From the NCBI GenBank assembly GCA_963826115.1, contig CAWGVS010000005.1:224001-288000 (forward strand): a stretch of DNA of 64,000 bases, read 5' to 3'. The translations under genes and the position numbers were made by a program. Shown one piece after another: positions 1-64,000 of the stretch. Position 1 is the stretch's first letter, and each line of letters starts with the position of its first letter. The notes below the pieces were generated by a model, which saw nothing but the letters and a program-made list of their open reading frames with translations, was not told where the DNA came from and did no database searches. Source of the stretch: an uncultured Candidatus Rokubacteria bacterium (GTDB taxonomy: Bacteria > Methylomirabilota > Methylomirabilia > Rokubacteriales > DASRDR01).

Positions 1-316
1 CGATGCCGTAGAGCCGCGGCTTCGGCGCGGGCGGAGCGGCGGGTCCCGCCCCCGCCGAGCCGCGGGGCGGCTCCGGCGCTGTCTCGGTCCGCGTCGGGCT
101 GAAGAGATTGCGATCCGCGACGGCGGCGAACGCGTTGAGGGGCGGACGGGCCGCCGTGGTCGCCGGGGGGGCGGGCGTGTCGGCGGCGACTGCGGCCGGG
201 GCCTCCAGCGGAGCGGCGGACGGTCGCGAGCCCCAGGCCTCGTAGAGGCGCACGCCGAGGAATGCCGCGGCCACGAGCAAGAGAGCGTCGACGACCAGGA
301 GCAGCCGGCGGGGCAT
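1..316 (-). CDS. T2SS GspC-like protein, N-terminal part (runs off the window edge)
   Basis: Manual translation MPRRLLLVDALLLVAAAFLGVRLYEAWG...ADRNLFSPTR...PKPRLYGI: N-terminal TM, Pro-rich linker and RNLF motif; lies directly after gspM. Confidence 0.55.
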   Translation of the reverse strand, partial: MPRRLLLVVDALLLVAAAFLGVRLYEAWGSRPSAAPLEAPAAVAADTPAPPATTAARPPLNAFAAVADRNLFSPTRTETAPEPPRGSAGAGPAAPPAPKPRLYGI

Positions 317-319
317 GGA

Positions 320-934
320 TCAGCCTCCCGGCCGCGCCGGGGGACCGGCCGTTGCGGGACGCGGCGCGGGCCCGATCGCGGTCGGTGCCGGGATGAAGCC
401 GCTCACGGCGATGGTCGCCGAGAGGTCCCGCATGGCGCCCGTGGCCGGCGCGCGCACCTTGAGGTCCGTCATCGCGAGGAGGACGGGCGCCTCGTCGAGC
501 CGGTGGAGGAACGTCGTCAGGCCGCGGATCGGGCCCGACAGGGTCACCTCGACCGGCACCTCCGCGTACCCCCCGCGATCGACCGTCGCGAGGATCCGCT
601 CGCTGCGGACCTCGATGCCCGCCTCCTGCGCCGTCGTCTTGACGAGCTTCTGGAGCTCGGACGCCGCGACCGGCGCCTTGTCGCCGGCCAGGAGCCGGCC
701 CCGCCGGCGCGCGACCTCCGCCTTCAGACCGGCCAGCTCGCGACCGTACGCGTCCGCCCGGGCGACCAATCGCTCCTGACGGGCCAGGAGCCCGCGACGG
801 GCCACCACCAGCTCCTGATTGGCCGCGTGCTTCTCGACGAGCGGCTCGACTACGTAGACGTACCCGGCCACGGCGAGACCGAACAGCGCGGCCACGATCA
901 GGAGCCGGCGCTCACGGGGGCGGAGTGTTGGCAT
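320..934 (-). CDS. gspM: Type II secretion protein GspM/PilO-like
   Basis: LRPRERRLL plus TM, coiled coil, ferredoxin-like C-terminus; operon position. Confidence 0.8.
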   Translation of the reverse strand: MPTLRPRERRLLIVAALFGLAVAGYVYVVEPLVEKHAANQELVVARRGLLARQERLVARADAYGRELAGLKAEVARRRGRLLAGDKAPVAASELQKLVKTTAQEAGIEVRSERILATVDRGGYAEVPVEVTLSGPIRGLTTFLHRLDEAPVLLAMTDLKVRAPATGAMRDLSATIAVSGFIPAPTAIGPAPRPATAGPPARPGG

Positions 935-935
935 C

Positions 936-2276
936 CTAGCGTCCTCCTCCGCGCTGCTCCCACGCGGCGCGGAGCCGGAACTGCTCCTTGTCCCGGCCCT
1001 TGGTCACGGGCGACGTGAACTCGACCCGCTCCAAGCCGGGGGACGCTTCGAGAAGCGGGATGAGCTGCGAGGCGGCGCTGGCGAACCCGCCCAGCTCGAT
1101 GCCCGTTCGATCGACGGACAGGTTCGTGAGCCAGGCGTCGCCGGGAAGGGTATCGGTGAGCTCGCGCAGCACCGGCAGGGGATGGAGCCCCTGCTCCTCG
1201 AACGCGCGCAGCGTCGCGAGCTCGCGCCGGGCGCGCTCCACGTCGCCGACGAGCTGCTCCGCTCGCTGGACCTGCGGGGCGAGGCGGGCGATGTTGGCCT
1301 CGAGCGTCGCGAGCTCTCGCCGCTCCTTCAGGAAGGCCACGGCCGGGATCGCGGCGCCGATCCCGATCGCGAGGAGCGCCAGCGCGGCCGTGGCGGCGAG
1401 CGGCCACGGGAACGGTCGCGGACGCAGCTCGTCCGGCAGGAGGTTCGCGAGCGGCGGCTTCCGGCCCGCGCGCTCGAGCGCCACGGCCAGCGCCGGCAGG
1501 CTTCCGCTCTCCAGGGACTCGAACCCCGGCGGCGGATCGAGTCCCGCGCGCACCGGCAGCCCCTCCGCCGCGAACTCGAGCGGCGCGGTCCCGCCGACCA
1601 CGACCTCGGCGACCTCCATGCGATCCGTCTCCGCCAGGGCCGCGAGCGTCCGGCCCACCTCGGCCTCGAGCGCGCGGGCGCGCGCCTCGGGCTCGGCCGG
1701 TAGCGGGAACGCGCGGCTCGCCACGACCCTCCCGCGGACGACGGCCGCCAGCTCGGCGTCGCCGGCCTCCAGCCAGAGCACGATCCGGCCGCGCGCCGGG
1801 TCGCCCGTCACCAGCCGGGCCAGGGAGTGGATGGCGACGCCCACGAGGCCGGGGACCAGGCCCACCTCCTTGAGGAGGTGGCGGATGCGCTCCTGACCGC
1901 GGCGCTCGACGGCCACGAGGAGCACGCGCAGCGGGCGACCGTCCTCGCTCGCGAGGACCTCGAAGTCGAACAGCGCCTCCGCCGGCGGGAACGGGAGGTG
2001 ACGCTCCAGCTCGAAACCGACCATGCGGCGGAGGTCCACGCCGGGTACGGCCGGCAGCTCGACCGCCTTCGCGACAACGGTGCGCCGGGGGAGGCCCACC
2101 TGCGCGCGGCGCGCGCGGACGCCGGCCTCGAGGAGCTGGCGGCGGATCGCCTCCGCCGCGGCGTCGTCGGCCGGGACGCTGAACGCCGTTACGAGCCGCG
2201 GCGCGCCGAATCGCTTCCGGAGCGCGACGACGTCGACCTGCCCGTCGCGGAGCGCCAGCCCGACGACGTCGCTCAC
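936..2276 (-). CDS. gspL: T2SS GspL-like protein (cytoplasmic PilM-like domain + TM + PilN domain)
   Basis: GTG start overlaps the gspK stop; FELERHLPF actin-like region, ANLLP before the TM, PilN-like LPGDAWLTNLS. Confidence 0.75.
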   Translation of the reverse strand: MSDVVGLALRDGQVDVVALRKRFGAPRLVTAFSVPADDAAAEAIRRQLLEAGVRARRAQVGLPRRTVVAKAVELPAVPGVDLRRMVGFELERHLPFPPAEALFDFEVLASEDGRPLRVLLVAVERRGQERIRHLLKEVGLVPGLVGVAIHSLARLVTGDPARGRIVLWLEAGDAELAAVVRGRVVASRAFPLPAEPEARARALEAEVGRTLAALAETDRMEVAEVVVGGTAPLEFAAEGLPVRAGLDPPPGFESLESGSLPALAVALERAGRKPPLANLLPDELRPRPFPWPLAATAALALLAIGIGAAIPAVAFLKERRELATLEANIARLAPQVQRAEQLVGDVERARRELATLRAFEEQGLHPLPVLRELTDTLPGDAWLTNLSVDRTGIELGGFASAASQLIPLLEASPGLERVEFTSPVTKGRDKEQFRLRAAWEQRGGGR

Positions 2277-3283
2277 GGCGTGCTCCGGCGCGTCTCGGAC
2301 GGGGCGGCGGGCGGCGACCCGGCCGGGCGCGCGGCCTCGGACCAGCGCCAGGAGAGCGGCACGGCCTGGACCTGGCCCCCTCCGGGCGCCTGGCGCTGGA
2401 CGATCGCCGTGAGGACCCGGCCCGCGGGCGCCTCGCCGCCGCCCCATGCCTCGATGCGGAAGATCTCGGCACGCGTCCGCTGGTTCGAGCGCCTGAGCGC
2501 GCCCGGGATCTCCGCCACGTCGATCCAGGGCCGTCGCCCCACGATGAGGTCCACCTCGGCCGGCGCGAACCCGAGCGCGCGCAGCACCGCGGGGCTGGCG
2601 GTGTTGACGTTGACCGCGCCGGTCCCGAAGACCGTGAGGTGCTCGACGAGGCCGGGGGTGCCCGGTCGGCCGTAGAGGAGCGCCCGGGTGACGCCCTGCA
2701 CCTGGAGGAGCTCGTCCACGCTGTCGAAGTCGGCGTTCTTGGAGCGGTATGGGACGGGGAGGCCGAGATAGTAGTCGCTCTCCGCGCCGTTCAGCCGGTG
2801 CTCCTCGTTCGGGTCACGCCAGTCCTGGATGGAGTCCACGATCACGTCGCGGTCCGTCTTCTCGACGCCCGCCTCCTGGAGGAGCCGGTCCAGGACGTCG
2901 CGCGTGGCCCGGTTCAGGTTCAGACGCGCGCTCTCGTCGGTGATGCGGTATGACATCCGACCCGGGTCGAGGCGGACGTCCAGGCGTGCGGGCGCCGTCG
3001 ACGTGCCGAGCCGCGCGCGGCGGAACACGAGGGTCCCGTCGACGTCGAGCTGGTGCGCGAGGGCGTCTGGCAGGATCTCCGCAGTGGCACGCTGCACGCC
3101 GGCCTCGGCGAGCCACGCCTCCGAGATGGCCGACCGGAAGTTCGTGACGGTTACCGCCTCGAGGCGCATCGCCTGGGCGAACTCCCCGACGATTGTGAGG
3201 AGCAGCGCGAGAAGCAGGAGCACGATGATGAGCGCGACACCCTCCTCGCGCGCGCCGGGTCGACCGAATACCCGAAAGCTCAC
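2273..3283 (-). CDS. gspK: T2SS minor pseudopilin GspK
   Basis: GVALIIVL prepilin-like N-terminus; DESARLNLN, IQDWRD, ELLQVQGV and VNVNTAS motifs. Confidence 0.9.
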   Translation of the reverse strand: MSFRVFGRPGAREEGVALIIVLLLLALLLTIVGEFAQAMRLEAVTVTNFRSAISEAWLAEAGVQRATAEILPDALAHQLDVDGTLVFRRARLGTSTAPARLDVRLDPGRMSYRITDESARLNLNRATRDVLDRLLQEAGVEKTDRDVIVDSIQDWRDPNEEHRLNGAESDYYLGLPVPYRSKNADFDSVDELLQVQGVTRALLYGRPGTPGLVEHLTVFGTGAVNVNTASPAVLRALGFAPAEVDLIVGRRPWIDVAEIPGALRRSNQRTRAEIFRIEAWGGGEAPAGRVLTAIVQRQAPGGGQVQAVPLSWRWSEAARPAGSPPAAPSETRRSTP

Positions 3284-3909
3284 TTGCTCCGCCGTCCCAT
3301 GGGCAGCGCGACCACGACCGCCGGCGCCGCCCGGGCCATACCGTTCACGGCGAGCTCGAGCCGCACCGCGGTGGGAAGCCCGCCCGCCTCGCGGCCGTCC
3401 CACCGCTCCTGCCACACGCCGTCCTCGTCCCGATAGGCCAGGTTGAAGCGGGCGATCGACCGGGAGAGCACGTGCTCGCGCCCCGGGGCGAACGGCTCCT
3501 CCGTCGGCACCAGCCGTTCGATGAGGCGCAGCGCGTCCTCTCCCTTTCGGCCGAGCACCACCGCGTGGAACGGCGCGGCGGGAGCGTCGAGCGCGAGCGG
3601 CGGGGCGTTCGTCACGAAGCGCACCTCGTCGGGCTCGCCCTCGAAGAGCACGATGCGGTCGGGATTCTGACCGATCCGACCCTGATAGGGCAGCGCCCCG
3701 GCGAGGGCCTCCGTGATCAGCTCGACCAACGCCCGGTTCTCCTGCTGGAGGTTCACCCGCCGCTGCCCCGCTTCCCAGGCGCGAAGGCCGATGCGGAGCG
3801 AGGCGGTGGCCAGGAGCACCACGACCGCCAGGATGGACACGGCCAGGACGATCTCGAGGAGCGTGAAGCCCCGGGCGTCCGTGCGGGGCGCGGGACGCCG
3901 CCGACTCAC
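3280..3909 (-). CDS. gspJ: T2SS pseudopilin GspJ-like
   Basis: GFTLLEIVLA N-methylation motif; C-terminal WDGREAGGLPTAVRL. Confidence 0.8.
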   Translation of the reverse strand: MSRRRPAPRTDARGFTLLEIVLAVSILAVVVLLATASLRIGLRAWEAGQRRVNLQQENRALVELITEALAGALPYQGRIGQNPDRIVLFEGEPDEVRFVTNAPPLALDAPAAPFHAVVLGRKGEDALRLIERLVPTEEPFAPGREHVLSRSIARFNLAYRDEDGVWQERWDGREAGGLPTAVRLELAVNGMARAAPAVVVALPMGRRSK

Positions 3910-4313
3910 GAGCCGATCCGCCAGGCCCGGAGCGTGACGAGCTCGTAGCGGCGACCCTGTCCCCACTGGACCTCCACGTTCACCCGCGCCAGCCGGACCG
4001 TGAGGGCCTCGGGCGTGTCGGGCTCCACGGGGAGGAGCGAGGGGTCGAGGGTGATCCGGCGCGTCCAGCGGTACGGGCCCTCGCTGCCGGCGGCGGAGCC
4101 CTCGGACAGGGGGCCGGGATCGAGCTCGGCGAGCTTCGCGCTCGCGAGGAGCGCGGCGTCCGCCTGATCCCCCGCCGTTCGGGCGAGGCGGAGCCCGCCG
4201 CCGAACAGCTGGAGGACCGCGACGACCGTGGTCGCCAGGACCACGAGGGCCACGAGGACCTCGATGAGCGTGAAGCCCTCGTCGCGTCGCCGGCGCGCGT
4301 CCCGCGCTCTCAT
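3906..4313 (-). CDS. gspI: T2SS pseudopilin GspI-like
   Basis: GFTLIEVLVAL motif, size and operon position. Confidence 0.8.
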   Translation of the reverse strand: MRARDARRRRDEGFTLIEVLVALVVLATTVVAVLQLFGGGLRLARTAGDQADAALLASAKLAELDPGPLSEGSAAGSEGPYRWTRRITLDPSLLPVEPDTPEALTVRLARVNVEVQWGQGRRYELVTLRAWRIGS

Positions 4314-4322
4314 CCCGCGCGC

Positions 4323-4781
4323 TCAGGGTCCCGGGGCGACGGTCACTCGCCCGGTGATGCCGTGGACCTCGACGACGAGCCGCCGCCCGCCCGAACCCTC
4401 CACGGCCCAGCGCACGTCTCGGCCGAGCCCGCGCGGCGAGAACGTGAGGGCGTCGCCGCCGTCGACCGCCGCCAGACGGAACCGCTCGGACAGCTCGACC
4501 CGGCGGAGCGGCTCGTCGACGCCGACCCAGGCCAGCGCGGCCGCGCGGTGGTTCGACTCGAGGACCACGCGGGTCGGCCGCCGGTGCGTGACGGCCTGCT
4601 GGCGAGCCTCGCGGAGCAGCGAGGCCACGCGCCCGGCGCCCGCCCGGAGCTGGAGGCTCTCGCTGCCCCGTCGGATCGAGGGCAGCGCGAAGGCCGTCAC
4701 GGTCGCCAGGACGGCGAGGACGACCACGAGCTCCATCATCGTGAGCCCGCTCGCGCCGCGCGCCGGGTGAGCGCGGTTCAC
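4323..4781 (-). CDS. gspH: T2SS pseudopilin GspH/FimT-like
   Basis: GLTMMELVVVL, LREARQQAV and FSPRG motifs. Confidence 0.8.
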   Translation of the reverse strand: MNRAHPARGASGLTMMELVVVLAVLATVTAFALPSIRRGSESLQLRAGAGRVASLLREARQQAVTHRRPTRVVLESNHRAAALAWVGVDEPLRRVELSERFRLAAVDGGDALTFSPRGLGRDVRWAVEGSGGRRLVVEVHGITGRVTVAPGP

Positions 4782-5272
4782 TTCGTCTTGCCCTCCGCTC
4801 CCCAGCTGGTCACGTCGGCGGCCTCGCCGTCGCCGCCCGCCGACCCGTCCGAGCCGAGCGAGGTGACGTCGTACTCGCCGTGGTCACCGGGGCTCTTGTA
4901 CTGATAGGCGTTGCCCCAGGGATCCCGGGGCACTTCCTTCTTCAGGTAGGGCCCTTCCCAGCCGGGGGCGTTGCCCGGGCTCTGCTGGAGGGCCTGAAGC
5001 CCCTCCTGGCTCGTCGGGTAGCGACCGACGTCGAGCTTGAACTGATCGAGGGCCGCGCCCAGGAGCTCGATCTGGACCCGGGCCGCGGCCTGGCGCGACT
5101 GGCCGACCCGCCCGAACAGCCGGGGGCCGACGAGCCCCGCGAGCACGCCCAGGATGATGACGACGATGAGGAGCTCGATCAGGGTGAACCCCGCCTGGTC
5201 GAGGCGACGGGGTCGGCGCCGCGTGGCGCGCGCGTCGGGAGAGAGAACGGCGGACCGTCGCGGGTTCGGCAT
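4778..5272 (-). CDS. gspG: T2SS major pseudopilin GspG
   Basis: GFTLIELLIV, ALDQFKLDVGRYPT, WEGPYL and DPWGNAYQY motifs. Confidence 0.95.
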   Translation of the reverse strand: MPNPRRSAVLSPDARATRRRPRRLDQAGFTLIELLIVVIILGVLAGLVGPRLFGRVGQSRQAAARVQIELLGAALDQFKLDVGRYPTSQEGLQALQQSPGNAPGWEGPYLKKEVPRDPWGNAYQYKSPGDHGEYDVTSLGSDGSAGGDGEAADVTSWGAEGKTK

Positions 5273-5280
5273 CGGGGGCC

Positions 5281-6495
5281 TCACAGGGGCAGCTCGTTCA
5301 CGCTCAGGATGGCGAGGAGGATCGCCAGCACGATGGTGAGCACCACCGCGCCCAGGACGACGATGATGGCCGGCTCGAGCGCGGCGACCAGCCGGCGGAC
5401 CGCCACCCGGACCTCGCGCTCGTACGTGGCGGCGACCCGGCCGAGCATCTCGTCCAGGCGACCGGTCTCCTCGCCGACGCGCACCATGTGGACGACGAGG
5501 GAAGGGAACGCGCCCGTATCCGCCATCGGGCGGGCCAGGCCCTCGCCGCGCTTGACGCCGCCGTGCACGGCGATGAGCGCGTTCGCGATGACGCGGTTCC
5601 CGGCGCCCTCGCGGGCCACGTCGAGCGCTCCGAGGAGGGGCACCCCGGACGACAGCAGGGTACCGAGCGTCCGGATGGCGCGCCCGACCTCGACCTTCCG
5701 GAGGACGCCGCCGGCGCCGGGAAGTGCGAGGAGGCCCGTGTCCAGCTGGAGCCGCCCGCCCTCGGAGCGAGCCACCGCTTGCCAGACGGCGACCAGGGCG
5801 AGCACGGCCGCGGCGACGGCCCACCAGTACGTGACGAACGCCTCGCTCACCCCCATGACGATGCGCGTCGGCAGCGGCAGCGTCTGTCCGAGGTCCGCCA
5901 GGATCACCGCGAAGCGCGGCAGCACGAAGGTCAGGAGGAAGACGACCGCGGCGGCGCCCACGAGGAGCAGGAGCGCCGGGTAGATGAGAGCGGAGACCAC
6001 CGCCTCGCGGAGCTCGCGGGCGCTCTCGAGGTGCTCGGCCAGGCGGCGGAGGGCGACCTCGAGGACGCCGCCGCGCTCGCCGGCCCGGACGGTGTTCACG
6101 TAGAGGCGCGTGAAGGGACGCGGCTGGTGGTGCGCCAGGGCGTCCGCGAGCGTCGAGCCGGAGCGGACGCTCTGCGTCACGTCCTGCACGATCTGGCGGA
6201 GTCGCCGGTTGCCGGACACGTCCCCCAGAATCACCAGGGCCCGCTCGAGCGGCAGCCCCGCCTCGACGAGCGTGGCGAGCTGCTGGGTGAAGTCGAGCAC
6301 GTCGCGCGTGGGCACGCGGGGCGCGCCGAGAAGCCGCCGCCCCGGCCGGCCGCGCTCGTCGGCCGCCTCGACCCGGAGGGGGAAGTAATTCTCCCGGTGG
6401 AGGCGCTCGACGACCGCGTTCGCGTCGTACGCCTCCATCACGCCGTCGACCGTCCGGCCGGCGCGGTCGGCCGCCCGGTAGGCGAAGACCGGCAC
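5281..6495 (-). CDS. gspF: T2SS inner membrane platform protein GspF
   Basis: VFAYRAAD start, QLATLVEAGLPL, ALIYP, VGEETGRLDEML and LEPAII motifs. Confidence 0.93.
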   Translation of the reverse strand: MPVFAYRAADRAGRTVDGVMEAYDANAVVERLHRENYFPLRVEAADERGRPGRRLLGAPRVPTRDVLDFTQQLATLVEAGLPLERALVILGDVSGNRRLRQIVQDVTQSVRSGSTLADALAHHQPRPFTRLYVNTVRAGERGGVLEVALRRLAEHLESARELREAVVSALIYPALLLLVGAAAVVFLLTFVLPRFAVILADLGQTLPLPTRIVMGVSEAFVTYWWAVAAAVLALVAVWQAVARSEGGRLQLDTGLLALPGAGGVLRKVEVGRAIRTLGTLLSSGVPLLGALDVAREGAGNRVIANALIAVHGGVKRGEGLARPMADTGAFPSLVVHMVRVGEETGRLDEMLGRVAATYEREVRVAVRRLVAALEPAIIVVLGAVVLTIVLAILLAILSVNELPL

Positions 6496-8201
6496 TATAG
6501 CTCCGATTCCTCGCGGGTCACCCGGAGGACCTCGTCGACGGTGGTGACGCCCTGACAGCACTTGTTCCACCCGTCCTGGCGCAGCGTGGTCATCCCGTCG
6601 GCGACCGCGCGCTGGCGGATCTCGTGCCCCGGGATCTTGCGGAGCGTGAGCCCGCGGAGCTCCTCGGTCATGGTCATGAACTCGTAGATCCCGGTGCGCC
6701 CTCGATACCCGGTGCCGCGGCACTCGTCGCAGCCGGTCCCGCGCGACAGCTGCGCGCCGGCCGGGAGCCGGTCGACGCCGAGCGCCCGCAACTCGCCCGC
6801 GTCGGGTTCGTAGGGCTTGCGGCAGGCCGCGCAGATCAGCCGCACGAGCCGCTGGGCCAGGACGCCCTCGAGCACGGAGACCACCAGGTACGGCTCCACG
6901 CCCATGTCGAGGAGGCGCGTGAGCGCGCCGGGCGCGTCGTTCGTGTGGAGGGTGGAGAACACCAGGTGGCCGGTCAGCGCGGCGTGGATGCCGATGTCGG
7001 CCGTCTCCAGGTCCCGGATCTCGCCGACCATGATCACGTCGGGGTCCTGACGGACGATGTGCCGGAGCCCGGCCGCGAAGGTGAGGCCGATCTTCGGCTT
7101 CACGTGGATCTGGTTCACCCCGCGGAGCTGGTACTCGACCGGATCCTCGATCGTGATGATCTTCTTGTCCGGGGAGTTGATCTTGTCGAGCGCGGCGTAG
7201 AGGGTCGTGGTCTTCCCGGAGCCGGTCGGCCCCGTCACCAGCAGCATCCCGTGCGGCAGCGCGATGATGCGCTCGATCGCCCGCCGCGCGCGCCCCTCGA
7301 ATCCCAGGCCGTCCAGCGGCATCAGGATCGCCGCGCGGTCGAGAATCCGCATGACCACGCTCTCGCCGTGGAGCGTTGGGATGGTGGACACGCGGATGTC
7401 GAGCCGGCGGCCCTCGAGGCCCATGCGGATGCGCCCGTCCTGTGGGAGTCGCCGCTCGGCGATGTTCAACTCCGCCATGATCTTGATCCGCGAGGTGACG
7501 GCCGCCCGGAGGCGCTTCGGCGGCGTCTCGGCGTCGAAGAGCACGCCGTCGATCCGGTACCGGACGCGGAGGCTGTCCTCGAACGGCTCGATGTGGATGT
7601 CGGAGGCGTTGGCCTTGATCGCGTTCTCGATCAGGAGGTTGACGAGGCGGACCACCGGCGCGTCGAACGCCATGTCCCGGAGCGAGGTGACGTCCTCGCC
7701 GGTCCCCTCGTCTCCGCGCTCGTCGTCCTCGATGGTCTCGATGACCTTCTGGACCGCGGTGGAGCCAGCGCCGAAGTATCGGTCGACCGCCTCGAGGATC
7801 GAGGCCTCGGTCGCCGCCGCCAGCCGCACGTCGAGCCCGAGCGCGCCGCGCAGCTCGTCGACGACGGTCGGGTCGGTCGGGTCGGCGCACGCGACGACGA
7901 GGATCCCGTCCTCCACCGACAGGGGGCAGAAGCGGTACTGCCGCATGTACTGGGGCGACAGCCGCTGGAGGAACGGCGGACTCGTGGGGAACTCGTCGCG
8001 CCCGACGTAGGGGATCTCGAGGTGGCGGGCCAGCGCCTGCGCGACCTCTTCCGCGCTGGAGAGCCCGAGCCGCACCAGCGTGTCGGGCAGACGCTCACCA
8101 CTCGACTGGCGGTGTGCCTCGGCCCGCGCCAGCTCTGCCTCCGAGAGGAGGCCGGTTCCGGTCAACCATCGTCCGAAGGACGGGGAATGGCGGGAATCCA
8201 T
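6495..8201 (-). CDS. gspE: T2SS ATPase GspE
   Basis: MshEN-like N-terminus, ASDIHIEP, Walker A GPTGSGKTTT, RQDPDVIMVGEIRD, tetra-Cys motif. Confidence 0.95.
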   Translation of the reverse strand: MDSRHSPSFGRWLTGTGLLSEAELARAEAHRQSSGERLPDTLVRLGLSSAEEVAQALARHLEIPYVGRDEFPTSPPFLQRLSPQYMRQYRFCPLSVEDGILVVACADPTDPTVVDELRGALGLDVRLAAATEASILEAVDRYFGAGSTAVQKVIETIEDDERGDEGTGEDVTSLRDMAFDAPVVRLVNLLIENAIKANASDIHIEPFEDSLRVRYRIDGVLFDAETPPKRLRAAVTSRIKIMAELNIAERRLPQDGRIRMGLEGRRLDIRVSTIPTLHGESVVMRILDRAAILMPLDGLGFEGRARRAIERIIALPHGMLLVTGPTGSGKTTTLYAALDKINSPDKKIITIEDPVEYQLRGVNQIHVKPKIGLTFAAGLRHIVRQDPDVIMVGEIRDLETADIGIHAALTGHLVFSTLHTNDAPGALTRLLDMGVEPYLVVSVLEGVLAQRLVRLICAACRKPYEPDAGELRALGVDRLPAGAQLSRGTGCDECRGTGYRGRTGIYEFMTMTEELRGLTLRKIPGHEIRQRAVADGMTTLRQDGWNKCCQGVTTVDEVLRVTREESEL

Positions 8202-8273
8202 AGGGTTGCCGATCACGACTCGGCATTGGATACGTTACCGGAGAGGTCGAGGGCCCGGCAAGGAACATGTCCC

Positions 8274-8312
8274 TTGACAGCTCCCGCGGCTGTATTGCAA
8301 CGTGTTTGCAAT
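8274..8312 (+). promoter_or_regulatory. Sigma70-like promoter (TTGACA) with overlapping 7-5-7 palindrome ATTGCAA-cgtgt-TTGCAAT; putative Fur/Zur/Mur-family operator
   Basis: Perfect inverted repeat at 8294-8312, AT-rich in a very GC-rich background, upstream of the ZIP transporter. Confidence 0.55.
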
Positions 8313-8335
8313 GAAGGCGCGGGGGGGTCTCCGGC

Positions 8336-9082
8336 GTGTCGCCGCGTGAGCTGTCCCTCGTCCTGGGTGTCGTGGCGGGGCTGGCCGACGTCGTGGGCGG
8401 CGGCCTGGTCGCCGGCCGCCGCCACTGGGACCGGACCTTCCTCCAGTACTTCCTCGCGCTGGGCGCCGGCTTCATGCTCGCCGTCGCGTTTCTGCGAATG
8501 GTCCCTGAGAGCCTCGAGAAGGGGTCGCACCTCTATCTCTACGTCCTGATCGGCTACTTCGTGGTGCACCTGACCGAGCACACCCTCACGCCGCACTTCC
8601 ACTTCGGGGAGGAGGTCCACCACGACGCCCTGGTGCACCCGGCCGTCGGGTACCTGGGTCTGGCGGGGCTCTGTATCCACACGTTCTTCGACGGCGTGGC
8701 GATCGCGTCGGGCTTCCAGGTGAGCCGGCCGCTCGGCTTCATCCTGTTCGGGGCCGTCCTGCTCCACAAGCTTCCCGAGGGGTTCGCGGTCGGCTCGCTG
8801 ATGCTCGCCTCCGGCGCCTCGCGGCGGGCGGCGGTGCTCGCGTCGGGCGTGCTGGGCCTGTCCACCGTCGCCGGCGTGGTGTTCCTGAACCTCTTCAGCG
8901 GGATCGTCGGCCAGGCGCTGGCGCTCTCCGCCGGCGTCACGATCTACGTCGCCGCGTCCGACCTCATCCCCGAGGTCAACAAGGAGCGGAGCTGGGGCGT
9001 GGCCCTGGCCGTCTTCGGTGGCGTTCTCCTCTACTACGTCGCGGAGTCGGTGCTGGAGGCCGCGGGCCTCCACGGGCACTGA
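8336..9082 (+). CDS. ZIP family metal transporter
   Basis: HTFFDG and LLHKLPEG motifs, His-rich loop, YVAASDLIPE. Confidence 0.9.
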   Translation: MSPRELSLVLGVVAGLADVVGGGLVAGRRHWDRTFLQYFLALGAGFMLAVAFLRMVPESLEKGSHLYLYVLIGYFVVHLTEHTLTPHFHFGEEVHHDALVHPAVGYLGLAGLCIHTFFDGVAIASGFQVSRPLGFILFGAVLLHKLPEGFAVGSLMLASGASRRAAVLASGVLGLSTVAGVVFLNLFSGIVGQALALSAGVTIYVAASDLIPEVNKERSWGVALAVFGGVLLYYVAESVLEAAGLHGH

Positions 9083-9102
9083 CGGCGGCCCTCGCGCGCA
9101 CC

Positions 9103-9879
9103 ATGCGCGTGCGGGTCGACGCGGTCTCGAAGGTCTATCCCGCCCCCGCGGGGAAGAGTCTGGTCGCGCTCGAGGACGTCTCGCTGGACGTCGGGGACGG
9201 CGAGCTCGTCACGATCCTCGGGCCGTCGGGCTGCGGGAAGTCCACGCTGCTCCAGATCGTTGCGGGCCTGGAGCCGCCCACCCGCGGCCGCGTGGTGTTC
9301 GACGGGGCGCCCGTGGGCGCCCCCCGGACCGCGGTCGTGTTCCAGGAGCACGCGCTCTTTCCCTGGCGGACGGTCCGGGACAACGTCACGTTCGGTCTCG
9401 AGGTCCGGGGTGTCCCGGCCGCCGAGCGAATCGCGGCGTCCCGGCGGCTGCTCGATCTGGTGGGACTCGAGGCGTTCGCCGATCGCTACCCGCACCACCT
9501 GTCGGGCGGCATGCGTCAGCGCGTGGCCATCGCCCGGGCGCTGGCCGTCGAGCCGGCCCTCCTCCTGATGGACGAGCCGTTCTCCGCGCTCGACGCCCAG
9601 AGCCGCGCGCTCATGCAGCTCGAGCTCCTGGCGCTGTGGGAGCGGACGCGCCGGTCGATTCTCTACGTCACGCACCAGATCCAGGAGGCCGTGCTCCTGG
9701 GCGACCGCGTGGTGGTGATGACGCGCCGGCCCGGGCGGATCCTCGCGGTGCGCCCGGTCCCGCTGTCGCGGCCGCGCGACGAGCGCACGATGCTCGACCC
9801 CGCCTTCGTGTCGCTGGTGGACGAGTGCTGGCAGCTCATCAAGCAGGACGCGCGCGACGCGCTCAGCGATGCGCCCTGA
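9103..9879 (+). CDS. ABC transporter ATP-binding protein (TauB/SsuB type)
   Basis: GPSGCGKST, LSGGMRQR, LLLMDEPFSALD. Confidence 0.92.
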   Translation: MRVRVDAVSKVYPAPAGKSLVALEDVSLDVGDGELVTILGPSGCGKSTLLQIVAGLEPPTRGRVVFDGAPVGAPRTAVVFQEHALFPWRTVRDNVTFGLEVRGVPAAERIAASRRLLDLVGLEAFADRYPHHLSGGMRQRVAIARALAVEPALLLMDEPFSALDAQSRALMQLELLALWERTRRSILYVTHQIQEAVLLGDRVVVMTRRPGRILAVRPVPLSRPRDERTMLDPAFVSLVDECWQLIKQDARDALSDAP

Positions 9880-10681
9880 CGCCGGCCCGCCGGTCGTGTA
9901 CGAGCCCGCGCCGGCGCCGCCGGCGCGCCCCGCGTGGTTCCTCGGTGGGCTGGCGCTCGCGGCGGTGCTCCTCCTGTGGGAGGCGGTGGCGCGCCTCGGC
10001 TGGGTGCCCGCCCTCTTCCTCCCGGCACCGACCGCCGTCCTGGCCGAGGCCGCGCGCATGGCGCGGAGCGGCGAGCTCGGCCGGCACGTCGCCTTCTCGC
10101 TCGCGAGGGTCGCGAGCGGCTTCGTCCTCGGGGCCGCCGTCGGGACGGGGCTCGGCGTCCTCCTCGGGTCGTCGCGCGTCCTCTGGGCGCTCGTGAACCC
10201 GCTGGTCGCCGCGACGTATCCCATCCCGAAGATCGCGCTCCTGCCCCTGATGATCCTCTGGCTCGGCATCGGCGAGACGCCGAAGGTCGTGATGATCGCC
10301 CTTGGCGTGTTCTTCCCGGTCGTCATCAACGCCTACGCGGGGGTCCGCGGCACCGACCCGCTCATGGTGAAGGCGGCCAAGAGCCTCGGCGCCGGCCCGT
10401 GGCAGATCGTCCTGAAGGTGGTCCTGCCGTCGGCTCTCCCGACGATCCTCGCGGGTTACCGCGTGGGCACCGGGATCGCGCTCCTGCTCGTCGTGTCGGC
10501 GGAGATGGTCAACGCGACGTCGGGCATCGGGTTCCTCATCCTCAACTCCGGAGATCTCATGCTCACCGGCAAGCTGATGGTGGGCCTCGCCGTCCTGTCG
10601 CTCCTCGGGGTCGCCAGCACGTCGGGCCTCCGGGCGCTCGAGGCGTGGCTCGCGCCGTGGAAGGAGGACGGGCGCGGCTGA
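9869..10681 (+). CDS. ABC transporter permease (TauC/SsuC type)
   Basis: YPIPKIALLPL; EAA-like AAKSLGA...VVLPSALP. Confidence 0.9.
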   Translation: MRPDAGPPVVYEPAPAPPARPAWFLGGLALAAVLLLWEAVARLGWVPALFLPAPTAVLAEAARMARSGELGRHVAFSLARVASGFVLGAAVGTGLGVLLGSSRVLWALVNPLVAATYPIPKIALLPLMILWLGIGETPKVVMIALGVFFPVVINAYAGVRGTDPLMVKAAKSLGAGPWQIVLKVVLPSALPTILAGYRVGTGIALLLVVSAEMVNATSGIGFLILNSGDLMLTGKLMVGLAVLSLLGVASTSGLRALEAWLAPWKEDGRG

Positions 10682-10795
10682 CCGGCCGGCGCCGCGGGTG
10701 CGCTCGTCGCCCTGTGCTAGTCTCCGATGGAGCGGCCCGTGGGACGACTCGGATCGTCCGCGGGGGAGCGAAGGCGGCCTTCGGAGGGACACGAC

Positions 10796-11239
10796 ATGAC
10801 GGGGATCCTGGTGCTTCACGGCCCCAACCTGAACCTGCTCGGCACCCGCGAGCCCGGCGTGTACGGGACGACGACGCTTGCCGAGGTGAACGCGGCAATT
10901 GCGGCCCACGCGGCGTCGCGCGGCGTCCGGGTGGAGTGCCGGCAGTCGAACCACGAGGGCGCGCTGATCGACGCGATCCAGGGGGCCGCCGGCCAGGGTT
11001 TCGCGGCCATCGTCATCAACCCCGGCGCCCTCACGCACTACTCGTACGCCCTCCGCGACGCCATCGCCGGCGTTTCCGTGCCGGTGGTCGAGGCGCACCT
11101 CTCGAACGTCCACGGCCGGGAGCCCTTCCGTCACCGGTCCGTCACGGCCGGAGCCTGCCGGGGCCAGATCGCGGGATTCGGCGTCCACAGCTACACCCTG
11201 GGGCTCGACGCGGCGCTGGCCTGTCTCCCCCGGGGCTGA
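10796..11239 (+). CDS. aroQ: Type II 3-dehydroquinate dehydratase
   Basis: [42 protein letters not shown]. Confidence 0.95.
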
Positions 11240-11343
11240 ATGCGCGGCCCGCTCCGGGAGTCTGACGAGGTGAGGGGGGCGCGGACTCGGCGGCCCCTGG
11301 TGATGGGGCGCCAGCCCACCCGGCGTCCCGCCGGGTCGGCCTC

Positions 11344-12567
11344 GTGACCGAGGACGACCGCGAGGCGGTCCGGCGGGTCCAGGCCGGCGACACCGAGGCC
11401 TTCGAGCCCCTGGTCGAGAAGTACAAGCGGAAGGTGTTCCGGCTGGCCTACCAGGTGCTCCGGGACCAGGAGGAGGCGCTCGATGTCGCCCAGGAGGCCT
11501 TCGTCAAGGCGTTCCGCGCCTTGCCGGCCTTCAAGGGCGACTCGGCGTTCTACACGTGGCTGTTCCGCATCACGATGAACGTCGCGCTCGACCGGAAGCG
11601 CCAGCGGACGAGCCGCGCGAAGTCGCTCGGGACCGAGGACGTGCCGCCGGAGGAGTGGGAGCGCACGGCGGCCTCGACCGACCCGGATCCCGAGGACGTG
11701 GCCATGAGCGCGGAGCGCCGTGAGCGCATCCGGAAGGGGCTCGATTCCTTGTCAGAGCATCACCGAACGATTATCATCCTCAGCGACATCGAGGGGCTTC
11801 AGTACCGCGAGATCGCGGAGGTGCTCGGCATCCCGATGGGGACCGTGATGTCCCGCCTGCACCACGCGCGGAAGCGCCTACGCGACGTCCTGGGCTCGGG
11901 TTTCGCGCTCGTCCTGGCGGCGCTCGGGCTCCTCGTGGCGACGGGGGTCGCCCGCGCCCAGATGCCCCCGCTCCCGCCGCCGGGAGTGCTCCCGCCGCCA
12001 GCGACGGCCCAGGGTGGCGCGCCTCCTCAGCAGGTCTGCGTCTACGCGCTTGTCGTCTACGCGTCGAACCCGCCGCCGGGGGTCGTGCGGCCTGGCGCGT
12101 TGCCCGGCGCGCCGCCGCCGGGAAGCGCGATCGCGCCCCCGCCCGGGGTGGCGCCCAGGCTCGGGTTCGCACCGACCCCGGACCTCGCGAACCCCGCTCC
12201 GCCGGGAGGGTCGCCACTGCCGCCCGAGCTCCAGAGCGGCTGCGGCCAGCCCGTCCGACTCCAGCTCTGGGTGCCGCGCTTCCATCAGGTGTTCCAGTAC
12301 TCGCACTACGAGCCGGTGAGCGCCTTCGAGACGCGCATGCCCGTCGGCATGGTGCAGCGCTTCGCGCTGCCCGGGGGGCGCGAGATGGAGATCCAGCCCC
12401 TCGGCGTGCGGCACCCGATCGTCAGGATCCTGGTGCGCATCAAACGCGGGGCGGTCGGCGAGCTGGCGACGGTCATGGACGTCCCGCCCCGGCGCCCTGC
12501 GATGATCGGCGGGCTCCCGCACGAGTCCGGCGTCCTGATCATCGCGATCCGTTCCCGCGAAGAGTAG
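11344..12567 (+). CDS. ECF sigma-70 factor with C-terminal TM/signal-like segment and Pro-rich extracytoplasmic extension
   Basis: Region 2 (DVAQEAFVKAF, FYTWLFRI) and region 4 (YREIAEVLGIPMGTVMSRLHHAR), then FALVLAALGLLVATGVARA-Q. Confidence 0.85.
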   Translation: MTEDDREAVRRVQAGDTEAFEPLVEKYKRKVFRLAYQVLRDQEEALDVAQEAFVKAFRALPAFKGDSAFYTWLFRITMNVALDRKRQRTSRAKSLGTEDVPPEEWERTAASTDPDPEDVAMSAERRERIRKGLDSLSEHHRTIIILSDIEGLQYREIAEVLGIPMGTVMSRLHHARKRLRDVLGSGFALVLAALGLLVATGVARAQMPPLPPPGVLPPPATAQGGAPPQQVCVYALVVYASNPPPGVVRPGALPGAPPPGSAIAPPPGVAPRLGFAPTPDLANPAPPGGSPLPPELQSGCGQPVRLQLWVPRFHQVFQYSHYEPVSAFETRMPVGMVQRFALPGGREMEIQPLGVRHPIVRILVRIKRGAVGELATVMDVPPRRPAMIGGLPHESGVLIIAIRSREE

Positions 12568-12611
12568 CGCCGCCCTCCGCGGCGCGGGCCGCGCCCGGCC
12601 CCCGTGCTACC

Positions 12612-14144
12612 ATGCCGGGCGTGAGCGAGCGGCGTCTCCGTGACGAGATCGCGCGCGTCCGGCAGGGCAACGTCAGGTACCGCGACAAGCTCCGCGCGGA
12701 AGGCAAGCTCTTCGTCCGCGACCGCCTGAACCTCCTCCTCGATCCTGGCACCGAGTTCCAGGAGGACTGGCTCCTCGCGCGGTCGGCGGAGCCCGAGACG
12801 CCCGCGGACGGCGTCGTCACCGGGGTGGGGACGGTGCTCGGCCGGCCGGTCTGCGTGATGGCCAACGACTTCACGGTGAAGGCCGGCTCCTGGGGCGAGA
12901 AGACGGTCCAGAAGATCGTTCGCATCCAGGAGAAGGCCGCGCGCCTCCGGATCCCGCTGGTGTATCTCGTCGACGCGGCGGGCGCGCGCATCTCCGAGCA
13001 GATCCGCATCTTCCCGGGGCGCCATCACGCCGGCCGCATCTTCTACAACGAGGTGCAGCTGTCGGGCGTCGTTCCTCAGGTCTGCGTCCTGTTCGGCCCG
13101 TCGCCCGCGGGCTCGGCCTATCTCCCGGCGCTGACGGACGTCGTGATCATGGTCGAGGGCAAGGCCTCGATGTACGTCGGCTCGCCGCGGATGGTCGAGA
13201 TGGCGATCGGCGAGAAGGTCGACCACGAGGCGCTGGGCGGCGCCCGGATGCACTGCGAGGAGTCGGGCTGCGGCGACGTCCTGGCGAGCTCCGACGAGGA
13301 CGCCATCGCGATCGCGCGCCGCTACCTCGGGTACATGCCGCAGAGCCACCGGGAGCGCGTCGCGGACGCCGCGCCCGCGGAGCCGGAGCCCGGCCGGCCC
13401 ATCGACGACATCGTGCCCTACGACCAGCGGAAGTACTTCGACGTGCTGGAGCTGATCCGCGGCCTCGTGGACGCGGGCTCGTTGCTCGAGATCAAGGCGC
13501 TCTTCGCGCGCGAGGTGGTGACGGGCTTCGCCCGCCTGGGCGGGCGCGCGGTCGGGATCGTCGCCAACCAGCCAAAGGTCAAGGGCGGCGTCCTCTTCGT
13601 CGACTCCTCCGACAAGGCGGCGCGGTTCATCTGGCTGTGCAACGCGTACAACCTGCCGATCGTGTACCTGGCCGACGTCTCGGGCTTCATGGTCGGCTCG
13701 AAGGTCGAGCGGGCGGGGATCATCCGCCACGGCGCCAAGATGATCTTCGCGACCTCGCAGGCCAGCGTGCCGAAGATCTGCGTCGTGGTGCGCAAGTGCT
13801 ACGGAGCCGGCCTCTACGCGATGTGCGGCCAGGCCTTCGAGCCCGAGGCCGTGCTGGCGCTGCCCCAGGCGCAGATCGCGATCATGGGCGCCGAGCCCGC
13901 GGTGAACGCGGTCTACTACAATCGCATCATGGAGCTCGAGGGCGAGGCGCGCACAGCGTTCGTCCGGGAGCGCCGGGAGGAGTTCCAGAAGGACATCGAC
14001 GTCTTCCGGCTCGCCTCGGAGATGCTGGTGGACGCCGTGGTTCCCCCGTCCGAGCTCCGCGCCGAGCTGATCCGGCGCCTCGGCTACGCCGTCAGCAAGC
14101 AGCAGCGCTTCCCGCCTCGGCGGAACGGCGTCTATCCCGTCTGA
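12612..14144 (+). CDS. Acyl-CoA carboxylase carboxyltransferase subunit
   Basis: DGVVTG, ANDFTVKAGSWG, GGARMHC, ANQP, RKCYGAG motifs. Confidence 0.92.
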   Translation: MPGVSERRLRDEIARVRQGNVRYRDKLRAEGKLFVRDRLNLLLDPGTEFQEDWLLARSAEPETPADGVVTGVGTVLGRPVCVMANDFTVKAGSWGEKTVQKIVRIQEKAARLRIPLVYLVDAAGARISEQIRIFPGRHHAGRIFYNEVQLSGVVPQVCVLFGPSPAGSAYLPALTDVVIMVEGKASMYVGSPRMVEMAIGEKVDHEALGGARMHCEESGCGDVLASSDEDAIAIARRYLGYMPQSHRERVADAAPAEPEPGRPIDDIVPYDQRKYFDVLELIRGLVDAGSLLEIKALFAREVVTGFARLGGRAVGIVANQPKVKGGVLFVDSSDKAARFIWLCNAYNLPIVYLADVSGFMVGSKVERAGIIRHGAKMIFATSQASVPKICVVVRKCYGAGLYAMCGQAFEPEAVLALPQAQIAIMGAEPAVNAVYYNRIMELEGEARTAFVRERREEFQKDIDVFRLASEMLVDAVVPPSELRAELIRRLGYAVSKQQRFPPRRNGVYPV

Positions 14145-14209
14145 CGGCGCATGAGCGACCGGGCGGTTCCCGGAGCCTCCCGATCGCGGTCGCCCCGCGC
14201 GCCTCGCCG

Positions 14210-14962
14210 ATGAACCCGCTGGGCGGCGCGCTGGTCGCGTTCCGCTACCTCACCGTCCTGCCGCTCCCGAAGAGCCGCGCGCCGGGCGACCTCGGCCGCG
14301 CGGCGGGCTGGTTTCCCGTCGTCGGCCTCGGCGTCGGCGTGTGCCTCGCGCTCGGCTCGCTCGCGGCGGACCGCCTGGTGCCGCCGGGCGTCGGGGCCAT
14401 GCTTCTGATCGCGCTCTGGGCGGGGCTGACGGGCGGCCTTCACCTCGACGGGCTCGCCGATACGTTCGACGGCCTCGGCGGCGGCTGGTCGCGCGAGCGC
14501 GCCCTCGCGATCATGCGGGACGCGCGGAGCGGGCCCTTCGGCGTCATCGCGATCGCCCTCGTGGTGGGCTTGAAGGCGACGACGCTCGCGAGCCTCCCGG
14601 AGGGCCTCGCCTGGAAGGCACTCGTGCTCGCGCCGGTCGTCGGGCGGGCCGGGCCGCTCCTGCTCGTGCGGCTCTGTCGACCCGCGCGCCCCGACGGCGC
14701 GGGGCACGCGCTCGCGGCCGGTGTCCGGTGGCCGTCGCTCCTCGCAGGCGGGCTCTTCGCCCTCCTGGCGTCGATCGGGATCCTCGGATGGTGGGGCGCG
14801 CTCGCGCTCGTCGGCGCGAGCCTCTTCGCGTGGGCCTGGGCCGCGTACCTCCGGCGGCGGCTTGGCGGATTCACGGGGGACACGCTCGGCGCGCTCGTCG
14901 AGGTCACCGAGGCCTTCGTGCTGACGCTCGCCGTGAGCGTCGATTTCCTGGAGCTCGCCTGA
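14210..14962 (+). CDS. cobS: Adenosylcobinamide-GDP ribazoletransferase (cobalamin synthase)
   Basis: TGGLHLDGLADTFDG, IMRDARSGPFG, GGFTGDTLGA. Confidence 0.93.
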   Translation: MNPLGGALVAFRYLTVLPLPKSRAPGDLGRAAGWFPVVGLGVGVCLALGSLAADRLVPPGVGAMLLIALWAGLTGGLHLDGLADTFDGLGGGWSRERALAIMRDARSGPFGVIAIALVVGLKATTLASLPEGLAWKALVLAPVVGRAGPLLLVRLCRPARPDGAGHALAAGVRWPSLLAGGLFALLASIGILGWWGALALVGASLFAWAWAAYLRRRLGGFTGDTLGALVEVTEAFVLTLAVSVDFLELA

Positions 14963-15618
14963 TGGCCTCGACCTGGGTCTACCTGGCTCGCCACGGCGAG
15001 GTGCTCCACGCCGCGGAGGGCCGCTTCTTCGGCCACACGGACATCGCGCTCTCGCCGGCGGGGCAGACCCAGGCCGCGGCGCTCGGGCGCCGTCTCGGGG
15101 CGGAGCCGATCGACGCGGTCTACGCGAGCGACCTCACGCGCGCGCGGGAGTCCGCCGCGCCGCTGGCCGCGGCCCGCGGCACGGACGTGGTTCCGGTGGC
15201 GCCACTCCGCGAGATGGCGATGGGGCGCTGGGAGGGGCTCACGTTCGCCGAGATCCACGCACGTGAGCCCGAGCTGTGCGCCCGGTGGCTCGCCGATCCG
15301 TTCGCGATGCCGTTTCCGGAAGGGGAGGGCGTGGCCGATCTCCACGCCCGCGCCGTGCCGGCCCTGCGGGACGTCGTGAGCCGGCACGCCGGCCACCGGA
15401 TCGCCGTGGTCGGACACGGCGGGACGAATCGCGTCATCCTCGCCGACGCCCTCGGGCTGCCGCTCCAGAACATCTTCCGCCTCGGCCAGGACTACGCTGC
15501 CTGGAGCCTGATCGAGTACCGCGACGGCGGGGCGGTCGTGCACGCCCTGAACCAGCGACTGCCCGACGCGCCGGGGGCGCCCCCGGTCGAGTCGACCCTT
15601 TCGCGGCGGGGCGCCTGA
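14962..15618 (+). CDS. cobC: Histidine phosphatase, probable alpha-ribazole phosphatase
   Basis: RHGE, SDLTRA, GHGG motifs; translationally coupled to cobS. Confidence 0.75.
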   Translation: MASTWVYLARHGEVLHAAEGRFFGHTDIALSPAGQTQAAALGRRLGAEPIDAVYASDLTRARESAAPLAAARGTDVVPVAPLREMAMGRWEGLTFAEIHAREPELCARWLADPFAMPFPEGEGVADLHARAVPALRDVVSRHAGHRIAVVGHGGTNRVILADALGLPLQNIFRLGQDYAAWSLIEYRDGGAVVHALNQRLPDAPGAPPVESTLSRRGA

Positions 15619-15986
15619 TGACCGAGGCGATGCGCGTCGACAAGTGGCTGTGGGCCGCGCGCTTCTACAAGACCCGGAGCCTCGCGCAGACCGCGTGCGA
15701 CGGAGGCAAGGTCGACGTCAACGGCCAGGCCGCCAAGCCGTCCCGGACGATCCGCGCCGGGGACCGGATCCACCTCACGCTGGGCGAGTGGCGGCGCGAG
15801 CTGGTGGTGAAGGCCCTGTCGGAGCAGCGCGGCCCCGCCACGCAGGCCCGAACGCTCTACGACGACCTCTCGCCGCCCCCGCCGCCCCGGCCACTTCGCC
15901 CGCCCAAGGCCGTCGTCCGCGCGCCCGGCCTCGGCCGGCCGACCAAGCGCGAGCGGCGGCTCCACGACCGCATCCGCGGCTCCTGA
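15618..15986 (+). CDS. hslR: S4-domain ribosome-associated heat shock protein Hsp15
   Basis: MRVDKWLWAARFYKTRSLA ... GRPTKRERR. Confidence 0.92.
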   Translation: MTEAMRVDKWLWAARFYKTRSLAQTACDGGKVDVNGQAAKPSRTIRAGDRIHLTLGEWRRELVVKALSEQRGPATQARTLYDDLSPPPPPRPLRPPKAVVRAPGLGRPTKRERRLHDRIRGS

Positions 15987-16081
15987 GCGGGGCTCCGGTT
16001 GGCGGATGCGGCCCGGGCCCCGGTCTGGTACCGTGGGAAACCGGTGATCGACGCTGACACCCTTTCGGAGAGGAGCTCGTG

Positions 16082-17323
16082 ATGGCCCCCGACGCGCGGC
16101 ACGACGGCACGACGGCGGAGTTGACGAAGTTCGCCTGGGGTCCGGACCGCTTCAACCCGCGCGTCCGCGCGACCTCCCCGATGCCGAGGGCCGGCGCGGC
16201 GCCGCCCGACGTCATCTCACTGGCGTACGGGATGCCCGACCCGGCCCTGTTCCCGACGGCCGGCCTCGCCGCCGCCGCCCAGGAGGCGCTGGGCGACCCG
16301 GCCCGCTACGCGGTGGCGCTCCAGTACGGGAACGTCGGCGGCAACCCGCTTCTCCTCGCCGAGCTCGGCAAGAAGCTCGAGGGGGAGGAGGGGCGGCCGG
16401 TGCCGCCGGGCGGCCTCATCATGACGAACGGCTCCTCCCAGGCGATCGCGCTCGTCGTGCAGGCCCTGGCGGCCCCCGGTGACGCGTGCCTCTGCGAGGC
16501 GCCGACCTTCCTCGGGACCATCCACCACATCCGGTTCCAGGGCGTGCGAACCGTGCCCGTCTCGCTCGACGACGACGGGATCGACGTCGAAGGGACGGAG
16601 CGCGAGATTCGCCGGCTCGAGGCGGCCGGCACGCCGGCCCGCTTCATCTACACGATCCCCACGTTCAACAATCCCGCCGGGACGACGATGACGCTCGATC
16701 GGCGTCGCGCCTTGCTCGATCTCGCGGCGCGCCACGGCGTGCCCATCATCGAGGACGACGCATACCGCGACCTCCGCTTCGAGGGCGATCCCGTCCCGAC
16801 GCTCCACGCGCTGGACCGCGAGGGCCTCGTGATCCGGCTGGGCACCTTCTCGAAGATCGTCGCCCCCGGCGTGCGCTTGGGCTTCGTCCTCGCCGACCCG
16901 GCGGTGATCGAGCGGGTGCTGGCATTCAAGGCCGAGGGGAGCACGAACGGCTTCGCGTCGATGGTGGTCGGGACGTTCATGAAGACGGGCGGGCTCGCCG
17001 CGCACATCCAGACGCTGCGCTCGGCCTATCGGGAGCGGCGCGACGCCATGTACGAGGCGCTCGCCCGCGAGATGCCGGCGGGCGTCACGTGGACCCGCAC
17101 CGAGGGCGGGTTCTTCCTCTGGCTGACGATCCCGTCCCGGGCGGACATGACGAAGTTCAGCGCCCGCGCCGCCGAGGAGCGCGTCGTCGCGCTGGCGGGG
17201 ACCGAGTGCTTCCCCGACGGACGCGGAGCGCACAACCTCAGGCTGGCCTTCAGCCTTCAGCCGACGGACCGGATCGCCGAGGGCATCCGGCGGCTCGGAC
17301 GGGCCATTCGCGCCGGACTCTGA
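16082..17323 (+). CDS. PLP-dependent aminotransferase (class I, LysN-like)
   Basis: YTIPTFNNPAG, IIEDDAY, GTFSKIVAPGVRLG. Confidence 0.9.
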   Translation: MAPDARHDGTTAELTKFAWGPDRFNPRVRATSPMPRAGAAPPDVISLAYGMPDPALFPTAGLAAAAQEALGDPARYAVALQYGNVGGNPLLLAELGKKLEGEEGRPVPPGGLIMTNGSSQAIALVVQALAAPGDACLCEAPTFLGTIHHIRFQGVRTVPVSLDDDGIDVEGTEREIRRLEAAGTPARFIYTIPTFNNPAGTTMTLDRRRALLDLAARHGVPIIEDDAYRDLRFEGDPVPTLHALDREGLVIRLGTFSKIVAPGVRLGFVLADPAVIERVLAFKAEGSTNGFASMVVGTFMKTGGLAAHIQTLRSAYRERRDAMYEALAREMPAGVTWTRTEGGFFLWLTIPSRADMTKFSARAAEERVVALAGTECFPDGRGAHNLRLAFSLQPTDRIAEGIRRLGRAIRAGL

Positions 17324-17333
17324 GCCCGCAAGT

Positions 17334-17363
17334 TTGACGCGCGCCGACGCGCGATGCTACGGT
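17334..17363 (+). promoter_or_regulatory. Putative sigma70 promoter of the precursor-peptide array
   Basis: TTGACG (17334-17339), 18 bp spacer, extended -10 TG-C-TACGGT. Confidence 0.4.
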
Positions 17364-17406
17364 TCCGAGGGTGATGACGCGCCGGCCGGGGCGCGAGGGA
17401 GCGACG

Positions 17407-17547
17407 ATGGACGGGCGGGACGGTGACAGCCTGGCTGAGCGTCTGCCGGAGTACGAGCCGCCGCGCGTGGAGCGGGTGCTGACGCCGGCGGAGATCGAGC
17501 GGGAATTCCGGTACGCCGGCGAGCCCGACGGCACTCCGGGCTTGTGA
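17407..17547 (+). CDS. Putative RiPP precursor peptide A1 (46 aa)
   Basis: MDGRDGDSLAERLPEYEPPRVERVLTPAEIEREFRYAGEPDGTPGL*; RBS GAGGGAG upstream. Confidence 0.8.
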   Translation: MDGRDGDSLAERLPEYEPPRVERVLTPAEIEREFRYAGEPDGTPGL

Positions 17548-17681
17548 TGACGGATCGGGAGCGACCAGCGGAGGACGCGCCGAGCTATGAGCCGCCGCGC
17601 GTGGAGCGGGTGCTGACACCTGCCGAGATCGAGCGAGAGTTCCGGTACGCTGGCGGGGCCGACGGCACGGGGCCTGCGTAG
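17547..17681 (+). CDS. Putative RiPP precursor peptide A2 (44 aa)
   Basis: MTDRERPAEDAPSYEPPRVERVLTPAEIEREFRYAGGADGTGPA*; TGATG coupling to A1. Confidence 0.8.
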   Translation: MTDRERPAEDAPSYEPPRVERVLTPAEIEREFRYAGGADGTGPA

Positions 17682-17702
17682 ACAGCGGGGAGCGAACTGC
17701 GA

Positions 17703-17834
17703 ATGAGCGAAGACGAGGGGCGATTGACGGACGGACCGGGCTACGAGCCGCCGAGAATCGAGCGCGTGGTCACTTCAGCCGACCTCGATCGCGAAGTGCT
17801 GTACGCCGGCCCGGCGACCTCGGACCCGATATAG
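17703..17834 (+). CDS. Putative RiPP precursor peptide A3 (43 aa)
   Basis: MSEDEGRLTDGPGYEPPRIERVVTSADLDREVLYAGPATSDPI*; RBS GGGGAG. Confidence 0.78.
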   Translation: MSEDEGRLTDGPGYEPPRIERVVTSADLDREVLYAGPATSDPI

Positions 17835-17878
17835 CCGCCAGAGCAGCGCGCGATCTGCGGAGCATGGAAGCCGTGCGG

Positions 17879-18022
17879 ATGGGCGAACCAGACGGGGGTG
17901 GGGCGGACGCGACGCGCTACGAGCTCCCGCGGGTGGAGCGGCTCTTGACACCGGCGGACATCGAGCGCGAGTTCCTCTACGCCGGCCGCTTCGACGGTAG
18001 CCCGGTCTCGTCGGATTCCTGA
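17879..18022 (+). CDS. Putative RiPP precursor peptide A4 (47 aa; alternative ATG at 17864)
   Basis: MGEPDGGGADATRYELPRVERLLTPADIEREFLYAGRFDGSPVSSDS*. Confidence 0.78.
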   Translation: MGEPDGGGADATRYELPRVERLLTPADIEREFLYAGRFDGSPVSSDS

Positions 18023-18042
18023 CGGACGATTCGCGGGGAGGG

Positions 18043-18183
18043 ATGACGGATCGAGACCGACTGGACCATTGGTCGGCCCGCGAGCTCCCGCGAGCGGAGC
18101 GGCTGCGGACGCCGGCGGAGATCGGGCGCGACCTCCTGCATGCCAGCGACGTCGACATCATCACGGGCGCGACCGACGGATAG
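18043..18183 (+). CDS. Divergent precursor-like peptide A5 (46 aa)
   Basis: MTDRDRLDHWSARELPRAERLRTPAEIGRDLLHASDVDIITGATDG*; RBS GGGGAGG. Confidence 0.6.
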   Translation: MTDRDRLDHWSARELPRAERLRTPAEIGRDLLHASDVDIITGATDG

Positions 18184-18219
18184 CTGGGGCGCCACCGTCA
18201 TCCCTCTCGACGGCCTGCC

Positions 18220-18510
18220 ATGACCGGCCGCGGGGCCCCGGAACGCGCGTACGCGCGATCCGGGCAGGTCGAGGCATCGGTCGTCGGCGACCGAGTGGTG
18301 CTCTACCACCGGACGTCGCGCAGCGCGCTGGTCCTGAACCCCACGGGGAGCCGCCTCTGGGAGCGTCTCGCGACACCTGCCAGCCTGCCCGAGCTGATCG
18401 CGACGCTCCGCGAGCGGTTTCCGGCGCTGAGCGTCGAGGATGCGCGTCGGGACGTGGCCGCGTTCCTCGACGAGCTCACCCAACACGGGGCCATCGCCCC
18501 GCCGCCGTGA
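18220..18510 (+). CDS. PqqD-family RiPP recognition element (stand-alone RRE)
   Basis: 96 aa; VGDRVVLY...LVLNPTGSRLWERL...ELIATLRERF...DVAAFLDELTQHGAI matches the PqqD pattern. Confidence 0.88.
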   Translation: MTGRGAPERAYARSGQVEASVVGDRVVLYHRTSRSALVLNPTGSRLWERLATPASLPELIATLRERFPALSVEDARRDVAAFLDELTQHGAIAPPP

Positions 18511-19385
18511 TCCCCGGCGTGGGCCCGATCCGCTGGTCGGCCGGGCCGCTCTCGTTCGAGCTCCACTGCAACGCCCCGGCCGTCCGGTCACTGGCCCTGC
18601 CCGTCTTCCGTCCCTGGAGTCTGAACGACGGGGCGCCGCCGCCGACCCACATCTGGCGGATCGAGCGCATGGCGGAGCACGACGGGGCCGGAGAGTGGCA
18701 GGTCCGGTCCTCGGCCGGCGCGGAGGCGCGGGTCGGGAGCGCGGCACGCGCCGTCAGCGCCGTCGAGTACGGCGCCGTCGCCACCCTCGCGGAATCGGCC
18801 GCCGTCACCGCGCACGGCGCCCTGGTCGCGGTGGGCGGGCGCGGCGTTCTGCTGGTCGGGCGCGGCGAGGCCGGCAAGTCGACGCTCGCCTGCGCGCTCT
18901 GGTCCCGCGGGGCCGCCCTCCTCGGCGACGACATGGCCATCCTTGACGTCGCCACGGGCGAGGCCCGACCGGGGCCGAGGCGCGTGTCGCTCCGGGCCGA
19001 CAGCCGCGCGTTGCTCGGCGACGCCTTCTTCGACCGGGCCATGCGCGGGCCGTCGAGCGTCGCGCTCGGCGACTCCCACCTGTTCCACCCTGGCGAGATC
19101 GAGCCACGGCCCCGGCCCGAGACGGTGGAACTCGGCGCGATCGTGTTCCTGGCCCGCCGGAGCAGCGCGGTCGACGGCGCGCGCCTCGAGCCGATCGCGC
19201 CGGCCCATGCCCTCCTCGCGCTCCTGCCGTACTCGAACATCCGAACGCACCGGCCGTTTGGCGAGGCGATCCGGATCCTGGTCCCGCTCGCCGACCGCGT
19301 ACCCGCCTTTGACCTCGGGCGCGGGTCGCTGCCCGAGATGGCCGCGGCAGTGGAAGCGCTCGCGGGCGCCCCCTCACGGGCATGA
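18507..19385 (+). CDS. HPr-kinase-related P-loop kinase
   Basis: GTG overlaps the PqqD stop; HGALVAVGGRGVLLVGRGEAGKSTLACAL...LLGDD (HPrK-type His, Walker A and DD motif). Confidence 0.8.
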   Translation: MIPGVGPIRWSAGPLSFELHCNAPAVRSLALPVFRPWSLNDGAPPPTHIWRIERMAEHDGAGEWQVRSSAGAEARVGSAARAVSAVEYGAVATLAESAAVTAHGALVAVGGRGVLLVGRGEAGKSTLACALWSRGAALLGDDMAILDVATGEARPGPRRVSLRADSRALLGDAFFDRAMRGPSSVALGDSHLFHPGEIEPRPRPETVELGAIVFLARRSSAVDGARLEPIAPAHALLALLPYSNIRTHRPFGEAIRILVPLADRVPAFDLGRGSLPEMAAAVEALAGAPSRA

Positions 19386-21604
19386 GCCTGACCCCGGCGC
19401 TCCGCATCGGGTCGGCGGCGACGCCGCCCGCGACGTCGATGGCGCTCATGCTGACGCGTCGCTGCAACATGCGGTGTGGGCACTGCAGCGTCGAGAGCGG
19501 ACCGGACGTGCGTGGCGAGCCGACCGAGGAGGAGCTCCTCGACCGCGTCCGCCAGGCTGCGGCTGGCGGCGTCCGGGCGATCAACCTCACCGGCGGCGAG
19601 CCGATGCTGCGCCCGCGAACGGTCCTGCGGCTCGTGCGCGCGGCCCGCCGCCTGGGCGTGGCGACGACGCTCACGACGAACGGCTCCTGGGGGCGGACCG
19701 CTGCTCGCGCGCGGCGGGGTGTCCAGGCGCTCCGGCGCGCGGGCCTCGCGTCGCTCGCGATCAGCGTCGATCGCTACCACGACGAGTTCCAGGGCCCGAC
19801 GCCGACGCTCCTGATCGCGCGGGCCGCCGAGGAGGCGGGCCTGCCGGTGCGGATCAGCCTCGTCGTGCCGGCGGGGCGGTCGGAGGAGGACGGGCTCGCG
19901 GCGCTGGTCGCGCCCTTCGAGGGTCTTCGCAGCACGCGCCTCCGGTTCTACGGGCTCCAGGCGGTCGGGCGGGCGCGCGGTCTGCCGGTCGAGACGATGG
20001 GCGCCGACATCGACGGCTTCTGCGCCGCGTGCGCCGCCCCCGCGGTGACGGATGACGGGCGCCTGACCGCGTGCAACGGGCCCGCGTACTTCGCGCCCGA
20101 AGGGTCGCCGCTGATCGTCGGGTCGCTCCGGTCGGAGCCCCTCGGCGTGCTTCTCGCGCGCCACCGGGAGGATCCGATCCTCGACACGATCCGGACGCAC
20201 GGGCCGACGCGACTCAGGGACGAGCTCCGGGCGCTGCCCGGCTTCGAGACCTTCCCGTTCCGCAAGCGCTATCTCGGCATCTGTGACCTCTGCCTGCACG
20301 TCACGTCCGACGCCAAGGCCGTGGCGGCCCTGCGGGTGCGGCTCGACGATCCCGCGCGCGCGGCCGAGCGCCGGGCCGCGTGGCTGGTCATCCAGGACGG
20401 CCGCCGGCGTGGCGAGCTGAACGCCGGGCGCGTCAACGGTCCCGGCGCCGCGCGGGTCTTCCTCCGGGCCGCGACGGAGCCGGCGGCGACCTATGGCGAC
20501 GAGGCCGAGCGGATCCTCGCGCGCCCCGACGTCGACTGGAAGCGATGGGCCACGTACCTGACCGCGTGCGGCTTCGCCCGGTCGCTCGCGCCGGCGCTCG
20601 ACCGGCCCGGGCTCACGGGACGGGCGCCCGCGTTCTTCGTCGAGACGCTGCGGGCGGCCGCGGTGCGCGAGGGCATCCGCGAGCTGGTTCAGCGCGAGGT
20701 GCTGCGCGAGGTGGAGGCCGGTCTCGCCACGATCGGCGCCCGCGGCGTCGTGCTCAAGGGGATGGCGCTGGCGCTCCGGGCCCGCGAGGCGGGGGACGCG
20801 GTCCCGCCCCGCGCCACCGGGGATGTCGACGTCTACGTGGAGTCCGACCGCGCGCCCGCCCTGCGCCGGCACCTCCTCGAGCAGGGGTTCAGCGGCGTCC
20901 CGGACGCGCGCCCCACGTCGACCCACCACCTCGCGGCCGTGTCGATCCGCGGCATCCAGGTGGAGATCCACACGCGGATCACGGCGCCGCACTGGGGGCT
21001 GCCGGAGGCGGAGATGCTGAGGCGCGTCCGCCCGCTCGACTCGGCCCAGCGGCTCGACACGCTGGATCCCGAGGGGCTGCTGCTCCACTCGATGGTGCAC
21101 TGCTCCCAGCACTGCTTCTCGCACGGGCTCCGCGCGGCGTGGGACGTCCTCGCGGTCCTGCGGACCCGCCCGGACATCGACTGGGCCCGGCTGGCGGGCT
21201 GGGTGAAGGCGCTTCGGGCGCCGCGCGGCTTCTGGGTGCCGGCGGCGGTGCTGGCGCGGGAGCTCGGGCTGCCGCTACCGCCGGAGCTCGTGCGCGAGGC
21301 GCCGCGCGACGCGCTTCAGCGGAACCTCGAGGCGGTCGCCGCCCGGCGCCTCTTCCGCGTGGTCGAGCGAGTCGACGAGCTCGATCCCATCAGCCGGAAC
21401 GCGGTGCTGCTCCTCCTGCACGACTCCTTTGCGGCGCGGGCGCGCTATCTCGGCGCTCTGTCCCGATGGGCGCTGGTACGTCCCGGGCGGCGGACGGGGC
21501 CCGCCCGCTCCACGCCATCCGGGGCCGGGAGGCTCCGCCAGGCCTGGCGGCACTTCCGCCAGTACCGCGGCGCCGTCACGCGCGCGGCCGCCGACGAGGA
21601 CTGA
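19382..21604 (+). CDS. Radical SAM (Cys-rich SPASM/twitch-like) - nucleotidyltransferase (NTP_transf_5-like) fusion
   Basis: CNMRCGHC, LTGGEP, auxiliary CAAC...ACNGP...CDLC; C-terminal VVLKGMAL...RATGDVDVYV...VEIHTR. Confidence 0.85.
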   Translation: MSLTPALRIGSAATPPATSMALMLTRRCNMRCGHCSVESGPDVRGEPTEEELLDRVRQAAAGGVRAINLTGGEPMLRPRTVLRLVRAARRLGVATTLTTNGSWGRTAARARRGVQALRRAGLASLAISVDRYHDEFQGPTPTLLIARAAEEAGLPVRISLVVPAGRSEEDGLAALVAPFEGLRSTRLRFYGLQAVGRARGLPVETMGADIDGFCAACAAPAVTDDGRLTACNGPAYFAPEGSPLIVGSLRSEPLGVLLARHREDPILDTIRTHGPTRLRDELRALPGFETFPFRKRYLGICDLCLHVTSDAKAVAALRVRLDDPARAAERRAAWLVIQDGRRRGELNAGRVNGPGAARVFLRAATEPAATYGDEAERILARPDVDWKRWATYLTACGFARSLAPALDRPGLTGRAPAFFVETLRAAAVREGIRELVQREVLREVEAGLATIGARGVVLKGMALALRAREAGDAVPPRATGDVDVYVESDRAPALRRHLLEQGFSGVPDARPTSTHHLAAVSIRGIQVEIHTRITAPHWGLPEAEMLRRVRPLDSAQRLDTLDPEGLLLHSMVHCSQHCFSHGLRAAWDVLAVLRTRPDIDWARLAGWVKALRAPRGFWVPAAVLARELGLPLPPELVREAPRDALQRNLEAVAARRLFRVVERVDELDPISRNAVLLLLHDSFAARARYLGALSRWALVRPGRRTGPARSTPSGAGRLRQAWRHFRQYRGAVTRAAADED

Positions 21605-21637
21605 GCCGCCCGGCGACGGCGCGCCGGGCGGGGAGCT

Positions 21638-22459
21638 TCAGCGGCCCGGGTGCCCCTGCGTCTCGTGCCAGCGGGCAATCGCCTCGCCCGTCGTGAACCA
21701 GACTCCCGGGAACCGGCGGATGTAGGCCACGAGCTCCTCGAGCAGCATGATCCGCGAGGCGCGCCCGATCACGAAGGGGTGGCAGGTCAGCACGAAGCAG
21801 CCGTTCTCCCGGTAGATCCCCGAGAATTCTCGGCTCCACAGGTCGAACACCCGGGCCGGGTCGGCGATGACGTTGCCGGCCCCGTAGACGTGGCGGAAGA
21901 GCGGCGCGTCGTCGAGGATCCACTGCACCGGGACCTCGATCAGCGGGCCGTGGCTCGTCTCGAGGAGGTACGGCACGTCGTCGCCCATGAGCGAGCTGTC
22001 GTAGAGGAAGCCGTGGGCCTTCAGGATGCCGGGCGTCCTCACGTTCACGTCCCAGGACGGCGAGCGGTAGCCGGCCGGGCGCACGCCGAGCTGGTCGGCG
22101 AGGATCCGGAGCTGCGCTCGCATCACCGCTTCTTCCTGCGCGGCGTCCAGGCCGTCGACCGCCTCGTGGACGTTGCCGTGGGCGCCGATCTCGTGGCCGG
22201 CATCCCTGATCCGGAGGGACTGCGGGCGGTGGTTCTCGACCGTCCAGCCCGGAATGAAGAACGTCGCCGGGAGCCGCAGCTGGTCGAGCATGCGGAGGAT
22301 CCGGTCCACGCCGACGCGGGGTCCGAAGCGTCGCTCCTCGAGACCGGCCAGGCTTCGCTTGGACTTGTCAGGCTCCCGGAAGAGGAACCCCGACTCCGCG
22401 TCGAAGTCGAACGACAGCACCACCGCGCACTGCTGGCCCTCGGGCCACTGGTATCGCAT
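21638..22459 (-). CDS. Polysaccharide deacetylase family protein (PuuE/PgdA-like)
   Basis: SFDFD, ATFFIPG, HEIGAHGNVHE, GYRSP, YDSSLM. Confidence 0.88.
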   Translation of the reverse strand: MRYQWPEGQQCAVVLSFDFDAESGFLFREPDKSKRSLAGLEERRFGPRVGVDRILRMLDQLRLPATFFIPGWTVENHRPQSLRIRDAGHEIGAHGNVHEAVDGLDAAQEEAVMRAQLRILADQLGVRPAGYRSPSWDVNVRTPGILKAHGFLYDSSLMGDDVPYLLETSHGPLIEVPVQWILDDAPLFRHVYGAGNVIADPARVFDLWSREFSGIYRENGCFVLTCHPFVIGRASRIMLLEELVAYIRRFPGVWFTTGEAIARWHETQGHPGR

Positions 22460-22468
22460 CGTGGTCTC

Positions 22469-23224
22469 CTATCCCCCCATGAAGGCGCCGCCGTTGACGT
22501 GGATCGTCTGACCGGTGATCCAGCCGGAGTGCTCGCCGACGAGGAACACGGCCACGCGGGCGATCTCCTCCGGGGTGGCCATCCGGCCCTCCAGCGGAAT
22601 CTGTCGGCCCAGCTCGACGAGCTCCGCCTCCGAGTTGCCGTACCGCGGCTGCGCCGTGTCCGTGAGCCCCGGGGCGATCGCGTTGACCCGAATGCGGTGA
22701 GGCGCGAGCGCGAGCGCCATCGCGCGGGTGAGGCCCATGACTCCGGCTTTGCTCGCCGAGTAGTGGACACCGAGCGGCGTCCCCCGCATGGCCACCGAGG
22801 CGAGGTTCACGATGGCGCCCCCACGCCCGGCCTCGACCATCCGCCGCGCCGCGGCCTGCGCGCAGAGGAAGCTGCCTTTCAGGTTCACGTCGAGCACGTG
22901 GTCCCACTCCGCCTCGGTCATGGCGAGGAAGTCGACCCGCGGAAAGACCCCCGCGTTGTTGACGAGGATCGCCGGTGCCCCGAGCTCGCAGGCGACCGCG
23001 GCGACCATCGACTCCGCGTCGCCCGTCCGGGAAACGTCGCCCTGGACGAGGCACGCGCGGCGTCCGATCCCGCGGACCTCGTCCGCGACCCGCTCGGCGG
23101 CGGCGCGGTCGTCGAGGTAGTTCACGCCCACGTCCGCGCCGTCCCGTGCAAGGGCCACGGCAATCGCCCGGCCGATGCCCTGCTGGGCTCCGGTCACGAG
23201 TGCGACCCGACCGACGAGCTGCAT
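22469..23224 (-). CDS. SDR family oxidoreductase
   Basis: TGAQQGIG, NNAG, YSASK, VNAIAPG. Confidence 0.92.
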   Translation of the reverse strand: MQLVGRVALVTGAQQGIGRAIAVALARDGADVGVNYLDDRAAAERVADEVRGIGRRACLVQGDVSRTGDAESMVAAVACELGAPAILVNNAGVFPRVDFLAMTEAEWDHVLDVNLKGSFLCAQAAARRMVEAGRGGAIVNLASVAMRGTPLGVHYSASKAGVMGLTRAMALALAPHRIRVNAIAPGLTDTAQPRYGNSEAELVELGRQIPLEGRMATPEEIARVAVFLVGEHSGWITGQTIHVNGGAFMGG

Positions 23225-23400
23225 GGGTCCTCCGTCCCTCGGGCCGGCTCGCTTGCGGCCCGACGCGTACAGTACCCCAAGGCCCCTCGGGGGTGAAGCC
23301 GTGGCCGGCACATCGAGCGATCGGGCCGCGGGTGTTGCCAGGACTCGGGAGACGCTATCCTGAGCGCCACACGAACCCTAGACACTCGAGGAGCGCGCTC

Positions 23401-24096
23401 ATGCGACCACGTCACACGGAGACACATCGGACCGCACGCATCGGCTGGCTACGCGCTACCGTCCTCGGCGCCAACGACGGGATCGTGTCGACGGCGAGCC
23501 TGGTCCTGGGGGTGGCCTCGGCCCACGCCGGCGCGTCGAGCGTTGTGGTTGCGGGCGCGGCGGGCCTCGTCGCCGGCGCGATGTCCATGGCCGCCGGGGA
23601 GTACGTGTCGGTCAGCTCGCAGGCGGATACCGAGCGTGCCGATCTCCGGCGTGAGGAGGTGGAGCTAGCCTCGGATCCCGAGGCGGAGCTGGCGGAGCTG
23701 ACGGCGATCTACGTCGGCCGCGGGCTGGATCCGGCCCTGGCCCACCAGGTGGCCGTCCAGCTGATGGCTCACGACGCGCTGGCGACTCATGCCCGGGACG
23801 AGCTTGGCATCACCGAGATGCTCCGGGCGCGACCTCTCCAGGCGGCCCTCGCGTCGGCGGCGAGCTTCGCGGTGGGCGCCGCCGTCCCGCTGGTGACGGT
23901 TGCGCTCAGTCCCGACGCCACGATCGTTCCGGTGGTCGGCGGAACGTCGCTCGTGCTGCTGGGGGCGCTCGGCTGGCTGGCGGCGCGGGTCGGAGGAGCG
24001 CACCCCTGGGCCGGCACCGCCCGCGTGGTGCTGTGGGGGGCGCTCGCGATGGCCGCGACGGCCGCCGCCGGCACGCTCTTCGGCGCGACGGTCTGA
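23401..24096 (+). CDS. VIT1/CCC1 family Fe/Mn transporter
   Basis: WLRATVLGANDGIVS, AGAMSMAAGEYVSVSSQ. Confidence 0.92.
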   Translation: MRPRHTETHRTARIGWLRATVLGANDGIVSTASLVLGVASAHAGASSVVVAGAAGLVAGAMSMAAGEYVSVSSQADTERADLRREEVELASDPEAELAELTAIYVGRGLDPALAHQVAVQLMAHDALATHARDELGITEMLRARPLQAALASAASFAVGAAVPLVTVALSPDATIVPVVGGTSLVLLGALGWLAARVGGAHPWAGTARVVLWGALAMAATAAAGTLFGATV

Positions 24097-24172
24097 GCGC
24101 GTCGAGACCCGCGGGCGAGTTCCGCCGGGGCCCGACGCATGCTATCGTCGGCGGCTGGGAGGGCGGGGAGCA

Positions 24173-24688
24173 ATGGCCGATCCGAGCTGGTCCAAGCACG
24201 TTGCCGACGTGCTGCGCAGGAACGACATCCACATCTTCGCGACGGTGCCGGACTACATCGTGTCGCAGGTGCTGGAGCACCTCTGGGCCGACCGGGACTG
24301 CACCGTCGTGACCGCGACGCGCGAGGAGGAGGCGCTCGGCATCCTGTCGGGCGCCTGGCTCGGCGGCCGGCGCGGCGCCCTCATCATGCAGAACAGCGGC
24401 CTGGGCAACTGCATCAACACGCTCGGCTCGCTGAACGTGGCATCGCAGGTGCCGGTCGTGCTCGTGATCAGCCACCGCGGGGATCTCGGGGAGTTCAACC
24501 CGGCCCAGGTGCCCGTCGGTCAGGCCACCGAGCGCATTCTCGACGCGTTCGGGATCCGGCACGTCATGCCCCGGTCGATCGCCGACCTCGAGGCGCAGGC
24601 GGACGGCCTCGTCAAGCTGGCCTACACGCAGTCGCTCCCGGTCGCCTTCATCCTGCCCGCCGAGCTCACCGGCGGGAAGCTCGGCTGA
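24173..24688 (+). CDS. TPP-dependent decarboxylase alpha subunit (sulfopyruvate decarboxylase ComD-like)
   Basis: TVPD, TREEEALG, MQNSGLGNCIN, SHRG. Confidence 0.8.
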   Translation: MADPSWSKHVADVLRRNDIHIFATVPDYIVSQVLEHLWADRDCTVVTATREEEALGILSGAWLGGRRGALIMQNSGLGNCINTLGSLNVASQVPVVLVISHRGDLGEFNPAQVPVGQATERILDAFGIRHVMPRSIADLEAQADGLVKLAYTQSLPVAFILPAELTGGKLG

Positions 24689-24696
24689 GCCCGCCG

Positions 24697-25269
24697 ATGG
24701 ACCGCGCCACCGCGACCCGTCTTCTGGTGAGCCGCCTCCGTGACGAGGTGATCGTGTCGAACCTGGGCCAGGCCACCATCGACCTCCAGCACGTGGGCGA
24801 CCGGCTGCTCAACTGCTACACGTTCGGCTCGATGGGGCAGTGCTCGTCCATCGGACTCGGCATCGCGCTCGCGCGCCCCGACACCCGAGTGGTGTGCCTC
24901 GACGGCGACGGCTCGCTCCTGATGAACCTCGGGTCGCTCTGCACGATCGCCACGGTCCGGCCGTCGAACTTCGCGCTCGTCATCTGGGACAACGAGGTCC
25001 ACATGACGACGGGCGGGCAGCCTACGGCCACGTCCCACCGATCGAGCTTCGCCCAGATGGCCCGGGGCGCGGGCATCGAGAAAGTGCTGGAGCCCCGGGA
25101 CGAGGCGGAGCTGGGGCAGGCGTTCGACCGCATCCTCGCCGAGCCCGGCCCGTTCGTCGTGCCCGTCAAGGTGAGTCGCGGCAAGGCCGAGGGCCGCCTC
25201 GACCGGGACGTGCTGGGCTACACGCGGCGGTTCCGCCAGGCGCTCGCCGCCCTCCCATCCAGTCGGTGA
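24697..25269 (+). CDS. TPP-dependent decarboxylase beta subunit (ComE-like)
   Basis: GSMGQCSSIGLG, DGDGSLLMNLG...DN, TGGQ. Confidence 0.8.
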   Translation: MDRATATRLLVSRLRDEVIVSNLGQATIDLQHVGDRLLNCYTFGSMGQCSSIGLGIALARPDTRVVCLDGDGSLLMNLGSLCTIATVRPSNFALVIWDNEVHMTTGGQPTATSHRSSFAQMARGAGIEKVLEPRDEAELGQAFDRILAEPGPFVVPVKVSRGKAEGRLDRDVLGYTRRFRQALAALPSSR

Positions 25270-25342
25270 CCCGGCGTCCCGGAGCGTCCGAATAGACGCT
25301 GCCGAGCCGGCGGCCGCCGCGTTCCGCCGCGCCCAGCGGCGG

Positions 25343-26554
25343 GTGCTCTTCGCGACCAGCGCCTGCTACCTCGTCTACTACACCGGCCGGCAGAACCTCG
25401 GCTGGGCGGTCCCGGGGATCCGGAGCGAGCTGGGCCTCAGCGCCACCGAGATCGGCTGGATCAGCGGCGCCGGGCTGATCGTGCACGGCGTCTCGCAGGT
25501 GGTGAGCGGGCACTTCGCCGATCGCGCGGGCGGCCGACGCCTCCTCGCGCTCGGCGCCGTGGGCTCCTGCATCCTCAACTGGCTGACGAGCTTCGGCGGC
25601 GGTTTCTGGACGCTGGCGATCCCGTGGGCGCTGAACGGGTGCGCCCAGTCACTGGGCTTCGCGCCGGCGAGCCGACTCATCGCGGCCTGGTGGGCCCCGA
25701 AGGAGCGCGGCTGGGCGTACGGCTTGCTGAACGGCGCGGCCGGCCTCTCCTCGGTGGTCACCTACACGACGGCGGCGCTCGTGGTCGGCTGGCTCTCGTG
25801 GCGGTGGGTGCTGCGCCTGCCGGTGCTCCTGCTCCTCCTCGGCGCGGCCGTGGTCTGGATCTTCGCCCGTGACCGCCCCGAGGACCTGGGCTTCCGGTCC
25901 CCGCCCGACCCGGAGGGGGCTCGCTCGAGGCGAGTGGGTTCCGAGGCGTCGGTGTCGCTGGGCGCCCGTCTCCGCGCCGCCCTACGGAATCGCCCGTTCG
26001 TCCTCGCGTCGCTCGGCTTCGGATTCGCGAACTGGGCGCGGCTCGGCCTCCTGGTCTGGGCACCTTCCTACGTGATGGGCGCCCGGGGCGCGGCCAAGGG
26101 GGAGATCGCTTGGATTCCGCTCGCACTGCCCCTGGGCATGGCGCTCGGCGCCTTCGCCGGCGGCTACGCGGTGGACCGCTTCTTCGCGGGCAACCATCCC
26201 CGCCTGATCGTGCTGTCCCTGCTGGCTGCGGCCGGGGCGACGCTGGGTCTCATGGCGGCGCCGACCGACGCGTGGCGGGTCGTCCTGCTCTTCGTCGTCG
26301 GGTTCCTCATCTTCAGCCCGTTCCCCTCGTTCACCGTGCTGGGGGCGGAGCTCCTGGGCCCGCAGGCTGTCGGCGCCGGTGTGGGTTTCATGAACGGCTT
26401 CGGCTACGGCACCGCGGCCCTCGGCGACGTCGTCACGGGCGCGGTGATCGACGCCACGGGCCGGACGGCCGCGGTCTTCGCGGTGGCAGCCGCGGCGTGC
26501 GTCCTCGGAGCAGGCGCGACGGCGCTGGCCCGGGCGGCCCGGCGGCCGGCCTGA
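25343..26554 (+). CDS. MFS transporter, GlpT/OPA-like (true start uncertain)
   Basis: YLVYYTGRQN, WWAPKERG, about 12 TM; the in-frame upstream AFRRAQRR looks coding but has no standard start codon. Confidence 0.8.
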   Translation: MLFATSACYLVYYTGRQNLGWAVPGIRSELGLSATEIGWISGAGLIVHGVSQVVSGHFADRAGGRRLLALGAVGSCILNWLTSFGGGFWTLAIPWALNGCAQSLGFAPASRLIAAWWAPKERGWAYGLLNGAAGLSSVVTYTTAALVVGWLSWRWVLRLPVLLLLLGAAVVWIFARDRPEDLGFRSPPDPEGARSRRVGSEASVSLGARLRAALRNRPFVLASLGFGFANWARLGLLVWAPSYVMGARGAAKGEIAWIPLALPLGMALGAFAGGYAVDRFFAGNHPRLIVLSLLAAAGATLGLMAAPTDAWRVVLLFVVGFLIFSPFPSFTVLGAELLGPQAVGAGVGFMNGFGYGTAALGDVVTGAVIDATGRTAAVFAVAAAACVLGAGATALARAARRPA

Positions 26555-26650
26555 CGCTCCGAGCGCCCGTGCTACGATACCCGGCGATCGTCGCCCGCGG
26601 GCGGCGCGAGGCCGCCACACTCATTCGAGAACTGCTCACGAGGAGCGCAC

Positions 26651-27232
26651 ATGACCACTCCGGTTGACCCGAACAACGTCATGATGACCGGCGAGAACTC
26701 GTTCGTCCGCCTGAGCCACGACGGCGGCAAGACCCTGGCGGATCGCTGGAGCCACTGGCGCGTCCTCTGGTGTCCCGCGGGGCCGGGCCACGTCCTCCTC
26801 GTCCAGGCCGAGCTGACCGGGGGCCAGGCTCGCCTCTACAGCGACAACATCGCCATGACGCGGTGGCTCCAGCGGGAGATCGAGTCGATCCTGTTCCCGC
26901 CGACGGCGGACGTGGCGATCCCGGTCATCGAGGCGTCCTTCGAGCGGAGCGGCGACCCGCGGGCCGTCGCGACGGAGCGGATCGTCTCCGCCAAGGACGA
27001 GATCGTGATGACCTGGTACGACTTCCACGAGCCCTTCATCCTGAACATGCCGCCGGGATTCGCCAACCGGCCCATCGGCGTGTTCAGCACGTTCTTCCCG
27101 GCCCGGGCGGCCCAGGTGACGCTGAACGGGCAGGTGGCGGCGGGGCAGATCTGGCCCGAGACGCGCGGCGATCGGCAGTCGTCGAGCGCCTGTCTCGCCT
27201 GGTCGGAGTCCTGGGTCAAGCCGAAGGGGTAG
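26651..27232 (+). CDS. Conserved-looking hypothetical protein
   Basis: RBS GAGGAG, strong GC3 codon bias. Confidence 0.7.
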   Translation: MTTPVDPNNVMMTGENSFVRLSHDGGKTLADRWSHWRVLWCPAGPGHVLLVQAELTGGQARLYSDNIAMTRWLQREIESILFPPTADVAIPVIEASFERSGDPRAVATERIVSAKDEIVMTWYDFHEPFILNMPPGFANRPIGVFSTFFPARAAQVTLNGQVAAGQIWPETRGDRQSSSACLAWSESWVKPKG

Positions 27233-27295
27233 CGCTGGGGGTCGCTTTCGGCCGACTACGCCGAGCGAGAGGGGCAGGCGAGGCGGCCGCGCCGG

Positions 27296-28675
27296 CTAGG
27301 CCGTGTCGGGATGGGGGAGGCGGGCCCGGCGGACGCGCACCTGCACGTCGGCCACCACGCCGCGCTCGATGGCGATCTCGACCTCCTGCTCCTCGAGCTC
27401 CCAGTCGCTCACGCTCGACAGCAGCCAGAGGAGCCGGCGCGCGTGTCTCGGCACGACCCGGCGCCCACGGTACACGAGGGTCCGGCGCTCCGGGTCGGCG
27501 AGCCGCTCCTGCTCCTCGAGCGTGTCCTGACCGCACAGCGCGAGGACCTCCTCGTACGTGGTCCGACCCGGAACGATCCGCGCGAGCGTCTCCCGCGAGA
27601 GGAGCGCGCCGCGGGCCCGGCTCACCGCCTCCGCGCTCCGTCCGAAGCGCAGGCGGGCCGACAGCTGGTAGACGAGCCCGCGCGTGAGGCGCTCGATGAG
27701 CGGCCCCGTCACGCGGCCCAGGACGAAGAACGCGAGCGGGATCAGGATCGGGGCCCACGCCTGGAGGCCGGAGGCGTAGCCGAACTGGACGGACAGCGAC
27801 TGCGGTACGGCGCCCTCGGACGTGTCCAGGAAGATGGACACCATCTCGCTGGCGGACGTGCCGTCCGCCGGCTCGCGGGCGGCCGTGCGCGGAAAGATGT
27901 CGTCGATCCGGAGGCGCTTCGGGTCCGCGAAGCGCACGAGGATCTGCGACGGCTCGCTGGCGAGCTGGAGCGCCCGCGTGCGGTTCTCGAGGTACAGGGG
28001 AAAGATCGCCGGGCTCCGCACGTCGTTGAAGCCGAGCGACAGGACGTGCCGCTTTCCCCGGATGAGCTCCTCGAACCAGCTGGCGGGCTTGGGGCGGATC
28101 GCGCCGTCGAGCACGAGGCGGAGCTTCACCAGCCGGGTGCGGTTCACGAGGTCCGGCGTCCACGGGATCCGGACCAGGGACGCGGCTGGCTGGACGCCCA
28201 GCGCTTCCAGGCCCACGTGGCGGAACGACACGAACGGCGCCGCGCCGATCCGGCGGTCGGTTGCCGTCGCCCCGGCGGTCGGATAGAGGTCCTCGACGTA
28301 GAGGGGGAGCTGGCCCTCCCCCGTGACCGTGAAGCCGCGGCTGCGAAGGTACTCGTTCAGCCGACCCTCGCCGCTGCTCCGCGTGTCGCCGCGGAGCTCC
28401 GCCGGCCACAGGAGGAAGAGGTCCTGCTCGAGGCCGAGGGCGCTGCGGGTGGGCGGCACGGCGAGGCTCCAGAGGATGTCCACGGTCACCGGCCCGAGCT
28501 CGGGTCCGACGCTCGCCCGGACGAACACCGGCCCGATCTCGAACTCGGGGTTCGGGCGCGTGGCCATGAAGATCTGGGCGCCGGCCGCGGCCGGGCCCAG
28601 CACGATCGCGGCGAGGAGGAGCAACCGGGCGGCGCCCGGCCCGCCGCGCCCGCGGGCGCGCCTTCGCGTCGTCAT
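27296..28675 (-). CDS. Hypothetical exported/membrane protein with C-terminal SmpA/OmlA-like motif
   Basis: Signal peptide (AAAGA-Q), TM WAPILIPLAFFVLG, RIVPGRTTYEEVLALCG; ATG overlaps the upstream stop. Confidence 0.65.
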   Translation of the reverse strand: MTTRRRARGRGGPGAARLLLLAAIVLGPAAAGAQIFMATRPNPEFEIGPVFVRASVGPELGPVTVDILWSLAVPPTRSALGLEQDLFLLWPAELRGDTRSSGEGRLNEYLRSRGFTVTGEGQLPLYVEDLYPTAGATATDRRIGAAPFVSFRHVGLEALGVQPAASLVRIPWTPDLVNRTRLVKLRLVLDGAIRPKPASWFEELIRGKRHVLSLGFNDVRSPAIFPLYLENRTRALQLASEPSQILVRFADPKRLRIDDIFPRTAAREPADGTSASEMVSIFLDTSEGAVPQSLSVQFGYASGLQAWAPILIPLAFFVLGRVTGPLIERLTRGLVYQLSARLRFGRSAEAVSRARGALLSRETLARIVPGRTTYEEVLALCGQDTLEEQERLADPERRTLVYRGRRVVPRHARRLLWLLSSVSDWELEEQEVEIAIERGVVADVQVRVRRARLPHPDTA

Positions 28676-29580
28676 CCGTCGAGGGCGGGCCGGATCTCGC
28701 GCGCCACCACGTCGATCGTTTCGATGATCGCCGGGTACGTCGTCAGCGAGACGTCGAGCGCGACGTGGGTCACGCCGAGCGCCGCGAACCCGCGGAGCGT
28801 CTCGACGACCTGACGCGTGGTGCCGTGGATCGCGGGGCGGCCCCGGAGGTAGCCCATGTCGGATCCGGGCCGATGGATCTCGTCGAGCCAGAAGGGGATC
28901 CGGAGCGACAGCACCGGCGCGCCCGGGCGTCCGGCCTCGGCCCAGTGACGGCGCACGGCATCCGCTCCCTGGCGGAACGCGTCCGGTGTCGCGGCCGTCG
29001 AGTGCCAGCCATCCCCGTAGCGCGCCACCCGGCGGTACGCGCCGTCGCTCGCGCCGCCGATCCAGATCGGCGGGCGCGGCCGCTGGAGCGGCATCGGCGA
29101 GGCGACCAGGCCGTGGAGCCGGTGGCGCCGCGTCTCGATCTCGGGCTCGCGCTCCGTCCACACCTTGTGGAAGAGCTCGAGCGCCTCGTCGGTCCGGCTG
29201 CCGCGCTCGGTGAAGGGCACGCCCAGCGCCGCGAACTCACCCTCCATCCAGCCCACGCCGGCGCCGAGGATGAGGCGGCCGCCCGAGAGCACGTCGACGC
29301 TCGCCAGGAGCTTCGCGACGGGCAGGGGAGACCGGTAGGGGAGGATGATCACGCTGGCCCCGAGGGCGATCCGCTCGGTGACGCCAGCGAGCCACGGAAG
29401 GACCGCCAAGGGATCGAGCATCTCCTCCCGGTAGATGATGTAGACGTCCTTCGGGACGATGACGTGGTCGGTCACCCAGAGGGAGTCGAGGCCGCGGGCG
29501 TCCGCCCGCTGCGCCACCTGGAGGAGGCGGCCTGTATCGAGCGGGCGGCCAAAGTGGGGAAGGCAGAGCCCGATCTGCAT
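28672..29580 (-). CDS. LLM class flavin/F420-dependent oxidoreductase
   Basis: DSLWVTDH, AKLLASVDVLSGGRLILGAGVGW, PPIWIGG. Confidence 0.9.
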   Translation of the reverse strand: MQIGLCLPHFGRPLDTGRLLQVAQRADARGLDSLWVTDHVIVPKDVYIIYREEMLDPLAVLPWLAGVTERIALGASVIILPYRSPLPVAKLLASVDVLSGGRLILGAGVGWMEGEFAALGVPFTERGSRTDEALELFHKVWTEREPEIETRRHRLHGLVASPMPLQRPRPPIWIGGASDGAYRRVARYGDGWHSTAATPDAFRQGADAVRRHWAEAGRPGAPVLSLRIPFWLDEIHRPGSDMGYLRGRPAIHGTTRQVVETLRGFAALGVTHVALDVSLTTYPAIIETIDVVAREIRPALDG

Positions 29581-29718
29581 GGCGCGTGTCCTCGTGTCGG
29601 GATTCGGAGCCCAGCGCTTGCCGGGCGGCGGCCCCGGCGCCCGCCCAGTATAGCGGCTTCCCGTTGCCTCGCCGCGGACCTGCCGTTACCATGGGGGCTC
29701 GCCAGGAGGAGACGCATC

Positions 29719-30720
29719 ATGGGCGTGCGGGTCGGCATCGTCGGGGTGAGCGGGTACGGCGGGAGCGAGCTCCTGCGGCTGTCGGTCGGGCATCCGGCGT
29801 TCGAGGTCGTCTACGCGAGCGGCGAGACGACCGCCGGCCTGAGGCTCGACCAGCAGTTCCCGGCCCTGGCGGGGCACCCGACCGGCAGCGTCGTCATCAA
29901 GCCGTTCGTGCCCGAGGAGATCCACGGGATCGACGTCCTCTTCGCGTCCCTGCCGACGGGCAAGTCGCGCGAGCCCCTCGCGCGCATCCCGCGCGAGGTG
30001 AAGATCGTCGACGTGGGCGGCGACCACCGCTTCGTGGACGGGTGGACGTACGGGCTCACCGAGCTTCCGGGCACGCGCGCGGCGGTCAGCGGCTCGTCGC
30101 GCGTGGCGGATCCGGGGTGCTATCCGGCGGCGGCCCTGCTCGCGCTGGCGCCGCTCGTCGCCGGTGGCCTCGTCGAGCCGGAGGGCCTCGTCGTGGACGC
30201 CAAGACCGGCGTCAGCGGCGCGGGCCGCGGCGGTGGGACGAGCGCGTTCGGCTACGCCGAGACGAACGAGGACGTGATGGCCTACGGTCTCGTCGAGCAC
30301 CCGCACGTGCCGGAGATGCAGGAGGCCCTCACGCGGCTCGGCGGTCGCCGCGCGACGCTTGCCTTCACGCCGCACCTGGTTCCGATGACCCGCGGGATCC
30401 TCGCGACCTGCTATGCGCGGCCGCGCGGCGCGGCGACGGCCGCGCGTCTCGAGGAGGCGGCCCGGGCCATGTACGCCGACGAGCCGTTCGTGCGGGTCGT
30501 GCCCGTCCAGGGTGGCCGGAGCCCGCGCACGAAGTGGACGACCGGCTCGAACGTGATCTTCGTCTCCTACGCGGTCAACCGGGAGACGGGCCTCGTGGTG
30601 GCCCTCGGCGCGCTCGACAACCTGGGCAAGGGCGCCGCCGGTCAGGCCGTCCAGAACGCGAACCTGATGACGGGACAGCCGGAGACCGCGGGGCTCACGG
30701 GGCTCCCGCTCTGGCCGTAG
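29719..30720 (+). CDS. argC: N-acetyl-gamma-glutamyl-phosphate reductase
   Basis: GVSGYGG, PGCYP, TGVSGAGR, FTPHLVPMTRGI, DNLGKGAAGQAVQN. Confidence 0.93.
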   Translation: MGVRVGIVGVSGYGGSELLRLSVGHPAFEVVYASGETTAGLRLDQQFPALAGHPTGSVVIKPFVPEEIHGIDVLFASLPTGKSREPLARIPREVKIVDVGGDHRFVDGWTYGLTELPGTRAAVSGSSRVADPGCYPAAALLALAPLVAGGLVEPEGLVVDAKTGVSGAGRGGGTSAFGYAETNEDVMAYGLVEHPHVPEMQEALTRLGGRRATLAFTPHLVPMTRGILATCYARPRGAATAARLEEAARAMYADEPFVRVVPVQGGRSPRTKWTTGSNVIFVSYAVNRETGLVVALGALDNLGKGAAGQAVQNANLMTGQPETAGLTGLPLWP

Positions 30721-30815
30721 AGTCGAGTCTCGACGTCGGACCGGACTGTCGGGCCCGGTGCCTTGACCGCCCGCCGGGCCAGGCTCCACGCGACTTCGGC
30801 GCGAAGGGCTGACCG

Positions 30816-31925
30816 GTGCTGATCGCCGTCACCTTCCTCGGCTCCCTCGCGTGGAGCTTCGTGTTCGTCGCGCTGCCCTTCCAGGTCGAGAAGCTCAGCA
30901 CGTCCGGGCCCGCCGGGACCCTCGCCTGGACTGGCTGGATCCTGGGCGTGGCGTCGCTCGGCGCCGTCGTGACCGGGCCCTTCTGGGCGCGGTACGGCGA
31001 GCGGACCGACCCCAAGGCGGCGTGCGTTCTCATCCAGGCGCTCCAGGGGCTCGGCTTCGTGGCGACCGCGATGGCCCACTCCGTCGCCGAGCTGTTCATC
31101 GCGCGATTGCTGCTCGGAACCGTCGGGTCGTTCTCGACGCTCGCCTTCGTGATCGCCGGGCGCGAGTCGGACGGGACCGTGATGCGCCGCCGCCTCGCGG
31201 CGATCCAGTCCGCGCTCGTCCTCGGTACGCTGGTGGGACCGCTTCCGGGCGCGGTGGCGGCGGCCCGGCTCGGGTTCCGCCTGACCTACCTGATCGGCGC
31301 GCTCGTGCTCGTCATCTCCGCGTCGATGCTCCACTGGGGAATGCCGAGTCCGCCACCGGTTTCGCGGGAGGCCGCGTCGCGTTCGCGCATGCCGGTGCGC
31401 GGGCTGGCGATCATCGCGGCGCTCGTCCTCGTCTCCTCGTCCCAGGAGACGTTCCTCGCCGCGGTGATGCCGAGCCTCCTGCCAGGGCTCGGCGTGGGGC
31501 TGGACGACGTCGTCGAGGCGGGCGGTCTCCTGATCTTCGTCGCGGGCGCCGCCGCGGCCGTCGGCGGCCTGGCGGCCCCCCAGCTGGCCGAGCAGATCTC
31601 GGAGCGACGGCTCCTGATCGGGCTCCTGGTGGCCTCGTCCGTCGCGCTGATCCTGTTCGGCACCACGCGGTCCTTCTGGGCTTTCGCCGTGCTGCGCGGG
31701 CTCCAGTGCCTCGCGATCGCGCCGTTCTTTCCGCTGGTGGTGGCGCAGGTGGCCCGGCGGGCCGACGCCCAGACGATCGGCTTCATCAACGCCGCCCGGG
31801 TCGGCTCCGGCTTCGTCGGCCCGCTCGTGGCGACCACGGTGCTCGCGACCGGGTCCCCGGGACTCCTCTACCTCACCCTCGGGGGGGCGGGCATCGCGAC
31901 CGCGATCCTGCTCCGCCGGGGCTAG
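30816..31925 (+). CDS. MFS transporter (DHA1-like)
   Basis: Multiple TM segments, ARLLLG, GPLPG. Confidence 0.8.
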   Translation: MLIAVTFLGSLAWSFVFVALPFQVEKLSTSGPAGTLAWTGWILGVASLGAVVTGPFWARYGERTDPKAACVLIQALQGLGFVATAMAHSVAELFIARLLLGTVGSFSTLAFVIAGRESDGTVMRRRLAAIQSALVLGTLVGPLPGAVAAARLGFRLTYLIGALVLVISASMLHWGMPSPPPVSREAASRSRMPVRGLAIIAALVLVSSSQETFLAAVMPSLLPGLGVGLDDVVEAGGLLIFVAGAAAAVGGLAAPQLAEQISERRLLIGLLVASSVALILFGTTRSFWAFAVLRGLQCLAIAPFFPLVVAQVARRADAQTIGFINAARVGSGFVGPLVATTVLATGSPGLLYLTLGGAGIATAILLRRG

Positions 31926-31931
31926 GGCGTC

Positions 31932-33383
31932 CTAGCCGGCGAGGGCGGGCTTCCGGCCGATCCAGGGACGCGCCGCCTCGATCTGGGCCGCCAGGCGGAA
32001 CAGCGTCGCCTCGTCCCCGAACCGCGCGACGAGCTGGATGGCCAGCGGGAGCCCCCGCGGCGCGCCGGCCGTGTCGACCTGGCTCACCGGCAGCATGATC
32101 GCGGGCTGGCCCGTGATGTTGAACCACACGGTGAATGGGGAGAACGTAAATACCCGTCGCCAATACTCGTCCACGTCCTCCAGCATCATGTCGATCCACC
32201 CGAGCTTGACCGCGCCCGGGGTGGCGAGGCCCGGAGTGAGGAGGACGTCGAAGCGCTGGTGGAAGGCGGCCATCTGGCGGCCGAGCCGGTGGGCGGTCTG
32301 TGTCGCCTTGACGTAGTCCGGCGCCGCGATGTGCTCGCCCCGCGCCGCCGTGTCGAACGTGACGTTCTCGACCTCGCCGCGACGGGGCGGTCGGCCGGCG
32401 GTGGGGTGCGACCGGACGTTCACGGCGGAGTTGGCGGCGGCGATGGTCAGGAACGTCGGAACGACCGCGTTCCCGTCGATCTCGGGGTCCGCCTCGGACA
32501 CGTCGTGGCCGAGCTCCGCCAGGAGGGCGGCGGTCTCCCGTACCAGCGCCGCGCACCGCGGATCGACCGGCGCGCCGTTCGGCGCGCGGAGCGTCCAGGC
32601 GATCCGGAGCCGGCCCGCGGGCGCGCCCACCTCGGCGAGGAACGGTCGTGAGGGCTGAGGCGCGGCGTACGGGTCGCCCGGTCCCGCGCCCGCGGTCGCG
32701 TCGAGGAGCGCCGCGCAGTCGCGGACACTCAGCGTCACGGCGTGCTCGGTCGACAGGCCGCCCAGTCCCTCGCCCGTGTACGGCGCCATCGTGTTCCGGG
32801 CGCGCGTGGGCTTGAGGCCCACGAGCCCGCAGCAGGCCGCCGGCGCGCGGATCGATCCGAAGCCGTCGCTCGCGTGCGCCATCGGCACGATGCGGGCGCC
32901 GGTGGCCGCGGCCGCGCCGCCGCTCGAGCCCCCCGAGATCCGGGTCGGGTCCCACGGATTCTTCGTCGCCCCGTAGAGCTGGGGCTCGCAGGTGAGGGAG
33001 AGCCCGAGCTCGCACGTGCTGGTGCGGCCGAACACCACCAGCCCGGCGCGCTTCAACCGCGCGACATGCTCGCTGTCGGCGGCGGCCGGCGGCGTGTCCG
33101 CGAAGAAGCGGGAGCCCCGCATCGTGCGGACGCCGGCCAGCGAGGCCGTGAGGTCCTTCAGGAGGTACGGGACGCCCCGGAAGGGCCCGTCGGGCAGGCC
33201 GTCGGCGATCGCCTTCCGCGCGTAGTCGTAGAGCGGGAGCACGACGGCGTTGATCGTCGGGTTCCGCGCCTCGACCCGCTCGATGGCGGCGTCCAGGAGC
33301 TCGGTCGGCGTGACCTGCCGGCGGCGGACGAGGTCCGCGAGCCCGAGGCCGTCGTACGCTTCGTAGTCGGCGAAGCCCGCCAT
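31932..33383 (-). CDS. Amidase signature family enzyme
   Basis: LLKDL, GGSSGG, SDGFGSIRAPA (Lys-cisSer-Ser triad). Confidence 0.92.
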   Translation of the reverse strand: MAGFADYEAYDGLGLADLVRRRQVTPTELLDAAIERVEARNPTINAVVLPLYDYARKAIADGLPDGPFRGVPYLLKDLTASLAGVRTMRGSRFFADTPPAAADSEHVARLKRAGLVVFGRTSTCELGLSLTCEPQLYGATKNPWDPTRISGGSSGGAAAATGARIVPMAHASDGFGSIRAPAACCGLVGLKPTRARNTMAPYTGEGLGGLSTEHAVTLSVRDCAALLDATAGAGPGDPYAAPQPSRPFLAEVGAPAGRLRIAWTLRAPNGAPVDPRCAALVRETAALLAELGHDVSEADPEIDGNAVVPTFLTIAAANSAVNVRSHPTAGRPPRRGEVENVTFDTAARGEHIAAPDYVKATQTAHRLGRQMAAFHQRFDVLLTPGLATPGAVKLGWIDMMLEDVDEYWRRVFTFSPFTVWFNITGQPAIMLPVSQVDTAGAPRGLPLAIQLVARFGDEATLFRLAAQIEAARPWIGRKPALAG

Positions 33384-33493
33384 GCGTATCCTCCGTGCGC
33401 GGGAGAGTGGGCGATTCCGGGGCGGACGCGGTGTCGGAGCTCAGCTGGCGGACGCGCGCCTGCGTCGCTCGCGCGGGGGTCGCGCCGCGTCCA

Positions 33494-33913
33494 TCATCTG
33501 GTCGGCGTCGCCCACGCGTCCTCGTCGAGCTTCCACGCGCCGGCCTCCTTGACCATCGTCACCTTGCCCGTGGTCGGCCGCCCGTCCCCCGTCTTGGCCT
33601 TGAGCTCCAGCACCGCCTTGCTCGTGCCGACCTGCTGGCTCGTGACCGCGATGTCCTGGAGCTTCTCCTTGGCGATGCTCATCTTGAGCATCTTCTCGAC
33701 CTCGGCCTTGGGCGCCTTCTGGAGGAGGGTCTTGTACTCCTGCGAGACGTGGGGAAAGAGGGCGTCCGGGGTGGTGGCCTTGCTCGCCGCATCGAGGTAC
33801 GCCTTGTAGGCGTCGAGCGGCGTTCGCGTCTGTGCGGACGCGGGTATCGCGGTCGCGGCGATGACGAGCGTCAGGGCGAGCAGGCCGAAGGCGTTCAGCC
33901 GGAGGGTTCGCAT
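33494..33913 (-). CDS. Secreted NTF2-like/DUF4878-like hypothetical protein
   Basis: Signal peptide (ASA-Q), C-terminal MVKEAGAWKL, RBS GGGAGG. Confidence 0.65.
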   Translation of the reverse strand: MRTLRLNAFGLLALTLVIAATAIPASAQTRTPLDAYKAYLDAASKATTPDALFPHVSQEYKTLLQKAPKAEVEKMLKMSIAKEKLQDIAVTSQQVGTSKAVLELKAKTGDGRPTTGKVTMVKEAGAWKLDEDAWATPTR

Positions 33914-34089
33914 GTCGCCGTCCTCCCTTTGGTGTTGCGACGAGCGTAGTCGACTCGGCGGGTGATCACAACCACGGAAGGCGGGTGTCGAGACGACCCG
34001 CGCGCGCCGCTGCGGGCGGAGGTAGCGCCGTGCGTACAATGGACCGCGGCGGCGTCGGGGCGCGTGACGGCCCGGCCGCCGGGACAGCC

Positions 34090-34767
34090 ATGCGGATCCT
34101 AGTCGTCGAGGACGAGCGCAAGGTCGCGAGCTTCATCCGACAGGGGCTCGAAGAGGAAGGCTACGCGGTGGACGTGGCCGTCGACGGGCCGGCGGCGGTC
34201 GAGCTGGCCCTCGGCGGGACGGCGTACGACCTCGTGGTCCTCGACGTCATGCTCCCCAAGCGCGACGGGTTCGCCGTCCTCCGGGATCTCCGGGCCCACC
34301 GGATGACCGCGCCGGTCCTGATGCTGACCGCCCGCGACAGCGTGCCCGACCGCGTGACCGGCCTCGACCTCGGCGCGGACGACTACCTCACGAAGCCGTT
34401 CGCGTTCGAGGAGTTCCTGGCGCGGGTCCGCGTCCTCCTCCGCCGCGCCGGCGCGCAGCGGACGCCGGTCCTCCGGCTCGCGGACCTCAGTCTCGATCCC
34501 GCGACGCGCCGGGTCACGCGGGGCAGCCGGACGATCGTCCTGACCGCGCGTGAGTACGCGCTCCTCGAGTACTTCCTCCGCAACGTGGGGCGCGTGCTGA
34601 CCCGACCCATGCTGGCCGAGCACGTGTGGGGAATCGACTTCGACCCGGAGAGCAACGTCATCGACGTCTACGTCGGGTATCTCCGGCGCAAGGTCGACCT
34701 CTCCGGCGAGCTGCGCCTCCTCCACACGACGCGGGGCACCGGATACGTTCTCAGGGCGGAGCCGTGA
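34090..34767 (+). CDS. OmpR-family response regulator
   Basis: MRILVVED, LDVMLP, GADDYLTKPF, NVIDVYVGYLRRK. Confidence 0.95.
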   Translation: MRILVVEDERKVASFIRQGLEEEGYAVDVAVDGPAAVELALGGTAYDLVVLDVMLPKRDGFAVLRDLRAHRMTAPVLMLTARDSVPDRVTGLDLGADDYLTKPFAFEEFLARVRVLLRRAGAQRTPVLRLADLSLDPATRRVTRGSRTIVLTAREYALLEYFLRNVGRVLTRPMLAEHVWGIDFDPESNVIDVYVGYLRRKVDLSGELRLLHTTRGTGYVLRAEP

Positions 34768-36182
34768 GCCCACGGCCGCGGGCGCTCGGCCTTCGCGCGC
34801 GCCTGACGCTCTGGTACGGCGGCGTCCTCCTGATGGTGCTCCTGATGTTCGTCGCCCTCTCGTACGCGGCCCTCCGCTGGACGCTCCTGAGGGACGTCGA
34901 CAGCACCCTCATGGTCGTGGCTCAGGTCGTGCAGGACTCGGGGTACGCGGGGTCCCCGCGCGGGCCGGCCCTCGATCCGGAGGCGCGGCTTCGCGCTCTC
35001 CTCGGACCGGACTTCTACGACCGGGTCCTCCGGCTGCTCGACCCCGAGGGCGAGCTCGACGTCGACGTGTCCGAGCCCCGCGCCCGACCGCTTCCGCTGT
35101 CGCCGGAGGCGCGAAGCAACGCCCGACAGGGCGTGCCAACCTTCGAGACCATCCGGACCGGGACGAGCGACCACGTGCGACTTCTCACCATGCCCGTGAC
35201 GCGAGGCGGGCGCCTGGTGAACCTCATCCAGGTCGGCATCCCGCTCCGGCGGACCCGCGAGGCCCTCGACAGCTACCTGCGGGTCCTGCTGGCGCTGGTG
35301 CCGCTCGCGCTCGGCCTGGCGACGGTGGGCGGGGCGCTGGTCGCCCGCCGGGCGCTCGCCCCCGTCGGGCTCATGTCGCGCACCGCGCGGCGCATCACGG
35401 CCGAGGATCTCGCGGAGCGGATCCCCGCGCGCGGGGCGGGGGACGAGCTCGACCATCTCGCGGAGACCCTCAACGCGATGCTGGCCCGCCTGGAGGCGGC
35501 GTTCAGCGAGGTGCGCCGCTTCGCGGCCGACGCCGCGCACGAGCTCCGGACGCCGCTCACCGCGCTCCGCGGCGAGCTCGAGGTGGGGCTGCGCGCCGAC
35601 CGATCGCCGGAGGAGTACCGGCGCGTCCTCCAGTCGACGCTCGAGAGCGCCGAGCGGCTCGTCCGCCTCGCGGAGGACCTGCTCGCCTTGTCTCGCGCGA
35701 CGGCCGGCGGCCTCGCGCGGTCCGGCCCCGTGGACGTCGAGGCGCTGGCGCTCGGGGCGCTCGACGCCGGGGCCCGGCTCGCCCAGGGGCGGGGGGTCAC
35801 CGTGCGGCTCGGCGCCGTCGCGCCCGCCACCGCGCAGGGCGACCCGGCGGCCCTCGAGCGGGCGCTGCTCAATCTGGTCGACAACGCCGTGCGCTACACG
35901 CCGGCCGGCGGCAAGGTGGAGATCTCGACCGCCCCGGCCGACGGCTGGGTGGACATTGCCGTCCAGGACAGCGGTCCCGGTATCGCGCCGGAGGACGCGG
36001 CCCGCGTCTTCGAGCCGTTCGTCCGGCTGGAGGCCGGTCGCGCCCGGGAGGCGGAGGGCTCGGGACTGGGCCTCGCCATCGCCCGGTCGATCGTCACGGC
36101 CCACGGGGGCACCCTGACGCTCGACCCGACCCCCGGGGCCGGCAGCCGGTTCACGATCCGCCTGCCGCGATCGCATGACTAG
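34764..36182 (+). CDS. HAMP-domain sensor histidine kinase
   Basis: AAHELRTPL H-box, NLVDNA, DSGPGI, GSGLGL. Confidence 0.93.
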   Translation: MSPRPRALGLRARLTLWYGGVLLMVLLMFVALSYAALRWTLLRDVDSTLMVVAQVVQDSGYAGSPRGPALDPEARLRALLGPDFYDRVLRLLDPEGELDVDVSEPRARPLPLSPEARSNARQGVPTFETIRTGTSDHVRLLTMPVTRGGRLVNLIQVGIPLRRTREALDSYLRVLLALVPLALGLATVGGALVARRALAPVGLMSRTARRITAEDLAERIPARGAGDELDHLAETLNAMLARLEAAFSEVRRFAADAAHELRTPLTALRGELEVGLRADRSPEEYRRVLQSTLESAERLVRLAEDLLALSRATAGGLARSGPVDVEALALGALDAGARLAQGRGVTVRLGAVAPATAQGDPAALERALLNLVDNAVRYTPAGGKVEISTAPADGWVDIAVQDSGPGIAPEDAARVFEPFVRLEAGRAREAEGSGLGLAIARSIVTAHGGTLTLDPTPGAGSRFTIRLPRSHD

Positions 36183-36579
36183 GTCAGCGCTCGTCGTGGG
36201 TCTGGTGGTGCTCGGGTGCGGCGGGCTGTTTGCAGCCGCTCCGGAGGTGCCTCCGACCGGCCGGATCGCCCGCTGCGCCGTCGATCCCGTCGTCGGGACT
36301 CCCGGGGGTCCCTTCGCGAGCCTGCGCGTCACCTGCGACGACGTGGCGGCGCTTCTCGAGCGGGCCAAGGTCGTCACGGAGTGGCAGTGGCTCCACGAGT
36401 ACAGTCACGTGGCGTTCGGCGACCGGACGGGACGCCTGACGCTGGACGACGGGACCGTGCTGCGCTGGCTGGTGCGGCCGGGAGGCCTCGCGTGTCTGGA
36501 GTGGCCGGACGGTCGGAAGGCATACCTGGCGCGCTGCTGCGGGGAGCGGCCGCCCGAGGCCGGCGGCCGGGCGCCCTGA
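36175..36579 (+). CDS. Hypothetical secreted protein
   Basis: Overlaps the kinase stop; N-terminal hydrophobic segment. Confidence 0.5.
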   Translation: MTRSALVVGLVVLGCGGLFAAAPEVPPTGRIARCAVDPVVGTPGGPFASLRVTCDDVAALLERAKVVTEWQWLHEYSHVAFGDRTGRLTLDDGTVLRWLVRPGGLACLEWPDGRKAYLARCCGERPPEAGGRAP

Positions 36580-36637
36580 CGGGTCGTTTCGGGCCGGCCG
36601 CCGGCCCGTGATCCACGCCTCGCGTACCTGAGAGAAA

Positions 36638-36665
36638 TCTCATCCGGCTCTCATCGACCTCTCAT
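36638..36665 (+). promoter_or_regulatory. Three TCTCAT direct repeats with 11-bp period; putative OmpR/PhoB-type regulator box
   Basis: TCTCAT at 36638, 36649 and 36660, upstream of degQ. Confidence 0.6.
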
Positions 36666-36770
36666 TTTGGTCGTGCACGCTCCGGGGCAGAGACGGGCGA
36701 GGCCTCCACGTCCGGCATACCGCCGGCCCGGCACGCCCGAACGGAAGCGACAGGAGAAGGAGAGAGATCG

Positions 36771-38222
36771 ATGAGCACGCAAGTGCGTCGCCGAGGCTAC
36801 ATCGCGGCAGGCCTCGCCACGCTGACGGGGGCGGCCCTGCTGGCCATGATCCCGCAGCTCGGCTTCGGCCGGACGGGCCCGGACACGCTCTGGAGCGACG
36901 AGGCCCCGAAGGTCGCGAGCCAGCCCGTCACGGCTCCCGACTGGGTGAGTCTGGCCAAGGTGCTCAAGCCCGCCGTCGTCAACGTCAGCACGAAGAAGGT
37001 CGAGTCCGGCCCGTCGCTTCCGAAGGGCCTGGACCCGGACGATCCGTTCGCGCAGTTCTTCAAGCAGTTCGAGCGGAAGCCCCACGCCGTGCGGAGCCTC
37101 GGCTCGGGCTTCGTCATCCGCGCCGACGGCTATATCGTCTCGAACAACCACGTGGTGGACGGGGCCAGCGAGATCCGCGTCCGGCTGTCCGACGGACGTG
37201 AGCTGCCCGCCAAGGTGCTTGGCCGCGACCCGAAGACCGATCTCGTACTCCTGAAGATCGAGGCCACCGGCCTGCCGACGATCCCCGTCGGCGACTCGGG
37301 GACCCTCGAGGTCGGCGAGCCGGTCATGGCCATCGGGAACCCCTTCGGGCTCGAGCAGACCGTGACGACGGGTATCGTGAGCGGGACCGGCCGCGTCATC
37401 GGCGGCGGCCCCTACGACGACTTCATCCAGACCGACACGTCGATCAACCCCGGAAACAGCGGCGGCCCGCTGATCAACGGGCGCGGCCAGGCGGTCGGCA
37501 TCAACGCCGCGATCTTCAGCCAGACCGGCGGCTCCATCGGGATCGGGTTCGCGATCCCCGTGAACCTCGCCAAGCCGGTCCTCACGCAGCTGGCGGCCGA
37601 CGGCCACGTGACGCGTGGATGGCTCGGGGTCTCGATCCAGCCGGTGACGTCGGATCTGGCCAAGAGCCTGAAGCTCAACGAGACCACCGGCGCGCTGGTC
37701 TCGAGCGTGACGGACGGCTCGCCCGCCGAGAAGGCCGGTCTCAAGGCCGGCGACGTGATCGTCGAGTTCAACGGCGAGAAGGTGGCCCGCGCGGACCGGC
37801 TGCCTAGCTTCGTGGCGATGACGCCGATCGGGCGAGAGGTTCCGATGTCCGTGATCCGGGACGGGAAGCCCCTCCGACTGACCGCCAAGGTGGGGGAGCA
37901 GGTCGAGGCCAAGGAAGCCGCGGCCAAGCCCGAGAAGGCCGAGGCCCGGCTGGGCCTCACGGTCGAGCCGATCACGCCGCGCCTGGCCGAGGAGCTGAAG
38001 CTCCGCGACAAGGCCGGCCTCGTCGTTCGCGGCGTCGACGACGCGAGCCCCGCGGCCGACGCGGGCATCCAGGCGGGGGACGTCATCGTGGAGGTGAATC
38101 GGCAGCCGGTCCGCAGCGCGGCCGACATGCACCACCAGCTCGACAACAACGCGAAGGGCACGCCCGTCCTGCTGCTCGTTCATCGCGGCGCGGGCAGCCT
38201 CTTCGTGACCGTGACCGCGTAG
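36771..38222 (+). CDS. degQ: HtrA/DegQ serine protease with two PDZ domains
   Basis: SLGSGF, NNHVV, DLVLLK, INPGNSGGPL, two PDZ domains. Confidence 0.93.
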   Translation: MSTQVRRRGYIAAGLATLTGAALLAMIPQLGFGRTGPDTLWSDEAPKVASQPVTAPDWVSLAKVLKPAVVNVSTKKVESGPSLPKGLDPDDPFAQFFKQFERKPHAVRSLGSGFVIRADGYIVSNNHVVDGASEIRVRLSDGRELPAKVLGRDPKTDLVLLKIEATGLPTIPVGDSGTLEVGEPVMAIGNPFGLEQTVTTGIVSGTGRVIGGGPYDDFIQTDTSINPGNSGGPLINGRGQAVGINAAIFSQTGGSIGIGFAIPVNLAKPVLTQLAADGHVTRGWLGVSIQPVTSDLAKSLKLNETTGALVSSVTDGSPAEKAGLKAGDVIVEFNGEKVARADRLPSFVAMTPIGREVPMSVIRDGKPLRLTAKVGEQVEAKEAAAKPEKAEARLGLTVEPITPRLAEELKLRDKAGLVVRGVDDASPAADAGIQAGDVIVEVNRQPVRSAADMHHQLDNNAKGTPVLLLVHRGAGSLFVTVTA

Positions 38223-38241
38223 TTCCTTCCAGTCCGGCGGG

Positions 38242-38276
38242 GGATTCCGTGCCGCCATCGCGGCGGCGCGGAATCC
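38242..38276. terminator. GC-rich hairpin between convergent genes
   Basis: GGATTCCGTGCCGCC-atcgc-GGCGGCGCGGAATCC (15-bp stem with one G-U pair); no clear U-tract. Confidence 0.55.
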
Positions 38277-38322
38277 TCGGCGCCGACCCTCTGTTCCGAG
38301 TCGTGCGCCTGGGGATGCGAGC

Positions 38323-39496
38323 CTAGGGTCGCGCTTCGTCGGTGTACGGCGCCTGGCGGGCCAGCTCCGCGATGAACTTGTCGGCGGCCGCGGCCCCGGC
38401 GTACGTGTCCACGCCCAGCAGCGCGTCGTAGCAGGGCAGTCGCGCCGTGAGCTTGGCGGCGCGGCGCTGGAGCACGGCTTCATCGACCGAGACCTCGCCG
38501 TCCGGGCTCGAGAAGGCCTCGGACACCTGTCCGGCGAACTCGGCCGTGAACCAGGCCGCGCGGAGCCGCTGGGCGGCGGTTCCGGCGTCAAGCGGCGCGA
38601 GCCGGATTCCGGAGACCGCGTCGCTCACGCGCGGGAACACCAGCATCCACGCGTCGGCCCCGGACAGCGGAGTCGTGCCCGCCACCTCGCAGAGCTGCGC
38701 CGGCGTGAGCCTGGCCGCCCCGTCACCGGCGGGCTTGCCGGGCCGCGCGCCCGGCGGGTCGCCCTCGGCCAGCGTCCGCGTGTGCTGATAGGCGCGGGTC
38801 TGGATGCGCTCGGCCATGGCCGGGAACGTCGCCAGCGTCGATGGTCGCAGCTTGACGACAGTCGGCATGCCGCGGAGGCGAAGGCGGCCGTCTTCCCGGT
38901 GGAGCAGCACTCGGTCGTTCGCGACGAACGCCGTCCCGGCCGCCTGCAGCGCGTGAAGCAAGAGCGTCGTCTTCCCGGCCCGCTTGGGTCCGGCCAGCAC
39001 CACGCCGCGCGCATCGACGGCAAAGGCGGCCCCGTGCACGAGGAGGCCGTCACCCCGGTGGCAGGCGACCATCGCCATCTCGCGGACGACCCGCATGAGG
39101 GCCGATCGGACGAGACGCGGCCGCGGGGGGACGAGGATCCCGACGTGCCCGCTGCGGCGATCGATCAGGTAGAAGGCTTGGTAGTCCGTGTCGAAGAGAA
39201 TCCGCTCGTCGGGCCCGCTGCCGGTCCATTCCGGATGGCGCACGATCCGTCCGTCGAGCGCGAAGCACGGCACCGGGGGTGCGTCCGGGCTGGGACCGCG
39301 CGCGAGCAACGCGGCGTGCTTCCTGGCGTCCGTGTCGACGACCACCCAGCGGTCGCTCCCGTCGGGGGCGCTCGCCTCGAAGGCGGGGGTCAGGAACTCC
39401 TGGAGCCAGGCGACGATGCGAGGGCTCGGAGCTGGCCACGCCCACCGTCAGGCGACCGTACCGGAAGCCCTGGCGGGCGATGGACGAGGGATCCAT
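38323..39496 (-). CDS. HPr-kinase-related P-loop protein, with an apparent +1 frameshift near 39415
   Basis: VHGAAFAVDARGVVLAGPKRAGKTT...FVANDR; N-terminus MDPSSIARQGFRYG joins VAWLQEFLTPAF if one base is removed. Confidence 0.65.
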
Positions 39497-39513
39497 GGCC
39501 CGGGGCCCGCCGG

Positions 39514-40381
39514 TCACCGGGAGGGGAGCCACCGGCCGGCTACCGGGGAGCCTTCGAGGAACGCGTGGAGAGGCATCCAGGGCGTCCGACGCTCGCCCGG
39601 TACCCGCCTTGAGATGGAAGTGCGCCGCGTCCACGAGCACGGCGAGCGCCCAGAAGGAGAAGTGCGCCAGGTAGGCCGCCGGGCTCCGGTGCTCCGCGTA
39701 TCCATCGAGGAATGCCGTCGCCGTCGAATCGGCCATGGGCCAGCGGTACCAAGTCCGGGCCAGGTCGAAGTCGAGGATTCCGATCCGCAGGGTCTCGTTG
39801 TCGATGACGTGAGGGCGGCCTCCCGCGTCGCGGACGAGGTTCTCGCCGCAGAAGTCGTGGTGGACCACGCCGATCTCGGCGTCGGCGGGAGCGTGATCGC
39901 CGGCGAGGGCGACCGCGCGCAGCCGTGAGGCGGCCGACAGCGCCCCCAAGCCCTCGAGCGCCTCGGCCTGTCGCCGGAGGAGCTTCAGCCGTACCCCGCG
40001 CCGCGCCCTCCACGGCACCGCGAGGGCCGGACGCGGCACGCGGTGGAGCGCCCCGAGAACCTGGCCGCATCGCCGGGCGAAGGCCGGATCCACGTCGAGC
40101 TCGCCGAGCGGCTCCCCTGGGCGCCATTCCTCGATGAGGGCCGCGCCGGCCTGCGCGATCACGGCCGGAAAGTTCCGGCGGTCCACGAGCGCCAGGATGG
40201 TCGTGACGAGCGTTGTCTGGGCGGCGCTCGGCAAGCGCCGTCCCTTGAGGATGCGGCCGTCCGCCAGCTCCAGCCGGAACGAGGCATGCTCCACGGCCGG
40301 TCCCCACAACCTCGTGAGCGTCACGATGCGGCGGGTCGGGACGGCGAGCGCGGCCACGAGGCGCTCGAGGTCCGGACCCAT
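39514..40381 (-). CDS. APH/choline-kinase-like phosphotransferase (C-terminal frameshift near 39571; start could be 40492)
   Basis: HHDFCGENL (HxDxxxxN), VIDNE, FDLARTW. Confidence 0.75.
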
Positions 40382-40656
40382 CGAACCAGCGCCCGCCGTC
40401 CCGACGGCCGCGCGCGGTTCGGGTGCTTCGGCCACTCTGCGCGCCCTCCTCTCCGCCCGGCCCGAACGGACCTGAGTGTCCCGGCGAGGCATCGATTCTC
40501 GCATGATGCCCGCTGTCGACAAACGGTTCGGCTGGCGGACGACGCCCTGATGGGGCGCGTGTCGAACGAGAGGGCGCACGGCTTGACGGTTTCGCGACCA
40601 TCGACGAAGATTTCGCGGAGGGCACGGGCCGCACCGACGGGCCCGTGCGGGCCACC

Positions 40657-41403
40657 ATGTACGCGCAGACGAACATCCAGCTCTACCAGCAGCTTCGATC
40701 CGATGGCCACTCGAGCTCGGAGCTGGCGGTGGTCGCTGCCGCGTACCGATCGGCCTCTCGGCTGTATGCTGGACGCTTCCTGGCGTCCGGCCGAGTGTTC
40801 ATTGCGCACGTCGTGGGTGTGGCAGGCATTCTCGGAACCCTCCGTCTTCCGATCGGCGTCGTGGCTGCCGGTCTCGTTCACAACGCCTACGGCACCGGCG
40901 ATTTCGGGCCCGGGCGGTCCGGGACGTCGGACAGACCGCGCCGGTTCCTCCGGCAGGCGGTGGGTGAGGACGTCGAGAGCTACGTCTTCGGCTTCCGCAA
41001 CCACCCATGGACCAGGCGTGCCATCGAAGGGGCCCTCGCCGACCCCGGCCGGTTGAATTCCATGGAGCGGATGGTCCTCCTGATGAGGCTGGCCGACGTC
41101 CTGGAGCACCATCGGGATCTCGACTTGCTGCACGGGGGCGACGCCGAGGCGCGCCGGGAGCGGATCCGGCGCGATGGATCTCTCCGGACCGAGCTGGCGC
41201 GCACGCTGGGTTTTCCAGAGCTCGCTTCCGAGCTCGACAGGGTGTTCGAGGAGACCCTCTCGTCCGAGTTGCCTCGCGAGCTGATCAGGGGCGACTCCCC
41301 GAGCGCGGGGTTTGTCCTCGCACCGCGCTCCTACCGGAGACGCTGGTCGGTGCGTCGCGCTCTGGCCTCGGTTATCGAGGCCCGAGACAGGAGCCGCTCG
41401 TGA
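40657..41403 (+). CDS. HD-like (DUF6817-like) protein, paralog 1
   Basis: YAQTNIQLY, SGRVFIAHVVGVAGIL, AAGLVHNAY, RLADVLE. Confidence 0.65.
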   Translation: MYAQTNIQLYQQLRSDGHSSSELAVVAAAYRSASRLYAGRFLASGRVFIAHVVGVAGILGTLRLPIGVVAAGLVHNAYGTGDFGPGRSGTSDRPRRFLRQAVGEDVESYVFGFRNHPWTRRAIEGALADPGRLNSMERMVLLMRLADVLEHHRDLDLLHGGDAEARRERIRRDGSLRTELARTLGFPELASELDRVFEETLSSELPRELIRGDSPSAGFVLAPRSYRRRWSVRRALASVIEARDRSRS

Positions 41404-42281
41404 CGGCGCCGCCGAGCGGGTACGCACAGACAAACGTGCAGCTGTACCGGCAGATGCAGGCCGAGGGCTACACCGGGGCGGAGCTGGCGCGAGTCCGCCG
41501 CGCGTACGAGCTTGTGATGGTCCTGTTCACGGCGACCTACCGTCCCTCGGGCAAGCCGAACATCGACCATCTCGTCGGTACCGCCAGTATCCTGAGTCGT
41601 CTCCATGCGCCGGTGGAGCTCGTGCTGGCCGGCCTCCTCCACTCGGTCTACCAAGACGGAGACTTCGGCGGGCCGGTCCCCGGCATCACCCGGCGGAAGC
41701 GCGAGATCGTCACGGGCGCCGTCGGCCCCGACGCCGAGATGCTCGTCGCCCGGTACGCCGTCATGCGGTCGGATGTCGCTGACCTCTCGGTCTTCCGGGC
41801 CGAGATCCCGGCTCTGGATCGAATAGGTCGACATGTGGTAGTGCTCCGCCTGGCGGACGTGCTGGAGGACCATCTGGACCAGGGCGTTCTGTACTGCTCG
41901 AATGCGACGGGCCGCCAAAGGTCCAGTCGGCGGATGCGCCCGGAGCTGGTGGCGATGGCGGAGGAGCTGGGCGTCCCCGTCCTGGCTCGTGAGCTCGACC
42001 GGACACTGGCCGCCGTCGCGTCTGCCGGCGTTCCCGCCGAGCTCTGCGGGGCGCCAGGGCGGAACAGAGTCTTTCGCGTATCGCTCCCGTCCTATCGGCC
42101 CCGTCTGTCGGTGATGCTGGGCCGGGCCCTGATTCAGGGCGGTCGGCACGTGCGGTCGCGGCTGCGCGGGGGACTCGGTCGCGTGGGCCGCTGGCGTCGA
42201 TCCCGATCCGACGGGCGTCCGGCGCCGCTCGGGAGCACCGAAGCCGCGCGGCCGTTCGACGGCGGTGGCCACTCGCGCTAG
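41400..42281 (+). CDS. HD-like (DUF6817-like) protein, paralog 2
   Basis: YAQTNVQLY, RPSGKPNIDHLVGTASIL, AGLLHSVY, RLADVLE; GTG overlaps the paralog 1 stop. Confidence 0.65.
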   Translation: MTAPPSGYAQTNVQLYRQMQAEGYTGAELARVRRAYELVMVLFTATYRPSGKPNIDHLVGTASILSRLHAPVELVLAGLLHSVYQDGDFGGPVPGITRRKREIVTGAVGPDAEMLVARYAVMRSDVADLSVFRAEIPALDRIGRHVVVLRLADVLEDHLDQGVLYCSNATGRQRSSRRMRPELVAMAEELGVPVLARELDRTLAAVASAGVPAELCGAPGRNRVFRVSLPSYRPRLSVMLGRALIQGGRHVRSRLRGGLGRVGRWRRSRSDGRPAPLGSTEAARPFDGGGHSR

Positions 42282-42292
42282 CCGAGCGCCAC

Positions 42293-43216
42293 GTGCTCTG
42301 GGCGATCACCTCGTACTTCAACCCGGCCGGATACCGCCGTCGGCTGGAGAATTTCCGGGAGTTCCGCCGCCGCCTCGCCGTACCGTTGCTCGCCGTGGAG
42401 CTCCGGTACGACACGGGATTCGATCTGAAAGACGGTGATGCGGACATGCTCGTGCGCCTGCCGGGACGAGACGTCCTCTGGCAGAAGGAGCGGCTCCTCA
42501 ACGTGGCGCTCGAGCGCCTTCCAGGCGAGTGCACGCTGGTGGCGAGCGTCGACTGTGACGTCATCTTCGAGCGCGAGGATTGGGCGACGGACGTGCGCGC
42601 GCGATTGGAGCGCTTCCCGGTCGTCCAGCTGTTTACGCGCGTCCACCATCTCCGTCGCGAGTGGATCTCCGGGGACGCGCCGCGGGACGCGGTGCTCTTC
42701 GCGCAGGAGGGGTCGGCGAGCGCCATCGGACGCGGGCAGGATCTCGTGACGGTTCTGGGCACCACCACCGAGCGCCATGCCGGTGTCACGGTGAGCGGCC
42801 TCGGCTGGGCCTACCGGCGGGAGACGCTTGCGCGGCACGGCTTCTACGACGCGTGCATCGTCGGCGGCGGCGATACGGCCATGATCTGCGCGGCGCTCGG
42901 GCGGCCGGACATCGCGGTGGGTGTCCACGCCATGAACGCATCGCAGGAAGCTCGGTACCGGGTATGGGCGAGCGAGTTCCACCGCACCGTTGCTGGCCGG
43001 ATCGGCTGCCTTGACGGCGATCTCTTCCACCTGTGGCACGGCCGACTCGAGGATCGCCGGGCCCGCCAGCGTCACCTCGGCCTGGCGCCCTTCCGTTTCG
43101 ACCCCCGGCGCGACATCGCGCTCGACGGCGCCGGCTCCTGGCGATGGAGCTCGGACAAGCCCGGGCTCCATGCCTACGTGCGGGACTACTTCACCGCGCG
43201 CCGCGAGGACGCCTGA
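42293..43216 (+). CDS. Putative GT-A fold glycosyltransferase-like protein
   Basis: WQKERLLNVAL, DCD motif, GGGD, HLWHG. Confidence 0.55.
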   Translation: MLWAITSYFNPAGYRRRLENFREFRRRLAVPLLAVELRYDTGFDLKDGDADMLVRLPGRDVLWQKERLLNVALERLPGECTLVASVDCDVIFEREDWATDVRARLERFPVVQLFTRVHHLRREWISGDAPRDAVLFAQEGSASAIGRGQDLVTVLGTTTERHAGVTVSGLGWAYRRETLARHGFYDACIVGGGDTAMICAALGRPDIAVGVHAMNASQEARYRVWASEFHRTVAGRIGCLDGDLFHLWHGRLEDRRARQRHLGLAPFRFDPRRDIALDGAGSWRWSSDKPGLHAYVRDYFTARREDA

Positions 43217-43258
43217 GCTGGACCCTCACGGGGCGCGGTCTCCACCCGACCGGCAGGG

Positions 43259-44107
43259 CTACGGCGTGGCGCCAGGGACGAGCACGCGGGGGACTTCCCG
43301 GCCGAACACGGCGAGCTCCGAGAAGGTGCTGACCGGAGTGCCGACGAAGGCGTGGGTCGAGCGCAGGAGCCAGAGGTCGACCAGCGCGTCCTGGATGGCG
43401 TCCGGCGTCCGCCGATCCAGCGTGCGCGGCTCGGTCTGGACGACCCGCGCCCCGTAGCGCTTCCCGAGGGTCTCGCGCACGCCCTCGTACGGGGTCGGCC
43501 CAGCCCTCGGGTCGCCGGCGCCGTCGTCCGTCGCCAGCAGAATGCCGGCATCCGGCATGTCCGCCAGGAACCGATCCACGGCGGCCATCGCCGCGGTGGT
43601 GTTCCCGCAGAGCTCCGGGCGGCGGTTGTGATAGTCGCCCCGACGGAGGTGGAGGCCGATCATGGTCGCGCGGAAGTGGCGCGCGCGAAACTCCCGCACG
43701 CGGTCCGCGAGCTCGGGCAGAGGCTCGAGCCGCGTCAGGATCCCGGCGCATCGGGCGTGAAGTGGCGCGTGCTCCGGATACATCCACGGACGGAGCAGCC
43801 AGTACGAGTGGCCGAGCACGATCTCCGGTCGTGGGTCGTTGAAGAGATCGGGAAGCGGCAGGTGGCGATCACGGATGTTGAGACTCCACAGGGAGCGCTC
43901 GAGCCCGGCGACGTCGGTCACCGGCCAGCCGCTTTCGAACAGCTGATGAAACCCGGCGGCGCATGCCGGCGTCCGCGGCCACAGCATCGTGAAGGCCCGG
44001 CCACTCGCCTCGGCGACGATGACGCCCGAGGCGAGGACCATGAGACGGTTGCACAGCCCGCCGCCGCAGAAGACCGTGAGCGTCGGCCGTGGATGCCCGC
44101 CGGACAT
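43259..44107 (-). CDS. Fucosyltransferase-like (NodZ/GT23/O-FucT) protein
   Basis: GGLCNRL, GLHLRRGD, LATDD, DLWLL...FVGTPVSTFS. Confidence 0.75.
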   Translation of the reverse strand: MSGGHPRPTLTVFCGGGLCNRLMVLASGVIVAEASGRAFTMLWPRTPACAAGFHQLFESGWPVTDVAGLERSLWSLNIRDRHLPLPDLFNDPRPEIVLGHSYWLLRPWMYPEHAPLHARCAGILTRLEPLPELADRVREFRARHFRATMIGLHLRRGDYHNRRPELCGNTTAAMAAVDRFLADMPDAGILLATDDGAGDPRAGPTPYEGVRETLGKRYGARVVQTEPRTLDRRTPDAIQDALVDLWLLRSTHAFVGTPVSTFSELAVFGREVPRVLVPGATP

Positions 44108-44276
44108 TGGCGCCCGCCATGATAGCGTACTGCGGAGCGGGTTCCTGGGCTGCTCTGCTGGATTCGCGCGTGATTCACCGGCCGTTCCGGTCTCGAGCCG
44201 GCTCGGGCCCGTGGTAGGGTAGTCGCCGGCCCGTACCGGGGCGGCCGGCGGCGGGTCGACGCGGACCACGATCATC

Positions 44277-45278
44277 ATGTGGGGGTTCGAGGAGAGAGTG
44301 GCGACGGGCACGGGCACTGAGCCGGGCCTCTCGCTCCCTCTGGTATCGGTCGTGGTGCCCGTCCTGCACGATCCTCCCGGCATCCAGGAGTGTCTGCGGG
44401 CGCTGTCCCGCCAGACGTATCCGCAGGAACGGTTCGAGATCATCGTGGCGGACAACGGCTCCATGGATGGCACCCGGGCCGTCCTCGAGGGCTTTCGTGG
44501 CGTGATGGGCTCCCGTCTCACGGTGGTGGTGGAGGACCGCGTCCGGACCTCCTATGCCGCCCGGAACTGCGGGGTTCGCGCCGCCCGGGGCGAGATCCTG
44601 GCCTTCACCGACGCGGATTGCGTGCCCACGGCCGGCTGGCTCGAGGGGGGCGTTCGCGCCCTCCGGGCCGGAGCCGAGTACGCGGGCGGACGGATCGTGG
44701 TCACCTATCGGGGGTCCCGGCCGAACGGCTACGAGTACTGGGACTCCGCGACGCGCTTCAACCAGCAGGCGTACGTGGGGCGACACTACGCGGCGACCGC
44801 GAACCTGTTCGTTTACGCCAGCGTGCTCGCGCGTCACGGTGGATTCCGTTCCGAGCTGGTCTCGGGAGGCGACCGTGAGCTCGGAGTCCGGCTGTGGAAG
44901 GCGGGCGAGCGCCTCGTGTATGCTCCGGACGCCGTCGTGACGCATCCCGCCCGCTCCACCTTGCGGAGTGTCTTCCGGAAGAGTCTGAGACTGGCCCGGG
45001 CCCAGCGCCGCCTGCACCAGCTCGGGGTGGCCAAGCCCTGGGAATGCGGGCGCAAGCTGAGGAGGTCCATGTGGCGCTGTCCGGTCCCTCGGGACTGGAC
45101 CGGCCGACCTCCGCTCCACGTCATCATCGCGGCGCGGCTGCTTCATCATGGCAACGCGTGGGTGCTGGCCACGGTGTGCGTCACGCACGGCCTCCAGGGG
45201 TGGTTGCGTCTCGGGCGCCCGATCCGACAGTCTCCTCCGGCGCTGAGTCCGAGAACAGGGTCGCCACCCGGGCCCTGA
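44277..45278 (+). CDS. Glycosyltransferase family 2
   Basis: VSVVVPV, ADNGSMD, AARNCG, FTDAD, GGDREL. Confidence 0.88.
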   Translation: MWGFEERVATGTGTEPGLSLPLVSVVVPVLHDPPGIQECLRALSRQTYPQERFEIIVADNGSMDGTRAVLEGFRGVMGSRLTVVVEDRVRTSYAARNCGVRAARGEILAFTDADCVPTAGWLEGGVRALRAGAEYAGGRIVVTYRGSRPNGYEYWDSATRFNQQAYVGRHYAATANLFVYASVLARHGGFRSELVSGGDRELGVRLWKAGERLVYAPDAVVTHPARSTLRSVFRKSLRLARAQRRLHQLGVAKPWECGRKLRRSMWRCPVPRDWTGRPPLHVIIAARLLHHGNAWVLATVCVTHGLQGWLRLGRPIRQSPPALSPRTGSPPGP

Positions 45279-45300
45279 GTCCCCGCGGCTCCGAGGCAGC

Positions 45301-46317
45301 GTGATGCTTCGGGTTCCCGCGGCCCGGGCGTACGATAGCCGCCGGGATGAGCCGCGTCTCTCTTTCCGATCCCGGACCTTCGGCGTGAGGGGACGCCCGT
45401 GCTTTCTCAAGCCCCGCGGGCTCGCCCCCGGGGACCGCGTCGCCGTGGTCGCCCCCGCCGGCCCCCTCGATCGCGAGGCCATGGACGCCGGTCTCCGGAT
45501 CCTGGGAGAGCGGTACAGCGTGTCGTGGGACCCGGCGCTCCTGAGCCGCGTGCGATACCTGGCGGGTGACGACGCGCGGCGAGGCAACGAGCTCGCCGCG
45601 GCCCTGGCCGACCCCGCGGTCCGGGGCGTCGTCGCCGCGCGGGGTGGCTACGGCGCCATGCGGATCCTGCCGCGCGTGTGGCCGCGCGCCGACGGCGGGC
45701 CGTCGAGTCCTGGTCCCGCCAAGCCGCTCGTGGGATTCTCGGACATCACCGCGCTCCACGCAGCCCTCCAGGCCGCGGGTCGCGTGAGCGTGCACGGGCC
45801 AGTGGTGACCCAGCTCGGGACCCAGCCCGCGGCGGTCGTCGAGCGCTTCTTCGCCCTCCTCGAGGACGCGACGGCGCCGCCCGCGCCAATCCAGGGCACG
45901 CCGGTTGTCGGCGGGATCGCCGAGGGGCCGATTCTCGGAGGGAACCTCTCGGTCCTCACGCGGCTCCTCGGGACTCCATGGCTTCCCGACCTCGACGGCG
46001 CGGTGCTGCTCCTGGAGGACGTGGGGGAGCAGCCGTACCGGATCGACCGCATGTGGACCCACCTCCGGCTGGCAGGCGTCCTCGACCGCGTGGCGGGAGT
46101 GGCGCTCGGCGATTTCACGGACTGCGAGACGCCGGGCGCGGAGTTCACCCTCCGCGACGTCCTCTGGGGCCTGGCGGCGGAGACGGGTCTGCCGTGCGTC
46201 GGTGGGCTGCCCGTCGGTCACGGCGCGGTGAACGTGCCCGTTGCGCTCGGGACGCGGGTGCGTCTTGACGGGGGTGCCGGCGCGCTGTCGTTCCTGGAGC
46301 CCGCCGTCGCGGGCTGA
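45301..46317 (+). CDS. ldcA: LD-carboxypeptidase (peptidase S66); start uncertain
   Basis: RGGYGA, GFSDIT, GGNL, LEDVGE, VGHG. Confidence 0.88.
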   Translation: MMLRVPAARAYDSRRDEPRLSFRSRTFGVRGRPCFLKPRGLAPGDRVAVVAPAGPLDREAMDAGLRILGERYSVSWDPALLSRVRYLAGDDARRGNELAAALADPAVRGVVAARGGYGAMRILPRVWPRADGGPSSPGPAKPLVGFSDITALHAALQAAGRVSVHGPVVTQLGTQPAAVVERFFALLEDATAPPAPIQGTPVVGGIAEGPILGGNLSVLTRLLGTPWLPDLDGAVLLLEDVGEQPYRIDRMWTHLRLAGVLDRVAGVALGDFTDCETPGAEFTLRDVLWGLAAETGLPCVGGLPVGHGAVNVPVALGTRVRLDGGAGALSFLEPAVAG

Positions 46318-46341
46318 CCGGCGGCCCGCTCGGGTTGCCGA

Positions 46342-46642
46342 TCAGTCCAGGTAGAGGCCGATCAGTCCCTTGGCGCGGACCGACTCCGCGTCGGTCTGCG
46401 TGTCGAGCCGCGCGCGCTCCTTCTCGAGGTAGGCGCGCGACTGCGGCGTGCCGAGGTCGCCGATGGCCTTCAGCGCCGTCGCGCGGTCCTCGAAGTCACT
46501 CTTGGCATTCTCGGCTTGCTTGGCCCAGGAGGTCGAAGTGCTGCTCGGCGCGCAGGATGCCGAGGGCGGACAGGGCCGCGCGCATGAGGAACGCCTCCCG
46601 CCGATCCGGTGCCACGAAGATCCGTCCCGACACGATGATCAT
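46342..46642 (-). pseudogene. Chimeric remnant: ABM-monooxygenase-like N-terminus joined to a HEAT-like C-terminal fragment, with a frameshift
   Basis: MIIVSGRIFVAPDRREAFL / MRAALSALGILRAEQHFDLL / +1 shift / AKQAENAKSDFEDRATALKAIGDLGTPQSRAYL...LYLD*. Confidence 0.4.
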
Positions 46643-46918
46643 CTCGCACCCGCCATCCGGCCTGAAGCTTCCCCGCCTGGGCGGGGCATGCGTCACCCGA
46701 TAGCCTCCCGGAGGACCCCGCAATCGACATCCGACCCGGACCGGACAGCCCGGCCAGCCTTTCCGGGCGTCGGGCCCTCCTTCCGGCGCGCATGGCCGCC
46801 AGGGCCGCTGGCGCGCCGGCGCGTCCATGGGTAAGAATGTCGTGCGACCGTGGCCGTCACCCTCTCGGACGACCGATCATCCGACCGGGCTCCCGGGAAA
46901 CCGGGCAGGGAGGAATCC

Positions 46919-48508
46919 ATGGCTCAGCGCCTCGTGACCGCCCGGAGCACTCGGCTCGCGCTCGCCGTCCTGCTCTTCGTCATGGCAGGGTGGCTCGGAC
47001 CTCGGCCGGCCGACGCCCAGGGATCACCAGCAGCCAGCCCGAAGCGCGGGGGTGTTCTCCGCGTGGCCATTATCGGAGAGCCGCCCTCGCTCGATGGTCA
47101 CATGACCACGGCGACAATCACGCGGGAGATCGGGTCGCAGATCTTCGAGACTCTCTTCACCCTCGACGGGCGCTTCGAGACCGTGCCGCATCTTGCCGAG
47201 AGTCACGAGGTGCAGGATGGCGGAAAGCGCTACGTCATCCAGCTCCGGAAGGGCGTCCGGTTCCACAACGGGAAGGAGATGGGTGCGGCCGACGTCGTCG
47301 CCTCGCTCAGGCGTTGGGGCGCCGTGTCGTCGACGGGCAAGACCATCTTCAAGACGGTCGAGGCCGTCGAGGCCCGGGGCCCCTCGACCGTGGAGATCCG
47401 CCTGCGGGAGCCGTCGGTCATCCTTCCGACAGCGCTCGGCGCGATCGGCCCGTTTGCGGCGATCTATCCCAAGGAGGTCATCGACGCGAGCGGCGACGGC
47501 CCGCTCAAGGAGTTCGTGGGGACCGGGCCGTTCCGGCTGGCCGAGCACCGGCCCGATCGGCACATCAAGCTGGTCCGCTTCGACGGCTATGCGGCCCGAT
47601 CGGAAGCGCCCAGCGGGCTCGCCGGCCAGCGAACGGCGTACCTGGACGAGCTCCTGTTCATGCCGGTGCCCGAAGAGGCGACGCGCTACGCCGGGCTCAC
47701 GTCGGGCGAGTACGGCTTCGCGCAGCAGCTCCGCCCGGATCACTACGAGAGTCTCCGGACCGCCACCGGCGTCACGCCCGTCGTCGTGAAGCCGTACGGC
47801 TGGGCGGTGCTCGTCCTGAACCTGAAGCAGGGGCTCCTGATGGACAAGCGGATCCGCCAGGCCATCCAGGCCGCCGTCAGCGTGGATCCGGCGATGCTGG
47901 TCGCCATGGGGCATCGTGATTTCTTCCGGGTGGACCCGGGCCTCTTCTTCCCGGAGCAGGCGTGGCACTCGAAGGCCGGCGCGCGCCTCTACGACCAGAA
48001 GGATCCGGCAAAGGCGCGCCGGCTTCTCCAGGAGGCCGGCTATCAGGGCCAGCCCGTGCGGTGGATGGTCACCACCGAGTACGAGCACCACTACAAGCCG
48101 GCGCTGGCAGTCAAGAGCCAGCTCGAGGAGATCGGTCTCAAGATCGACCTCCAGGTCTCCGACTGGGCCACCGTCGTCCAGCGGCGCAACAAGGCCGAGC
48201 TGTGGGACATCTTCAGCACGGCCGTGGTCTTCGAGGCCGAGCCGAGCACGTCCGTCCAGGTCCTGTGCGAGTGGCCGGGCTGGTGGTGCACGCCCGAGAA
48301 GGACGGGCTCCTCCAGGCGATGGCGCGGGAGCCGGACGTCAAGAAGCGCTTTGCCCTGTGGGAGAAGGTTCAGACGCTCTTCTACGAGGACGCCGCGCGC
48401 GTCAAGCTCGGCGACTACTTCCGGATGGACGGGCGGCGCGCCGACGTCCAGGGGTACCAGCCGGGCCCGTACATGCGGTTCTGGAACGTCTGGCTCGATC
48501 GGAAGTAG
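46919..48508 (+). CDS. ABC transporter substrate-binding protein, family 5 (peptide/nickel)
   Basis: Signal peptide, LRKGVRFHNG, ADVVASL, GTGPF. Confidence 0.9.
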   Translation: MAQRLVTARSTRLALAVLLFVMAGWLGPRPADAQGSPAASPKRGGVLRVAIIGEPPSLDGHMTTATITREIGSQIFETLFTLDGRFETVPHLAESHEVQDGGKRYVIQLRKGVRFHNGKEMGAADVVASLRRWGAVSSTGKTIFKTVEAVEARGPSTVEIRLREPSVILPTALGAIGPFAAIYPKEVIDASGDGPLKEFVGTGPFRLAEHRPDRHIKLVRFDGYAARSEAPSGLAGQRTAYLDELLFMPVPEEATRYAGLTSGEYGFAQQLRPDHYESLRTATGVTPVVVKPYGWAVLVLNLKQGLLMDKRIRQAIQAAVSVDPAMLVAMGHRDFFRVDPGLFFPEQAWHSKAGARLYDQKDPAKARRLLQEAGYQGQPVRWMVTTEYEHHYKPALAVKSQLEEIGLKIDLQVSDWATVVQRRNKAELWDIFSTAVVFEAEPSTSVQVLCEWPGWWCTPEKDGLLQAMAREPDVKKRFALWEKVQTLFYEDAARVKLGDYFRMDGRRADVQGYQPGPYMRFWNVWLDRK

Positions 48509-48520
48509 GCGGAGGGAGAC

Positions 48521-48715
48521 ATGAGCGACGTGACGCTGGACGAGGTGAGGGCGCGGGCGGCGGCGGCGGGCCTCACGCTGAGCGACGCGCAGCTGGCGAT
48601 CGTGCAGCGCATGCTGGCCGACACGCTGGCGCCGCTGCGCCGGACCGACGCGAGCGCCATGCGGGCGGTCGAGCCCGCGGTCACCTTCGACGCGGGTGGG
48701 GGAGCCGGGGAATGA
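48521..48715 (+). CDS. Small GatC/AtzG-like amidase partner protein
   Basis: 64 aa, RAAAAGLTL...VEPAVTF; RBS GGAGGGAG; overlaps the amidase start. Confidence 0.6.
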   Translation: MSDVTLDEVRARAAAAGLTLSDAQLAIVQRMLADTLAPLRRTDASAMRAVEPAVTFDAGGGAGE

Positions 48716-50110
48716 TGCCGTCCGACGATCTGGCCTATGCGGGGATCCGCGAGCTGGGTCGGCGCTTTCGGTCGGGGGCGCTCTCCCCGGTCGAGCTGAC
48801 CACGTTCCAGCTCCGGCGCATCGAGCGCCTCGAGCCGACGCTCCATGCGTTCGTGACGGTCACGGCCGACCGCGCCCTGGCCGACGCGAAGGCCGCGGAG
48901 GCCGCGATCGCCCGCGGCGACCGCCGCCCGCTCCTGGGCATCCCGGTCGCCTACAAGGACCTCTACGCCACGCGCGGCATCCGGACGACCGCCGGCTCCG
49001 CGCTCCTCGAGGACTGGGTGCCGGACGACGACGCGACGTGCGTCACCCGCCTCCAGGACGCCGGGTGCGTCATGCTGGGCAAGCTCATCACGCACGAGTT
49101 CGCGTGGGGGATCCAGACACCGGGGCACCGCTTCCCGCCCGCGCGCAATCCGTGGAGCCGCGACCACATTCCGGGCGGCTCGTCGAGCGGCTCGGGCGCG
49201 GCGCTCGCCGCGGGGCTGTGCGCGGGCGCGCTCGGCTCCGACACCGGCGGCTCGATCCGCGGGCCCGCCGCGTTCTCCGGCATCGTGGGCCTCAAGCCCA
49301 CGTACGGGCGCTGCAGCCGCGCGGGCGTCGTCACGCTGTCGTGGACGCTCGACCACACCGGACCCATGGCCCGCACCGTGGAGGACTGCGCCTACCAGCT
49401 CCAGGCGCTGGCCGGCCACGACCCGCTCGATCCGGCCTCGAGCCGCGCCCCCGTCGCGGACTATCTCGCGCGCGCTGGGGCAGCCCATCCGCGGCCTCGC
49501 GATCGGCGTGCCGTCGCGCGACTTCTTCCTGGAGGGCACCGATCCCGAGGTCGCCGCCGCGTTCGAGGCGTCGCTCGCGACGCTCCGCTCGCTCGGGGCG
49601 GATGTCCGGGACGTGGCGATCCCCCACATCTGGGACACCCCGGTGTTCATGGTCATCCTGGCGTCTGAGGCCTTCGCCTACCACGAGCGCGACCTCCGCG
49701 AGCGCCCCTGGCTGTACGGCGAGCTGTTGCGGGACCGACTCCTGCACGGTGGGCTCTACACCGGCGCGGAGTACGTGCAGGCGATGCGCCTCCGTGAGCG
49801 ATTGCGCCGGGAGATGCGCGAGGCGCTGCGCACCGTGGATCTCCTCGCGACGCCCACGATGCCGAAGCCCGCGCCGACGTTTGCCAGCGCCTATGACGGC
49901 AAGGTGGGCTTCCCGCGGAGCAACACGCCGCCTTTCAACCTGAGCGGGCTGCCGGCGCTCGCGCTACCGTGCGGGTTCACGGGCGGCGGCCTGCCGATCT
50001 CGCTGCAGCTGGCCGGCCGACCGTTCGACGAGGCCACGGTGCTGCGTGCGGGGCACGCGTACGAGCAGGCCACGGAGTGGCACACTCGCCGGGCGCCTCT
50101 GGCCACGTGA
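48712..50110 (+). CDS. Amidase (GatA/AtzE-like), with an apparent +1 frameshift near 49471
   Basis: GIPVAYKD, GGSSSGS, GSDTGGSIRGPA in one frame; the C-half (PFNLSGLPAL, GLPISLQL) is in another frame. Confidence 0.85.
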
Positions 50111-50335
50111 TCGGGTGGCGAGGCGCGTCTCGCGCCAGCCGGTCCCCCGCTCAGGGCCTCCCGGACGTCGAGCGTGTCGTGAGGAATCCTTCAGGGGTTG
50201 GACGCCATCGCAGCCACGAGGATGCCGAGGCGTGGCATGGTCGATATTCGCCAGTGATCCCCGCCCGCGCGCGGGCAGGGTGTGGGCCGCGTGGGCGTTG
50301 AAGTGGGCCGTCGGCTCGCTTATGTATGGAGTGGC

Positions 50336-51610
50336 ATGAGGACCTCCTGTCGCCGGCGCTGGTGGCCGTGGCTGCTCGTCCCGGTGGTTCTCGCCGGCTG
50401 CATGTTCCGCGACCTCAGGCAGAACCTCGCCACGATGAACGAGTACGCCGTTCTCCGCGGGACCGTCCGCACCGACCACGCGACCGATCTGCCGATCGTG
50501 GTCGTCATCTACTCGGGCGAGAAGGGCCGCGAGGAGCTGGTGGACTACTTCGTCCTGGCGGGACCGGGGCCGTACTTCTTCTTCGTGCCCGCCGGGGAGT
50601 ATCGTCTCGCGGCGTTCGAGGACGTCAATCGGAGCTTCACCTACCAGCCCGGCGTCGAGCCCTCCGCGCTGCTCCGCGGCGGGCAGCCGATCACCGCGGA
50701 GGGCGGCGCGACCGTGGAGGGTCTCGACATCGAGATCCGTGGCGCCGGGCGCGAGCGCGTCCCGTTCGTCTTCACGTCGTCGGTGACCGAGGAGTCGGGC
50801 GAGCGGTCCCTGGCCGAGTTCCACCTCGGCGAGGTGACGAGCCTGGACGACCCGCGCTTCTCGGAGGAGAGCGCGCGTCGGGGGCTGTGGCAGCCGGCAG
50901 ACTTCCTCCGGCAGGTCGGCGCCGGCGTGTACTTCCTCGAGCCGTACGATCCGCAGAAGGTCCCGGTGCTCTTCGTCCACGGCGCCCTCGGCCACCCGCG
51001 CAACTTCGCCACCTTGATCTCGCGCCTCGACCGCAACCGGTTCCAGCCGTGGCTCGTCTACTACCCGACGGCCGTGGGCCTCACGCCGACCGCCACGTCC
51101 CTCGACCGCTGGATGCAGTACCTGTACGTTCAGCACCACTACCCCCGCCTGGCAGTCGTCGCTCATAGCATGGGGGGGCTGGTGGCGCGGGCCTTCGTCA
51201 ATCGCGTGATCACCGCGAACGACGGTCGCACCGAGGGCATGCGGCTGTTCTTCACCATGTCGACGCCGTGGGGCGGGCACGCGGCGGCCCAGCGGGGCGT
51301 GGACCGGGCGCCGGTCGTCGCGCCCTCCTGGTACGACATGGCCACGGGGAGCCCCTTCCAGCGCTCCTTGCTCGACACGGCGCTGCCGCCGATGCTCGGG
51401 CACGATCTGCTCTTCAGCTTTGCGGGCGGTCCGCGCCGGATGGGAGAGGCCAACGACGGGGTCGTCACCGTCGCGAGCCAGCTCGAGCCTCGCGTGCAGT
51501 CCCATGCGCGCGCGGTGCGCGGCTTCAACGAGACGCACACCTCCATCCTGGAGAGTGTCGAGGTGTCGGCGCTCCTGAACGCAGAGCTGGCCGTGGCGAC
51601 CGCGCGGTAG
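50336..51610 (+). CDS. Lipoprotein alpha/beta hydrolase, paralog 1
   Basis: Lipobox LAGC, VLFVHG, AHSMGG, STPWGG, NDGVV, HTSIL. Confidence 0.85.
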   Translation: MRTSCRRRWWPWLLVPVVLAGCMFRDLRQNLATMNEYAVLRGTVRTDHATDLPIVVVIYSGEKGREELVDYFVLAGPGPYFFFVPAGEYRLAAFEDVNRSFTYQPGVEPSALLRGGQPITAEGGATVEGLDIEIRGAGRERVPFVFTSSVTEESGERSLAEFHLGEVTSLDDPRFSEESARRGLWQPADFLRQVGAGVYFLEPYDPQKVPVLFVHGALGHPRNFATLISRLDRNRFQPWLVYYPTAVGLTPTATSLDRWMQYLYVQHHYPRLAVVAHSMGGLVARAFVNRVITANDGRTEGMRLFFTMSTPWGGHAAAQRGVDRAPVVAPSWYDMATGSPFQRSLLDTALPPMLGHDLLFSFAGGPRRMGEANDGVVTVASQLEPRVQSHARAVRGFNETHTSILESVEVSALLNAELAVATAR

Positions 51611-51799
51611 CACCCGCCCGACCTGCGCCAACCCTCCCGAGCATCGCCCGCCGGGCCGCCTTTCGGCTTGACGCCCACGCCTTCCGGCGCGACTGTCGTG
51701 ATTGGCCCGGAGTCGAGGAACGCCGGCCGCCGCCGGGAGCTCCGGGTCCGTTCCGCAACAGGCCCAGGGGCGCCGGCCCGGCGCCCGGAGGGAGGAGCC

Positions 51800-52270
51800 A
51801 TGCGCAGCGAGAAGCGGGTTCCGTGGTATGCGCTCATGGTCGCGCTCTCCGTCGTCGCCGTGACGGGACCGGAAGCGGTCGCCCAGACCGCGGGCCCACG
51901 GGCGGCGATCGAAGCCGCCAACGCGAAGTTCTCCGCGGACTTCGCGAAGGGGGATGCCAACGCCGTCGCGTCGCACTACACCTCCGGCGCCTGGGCCTTC
52001 CCGCCGAACGGGGAGATCACCCGCGGCCGGGAGGCTATCGGGAAGCTCTGGAAGGGCGCCATGGACGGTGGTGTCAAGCAGGTGAAGCTGACCACCGTCG
52101 AGGTGGAGGCCCACGGTGATGCCGCCCACGAGGTGGGCACCTACGCGCTGGTCGGCGACGCCGGCAAGCAGGTCGACAACGGCAAGTACGTCGTCGTCTG
52201 GAAGCGCGAGGGAGGGCAGTGGAAGATTCACCGGGACATCTGGAACACCAGCGCGCCGGCGCCGAAGTAG
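51800..52270 (+). CDS. Secreted SnoaL/DUF4440-like protein
   Basis: RBS GGAGG, signal peptide, GKYVVVWKR...WKIHRDIWN. Confidence 0.85.
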   Translation: MRSEKRVPWYALMVALSVVAVTGPEAVAQTAGPRAAIEAANAKFSADFAKGDANAVASHYTSGAWAFPPNGEITRGREAIGKLWKGAMDGGVKQVKLTTVEVEAHGDAAHEVGTYALVGDAGKQVDNGKYVVVWKREGGQWKIHRDIWNTSAPAPK

Positions 52271-52298
52271 CGGATCCGCCAGCAGGGAGGAGCTCCGG

Positions 52299-52757
52299 TT
52301 GACCGTTCGGCTCGACCACATGATCGTTCCCGCCCGGGACCGCCGAGCGTCCGCCGAGCTTCTCGCCACGCTCCTCGGCGTGCCCTGGTCGAAGTCCGGT
52401 GTCGGCCCCTTCTGTCCCGTCTACGTCAATGACGGGTTGACCCTGGATTTCGATCAGGCCGACGGCCCCATCCCCATCCAGCACTACTGTTTCCGCGTGA
52501 GCGAGGCTGACTTCGATCGCATCCTCGGGCGGATCAAGGCGCGCGGCATCGCGTACCGGAGCGGGCCGCACGGTCCGGCCGACATGCGGATCGGCAGCCA
52601 CGGCGGCGGCCGGCTCGTGTACTGGAACGAGCCCGACGGGCACGTCTGGGAGGCGCTGACCGTGAGTTACGCTCGACCGCCGAAGCGCGCGGCGCGGAAG
52701 AGCGCGGGGCAGGGGAACGCGCGCCGGCGGCCAGGATCATCGCGGGCCGGACGCTGA
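52299..52757 (+). CDS. VOC/glyoxalase family protein
   Basis: TTG start, LDHMIV, QHYCFRV, GRLVYWNEPDGHVWE. Confidence 0.85.
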   Translation: MTVRLDHMIVPARDRRASAELLATLLGVPWSKSGVGPFCPVYVNDGLTLDFDQADGPIPIQHYCFRVSEADFDRILGRIKARGIAYRSGPHGPADMRIGSHGGGRLVYWNEPDGHVWEALTVSYARPPKRAARKSAGQGNARRRPGSSRAGR

Positions 52758-52920
52758 CCTCGAGGTCGCCCGGCGTGAATCCCGAGCACGCCGTGGTCTG
52801 CTTCGTGGGGACCCTGTGGGAGAACCGGTCGTTCGGAGGTGGTCGATCCACCAGCACGTGATCGAGATGTCGCGCGCGGGGCGGCGTTTCCCGGGCGCGG
52901 GGAGGGCGAAGGCAGGGGCG

Positions 52921-54207
52921 GTGAGCGGACGGAGCCTCCCCCGCGTGCGCTGGTGGCTGCCCTGGCTCGCCGCCCTGGTGCTCTCGGGCTGCATGTTCCA
53001 CCGGCTCGGGCGCGACCTGGATCAGGCGCGCGAGCACGCCGTGCTCCGGGGCTCGGTGCGCACGGAACACCCGAGCGACTTGCCGATCCTGGTCCTCGTC
53101 TACGCGGGCGAGGTGGGCCGGGAGCGCCTGGTCGACACCTTCGTCATGGCCGGGCCGGGCCCGTACTACTTCCTCGTGCCGGCCGGGACCTATCGCCTCG
53201 CCGCATTCGTCGACGTGAACCGCGACTTCACCTACGAGCCCGGCGTGGATCCCTCGGCGCTGCTCCGGGCCGGCGAGCCGGTGCCGGCGCTCGGCTCGAC
53301 CACGCGTGACGGCCTCGACATCGAGATCCGCGACGCCAGCCGGGAGCGCATCCCCTTCGCGTTCTGGTCCGCCGATGGCGATGGCCTCGCCGAGGGACCC
53401 GAGGCCGACATCCGCTTCGTCGGCGCGGTGACCCGCATCGACGACCCTCGTTTCACGGACGGCAACGCGCGCCGCGGTCTGTGGGAGCCGGTCGAGTTCG
53501 TCCGGCAGGTCGGCGCCGGCGTGTACTTCCTCGAGCCCTACGACCCGACGAAGATCCCCGTGCTGTTCGTCCACGGGGCGCTCGGGCAACCGGGGAACTG
53601 GGCCGCCATCGTCGCGGCCCTGGACCGCAACCGGTTCCAGCCGTGGCTCGCCTACTACCCGACGGCGGTGCGCCTCGAGGCGACCACGATGGCGCTCGAC
53701 CGCTGGATGGAGCAGCTCTACGTCCGGCACCGCTACCGCCGCCTGGCGGTCGTCGCCCACAGCATGGGCGGGCTCATCGCCCGCGCCTTCATCAGTCGCG
53801 TCCTCGCGGCGGGCGACGGCCGCGCCGAGGGGCTGCGTCTCTTCGTGAGCGTGTCGACGCCGTGGGACGGGAGCTCGCTCGCGCAGAGGGCCGTCGAGCA
53901 GTCGCCCGTCGTCGCCCCCTCCTGGTACGACGTGGCGCCCGGGAGCCCGTTCCTCCGCACCCTGCTCGAGCCGGAGCTGCCGGCGACGCTTCCCCTCGAC
54001 GTCCTCTACAGCTACGGGGGGAGTTCGCCCTTCATGTACAGCGAGCCGAACGACGGCTCGGTCATGGTTGCGAGCCAGCTCCTCCCCCGAGCCCTGTCGC
54101 GCGCCCGCACGGTGCACGGCTTCAAGGAGTCGCACACCTCCATCCTGCGCAACCCTGAGGTGGCGGCGCTCCTGAACGCGCAGCTGGCGACGATCGCGGG
54201 GGAGTAA
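52921..54207 (+). CDS. Lipoprotein alpha/beta hydrolase, paralog 2
   Basis: Lipobox LSGC, AHSMGG, NDGSV, HTSIL; long stretches shared with 50336..51610. Confidence 0.85.
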   Translation: MSGRSLPRVRWWLPWLAALVLSGCMFHRLGRDLDQAREHAVLRGSVRTEHPSDLPILVLVYAGEVGRERLVDTFVMAGPGPYYFLVPAGTYRLAAFVDVNRDFTYEPGVDPSALLRAGEPVPALGSTTRDGLDIEIRDASRERIPFAFWSADGDGLAEGPEADIRFVGAVTRIDDPRFTDGNARRGLWEPVEFVRQVGAGVYFLEPYDPTKIPVLFVHGALGQPGNWAAIVAALDRNRFQPWLAYYPTAVRLEATTMALDRWMEQLYVRHRYRRLAVVAHSMGGLIARAFISRVLAAGDGRAEGLRLFVSVSTPWDGSSLAQRAVEQSPVVAPSWYDVAPGSPFLRTLLEPELPATLPLDVLYSYGGSSPFMYSEPNDGSVMVASQLLPRALSRARTVHGFKESHTSILRNPEVAALLNAQLATIAGE

Positions 54208-54347
54208 CCTGCGCGAGCGCGGGGGCCCGCGGCCACACGCGCGCGGGGCGCCCGGTCGGCCTCGGACGCCCCGTCAACGCTTGACTCGGACCGGCCCCGG
54301 GGCGGATTCTCGTGACGGAGCCAGCACGGGCGAGGCGCGCGACGCAG

Positions 54348-55460
54348 ATGCCGAAGCTCACCACCGACCAGGTCAACTACCTGAACGTCGGCCTCATGCT
54401 CCTGGCCGCGGGGCTGGCCTTCTGGCGGCCGTTCGAGCTGTTCCTGCTCGTGTACGCGGTGCTCGGGCCGGCGCACTACCTCACGGAGATCTCCTGGCTG
54501 CACGACCGGAAGTACTTCACCACCCGGCCATACGATCCCGCGGTCCTGGTCGCGATCAGCGTCCTGGTGACGCTCTGCGTGTTCGACCTGGTCCCGGGCG
54601 TGCCGGCGGCGGCGGTGACGTGGCTCACGCTCTTCGGGTTCGCCGCCGCCCTCGTGTTCGCGCTCGTGCCGGGCGCCCCGGGCCGCGCGATCGGGATCGC
54701 CGGAGCGGCCGTGGTCGCCACGGTGCTGGCGGAGGCTCCCGCCGCCGAGTCGGTCTTCCGCCTCTTCCTTCCCACGCTGATCCACGTCTCGCTGTTCACG
54801 GGGGCGTTCATCCTGATCGGGGCGCTGCGCGGCCGGAGCGTGTCGGGGCTCTTGTCCCTGCTGGTCTTCGTCCTGGTGCCGGTCGCCTTCCTCTACGTGC
54901 TTCCCGGACGCGAGCAGTACGGCGTCTCGGGCTACGTGCGGTCGGCCTACGGGTACCTCCGGGACGACGGGACGTTCTCCGACGGATTCATCGGGCTGAA
55001 CCACCAGCTCCTGACGATCTTCAACCTGCACGACTTCGGGCGACCGGCAGGGGACATCGCGGGATTCGTGCGCGGCGTGAACGCGTACCTGTACGGGAAC
55101 CCCCTGGCGCTGGCGGTGATGGCCTTCATCGCATTCGCCTACACGTACCACTACCTGAATTGGTTCTCGAAGACGTCCATCATCCAGTGGCACCGGATCC
55201 CGCGGGCGCGCTCGGCCGCGGTGGCGCTCGTGTGGCTCGCCTCGGTGGCGCTGTTCGCCGTCGACTACCGGCTGGGTCTCCAGTGGCTGTTCTTCCTGAG
55301 CTTCACGCACGTGGCGCTCGAGTTCCCCCTGAACCACCTGACCTTCGTCGGTATCGGCCGCGAGATCGCGGGGCTCCTGGGGGGCGGGGCGCCACGCGCT
55401 GCCGCCGCGATGCCGGCGCGGCCAGCGGGGTCCGACGGACGTCCGCGGCGCCCCTCCTAG
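54348..55460 (+). CDS. Polytopic membrane protein with His motifs, function unknown
   Basis: GPAHYLTEISWLH, LIHV, YHYLNWF, HVALEFPLN; about 9-10 TM. Confidence 0.7.
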   Translation: MPKLTTDQVNYLNVGLMLLAAGLAFWRPFELFLLVYAVLGPAHYLTEISWLHDRKYFTTRPYDPAVLVAISVLVTLCVFDLVPGVPAAAVTWLTLFGFAAALVFALVPGAPGRAIGIAGAAVVATVLAEAPAAESVFRLFLPTLIHVSLFTGAFILIGALRGRSVSGLLSLLVFVLVPVAFLYVLPGREQYGVSGYVRSAYGYLRDDGTFSDGFIGLNHQLLTIFNLHDFGRPAGDIAGFVRGVNAYLYGNPLALAVMAFIAFAYTYHYLNWFSKTSIIQWHRIPRARSAAVALVWLASVALFAVDYRLGLQWLFFLSFTHVALEFPLNHLTFVGIGREIAGLLGGGAPRAAAAMPARPAGSDGRPRRPS

Positions 55461-55490
55461 CGTCGCTGGGGAGTCCGCTCGCTGCCTCGC

Positions 55491-55688
55491 ATGCGCGAAG
55501 CCGACGCCGGGGCGGACGTGGCGGTCGCAGCTCTTCGGGCGCGCCTGGCCGTGATGGTGGGCGGGTCGCTGGTGCGTGGCACCTACCGGTACACGCGGGT
55601 GTGGGCGCGGGAGGGCGGCGGAGCGTGGCGCGACGTCGGCGGGCACGTGAGCGCGGTTCCCGAGGGCGAGGGCACGACGTCGGTTTGA
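55491..55688 (+). pseudogene. NTF2/DUF4440-like C-terminal fragment
   Basis: YRYTRVWAREGGGAWRDVGGHVS with no N-terminal half or RBS. Confidence 0.4.
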
Positions 55689-55713
55689 CACCCAAGGCGG
55701 TGCGCCGCATAGT
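55685..55713 (+). promoter_or_regulatory. Sigma70-like promoter
   Basis: TTGACA-17 bp-CATAGT, 12 bp before the ATG at 55726. Confidence 0.55.
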
Positions 55714-55725
55714 GGGACCGCGGGC

Positions 55726-57120
55726 ATGACGAAGCCGAGCACCGTCGGCGAGCTGCGGCAGACAGGCTACATGCCGCGCTCCGTCAAGACCGAGATCCGC
55801 CAGAACCTCATCCGGAAGCTCGAGCGCGGCGAGCGCGTCTTCCCCGGCATCGTCGGCTTCGACGAGACTGTCCTGCCGCAGGTCGAGAACGCGCTCCTGT
55901 CCGGCCAGGACCTGATCCTCCTTGGCGAGCGCGGGCAGGCCAAGAGCCGACTGGCCCGCGCGCTGGTAGCCCTCCTCGACGAGTCCGTCCCCGCCCTCGC
56001 CGGCAGCGAGGTCAACGACGACCCGCTCCAGCCCATCAGCAAGGCCGGGCGCGCGCTCGTCGCGGAGCTCGGGGACCGGGCGCCCATCGAGTGGCTGCCG
56101 CGGGACCGGCGCTACGGGGAGAAGCTCGCCACGCCCGACATCACGATCGCCGACCTGATCGGCGAGGTGGACCCCATCAAGGTCGCCGAGGGGCGCTACC
56201 TCGCGGACGAGCTCACGATCCACTACGGGCTGGTCCCGCGGACGCACCGGGGCATCTTCGTTCTGAACGAGCTGCCCGATCTCGCGGAGCGGATCCAGGT
56301 GGGCCTCCTCAACATCATGGAGGAGCGGGACGTCCAGATCCGCGGCTACCTGGTGCGGCTCCCGCTCGACCTCCTGGTCGTCGCCTCGGCGAATCCGGAG
56401 GACTACACGAACCGCGGGCGCATCATCACGCCGCTCAAGGACCGCTTCGGATCCCAGGTCCGGACCCACTACCCGCGGACGCTCGCCCACGAGATCAGCA
56501 TCGTCGAGCAGGAGGCCATGCGCTTCGCCTCCGACGGCTACAAGGTCGAGGTGCCGCCCTACATGCAGGAGATCGTCGCCGAGCTGACGCACCTGGCCCG
56601 GCGGAGTCCGGAGGTCAGCCAGCGGAGCGGCGTGAGCGTGCGCGTGTCGATCACCAACTACGAGAACCTCGTCTCGAACGCGCTCCGGCGGGCCGTGCGC
56701 CTCCGGGAGCCGCTGGCGGTGCCCCGCGTCTCGGACCTCAGCGCCACGCTCGCCTCGACGGCCGGGAAGATCGAGCTCGAGACCGCCGGCGACGGCGACG
56801 AGACCAAGGTGGTCGAGCGGCTCGCCCAGAAGGCCGTCCTGTCGGTCTTCAACCGGCACTTCCAGGCTGCCCAGTTCGGCGATCTGCTGGAGGCCTTCGG
56901 CCGCGGGATGACGTGGGACGTGGGCGAGGTCATGCCGGCCGCCGACTACGAGCGGCAGGCGTCGCGCGCCGCGGGATTCGGCGCCGCGATGTCGCGCCTG
57001 GAGGCCTCGGGGCACCCGGCCCGCGTCGCTGCCGCCGTGGAGTTCGTGCTCGAGGGGCTCCACCTGAACCGGAAGCTCAACAAGGACCGGGGCACCGGCG
57101 GACCGCGGTACAAGGCGTGA
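55726..57120 (+). CDS. Mg-chelatase-like AAA+ ATPase (Rv0958-like)
   Basis: GERGQAKS, NELPDL, SANPEDYTNRGRIITPLKDRFG. Confidence 0.88.
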   Translation: MTKPSTVGELRQTGYMPRSVKTEIRQNLIRKLERGERVFPGIVGFDETVLPQVENALLSGQDLILLGERGQAKSRLARALVALLDESVPALAGSEVNDDPLQPISKAGRALVAELGDRAPIEWLPRDRRYGEKLATPDITIADLIGEVDPIKVAEGRYLADELTIHYGLVPRTHRGIFVLNELPDLAERIQVGLLNIMEERDVQIRGYLVRLPLDLLVVASANPEDYTNRGRIITPLKDRFGSQVRTHYPRTLAHEISIVEQEAMRFASDGYKVEVPPYMQEIVAELTHLARRSPEVSQRSGVSVRVSITNYENLVSNALRRAVRLREPLAVPRVSDLSATLASTAGKIELETAGDGDETKVVERLAQKAVLSVFNRHFQAAQFGDLLEAFGRGMTWDVGEVMPAADYERQASRAAGFGAAMSRLEASGHPARVAAAVEFVLEGLHLNRKLNKDRGTGGPRYKA

Positions 57121-59120
57121 GGAGCCGGTACTCCCGCTGGGACGGCTCCCAGTCGCTTCCCGACTTCGACGCCGACGACCTCCTGGCGGCGATGGCGGAC
57201 GACCTGGTCGCCGACGGGGACTTTCGCCGCGCCCTCGAACGGCTCCTCCGTCAGGGCTTCCGCACGCGGGACGGCGAGCAGGTTCCGGGCCTGAAGGACC
57301 TCCTCGAGCGCCTCCGCCGCCAGCGCCAGTCACTGCTCGACCGCCACGACCTGGGCGACGTTCTCGGCGAACTCCGGAAACAGCTGCAGGACGTGCTCGA
57401 TACCGAGCGGCAAGGTATCGATCGCCGCGTCGAGCGCGCGCGGCAGGGTGCCAAGGACGGCCAGCCCGAGGCCGAGGCCCACCGCCAGGAGCTCGAGCGG
57501 ATCGCCGGCGAGCGCCGCGCGGCGCTGGACGCCTTGCCGGAGGATTTGGGCGGCGCGGTCCGGGGGCTCCAGGACTACCAGTTCGTCGACCCCGAGGCCT
57601 GGCAGAAGTTCCAGGAGTTGATGCTCCGGCTCCGCCAGGAGATGACGCAGAGCCTGTTCGGCCAGCTGAAGCAGGGCATGGAAGGGTTCGGCTCCCAGGG
57701 GAGCGAGGGGCTCCGCCAGATGCTGAGCGATCTCAACCGGATGCTCCGCCAGCAGGCGGCGGGCGGCCAGCCCGACGTCCAGGGGTTCATGAATCGCTGG
57801 GGGCAGATGTTCCCGGGCGTTGAGAGCCTCGACCAGCTGCTCGAGCAGATCGCGCGACAGTCGGCGCAGATGCAGTCCTTGCTGGAGAGCCTGACCCCCG
57901 AGCAGCGGCGGGAGCTCGAGGCCCTACAGCAGGAGATCCTCGGCGACCCCGGCATGCAGGAGGCGCTCGCGGAGCTGGGCGAGCATCTCGATCGCCTGGG
58001 GCTCGGCCAGCGCACGCGGCGGTACCGCGCGCAGGGCGAGACGCCGCTCTCCCTCCAGGAGGCTCTCCGGCTGATGGGAGAGCTCCATGGGCTCGACCGG
58101 CTGGAAGAGGACCTACGGGACGCGGAGCGCACGGGCCGCGCGGACCGCGTCGATCCCGCCGCGGTGCGGGAGGCGCTCGGCGAGCAGGCGGCCCAGGAGG
58201 CGGAGGCGCTCCGGCGCCTCGCCGAGAAGCTCAAGGACGCCGGCTATCTCGAGCAGCGAGGGCGCCAGTGGGCGCTCACCCCGCAGGCGATCCGCAAGAT
58301 CGCGCAGCGCGCGCTCGCCGAGGTGCTCGGCCAGCTCCGGCGCGACCGTCCCGGGCGCCATCGCGTCGACGCTCGCGGGGCCGGCGGCGACCCGACGGAC
58401 GAGAGCAAGGCGTACGAGTTCGGGGATCCCTTCCTTCTGGACCTCCGCGAGACGCTGGGCGCGGCCGTGCGGCGCCAGGGGCCGGGGGTCCCGGTCCGCC
58501 TGGAGCCGGGCGACTTCGCCGTCCGGCGCACGGAGCTCTCCACGCGGTGCGCGACCGCGCTCCTCCTCGACATGAGTCGCTCGATGATCTACCGCGGCTG
58601 CTGGACCTCGGCGAAGAAGGTGGCGCTCGCCCTCCACGCTCTCATCCGGGCCCAGTACCCGCAGGACGCGCTCTACGTGATCGGGTTCTCCCTCTACGCC
58701 CGGGAGATCGACGCGGACGAGCTGCCCTCGGTGGTCCTCACCGACCGCCACTACGGGACGAACATGCAGCACGCCCTCCAGCTGGCGCGGCGGCTCCTCG
58801 GCCGCCACCGCGGCGGGAACCGCCAGGTGGTGATGATCACCGACGGCGAGCCGACCGCCCACCTCGAGGGCAGCGAGGCGTACTTCGACTATCCGACCAC
58901 GCGGCGGACGTGGCAGCTCACGCAGGCCGAGGTGCTGCGCTGCGCCCGCGAGGGCGTCACCATCAACACGTTCATGCTCGAGGACAGCCCGGGGCTGGTC
59001 CGCTTCGTCAGCGAGATGTCGCGGATCAACCGGGGGCGCGCGTTCTTCGTCCAGCCGGACCGGCTGGGCGAGTACGTCCTCGTGGACTACCTCGCCCGGA
59101 AGCAGAAACGCGTCGGGTGA
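57117..59120 (+). CDS. VWA-domain protein, partner of the AAA+ ATPase
   Basis: YSRWDGSQ start, MIDAS DMSRSM, TNMQHAL, ITDGEPT. Confidence 0.88.
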   Translation: MRSRYSRWDGSQSLPDFDADDLLAAMADDLVADGDFRRALERLLRQGFRTRDGEQVPGLKDLLERLRRQRQSLLDRHDLGDVLGELRKQLQDVLDTERQGIDRRVERARQGAKDGQPEAEAHRQELERIAGERRAALDALPEDLGGAVRGLQDYQFVDPEAWQKFQELMLRLRQEMTQSLFGQLKQGMEGFGSQGSEGLRQMLSDLNRMLRQQAAGGQPDVQGFMNRWGQMFPGVESLDQLLEQIARQSAQMQSLLESLTPEQRRELEALQQEILGDPGMQEALAELGEHLDRLGLGQRTRRYRAQGETPLSLQEALRLMGELHGLDRLEEDLRDAERTGRADRVDPAAVREALGEQAAQEAEALRRLAEKLKDAGYLEQRGRQWALTPQAIRKIAQRALAEVLGQLRRDRPGRHRVDARGAGGDPTDESKAYEFGDPFLLDLRETLGAAVRRQGPGVPVRLEPGDFAVRRTELSTRCATALLLDMSRSMIYRGCWTSAKKVALALHALIRAQYPQDALYVIGFSLYAREIDADELPSVVLTDRHYGTNMQHALQLARRLLGRHRGGNRQVVMITDGEPTAHLEGSEAYFDYPTTRRTWQLTQAEVLRCAREGVTINTFMLEDSPGLVRFVSEMSRINRGRAFFVQPDRLGEYVLVDYLARKQKRVG

Positions 59121-60322
59121 CGGGCGCGCCCGGCCTCCAGGCCCTCCTCGACGAGGGGGCCGCGACGGGGGTCTTCCCGTGCGCCACGGCCGTGGTGCTC
59201 CACCGGGGCCGCCGGGTCTTCGAGGGGGCGGCGGGCGGCGCGACGCTCGACACGGTCTTCGACCTCGCGTCGCTGACGAAGATCATGGCCACGACCGGCG
59301 CGTTCCTGGCGCTGTGGCGCGATCGTGCCCTTCTTCCCGAAACTCCCGTCGCGCGCGTCCTCCCGGAGGCGGTGGTCGGCCGCGCCGGCGCCACGGTGGC
59401 CGATCTCCTCGCCCATCGCGCAGGAGTGCCGGCGTTCCTGCCGCTGTTCGCGCCGATCGTGCGCGCGACGCCCGCGCTGCTCGAGCCTGATTGCCCGGCG
59501 CGGGTCCGCGCCGCCGCGCGGGCCGAGGTGGTGGCGCGAGCGCTCGCCGTCGCCGCGACGGTCGCGCCCGGAACGCGCTACGAGTACAGCGACCTGGGCT
59601 TCATCCTGCTCGGCGAGATCCTGGAGCGGATCGCGCAGCGCCCCCTGGAGGCCCTCGTCACCGAGCGCGTGGCGAGACCGCTCGGCGTCGGCGCGCGCTT
59701 CCACCGCATCTCCGCCCGGAACACGTGGGCGCCCTCGGCCGACGGGGGAGCTGAGCCTCGCCGAGGACTCGCCGTCGCGCCGACCGGACGAACGCGTCCT
59801 CGGGAGCCGGCGCCGGGGCAGGAGGGGCTCTGGGAGCTCTTTGCGCCGCATCCATCGCCGCCGGGCGAGGTCGACGACGATAACGCCTGGGTCATGGACG
59901 GCGTTGCGGGCCACGCTGGCCTGTTCGGCACGGCGGCCGACGCCGCGGCGTTCGGCCAGGTCGTCCTGGACGACCACGCGGGCGCCGGGCGCCTGGCCGC
60001 GGTCGACCAGTGGGCGGCGGCGCTCCGCCGCGACACGGCGACCCCTGGCAGCCCGTGCGGTCTCGGCTTCCAGACCCGCCTTCCGGGCGACCCGGTCGGC
60101 GAGAGCTCGGCGGGGCGGCTCGTGGGCACGGTGCCGCCGGGGGCGGTCGGCCACGTCGGGTTCACCGGGACGAGCCTCTGGGTCGATCTTGGACGGAGCC
60201 TGGTGGTGGCGCTCTGCACGAACCGGGTCGCGGGGTCGCGCGGCCGCGCCGAGGTCAGGATTCGCGACTTCCGCCCGCGATTTCACGATGCCGCGGTGGC
60301 AGCCGTCGAGGACGCACGCTAG
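59117..60322 (+). CDS. Serine hydrolase, beta-lactamase-like family
   Basis: FDLASLTK (SxxK), YSDLG, GHAGLF, GHVGFTGT. Confidence 0.88.
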   Translation: MTGAPGLQALLDEGAATGVFPCATAVVLHRGRRVFEGAAGGATLDTVFDLASLTKIMATTGAFLALWRDRALLPETPVARVLPEAVVGRAGATVADLLAHRAGVPAFLPLFAPIVRATPALLEPDCPARVRAAARAEVVARALAVAATVAPGTRYEYSDLGFILLGEILERIAQRPLEALVTERVARPLGVGARFHRISARNTWAPSADGGAEPRRGLAVAPTGRTRPREPAPGQEGLWELFAPHPSPPGEVDDDNAWVMDGVAGHAGLFGTAADAAAFGQVVLDDHAGAGRLAAVDQWAAALRRDTATPGSPCGLGFQTRLPGDPVGESSAGRLVGTVPPGAVGHVGFTGTSLWVDLGRSLVVALCTNRVAGSRGRAEVRIRDFRPRFHDAAVAAVEDAR

Positions 60323-60565
60323 CCGAGCGGCGCGCGTCGGCGTCTCCGCCGCCCTCGGCGATCGACCATCGTCACGGCCGCCACTCGTACTTGCGCGAGC
60401 GCAGATAGACGTCTGCGACGGCGTCGGCGAGCGTCGCCGCGCGCAGCAGGGGGCCGGCCATGGCTCCACCGATTGTGCCCTACCGGGTGAGCCGCAGCCG
60501 CGAGAGTAGAATGACCGTAGGGATTCAGCGCGGCGGTGACCGACTGCATCGAGACAGGAGGCAAC

Positions 60566-61192
60566 GTGACAGAGCCGGTGACGCTCCAGATCTTCTCCGA
60601 CTACGTCTGACCCTGGTGCTATCTCAGTACCGTGCGTATTGAGAAGCTCAGGACGGAGCACGGCGTCAAGATCGAGTGGGTGCACTTCCCGCTGCACGCG
60701 GATACGCCGGCGGAAGGCCGCGCGCTGGCGGATCTCTTCGCGGGGCGGAACGTCGATCTCCGCTCGATGCACGCGCAGATGAAGGCGCGCATGACCGCCG
60801 AGGGGCTGCCCTACGGGGAGCGCACCATGACCTACAACAGCCGGCTCGCGCAGGAGCTCGGCAAGTGGGCGGACACGCAGCCGGGTGGCGAGGCGATCCA
60901 CGACGCGATGTTTCGCGCCTACTTCGTGGACACCCGCGACATCTCGCGTCCCGAGGTGCTGCTCGAGATCGCCGAGGGCGTGGGGCTCTCGCGCGAGGCG
61001 GCCCGCGAGGTGCTGGAGCGGCGGACGTTCAAGGACGCGGTGGACGCGGACTGGGAGCTCTCGCGCCAGTACGGGATCAGCGGCGTGCCGACGTTCGTCG
61101 CGGGGCGCTTCGGCGTCGTCGGGGCCCAGCCGTACGAGACGCTGGAAGCGCTCGTGCGAAAGGCGGAGGCGAGCGGGGGCGCCGGGGGCTAG
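60566..61192 (+). CDS. DsbA/FrnE-like oxidoreductase, selenoprotein (Sec at codon 15, TGA 60608-60610)
   Basis: RBS AGGAGG + GTG; MTEPVTLQIFSDYV-U-PWCYLS; C-terminal GISGVPTF...GAQPYE; SECIS-like hairpin downstream. Confidence 0.88.
60622..60644 (+). promoter_or_regulatory. Bacterial SECIS-like stem-loop
   Basis: TCTCAGTAC-CGTGC-GTATTGAGA: 9-bp stem starting 11 nt after the UGA, GU in the apical loop. Confidence 0.7.
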
Positions 61193-61226
61193 CACGTGGC
61201 GCCCGCCGCGTCGGGCTTTCCGGGCG

Positions 61227-61538
61227 CTACGGCGTGAAGGTCTCCAGGATCTCGTAGTGCGCGACGGTCTTGTCGAAGTCGACCATCATCGCCTGGACCA
61301 CCTGCGGGACCACGGCGACGTCGCTCGTCTCGCCCGAGAACTGCCGGATCGCGTCCATCGTTGCCCACGTGGTGACGACTCGAAACTCGACGCCCGCCGC
61401 CACCTTGCGGTGCAGGATCGACGCCGACACGAATCCCGCCATGCGCGCGAACTTCGGGAAGATGTGGTCCTGGAGGTGACGGACGTAGTTGTCGGCCTCC
61501 GTCGCACGGGTCACGCCCCGCCAGTGCCTCGAGATCAT
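61227..61538 (-). CDS. Antibiotic biosynthesis monooxygenase-like protein
   Basis: MISRHWRG...GF...EFRVVTTW...AIRQFSG...HYE. Confidence 0.8.
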   Translation of the reverse strand: MISRHWRGVTRATEADNYVRHLQDHIFPKFARMAGFVSASILHRKVAAGVEFRVVTTWATMDAIRQFSGETSDVAVVPQVVQAMMVDFDKTVAHYEILETFTP

Positions 61539-61638
61539 CGCCGCCCCTCTCCCGGCCGCCCGCGCGGCCGCTGACCGTCCCGGCTACGGTACCCTATCGC
61601 CGCGTTCCACAACGAGCCAAGCCGACCCCGGAGGCGCC

Positions 61639-62613
61639 ATGCCCGACCCCGTCATCGTGATGCCGCCGAACCGGAACTTCGAGCCCGACGTCCTGGCGAT
61701 CGCGCGCCGGCTCTTGCCCCCGGGGTTCGAGCTTCGTCTGATCACGGCCGACGAGCTTGCGCCGGCCCTGCGTGACGCCGACTACCTCATGGGCTTCGTC
61801 GGGACCCTGGACGATGCGACCCTGGCGGGCGCCCGCCGGCTCCGGCTCATCCAGCTCCTCAGCGTCGGCTACGATCGCTTCAACCTGGCCGGCGCCCGTG
61901 CGGCGCGGATCCCGGTGGCGGTCAACGGAGGGGCCAACGCCATCGCGGTCGCCGAGCACGCGGTCATGCTCATGCTGGCGACGCTCCGGCACCTCATGGA
62001 CATGGACGCCAACGTGCGGGCCGGACGGTGGAGCGCGGGGGTGAAACGTCTCTACGAGCTGTGGAGCTCGACAGTCGGGATCGTGGGGATGGGGCGCATC
62101 GGCCAGGAGGTCGCGAAGCGGCTCGCGGGGTGGGGGGTGACGCTCGTCTACTTCGATCCGTTTCGGCTCCCGCCGGCGCGCGAGCAGGAGCTCGGCGTGT
62201 CCTTCCTGTCCCTGGAGGATCTCCTGGCCCGGTCGGACGTCGTGACCGTGCACGTCCCGCTGTCGAGCGCGACCCGCCACCTGATCGGCGGCGCGGCGCT
62301 CGCTCGCATGAAGCCCACCGCGGTGCTGGTCAACACGTCGCGTGGCGAGCTGGTGGACGAGGCGGCCCTGGCCGCTGCCCTGGACGGGGGACGGATCGGC
62401 GGGGCCGGGCTCGACGTCCTGTCCGCCGAGCCGCCGCCGGCCGACCATCCGCTGCTCCGGGCGCCCAACGTCGTCCTGACGCCGCACATGGCGGGGCCGA
62501 CCTGGCAGAGCTGGCCCCGGCGCTTCGGGAACGGCTACGCCAACATCGCGCGCGTCCAGCGGGGCGAGCCGCCCCAGTGGGTCGTTCCGGAACTCGCGGA
62601 TCTGATCCGCTGA
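61639..62613 (+). CDS. D-2-hydroxyacid dehydrogenase family protein
   Basis: AVAEH, GMGRIG, NTSRG, GAGLDV, TPHMAG. Confidence 0.92.
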   Translation: MPDPVIVMPPNRNFEPDVLAIARRLLPPGFELRLITADELAPALRDADYLMGFVGTLDDATLAGARRLRLIQLLSVGYDRFNLAGARAARIPVAVNGGANAIAVAEHAVMLMLATLRHLMDMDANVRAGRWSAGVKRLYELWSSTVGIVGMGRIGQEVAKRLAGWGVTLVYFDPFRLPPAREQELGVSFLSLEDLLARSDVVTVHVPLSSATRHLIGGAALARMKPTAVLVNTSRGELVDEAALAAALDGGRIGGAGLDVLSAEPPPADHPLLRAPNVVLTPHMAGPTWQSWPRRFGNGYANIARVQRGEPPQWVVPELADLIR

Positions 62614-62629
62614 GTGATACGCTCGGGAC

Positions 62630-64000
62630 GTGGCCACGGTGGACGACGGCCTCGTCCTGGATGACGTCGATCCCGCCACCATCCGGCGGGTCCACCTGGT
62701 CGGGGTCGCCGGGACCGGGATGGGGGCCTTCGCCGGGATGCTGAAGGCGGCGGGCCACGAGGTCACCGGCAGCGACCAGAACGTCTATCCCCCGATGAGC
62801 GACATGCTCCGCACCTGGGGGATTCCGGTGTTCACGCCCTACGACCCGGCGAACCTCGACCTCGTCAAGCCGGACCTGGTGGTCATCGGGAACGTGATCC
62901 GCCGGGTCAACCCGGAGGCGACCGAGGTGCGGACCCGGCGGCTCCCGCAGATGAGCTTCCCCGCGGCGCTCGGCGCGTTCTTCCTGGAGCGCCGCCACTC
63001 CGTCGTCGTGGCCGGGACCCACGGCAAGACCACCACGACCGCGCTTCTCGGGCACGTGCTGGTGGCCGCCGGGCGCGACCCGTCCTTCCTCGTGGGCGGC
63101 GTCGCCCGGAACTACGATTCGAGCTTCCGGCTCGGCGCGGGGCCCCATTTCGTGGTCGAGGGCGACGAGTACGACACCGCCTACTTCGACAAGGGGCCGA
63201 AGTTCCTCCACTACCGCCCGCGGACGGCCGTCCTCACGAGCGTCGAGTTCGACCACGCCGACATCTTCCGAGACCTCGACCACTACGAGGCGGCGTTCGA
63301 CCGGTTCGTGCGCATCCTCCCCGCTGACGGATGTCTCGCCGTGGGCGCCGCGTACCCGAACGCGGTGAGGATCGCGAAGGCGGCGGCCGCGCGCGTCGTC
63401 ACCTACGGCCTCGAGGTGGCCCCGGGCGTCGACTACGCCGCGGGGGACCTCACCCACGGGGCCGCGGGCGCGCGGTTCACGGTCTGGGAGCAGGGCCGGC
63501 GTCTCGGCGTGGCGACCCTGCCCGGTGGCGGCGCCCAGAACGTCGAGAACGCCCTCGGCGTGGTCGCCGCGACGCGGTCCCTCGGGCTAGGCTTCGAGGA
63601 GATCGCCGCGGGGCTGGGGACCTTTTCGGGGGTGAAGCGCCGCCAGGAGGTGCGCGGCGAGTCAGGCGGGGTGACCGTTCTGGACGACTTCGCCCACCAT
63701 CCGACCGCCGTCCGCGCGACGATCGCGGCGATCCAGGCGCGCTTCCCCGGCCGGCGCCTGTGGGCGGTGTTCGAGCCCCGGTCGAACACCAGCCGGCGCC
63801 GGATCCACCAGGACGAGTACGTCGAGGCGCTCGCGCTCGCCCCGCTGGTGGCGCTCCGGGTTCCGGAGCCCCACGACATGGTGCCCGCGGACCAGCGTCT
63901 CGACGCCGACCAGGTGGTCGCGGCGCTCCGGGCGCGCGGCGTGGACGCCCGCGCCGAGGCCGACGTGGACCAGCTGGTCCGCGTGGTGGCCGACGGCGCC
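62630..64000 (+). CDS. mpl: Murein peptide ligase (runs off the window edge; absent from the ORF track)
   Basis: Manual translation: VHLVGVAGTGMG, GSDQNVYPPMS, GTHGKTTT, EGDEYDTAYFDK, DDFAHHPT, FEPRSNT. Confidence 0.9.
   Translation, partial: MATVDDGLVLDDVDPATIRRVHLVGVAGTGMGAFAGMLKAAGHEVTGSDQNVYPPMSDMLRTWGIPVFTPYDPANLDLVKPDLVVIGNVIRRVNPEATEVRTRRLPQMSFPAALGAFFLERRHSVVVAGTHGKTTTTALLGHVLVAAGRDPSFLVGGVARNYDSSFRLGAGPHFVVEGDEYDTAYFDKGPKFLHYRPRTAVLTSVEFDHADIFRDLDHYEAAFDRFVRILPADGCLAVGAAYPNAVRIAKAAAARVVTYGLEVAPGVDYAAGDLTHGAAGARFTVWEQGRRLGVATLPGGGAQNVENALGVVAATRSLGLGFEEIAAGLGTFSGVKRRQEVRGESGGVTVLDDFAHHPTAVRATIAAIQARFPGRRLWAVFEPRSNTSRRRIHQDEYVEALALAPLVALRVPEPHDMVPADQRLDADQVVAALRARGVDARAEADVDQLVRVVADGA

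Follow-up and report, generated by a model that had tools for sequence, protein, structure and literature searches.

The locus and its genes

The window (the whole 64,000-nucleotide stretch of DNA analysed) contains a cassette in which five short ORFs precede genes for a stand-alone RRE, a kinase of the HPrK-like type and a fusion of radical SAM (rSAM) with NTP_transf_5; the coordinates are confirmed as follows.

17334..17363, + strand: candidate sigma-70-like promoter, putative in function (TTGACG, 18 nt, extended -10 TGnTACGGT)
17407..17547, + strand: precursor A1, 46 aa, tail after YAG EPDGTPGL
17547..17681, + strand: precursor A2, 44 aa, tail GADGTGPA
17703..17834, + strand: precursor A3, 43 aa, tail PATSDPI
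17879..18022, + strand: precursor A4, 47 aa, tail RFDGSPVSSDS
18043..18183, + strand: degenerate precursor A5, 46 aa
18220..18510, + strand: stand-alone RRE of the PqqD family, 96 aa (PF05402, E=8e-15)
18507..19385, + strand: HPrK-like P-loop kinase, 292 aa (Hpr_kinase_C PF07475, E=1.6e-8)
19382..21604, + strand: rSAM–NTP_transf_5 fusion, 740 aa (Radical_SAM E=6e-20, NTP_transf_5 E=2.5e-27)

An earlier note on this DNA had described an operon-like unit with overlapping starts and stops of the enzyme genes, and all of its elements are indeed in place: the RRE and kinase genes overlap in GTGA, the kinase and fusion genes in ATGA, and the PqqD, Hpr_kinase_C, Radical_SAM and NTP_transf_5 domains are all matched. 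A1 has an SD-like GAGGGAG, the start of A2 overlaps the stop of A1 by 1 nt, and A4 has an alternative ATG at 17864. Two elements come out less cleanly. The promoter-like motif, as TTTGAC-N-TGCTA[G/C]GGT, is retained in 8 of 9 loci examined, but a strict sigma-70 promoter/terminator scan of the locus returned 0 sites. Similarly, all five ORFs of the proposed precursor array are present, but the fifth is degenerate: A5 has Arg instead of the YxxP Tyr and HAS instead of YAG, goes undetected at E<0.01 by a profile of the wider family and is probably a poor or inactive substrate. The cassette is flanked by an aminotransferase and a polysaccharide deacetylase, both of which we rejected as pathway parts since the cassette is deleted from between them in locus L096 and the flanks differ in other lineages.

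The RRE reaches no NCBIfam cut-off; its best model, TIGR04353, scores 33.3 versus 35 bits. In the kinase, His103, GKST (123-126) and Asp141-Asp142 are intact, and among 22 homologues at least 90% retain these motifs. The fusion comprises an EpeE-fold rSAM domain (about residues 17-330), a helical linker and an NTP_transf_5 domain (about 383-640, with K459-G460, R477, D481, D483 and E528). A PDB sequence search with its C-terminal half gave no match, and a fold search retrieved nothing more specific than nucleotidyltransferase folds of a generic kind (MenT1, Z 12.4; ANT(2''), Z 12.2).

A precursor family and its co-occurrence with the enzymes

ORFs 2-5 are 40-70% identical to the first, and a profile of the five has 11 genomic matches at E<=7e-10, with the next match at 0.027. 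Given this sharp gap, the precursor ORFs are not chance; an artefact of repeated DNA is likewise rejected. Six further precursor genes lie elsewhere in the same genome, whose closest relatives place the host in the Rokubacteriales; the earlier note missed these genes, as it did the relationship to EpeE and the Cys-to-Asn change described below. Pfam and NCBIfam assign no family to the precursors, and NCBIfam precursor models match 0 of 41 (one chance match, E=0.16).

The same cassette is seen again in cyanobacterial and metagenomic sequence, and the family also has members in Gemmatimonadota, Binatia, Sumerlaeota and Armatimonadota. Beforehand, enzyme sets without similar peptides nearby had been named as the outcome that would count against the proposal; we find the same precursor family at 22 of 24 informative loci, compared with 0 of 132 control rSAM loci. 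Within the genus, the enzyme is present in 8 of 14 genomes, all 8 with precursors, and neither occurs in 5. The genome's other RRE/kinase/NTP-transferase loci (L014-L020) were considered as sources of these precursors and rejected, having no precursor match. A search of 401 sampled genomes of one phylum did not find the fusion; as each genome had only 2 of its candidates scored and a positive control was lacking, this negative is weak. The locus has the trait of an RRE-dependent RiPP system, ORFs with conserved leader and variable core beside an RRE and modifying enzymes. No peptidase is found among 71 flanking proteins scanned. A divergent ABC transporter lies beside one locus only (L198), and the genome has one C39 peptidase, away from the cassette.

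The precursor pattern is YxxP…RExxYAG plus a tail of 4–16 residues, mostly 7-10. We collected 240 database precursors, the best 120 of 773 and the best 120 of 772 profile matches; since the search profiles include YAG and some tail columns, two counts from this set are biased, namely YAG in 238 of 240 precursors and Ser/Thr in all 208 distinct tails. Shuffles lead us to expect 26.4 tails without Ser/Thr (minimum 16) versus the 0 of 208 observed, and 49 of 188 upstream control segments have none. All but one of the 208 tails (207) carry Ser/Thr within the first five residues, and only 7 end in Ser. Among precursors read directly beside enzymes, 1 of 19 has a tail free of Ser/Thr (locus L119). 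No tail position is conserved, the shortest tails have 4 residues, and up to 11 precursor genes with differing tails occur per genome. Comparison of the tails supports selection on their Ser/Thr, as would fit the kinase. The phosphorylated tails proposed earlier are consistent with this pattern, a fit rather than proof.

The radical SAM site and a proposed pathway

The rSAM domain has its Cx3Cx2C motif at 28/32/35 and four probable auxiliary ligands (C214, C231, C301, C304) present in 117-120 of 120 homologues. EpeE is its best match by sequence, profile (E=3e-31) and fold (Z 27.9, rmsd 3.2, 305 residues aligned; next best Z 18.6), which makes the auxiliary domain a twitch domain of EpeE type instead of the SPASM type mentioned in the earlier note. 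C231-N232 aligns with EpeE C222-C223, so that Asn232 occupies the position of the H-donor Cys223. Position 232 is non-Cys (Asn or other) in 120 of 120 homologues; the clade's 38 representatives all carry N or T there, compared with Cys-Cys in 72 of 112 other rows. Lacking the epimerase's key Cys, the enzyme may catalyse a different reaction. In EpeE, mutation of Cys223 leads to peptide breakage, according to the accessible part of one study (PMC8326336), and the available portion of another has C223S still epimerising, slowly (PMC13012085).

Where would such a reaction take place? The earlier note had the rSAM enzyme acting on the variable tails; the invariant YAG and a model of the fusion enzyme with the A2 peptide point instead to the leader/tail junction. 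The model scores 0.84 (best of 3 controls 0.00), above a threshold that 116 of 157 solved pairs attain, as do 2 of 215 mismatched ones; runs agree in at least 51% of contacts, and the partner pLDDT is 45-51. The peptide fold is uncertain, however, and resemblance to already solved EpeE-peptide complexes may account for the model passing. In the model, Y34-A35-G36 contacts Y190, Q193, C231 and N232, with the invariant Y190 touching the YAG Ala. The best-resolved contacts are on F32-G36, and tail residues 37-40 are also within the interface. The contacts listed include no YxxP residues, nucleotidyltransferase catalytic residues or SAM, and the attacked atom is left unspecified. The model thus suggests that the invariant YAG, rather than the tail, sits in the rSAM site.

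We suggest, with a probability of roughly 0.55, that the cassette encodes a compact pathway belonging to an undescribed RiPP family and yielding short phosphorylated products. The sequence itself shows a conserved gene set whose catalytic motifs are intact, an invariant YAG and Ser/Thr in every tail. By analogy with lasso and LPP leaders, the RRE would very likely bind the YxxPx[VI] stretch of the leader. Segment L23-R33 would then probably dock on the rSAM twitch domain, as modelled, and feed YAG into the active site, where the rSAM enzyme would abstract a Cα hydrogen from the YAG Ala or the following Gly. Because the position of the EpeE donor lacks a Cys, the Cα radical would more likely be oxidised to a ketimine by the auxiliary cluster than quenched. 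The kinase would, with good likelihood, (poly)phosphorylate Ser/Thr among the first five tail residues. HprK-like kinases are known to phosphorylate Ser in LPP, whose internal Ser phosphorylation is the nearest precedent (PMC13381572), and in pseudomycoidin (PMC6993621). At slightly better than even odds, an intact nucleotidyltransferase would add a group, sugar or NMP, to the tail phosphate. With many precursor genes, some of them distant, feeding one enzyme set, the outcome would be a small collection of phosphopeptides, short and acidic.

The nucleotidyltransferase is best read as an accessory step. Its core is lost in a sub-branch, so it is not class-defining; PsmN, the nearest precedent to have been tested, is required for a hexose on the phosphate and not NMP (PMC6993621), and LppN was inactive in a heterologous test (PMC13381572). 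Of the possible nucleotidylation raised earlier, the domain stands, but the precedent favours hexose. The cassette also offers a setting in which to find the reaction of the PF14907 nucleotidyltransferase, here fused to the maturase.

There are several possible fates for the ketimine. It may hydrolyse, with backbone scission into a leader-Tyr-amide and a pyruvoyl-capped tail, so that the rSAM enzyme would be a radical 'leader peptidase', its donor Cys fixed as Asn and scission at the YAG Ala replacing a protease. We regard this as tentative and, overall, unlikely; if true, it would make for a new class of RiPP, with radical-SAM scission of the backbone as its defining trait and precursor genes scattered over the chromosome. 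Trapping by a Tyr/Ser/Thr oxygen (a crosslink) is quite unlikely, and tautomerisation to dehydroalanine highly improbable. The absent peptidase does not require radical scission, as housekeeping proteases could remove the leader, and the extra Cys that 105 of 120 homologues have at 217 or 218, together with Y190 touching the Ala, makes another H donor possible.

The enzyme may indeed have remained an epimerase, turning the YAG Ala or a neighbour into the D-form by means of an H donor at a new place (C217 or Y190), after which a housekeeping protease would trim the leader to leave D-Ala-containing phosphopeptides. This is rather unlikely but conceivable: EpeE is the best match throughout, C217 lies in a loop aligned with EpeE Tyr209/Asp210, and C223S turns over slowly. 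However, 15 of 120 homologues (one truncated) have no Cys at 217/218 and still keep N232, residue 217 is, with some uncertainty, not among the confident interface residues, and YGG variants, in 1 of 240 best-matching precursors and at loci L107 and L113, have no stereocentre there. More doubtful is that YAG marks only the end of the leader, with the rSAM enzyme altering the variable Asp/Ser/Thr tail by epimerisation, Ser/Thr oxidation or an ether crosslink. The leader end, LxxExxxAG, presumably resembles a double-glycine site, the C39 peptidase exists elsewhere in the genome, tail residues 37-40 reach the model interface and Ser/Thr sits early in the tails, but no position in the tails is conserved, they can have as few as 4 residues, and the best-resolved contacts are on F32-G36. 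Least probable is that the peptide is a scaffold, with PQQ and mycofactocin as precedent logic, from which a small molecule is cut from Tyr-Ala-Gly, or to which one is ligated via kinase and nucleotidyltransferase, the tail serving as phosphorylated handle: YAG invariance would fit, as would fosfazinomycin ligation, which in the accessible part of its description uses a YxxP peptide, RRE, kinases and nucleotidyltransferase (PMC13622209), but the many differing tails per genome, the loss of the nucleotidyltransferase core and flanks that, as scanned, have no conserved small-molecule or partner genes argue against it.

Comparison with known systems

The TIGRFAM HPr-rel-A system and SynChlorMet cassette share a PqqD-like protein and an HprK-related kinase with the present one, and SynChlorMet also pairs these with rSAM enzymes. 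Their models all score below cut-off here (TIGR04353 33/35, TIGR04352 60/200, ScmC 18/125, ScmD 24/100), and our literature search found no paper on either. Sactipeptides and ranthipeptides are rejected, a donor Cys occurring in 1 of 120 tails of one set and 0 of 120 of another. In a RiPP, PflC/PosC cleave oxidatively by Cα-H abstraction at Ala (Gly tolerated), leaving an amide and a ketone, but are alpha-ketoglutarate/Fe HEXXH enzymes of unrelated fold that remove a C-terminal tetrapeptide, as given in the accessible part of a preprint (PMC12636437).

Phosphorylated lasso peptides (paeninodin with PadeK; pseudomycoidin with PsmK/PsmN, PMC6993621) have in common an RRE, a DD-motif HprK-like kinase and a DxD-motif NTP transferase. 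The tails here are, however, too short and variable for a lariat, and a core with a ring Asp/Glu at 7-9 plus tail is not seen. As the earlier note had observed, macrolactam cyclase and B2 peptidase are both absent from the cassette and the flanks scanned, and lasso membership is rejected. The genome's only B2 is on contig C6, in a separate cluster.

Linear polyphosphorylated peptides (LPP; Popov et al. 2026, PMC13381572) likewise combine a stand-alone RRE with an HprK-like kinase, NTP transferase and YxxP leader without a lasso cyclase. They differ in having an MsbA-like exporter and a leader peptidase of SpI type, neither of which is in the present cassette, and a leader (YxxPxVLxHQxIxFETxxS) of which only YxxP is common to both; on these grounds we reject membership. 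LPP are mainly from Bacillota, and the rSAM enzyme and tails of 4-16 residues belong to the present system.

Our full-text literature searches showed no paper on the family (most subscription journals lie outside this scope, and a sequence-similarity-network listing is possible), and word searches of the RRE-Finder, structure-based RRE and daptide papers and of the LPP supplements gave no mention of it. The lasso, LPP and epipeptide tests also fail, and the earlier idea of an RRE-dependent system distinct from lasso peptides is supported. What emerges is a testable RiPP family whose minimal cassette has four parts and whose precursors vary naturally by the hundreds; the enzyme also has a carrier in culture, Synechococcus sp. 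CBW1004 (P0197).

Epipeptides (EpeX/EpeE = YydF/YydG, Bacillus subtilis) share the rSAM fold with its twitch-type auxiliary cluster, and Cα-H abstraction on the precursor peptide is probably common to both. Membership is rejected given the missing donor Cys, a TIGR04078 score of 76.3 versus a cut-off of 300 bits and flanks without a peptidase; the EpeP protease and EpeAB transporter are in neither case part of the present cassette, which in turn features the nucleotidyltransferase fusion, the RRE and the kinase, and short acidic tails in contrast to the EpeX core. With Asn in place of EpeE's Cys223, the clade amounts to a natural 'Cys223Asn' version of EpeE and so tests whether one residue switches the Cα radical between epimerisation and oxidation.

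Cassette architecture and precursor peptides

The earlier note had described five short ORFs followed by three overlapping genes, an arrangement borne out by our reading of positions 16500-22500 of the window and by the ORF listing:

17334..21604 (+), cassette: precursors A1-A5, RRE, HPrK-like kinase and a 740-aa fusion of radical SAM and NTP_transf_5 domains

In Pfam, the RRE matches PqqD (E 8e-15), the kinase Hpr_kinase_C (E 1.6e-8) and the fusion both Radical_SAM (E 6e-20) and NTP_transf_5 (E 2.5e-27), while the precursors match no family. All NCBIfam scores of the cassette proteins fall under their cut-offs; the top radical SAM model for the fusion is the YydG/EpeE epimerase (76 versus 300 bits). 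The fifth ORF is degenerate and is missed by the broad precursor-family profile. A promoter-like motif, also proposed earlier, failed a strict promoter scan, yet 8 of 9 inspected loci carry it.

Two profile searches returned 773 and 772 proteins, and the best 120 of each follow one pattern: an N-terminus that varies, followed by Y-x-x-P-x-[VI]-E, by T-P-x-x-L-x-R-E-[VIF]-x, by YAG and by a tail. With the proviso that members were chosen by the profiles themselves, which biases these counts, YAG occurs in 238 of the 240 and Ser/Thr in each of the 208 different tails no longer than 20 residues (two longer tails were excluded), in 207 of them inside the first five tail residues. Shuffling predicts 26.4 tails without Ser/Thr (minimum 16 in 300 shuffles) versus 0 observed, and 49/188 same-length control stretches upstream of YxxP lack both residues. 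Only 7 of the 208 tails end in Ser, and Cys is nearly absent. As a partial check, 19 precursors beside distant enzymes (picked by the YxxP pattern, then by eye, disregarding unrelated short ORFs) have YAG in 19 cases and a Ser/Thr tail in 18. Orphan precursors, those away from the enzymes, include the variants YSG, YGG and FAG.

Distribution and precursor supply

Among 8000 scored candidates, 243 fusion homologues were found at E<=1e-10, the best 120 at 45-91% identity. Named homologues come from Synechococcus sp. CBW1004, Binatia, Vicinamibacterales, Sumerlaeaceae and Abditibacteriaceae, two precursors carry Gemmatimonadota names, and Gemmatimonadota is the commonest taxon in the Atlas cluster (n=156). 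Genome sweeps recovered the fusion in 10/251 genomes of the host phylum, in 4/301 of a cyanobacterial family (one only as a C-terminal remnant) and in 0/401 of another phylum, the last being a weak test with 2 candidates scored per genome and no positive control.

One refutation test set by the earlier note was whether homologous enzymes have similar peptides nearby. They do: once duplicates had been dropped, the loci with sufficient DNA to be informative were 12 in genomes, not counting the window, and 12 in metagenomes (seven further metagenome loci, beginning inside the RRE or kinase, were excluded), and the precursor family lies in the cassette at 22 of these 24, the exceptions being G014 and L127, versus 0/132 matches at control loci of other radical SAM genes. 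The cassette is a real, widespread, uncharacterised RiPP family.

In one relative the cassette has been deleted from between the aminotransferase and deacetylase genes that flank it in the window, with a remnant of the fusion 3' part left (L096:7960-8290); in another genome (L027 / L101:6900-9980) the kinase and fusion are split into several frames, by sequencing error or decay.

The closest relatives of the fusion are Ca. Rokubacteria/Methylomirabilia records (75-83% identity). The fusion is single-copy in the host genome, where six extra precursor genes lie at three places without such enzymes nearby:

C12:700146, extra precursor gene
C5:625348, extra precursor gene
C5:928083-928817, four-gene precursor array

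Across 14 same-genus genomes, which are kin and hence non-independent for such counts, precursors occur in 9 (versus 0/46 others) and the fusion in 8, all with precursors; the remainder are one 68%-complete genome with a precursor only and 5 with neither. Genome G014 carries the enzyme on contig C13 and has its precursors on C10 and C25 alone, an arrangement that favours precursor supply in trans.

Of 16 orphan sites, seven have a tRNA gene no more than 600 bp away, a distance that takes in 1.1% of the genome; some of them are orthologous and about four independent sites remain. This is a hint that the genes spread by integration targeted to tRNA genes. The sites are:

L011:8147-8281
L012:9203-9349
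L013:10084-10818
L103, L104, L111 and L112

Other orphans lie beside a divergent Asn-synthase gene (L106:3269-5425), immediately after a PhyH dioxygenase gene (L105:5912-7496) and after an ORF similar to that gene (L113:5008-6613).

Candidate reactions of the cassette enzymes

The structure model of the fusion (pLDDT 87.9) has as its best Foldseek match EpeE, the Bacillus subtilis epipeptide epimerase (TM 0.80; in a structure comparison Z 27.9, rmsd 3.2, 305 aligned, next-best Z 18.6), and an EpeE profile match covers the whole radical SAM domain (E 3e-31). C214, C231, C301 and C304, conserved in 117-120 of the best 120 of 243 homologues, are probably auxiliary-cluster ligands.

Taken singly, epimerisation is by a small margin the likeliest candidate reaction for this domain, though at low probability and behind the oxidative readings taken together. 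The H donor described as finishing epimerisation in EpeE, Cys223 (PMC13012085), aligns to fusion N232, and this position is Asn in 113 and Cys in none of the best 120 of 243 homologues; an exhaustive search gave a clade of 38 representatives at >=340 bits, with Asn in 37 and Thr in one. The Cys-Cys pair is kept in 72 of 112 non-clade rows, of which 8 are gapped and some Asn rows are clade fragments. Two observations count against a simple reading of this change: 105 of the best 120 of 243 homologues have an additional Cys at 217 or 218, and EpeE C223S is reported to retain slow epimerisation (PMC13012085). Separately, a large stand-alone EpeE-like family (P0420-P0525), most of which keep the pair, may be unrecognised peptide epimerases.

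Where would the domain act? Modelled in complex with SAM, two clusters and precursor A2, the fusion gave a score of 0.84 versus 0.00 for the best control; the score mark, reached by 116/157 solved and 2/215 mismatched pairs, is roughly applicable here, and the pass may stem from likeness to solved EpeE-peptide complexes. Runs share at least 51% of contacts, with peptide pLDDT 45-51. In the model, A2 residues 23-25 and 27-40 contact the radical SAM domain and linker (F32 with 213-215; Y34 with 190/193/216/231/232/234; A35 with 159/161/190; G36 with N232); neither the YxxP stretch nor any catalytic residue of the nucleotidyltransferase is among the listed interface residues. The modelling supports YAG as the candidate target of the radical SAM domain. 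The earlier note placed the radical modification on the variable tail; the model and the invariant YAG favour YAG.

Backbone scission at the YAG Ala, to which we give a probability of roughly 0.25, would explain why Ala is invariant, why its variants have small residues only and why a peptidase is missing. Among 71 flanking proteins from 16 loci (most of 105 listed ORFs, redundant orthologues dropped and some frames corrected) there was no peptidase, and no transporter recurred across lineages. Precedents are peptide breakage by EpeE Cys223 mutants (PMC8326336) and oxidative cleavage at an Ala in PflC/PosC (PMC12636437); the accessible part of a review of leader removal names no radical SAM route (PMC10885120). 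Other oxidations together come close behind scission, and tail attack or scaffold roles share the remaining probability.

The motifs of the kinase are preserved in 90% or more of 22 homologues. Related kinases are described as phosphorylating core Ser3 in linear polyphosphorylated peptides (LPP; PMC13381572) and the C-terminal Ser of pseudomycoidin, on whose phosphate the nucleotidyltransferase PsmN is required for a hexose (PMC6993621). Transferase motifs are conserved in 117-120 of the best 120 of 243 fusion homologues; in 8/38 clade representatives and at metagenome locus L125 the transferase core is lost and the radical SAM domain and linker are kept. At L125 the shortened fusion is preceded by kinase-like DNA and followed by precursors, after which comes a formyltransferase-like gene (L125:291-2984). 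Because this core is lost in a sub-branch and no RRE lies between precursor and kinase on the short contigs L126, L132 and L147, the constant parts are precursor, kinase and radical SAM domain.

Most likely, we infer, the RRE would hold the precursor leader while the radical SAM domain generates a Cα radical at YAG and then oxidises it, the kinase would phosphorylate the tail, and in members with an intact transferase this enzyme would decorate the tail phosphate.

Related loci and known families

Besides the cassette, the host genome contains four RRE loci that also hold kinase-like genes, glycosyltransferases and/or NTP_transf_5 genes; no clear short precursor was found at them:

L014:6196-10901
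L015:7260-11913
L016:6998-10587
L017:7148-8694

L018:2324-7808 is a separate lasso-type cluster (Asn synthase, B2, RRE) with a 176-aa ORF bearing a Peptidase_S74 domain. L138:2473-11038 is a different cassette, comprising an NTP transferase-like gene, RRE, kinase-like gene, EpeE-like radical SAM (32% identity), 60-aa WxxP ORF and Asn-synthase gene.

No description of the family was found in the full-text literature searched, which takes in few subscription journals, or by word search in PMC7470986 and PMC12710340. The cassette would combine tailoring of the LPP or phosphorylated-lasso kind with a radical step like that of the epipeptides, but it fails a defining feature of each of these families. 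It may carry out a new radical reaction.
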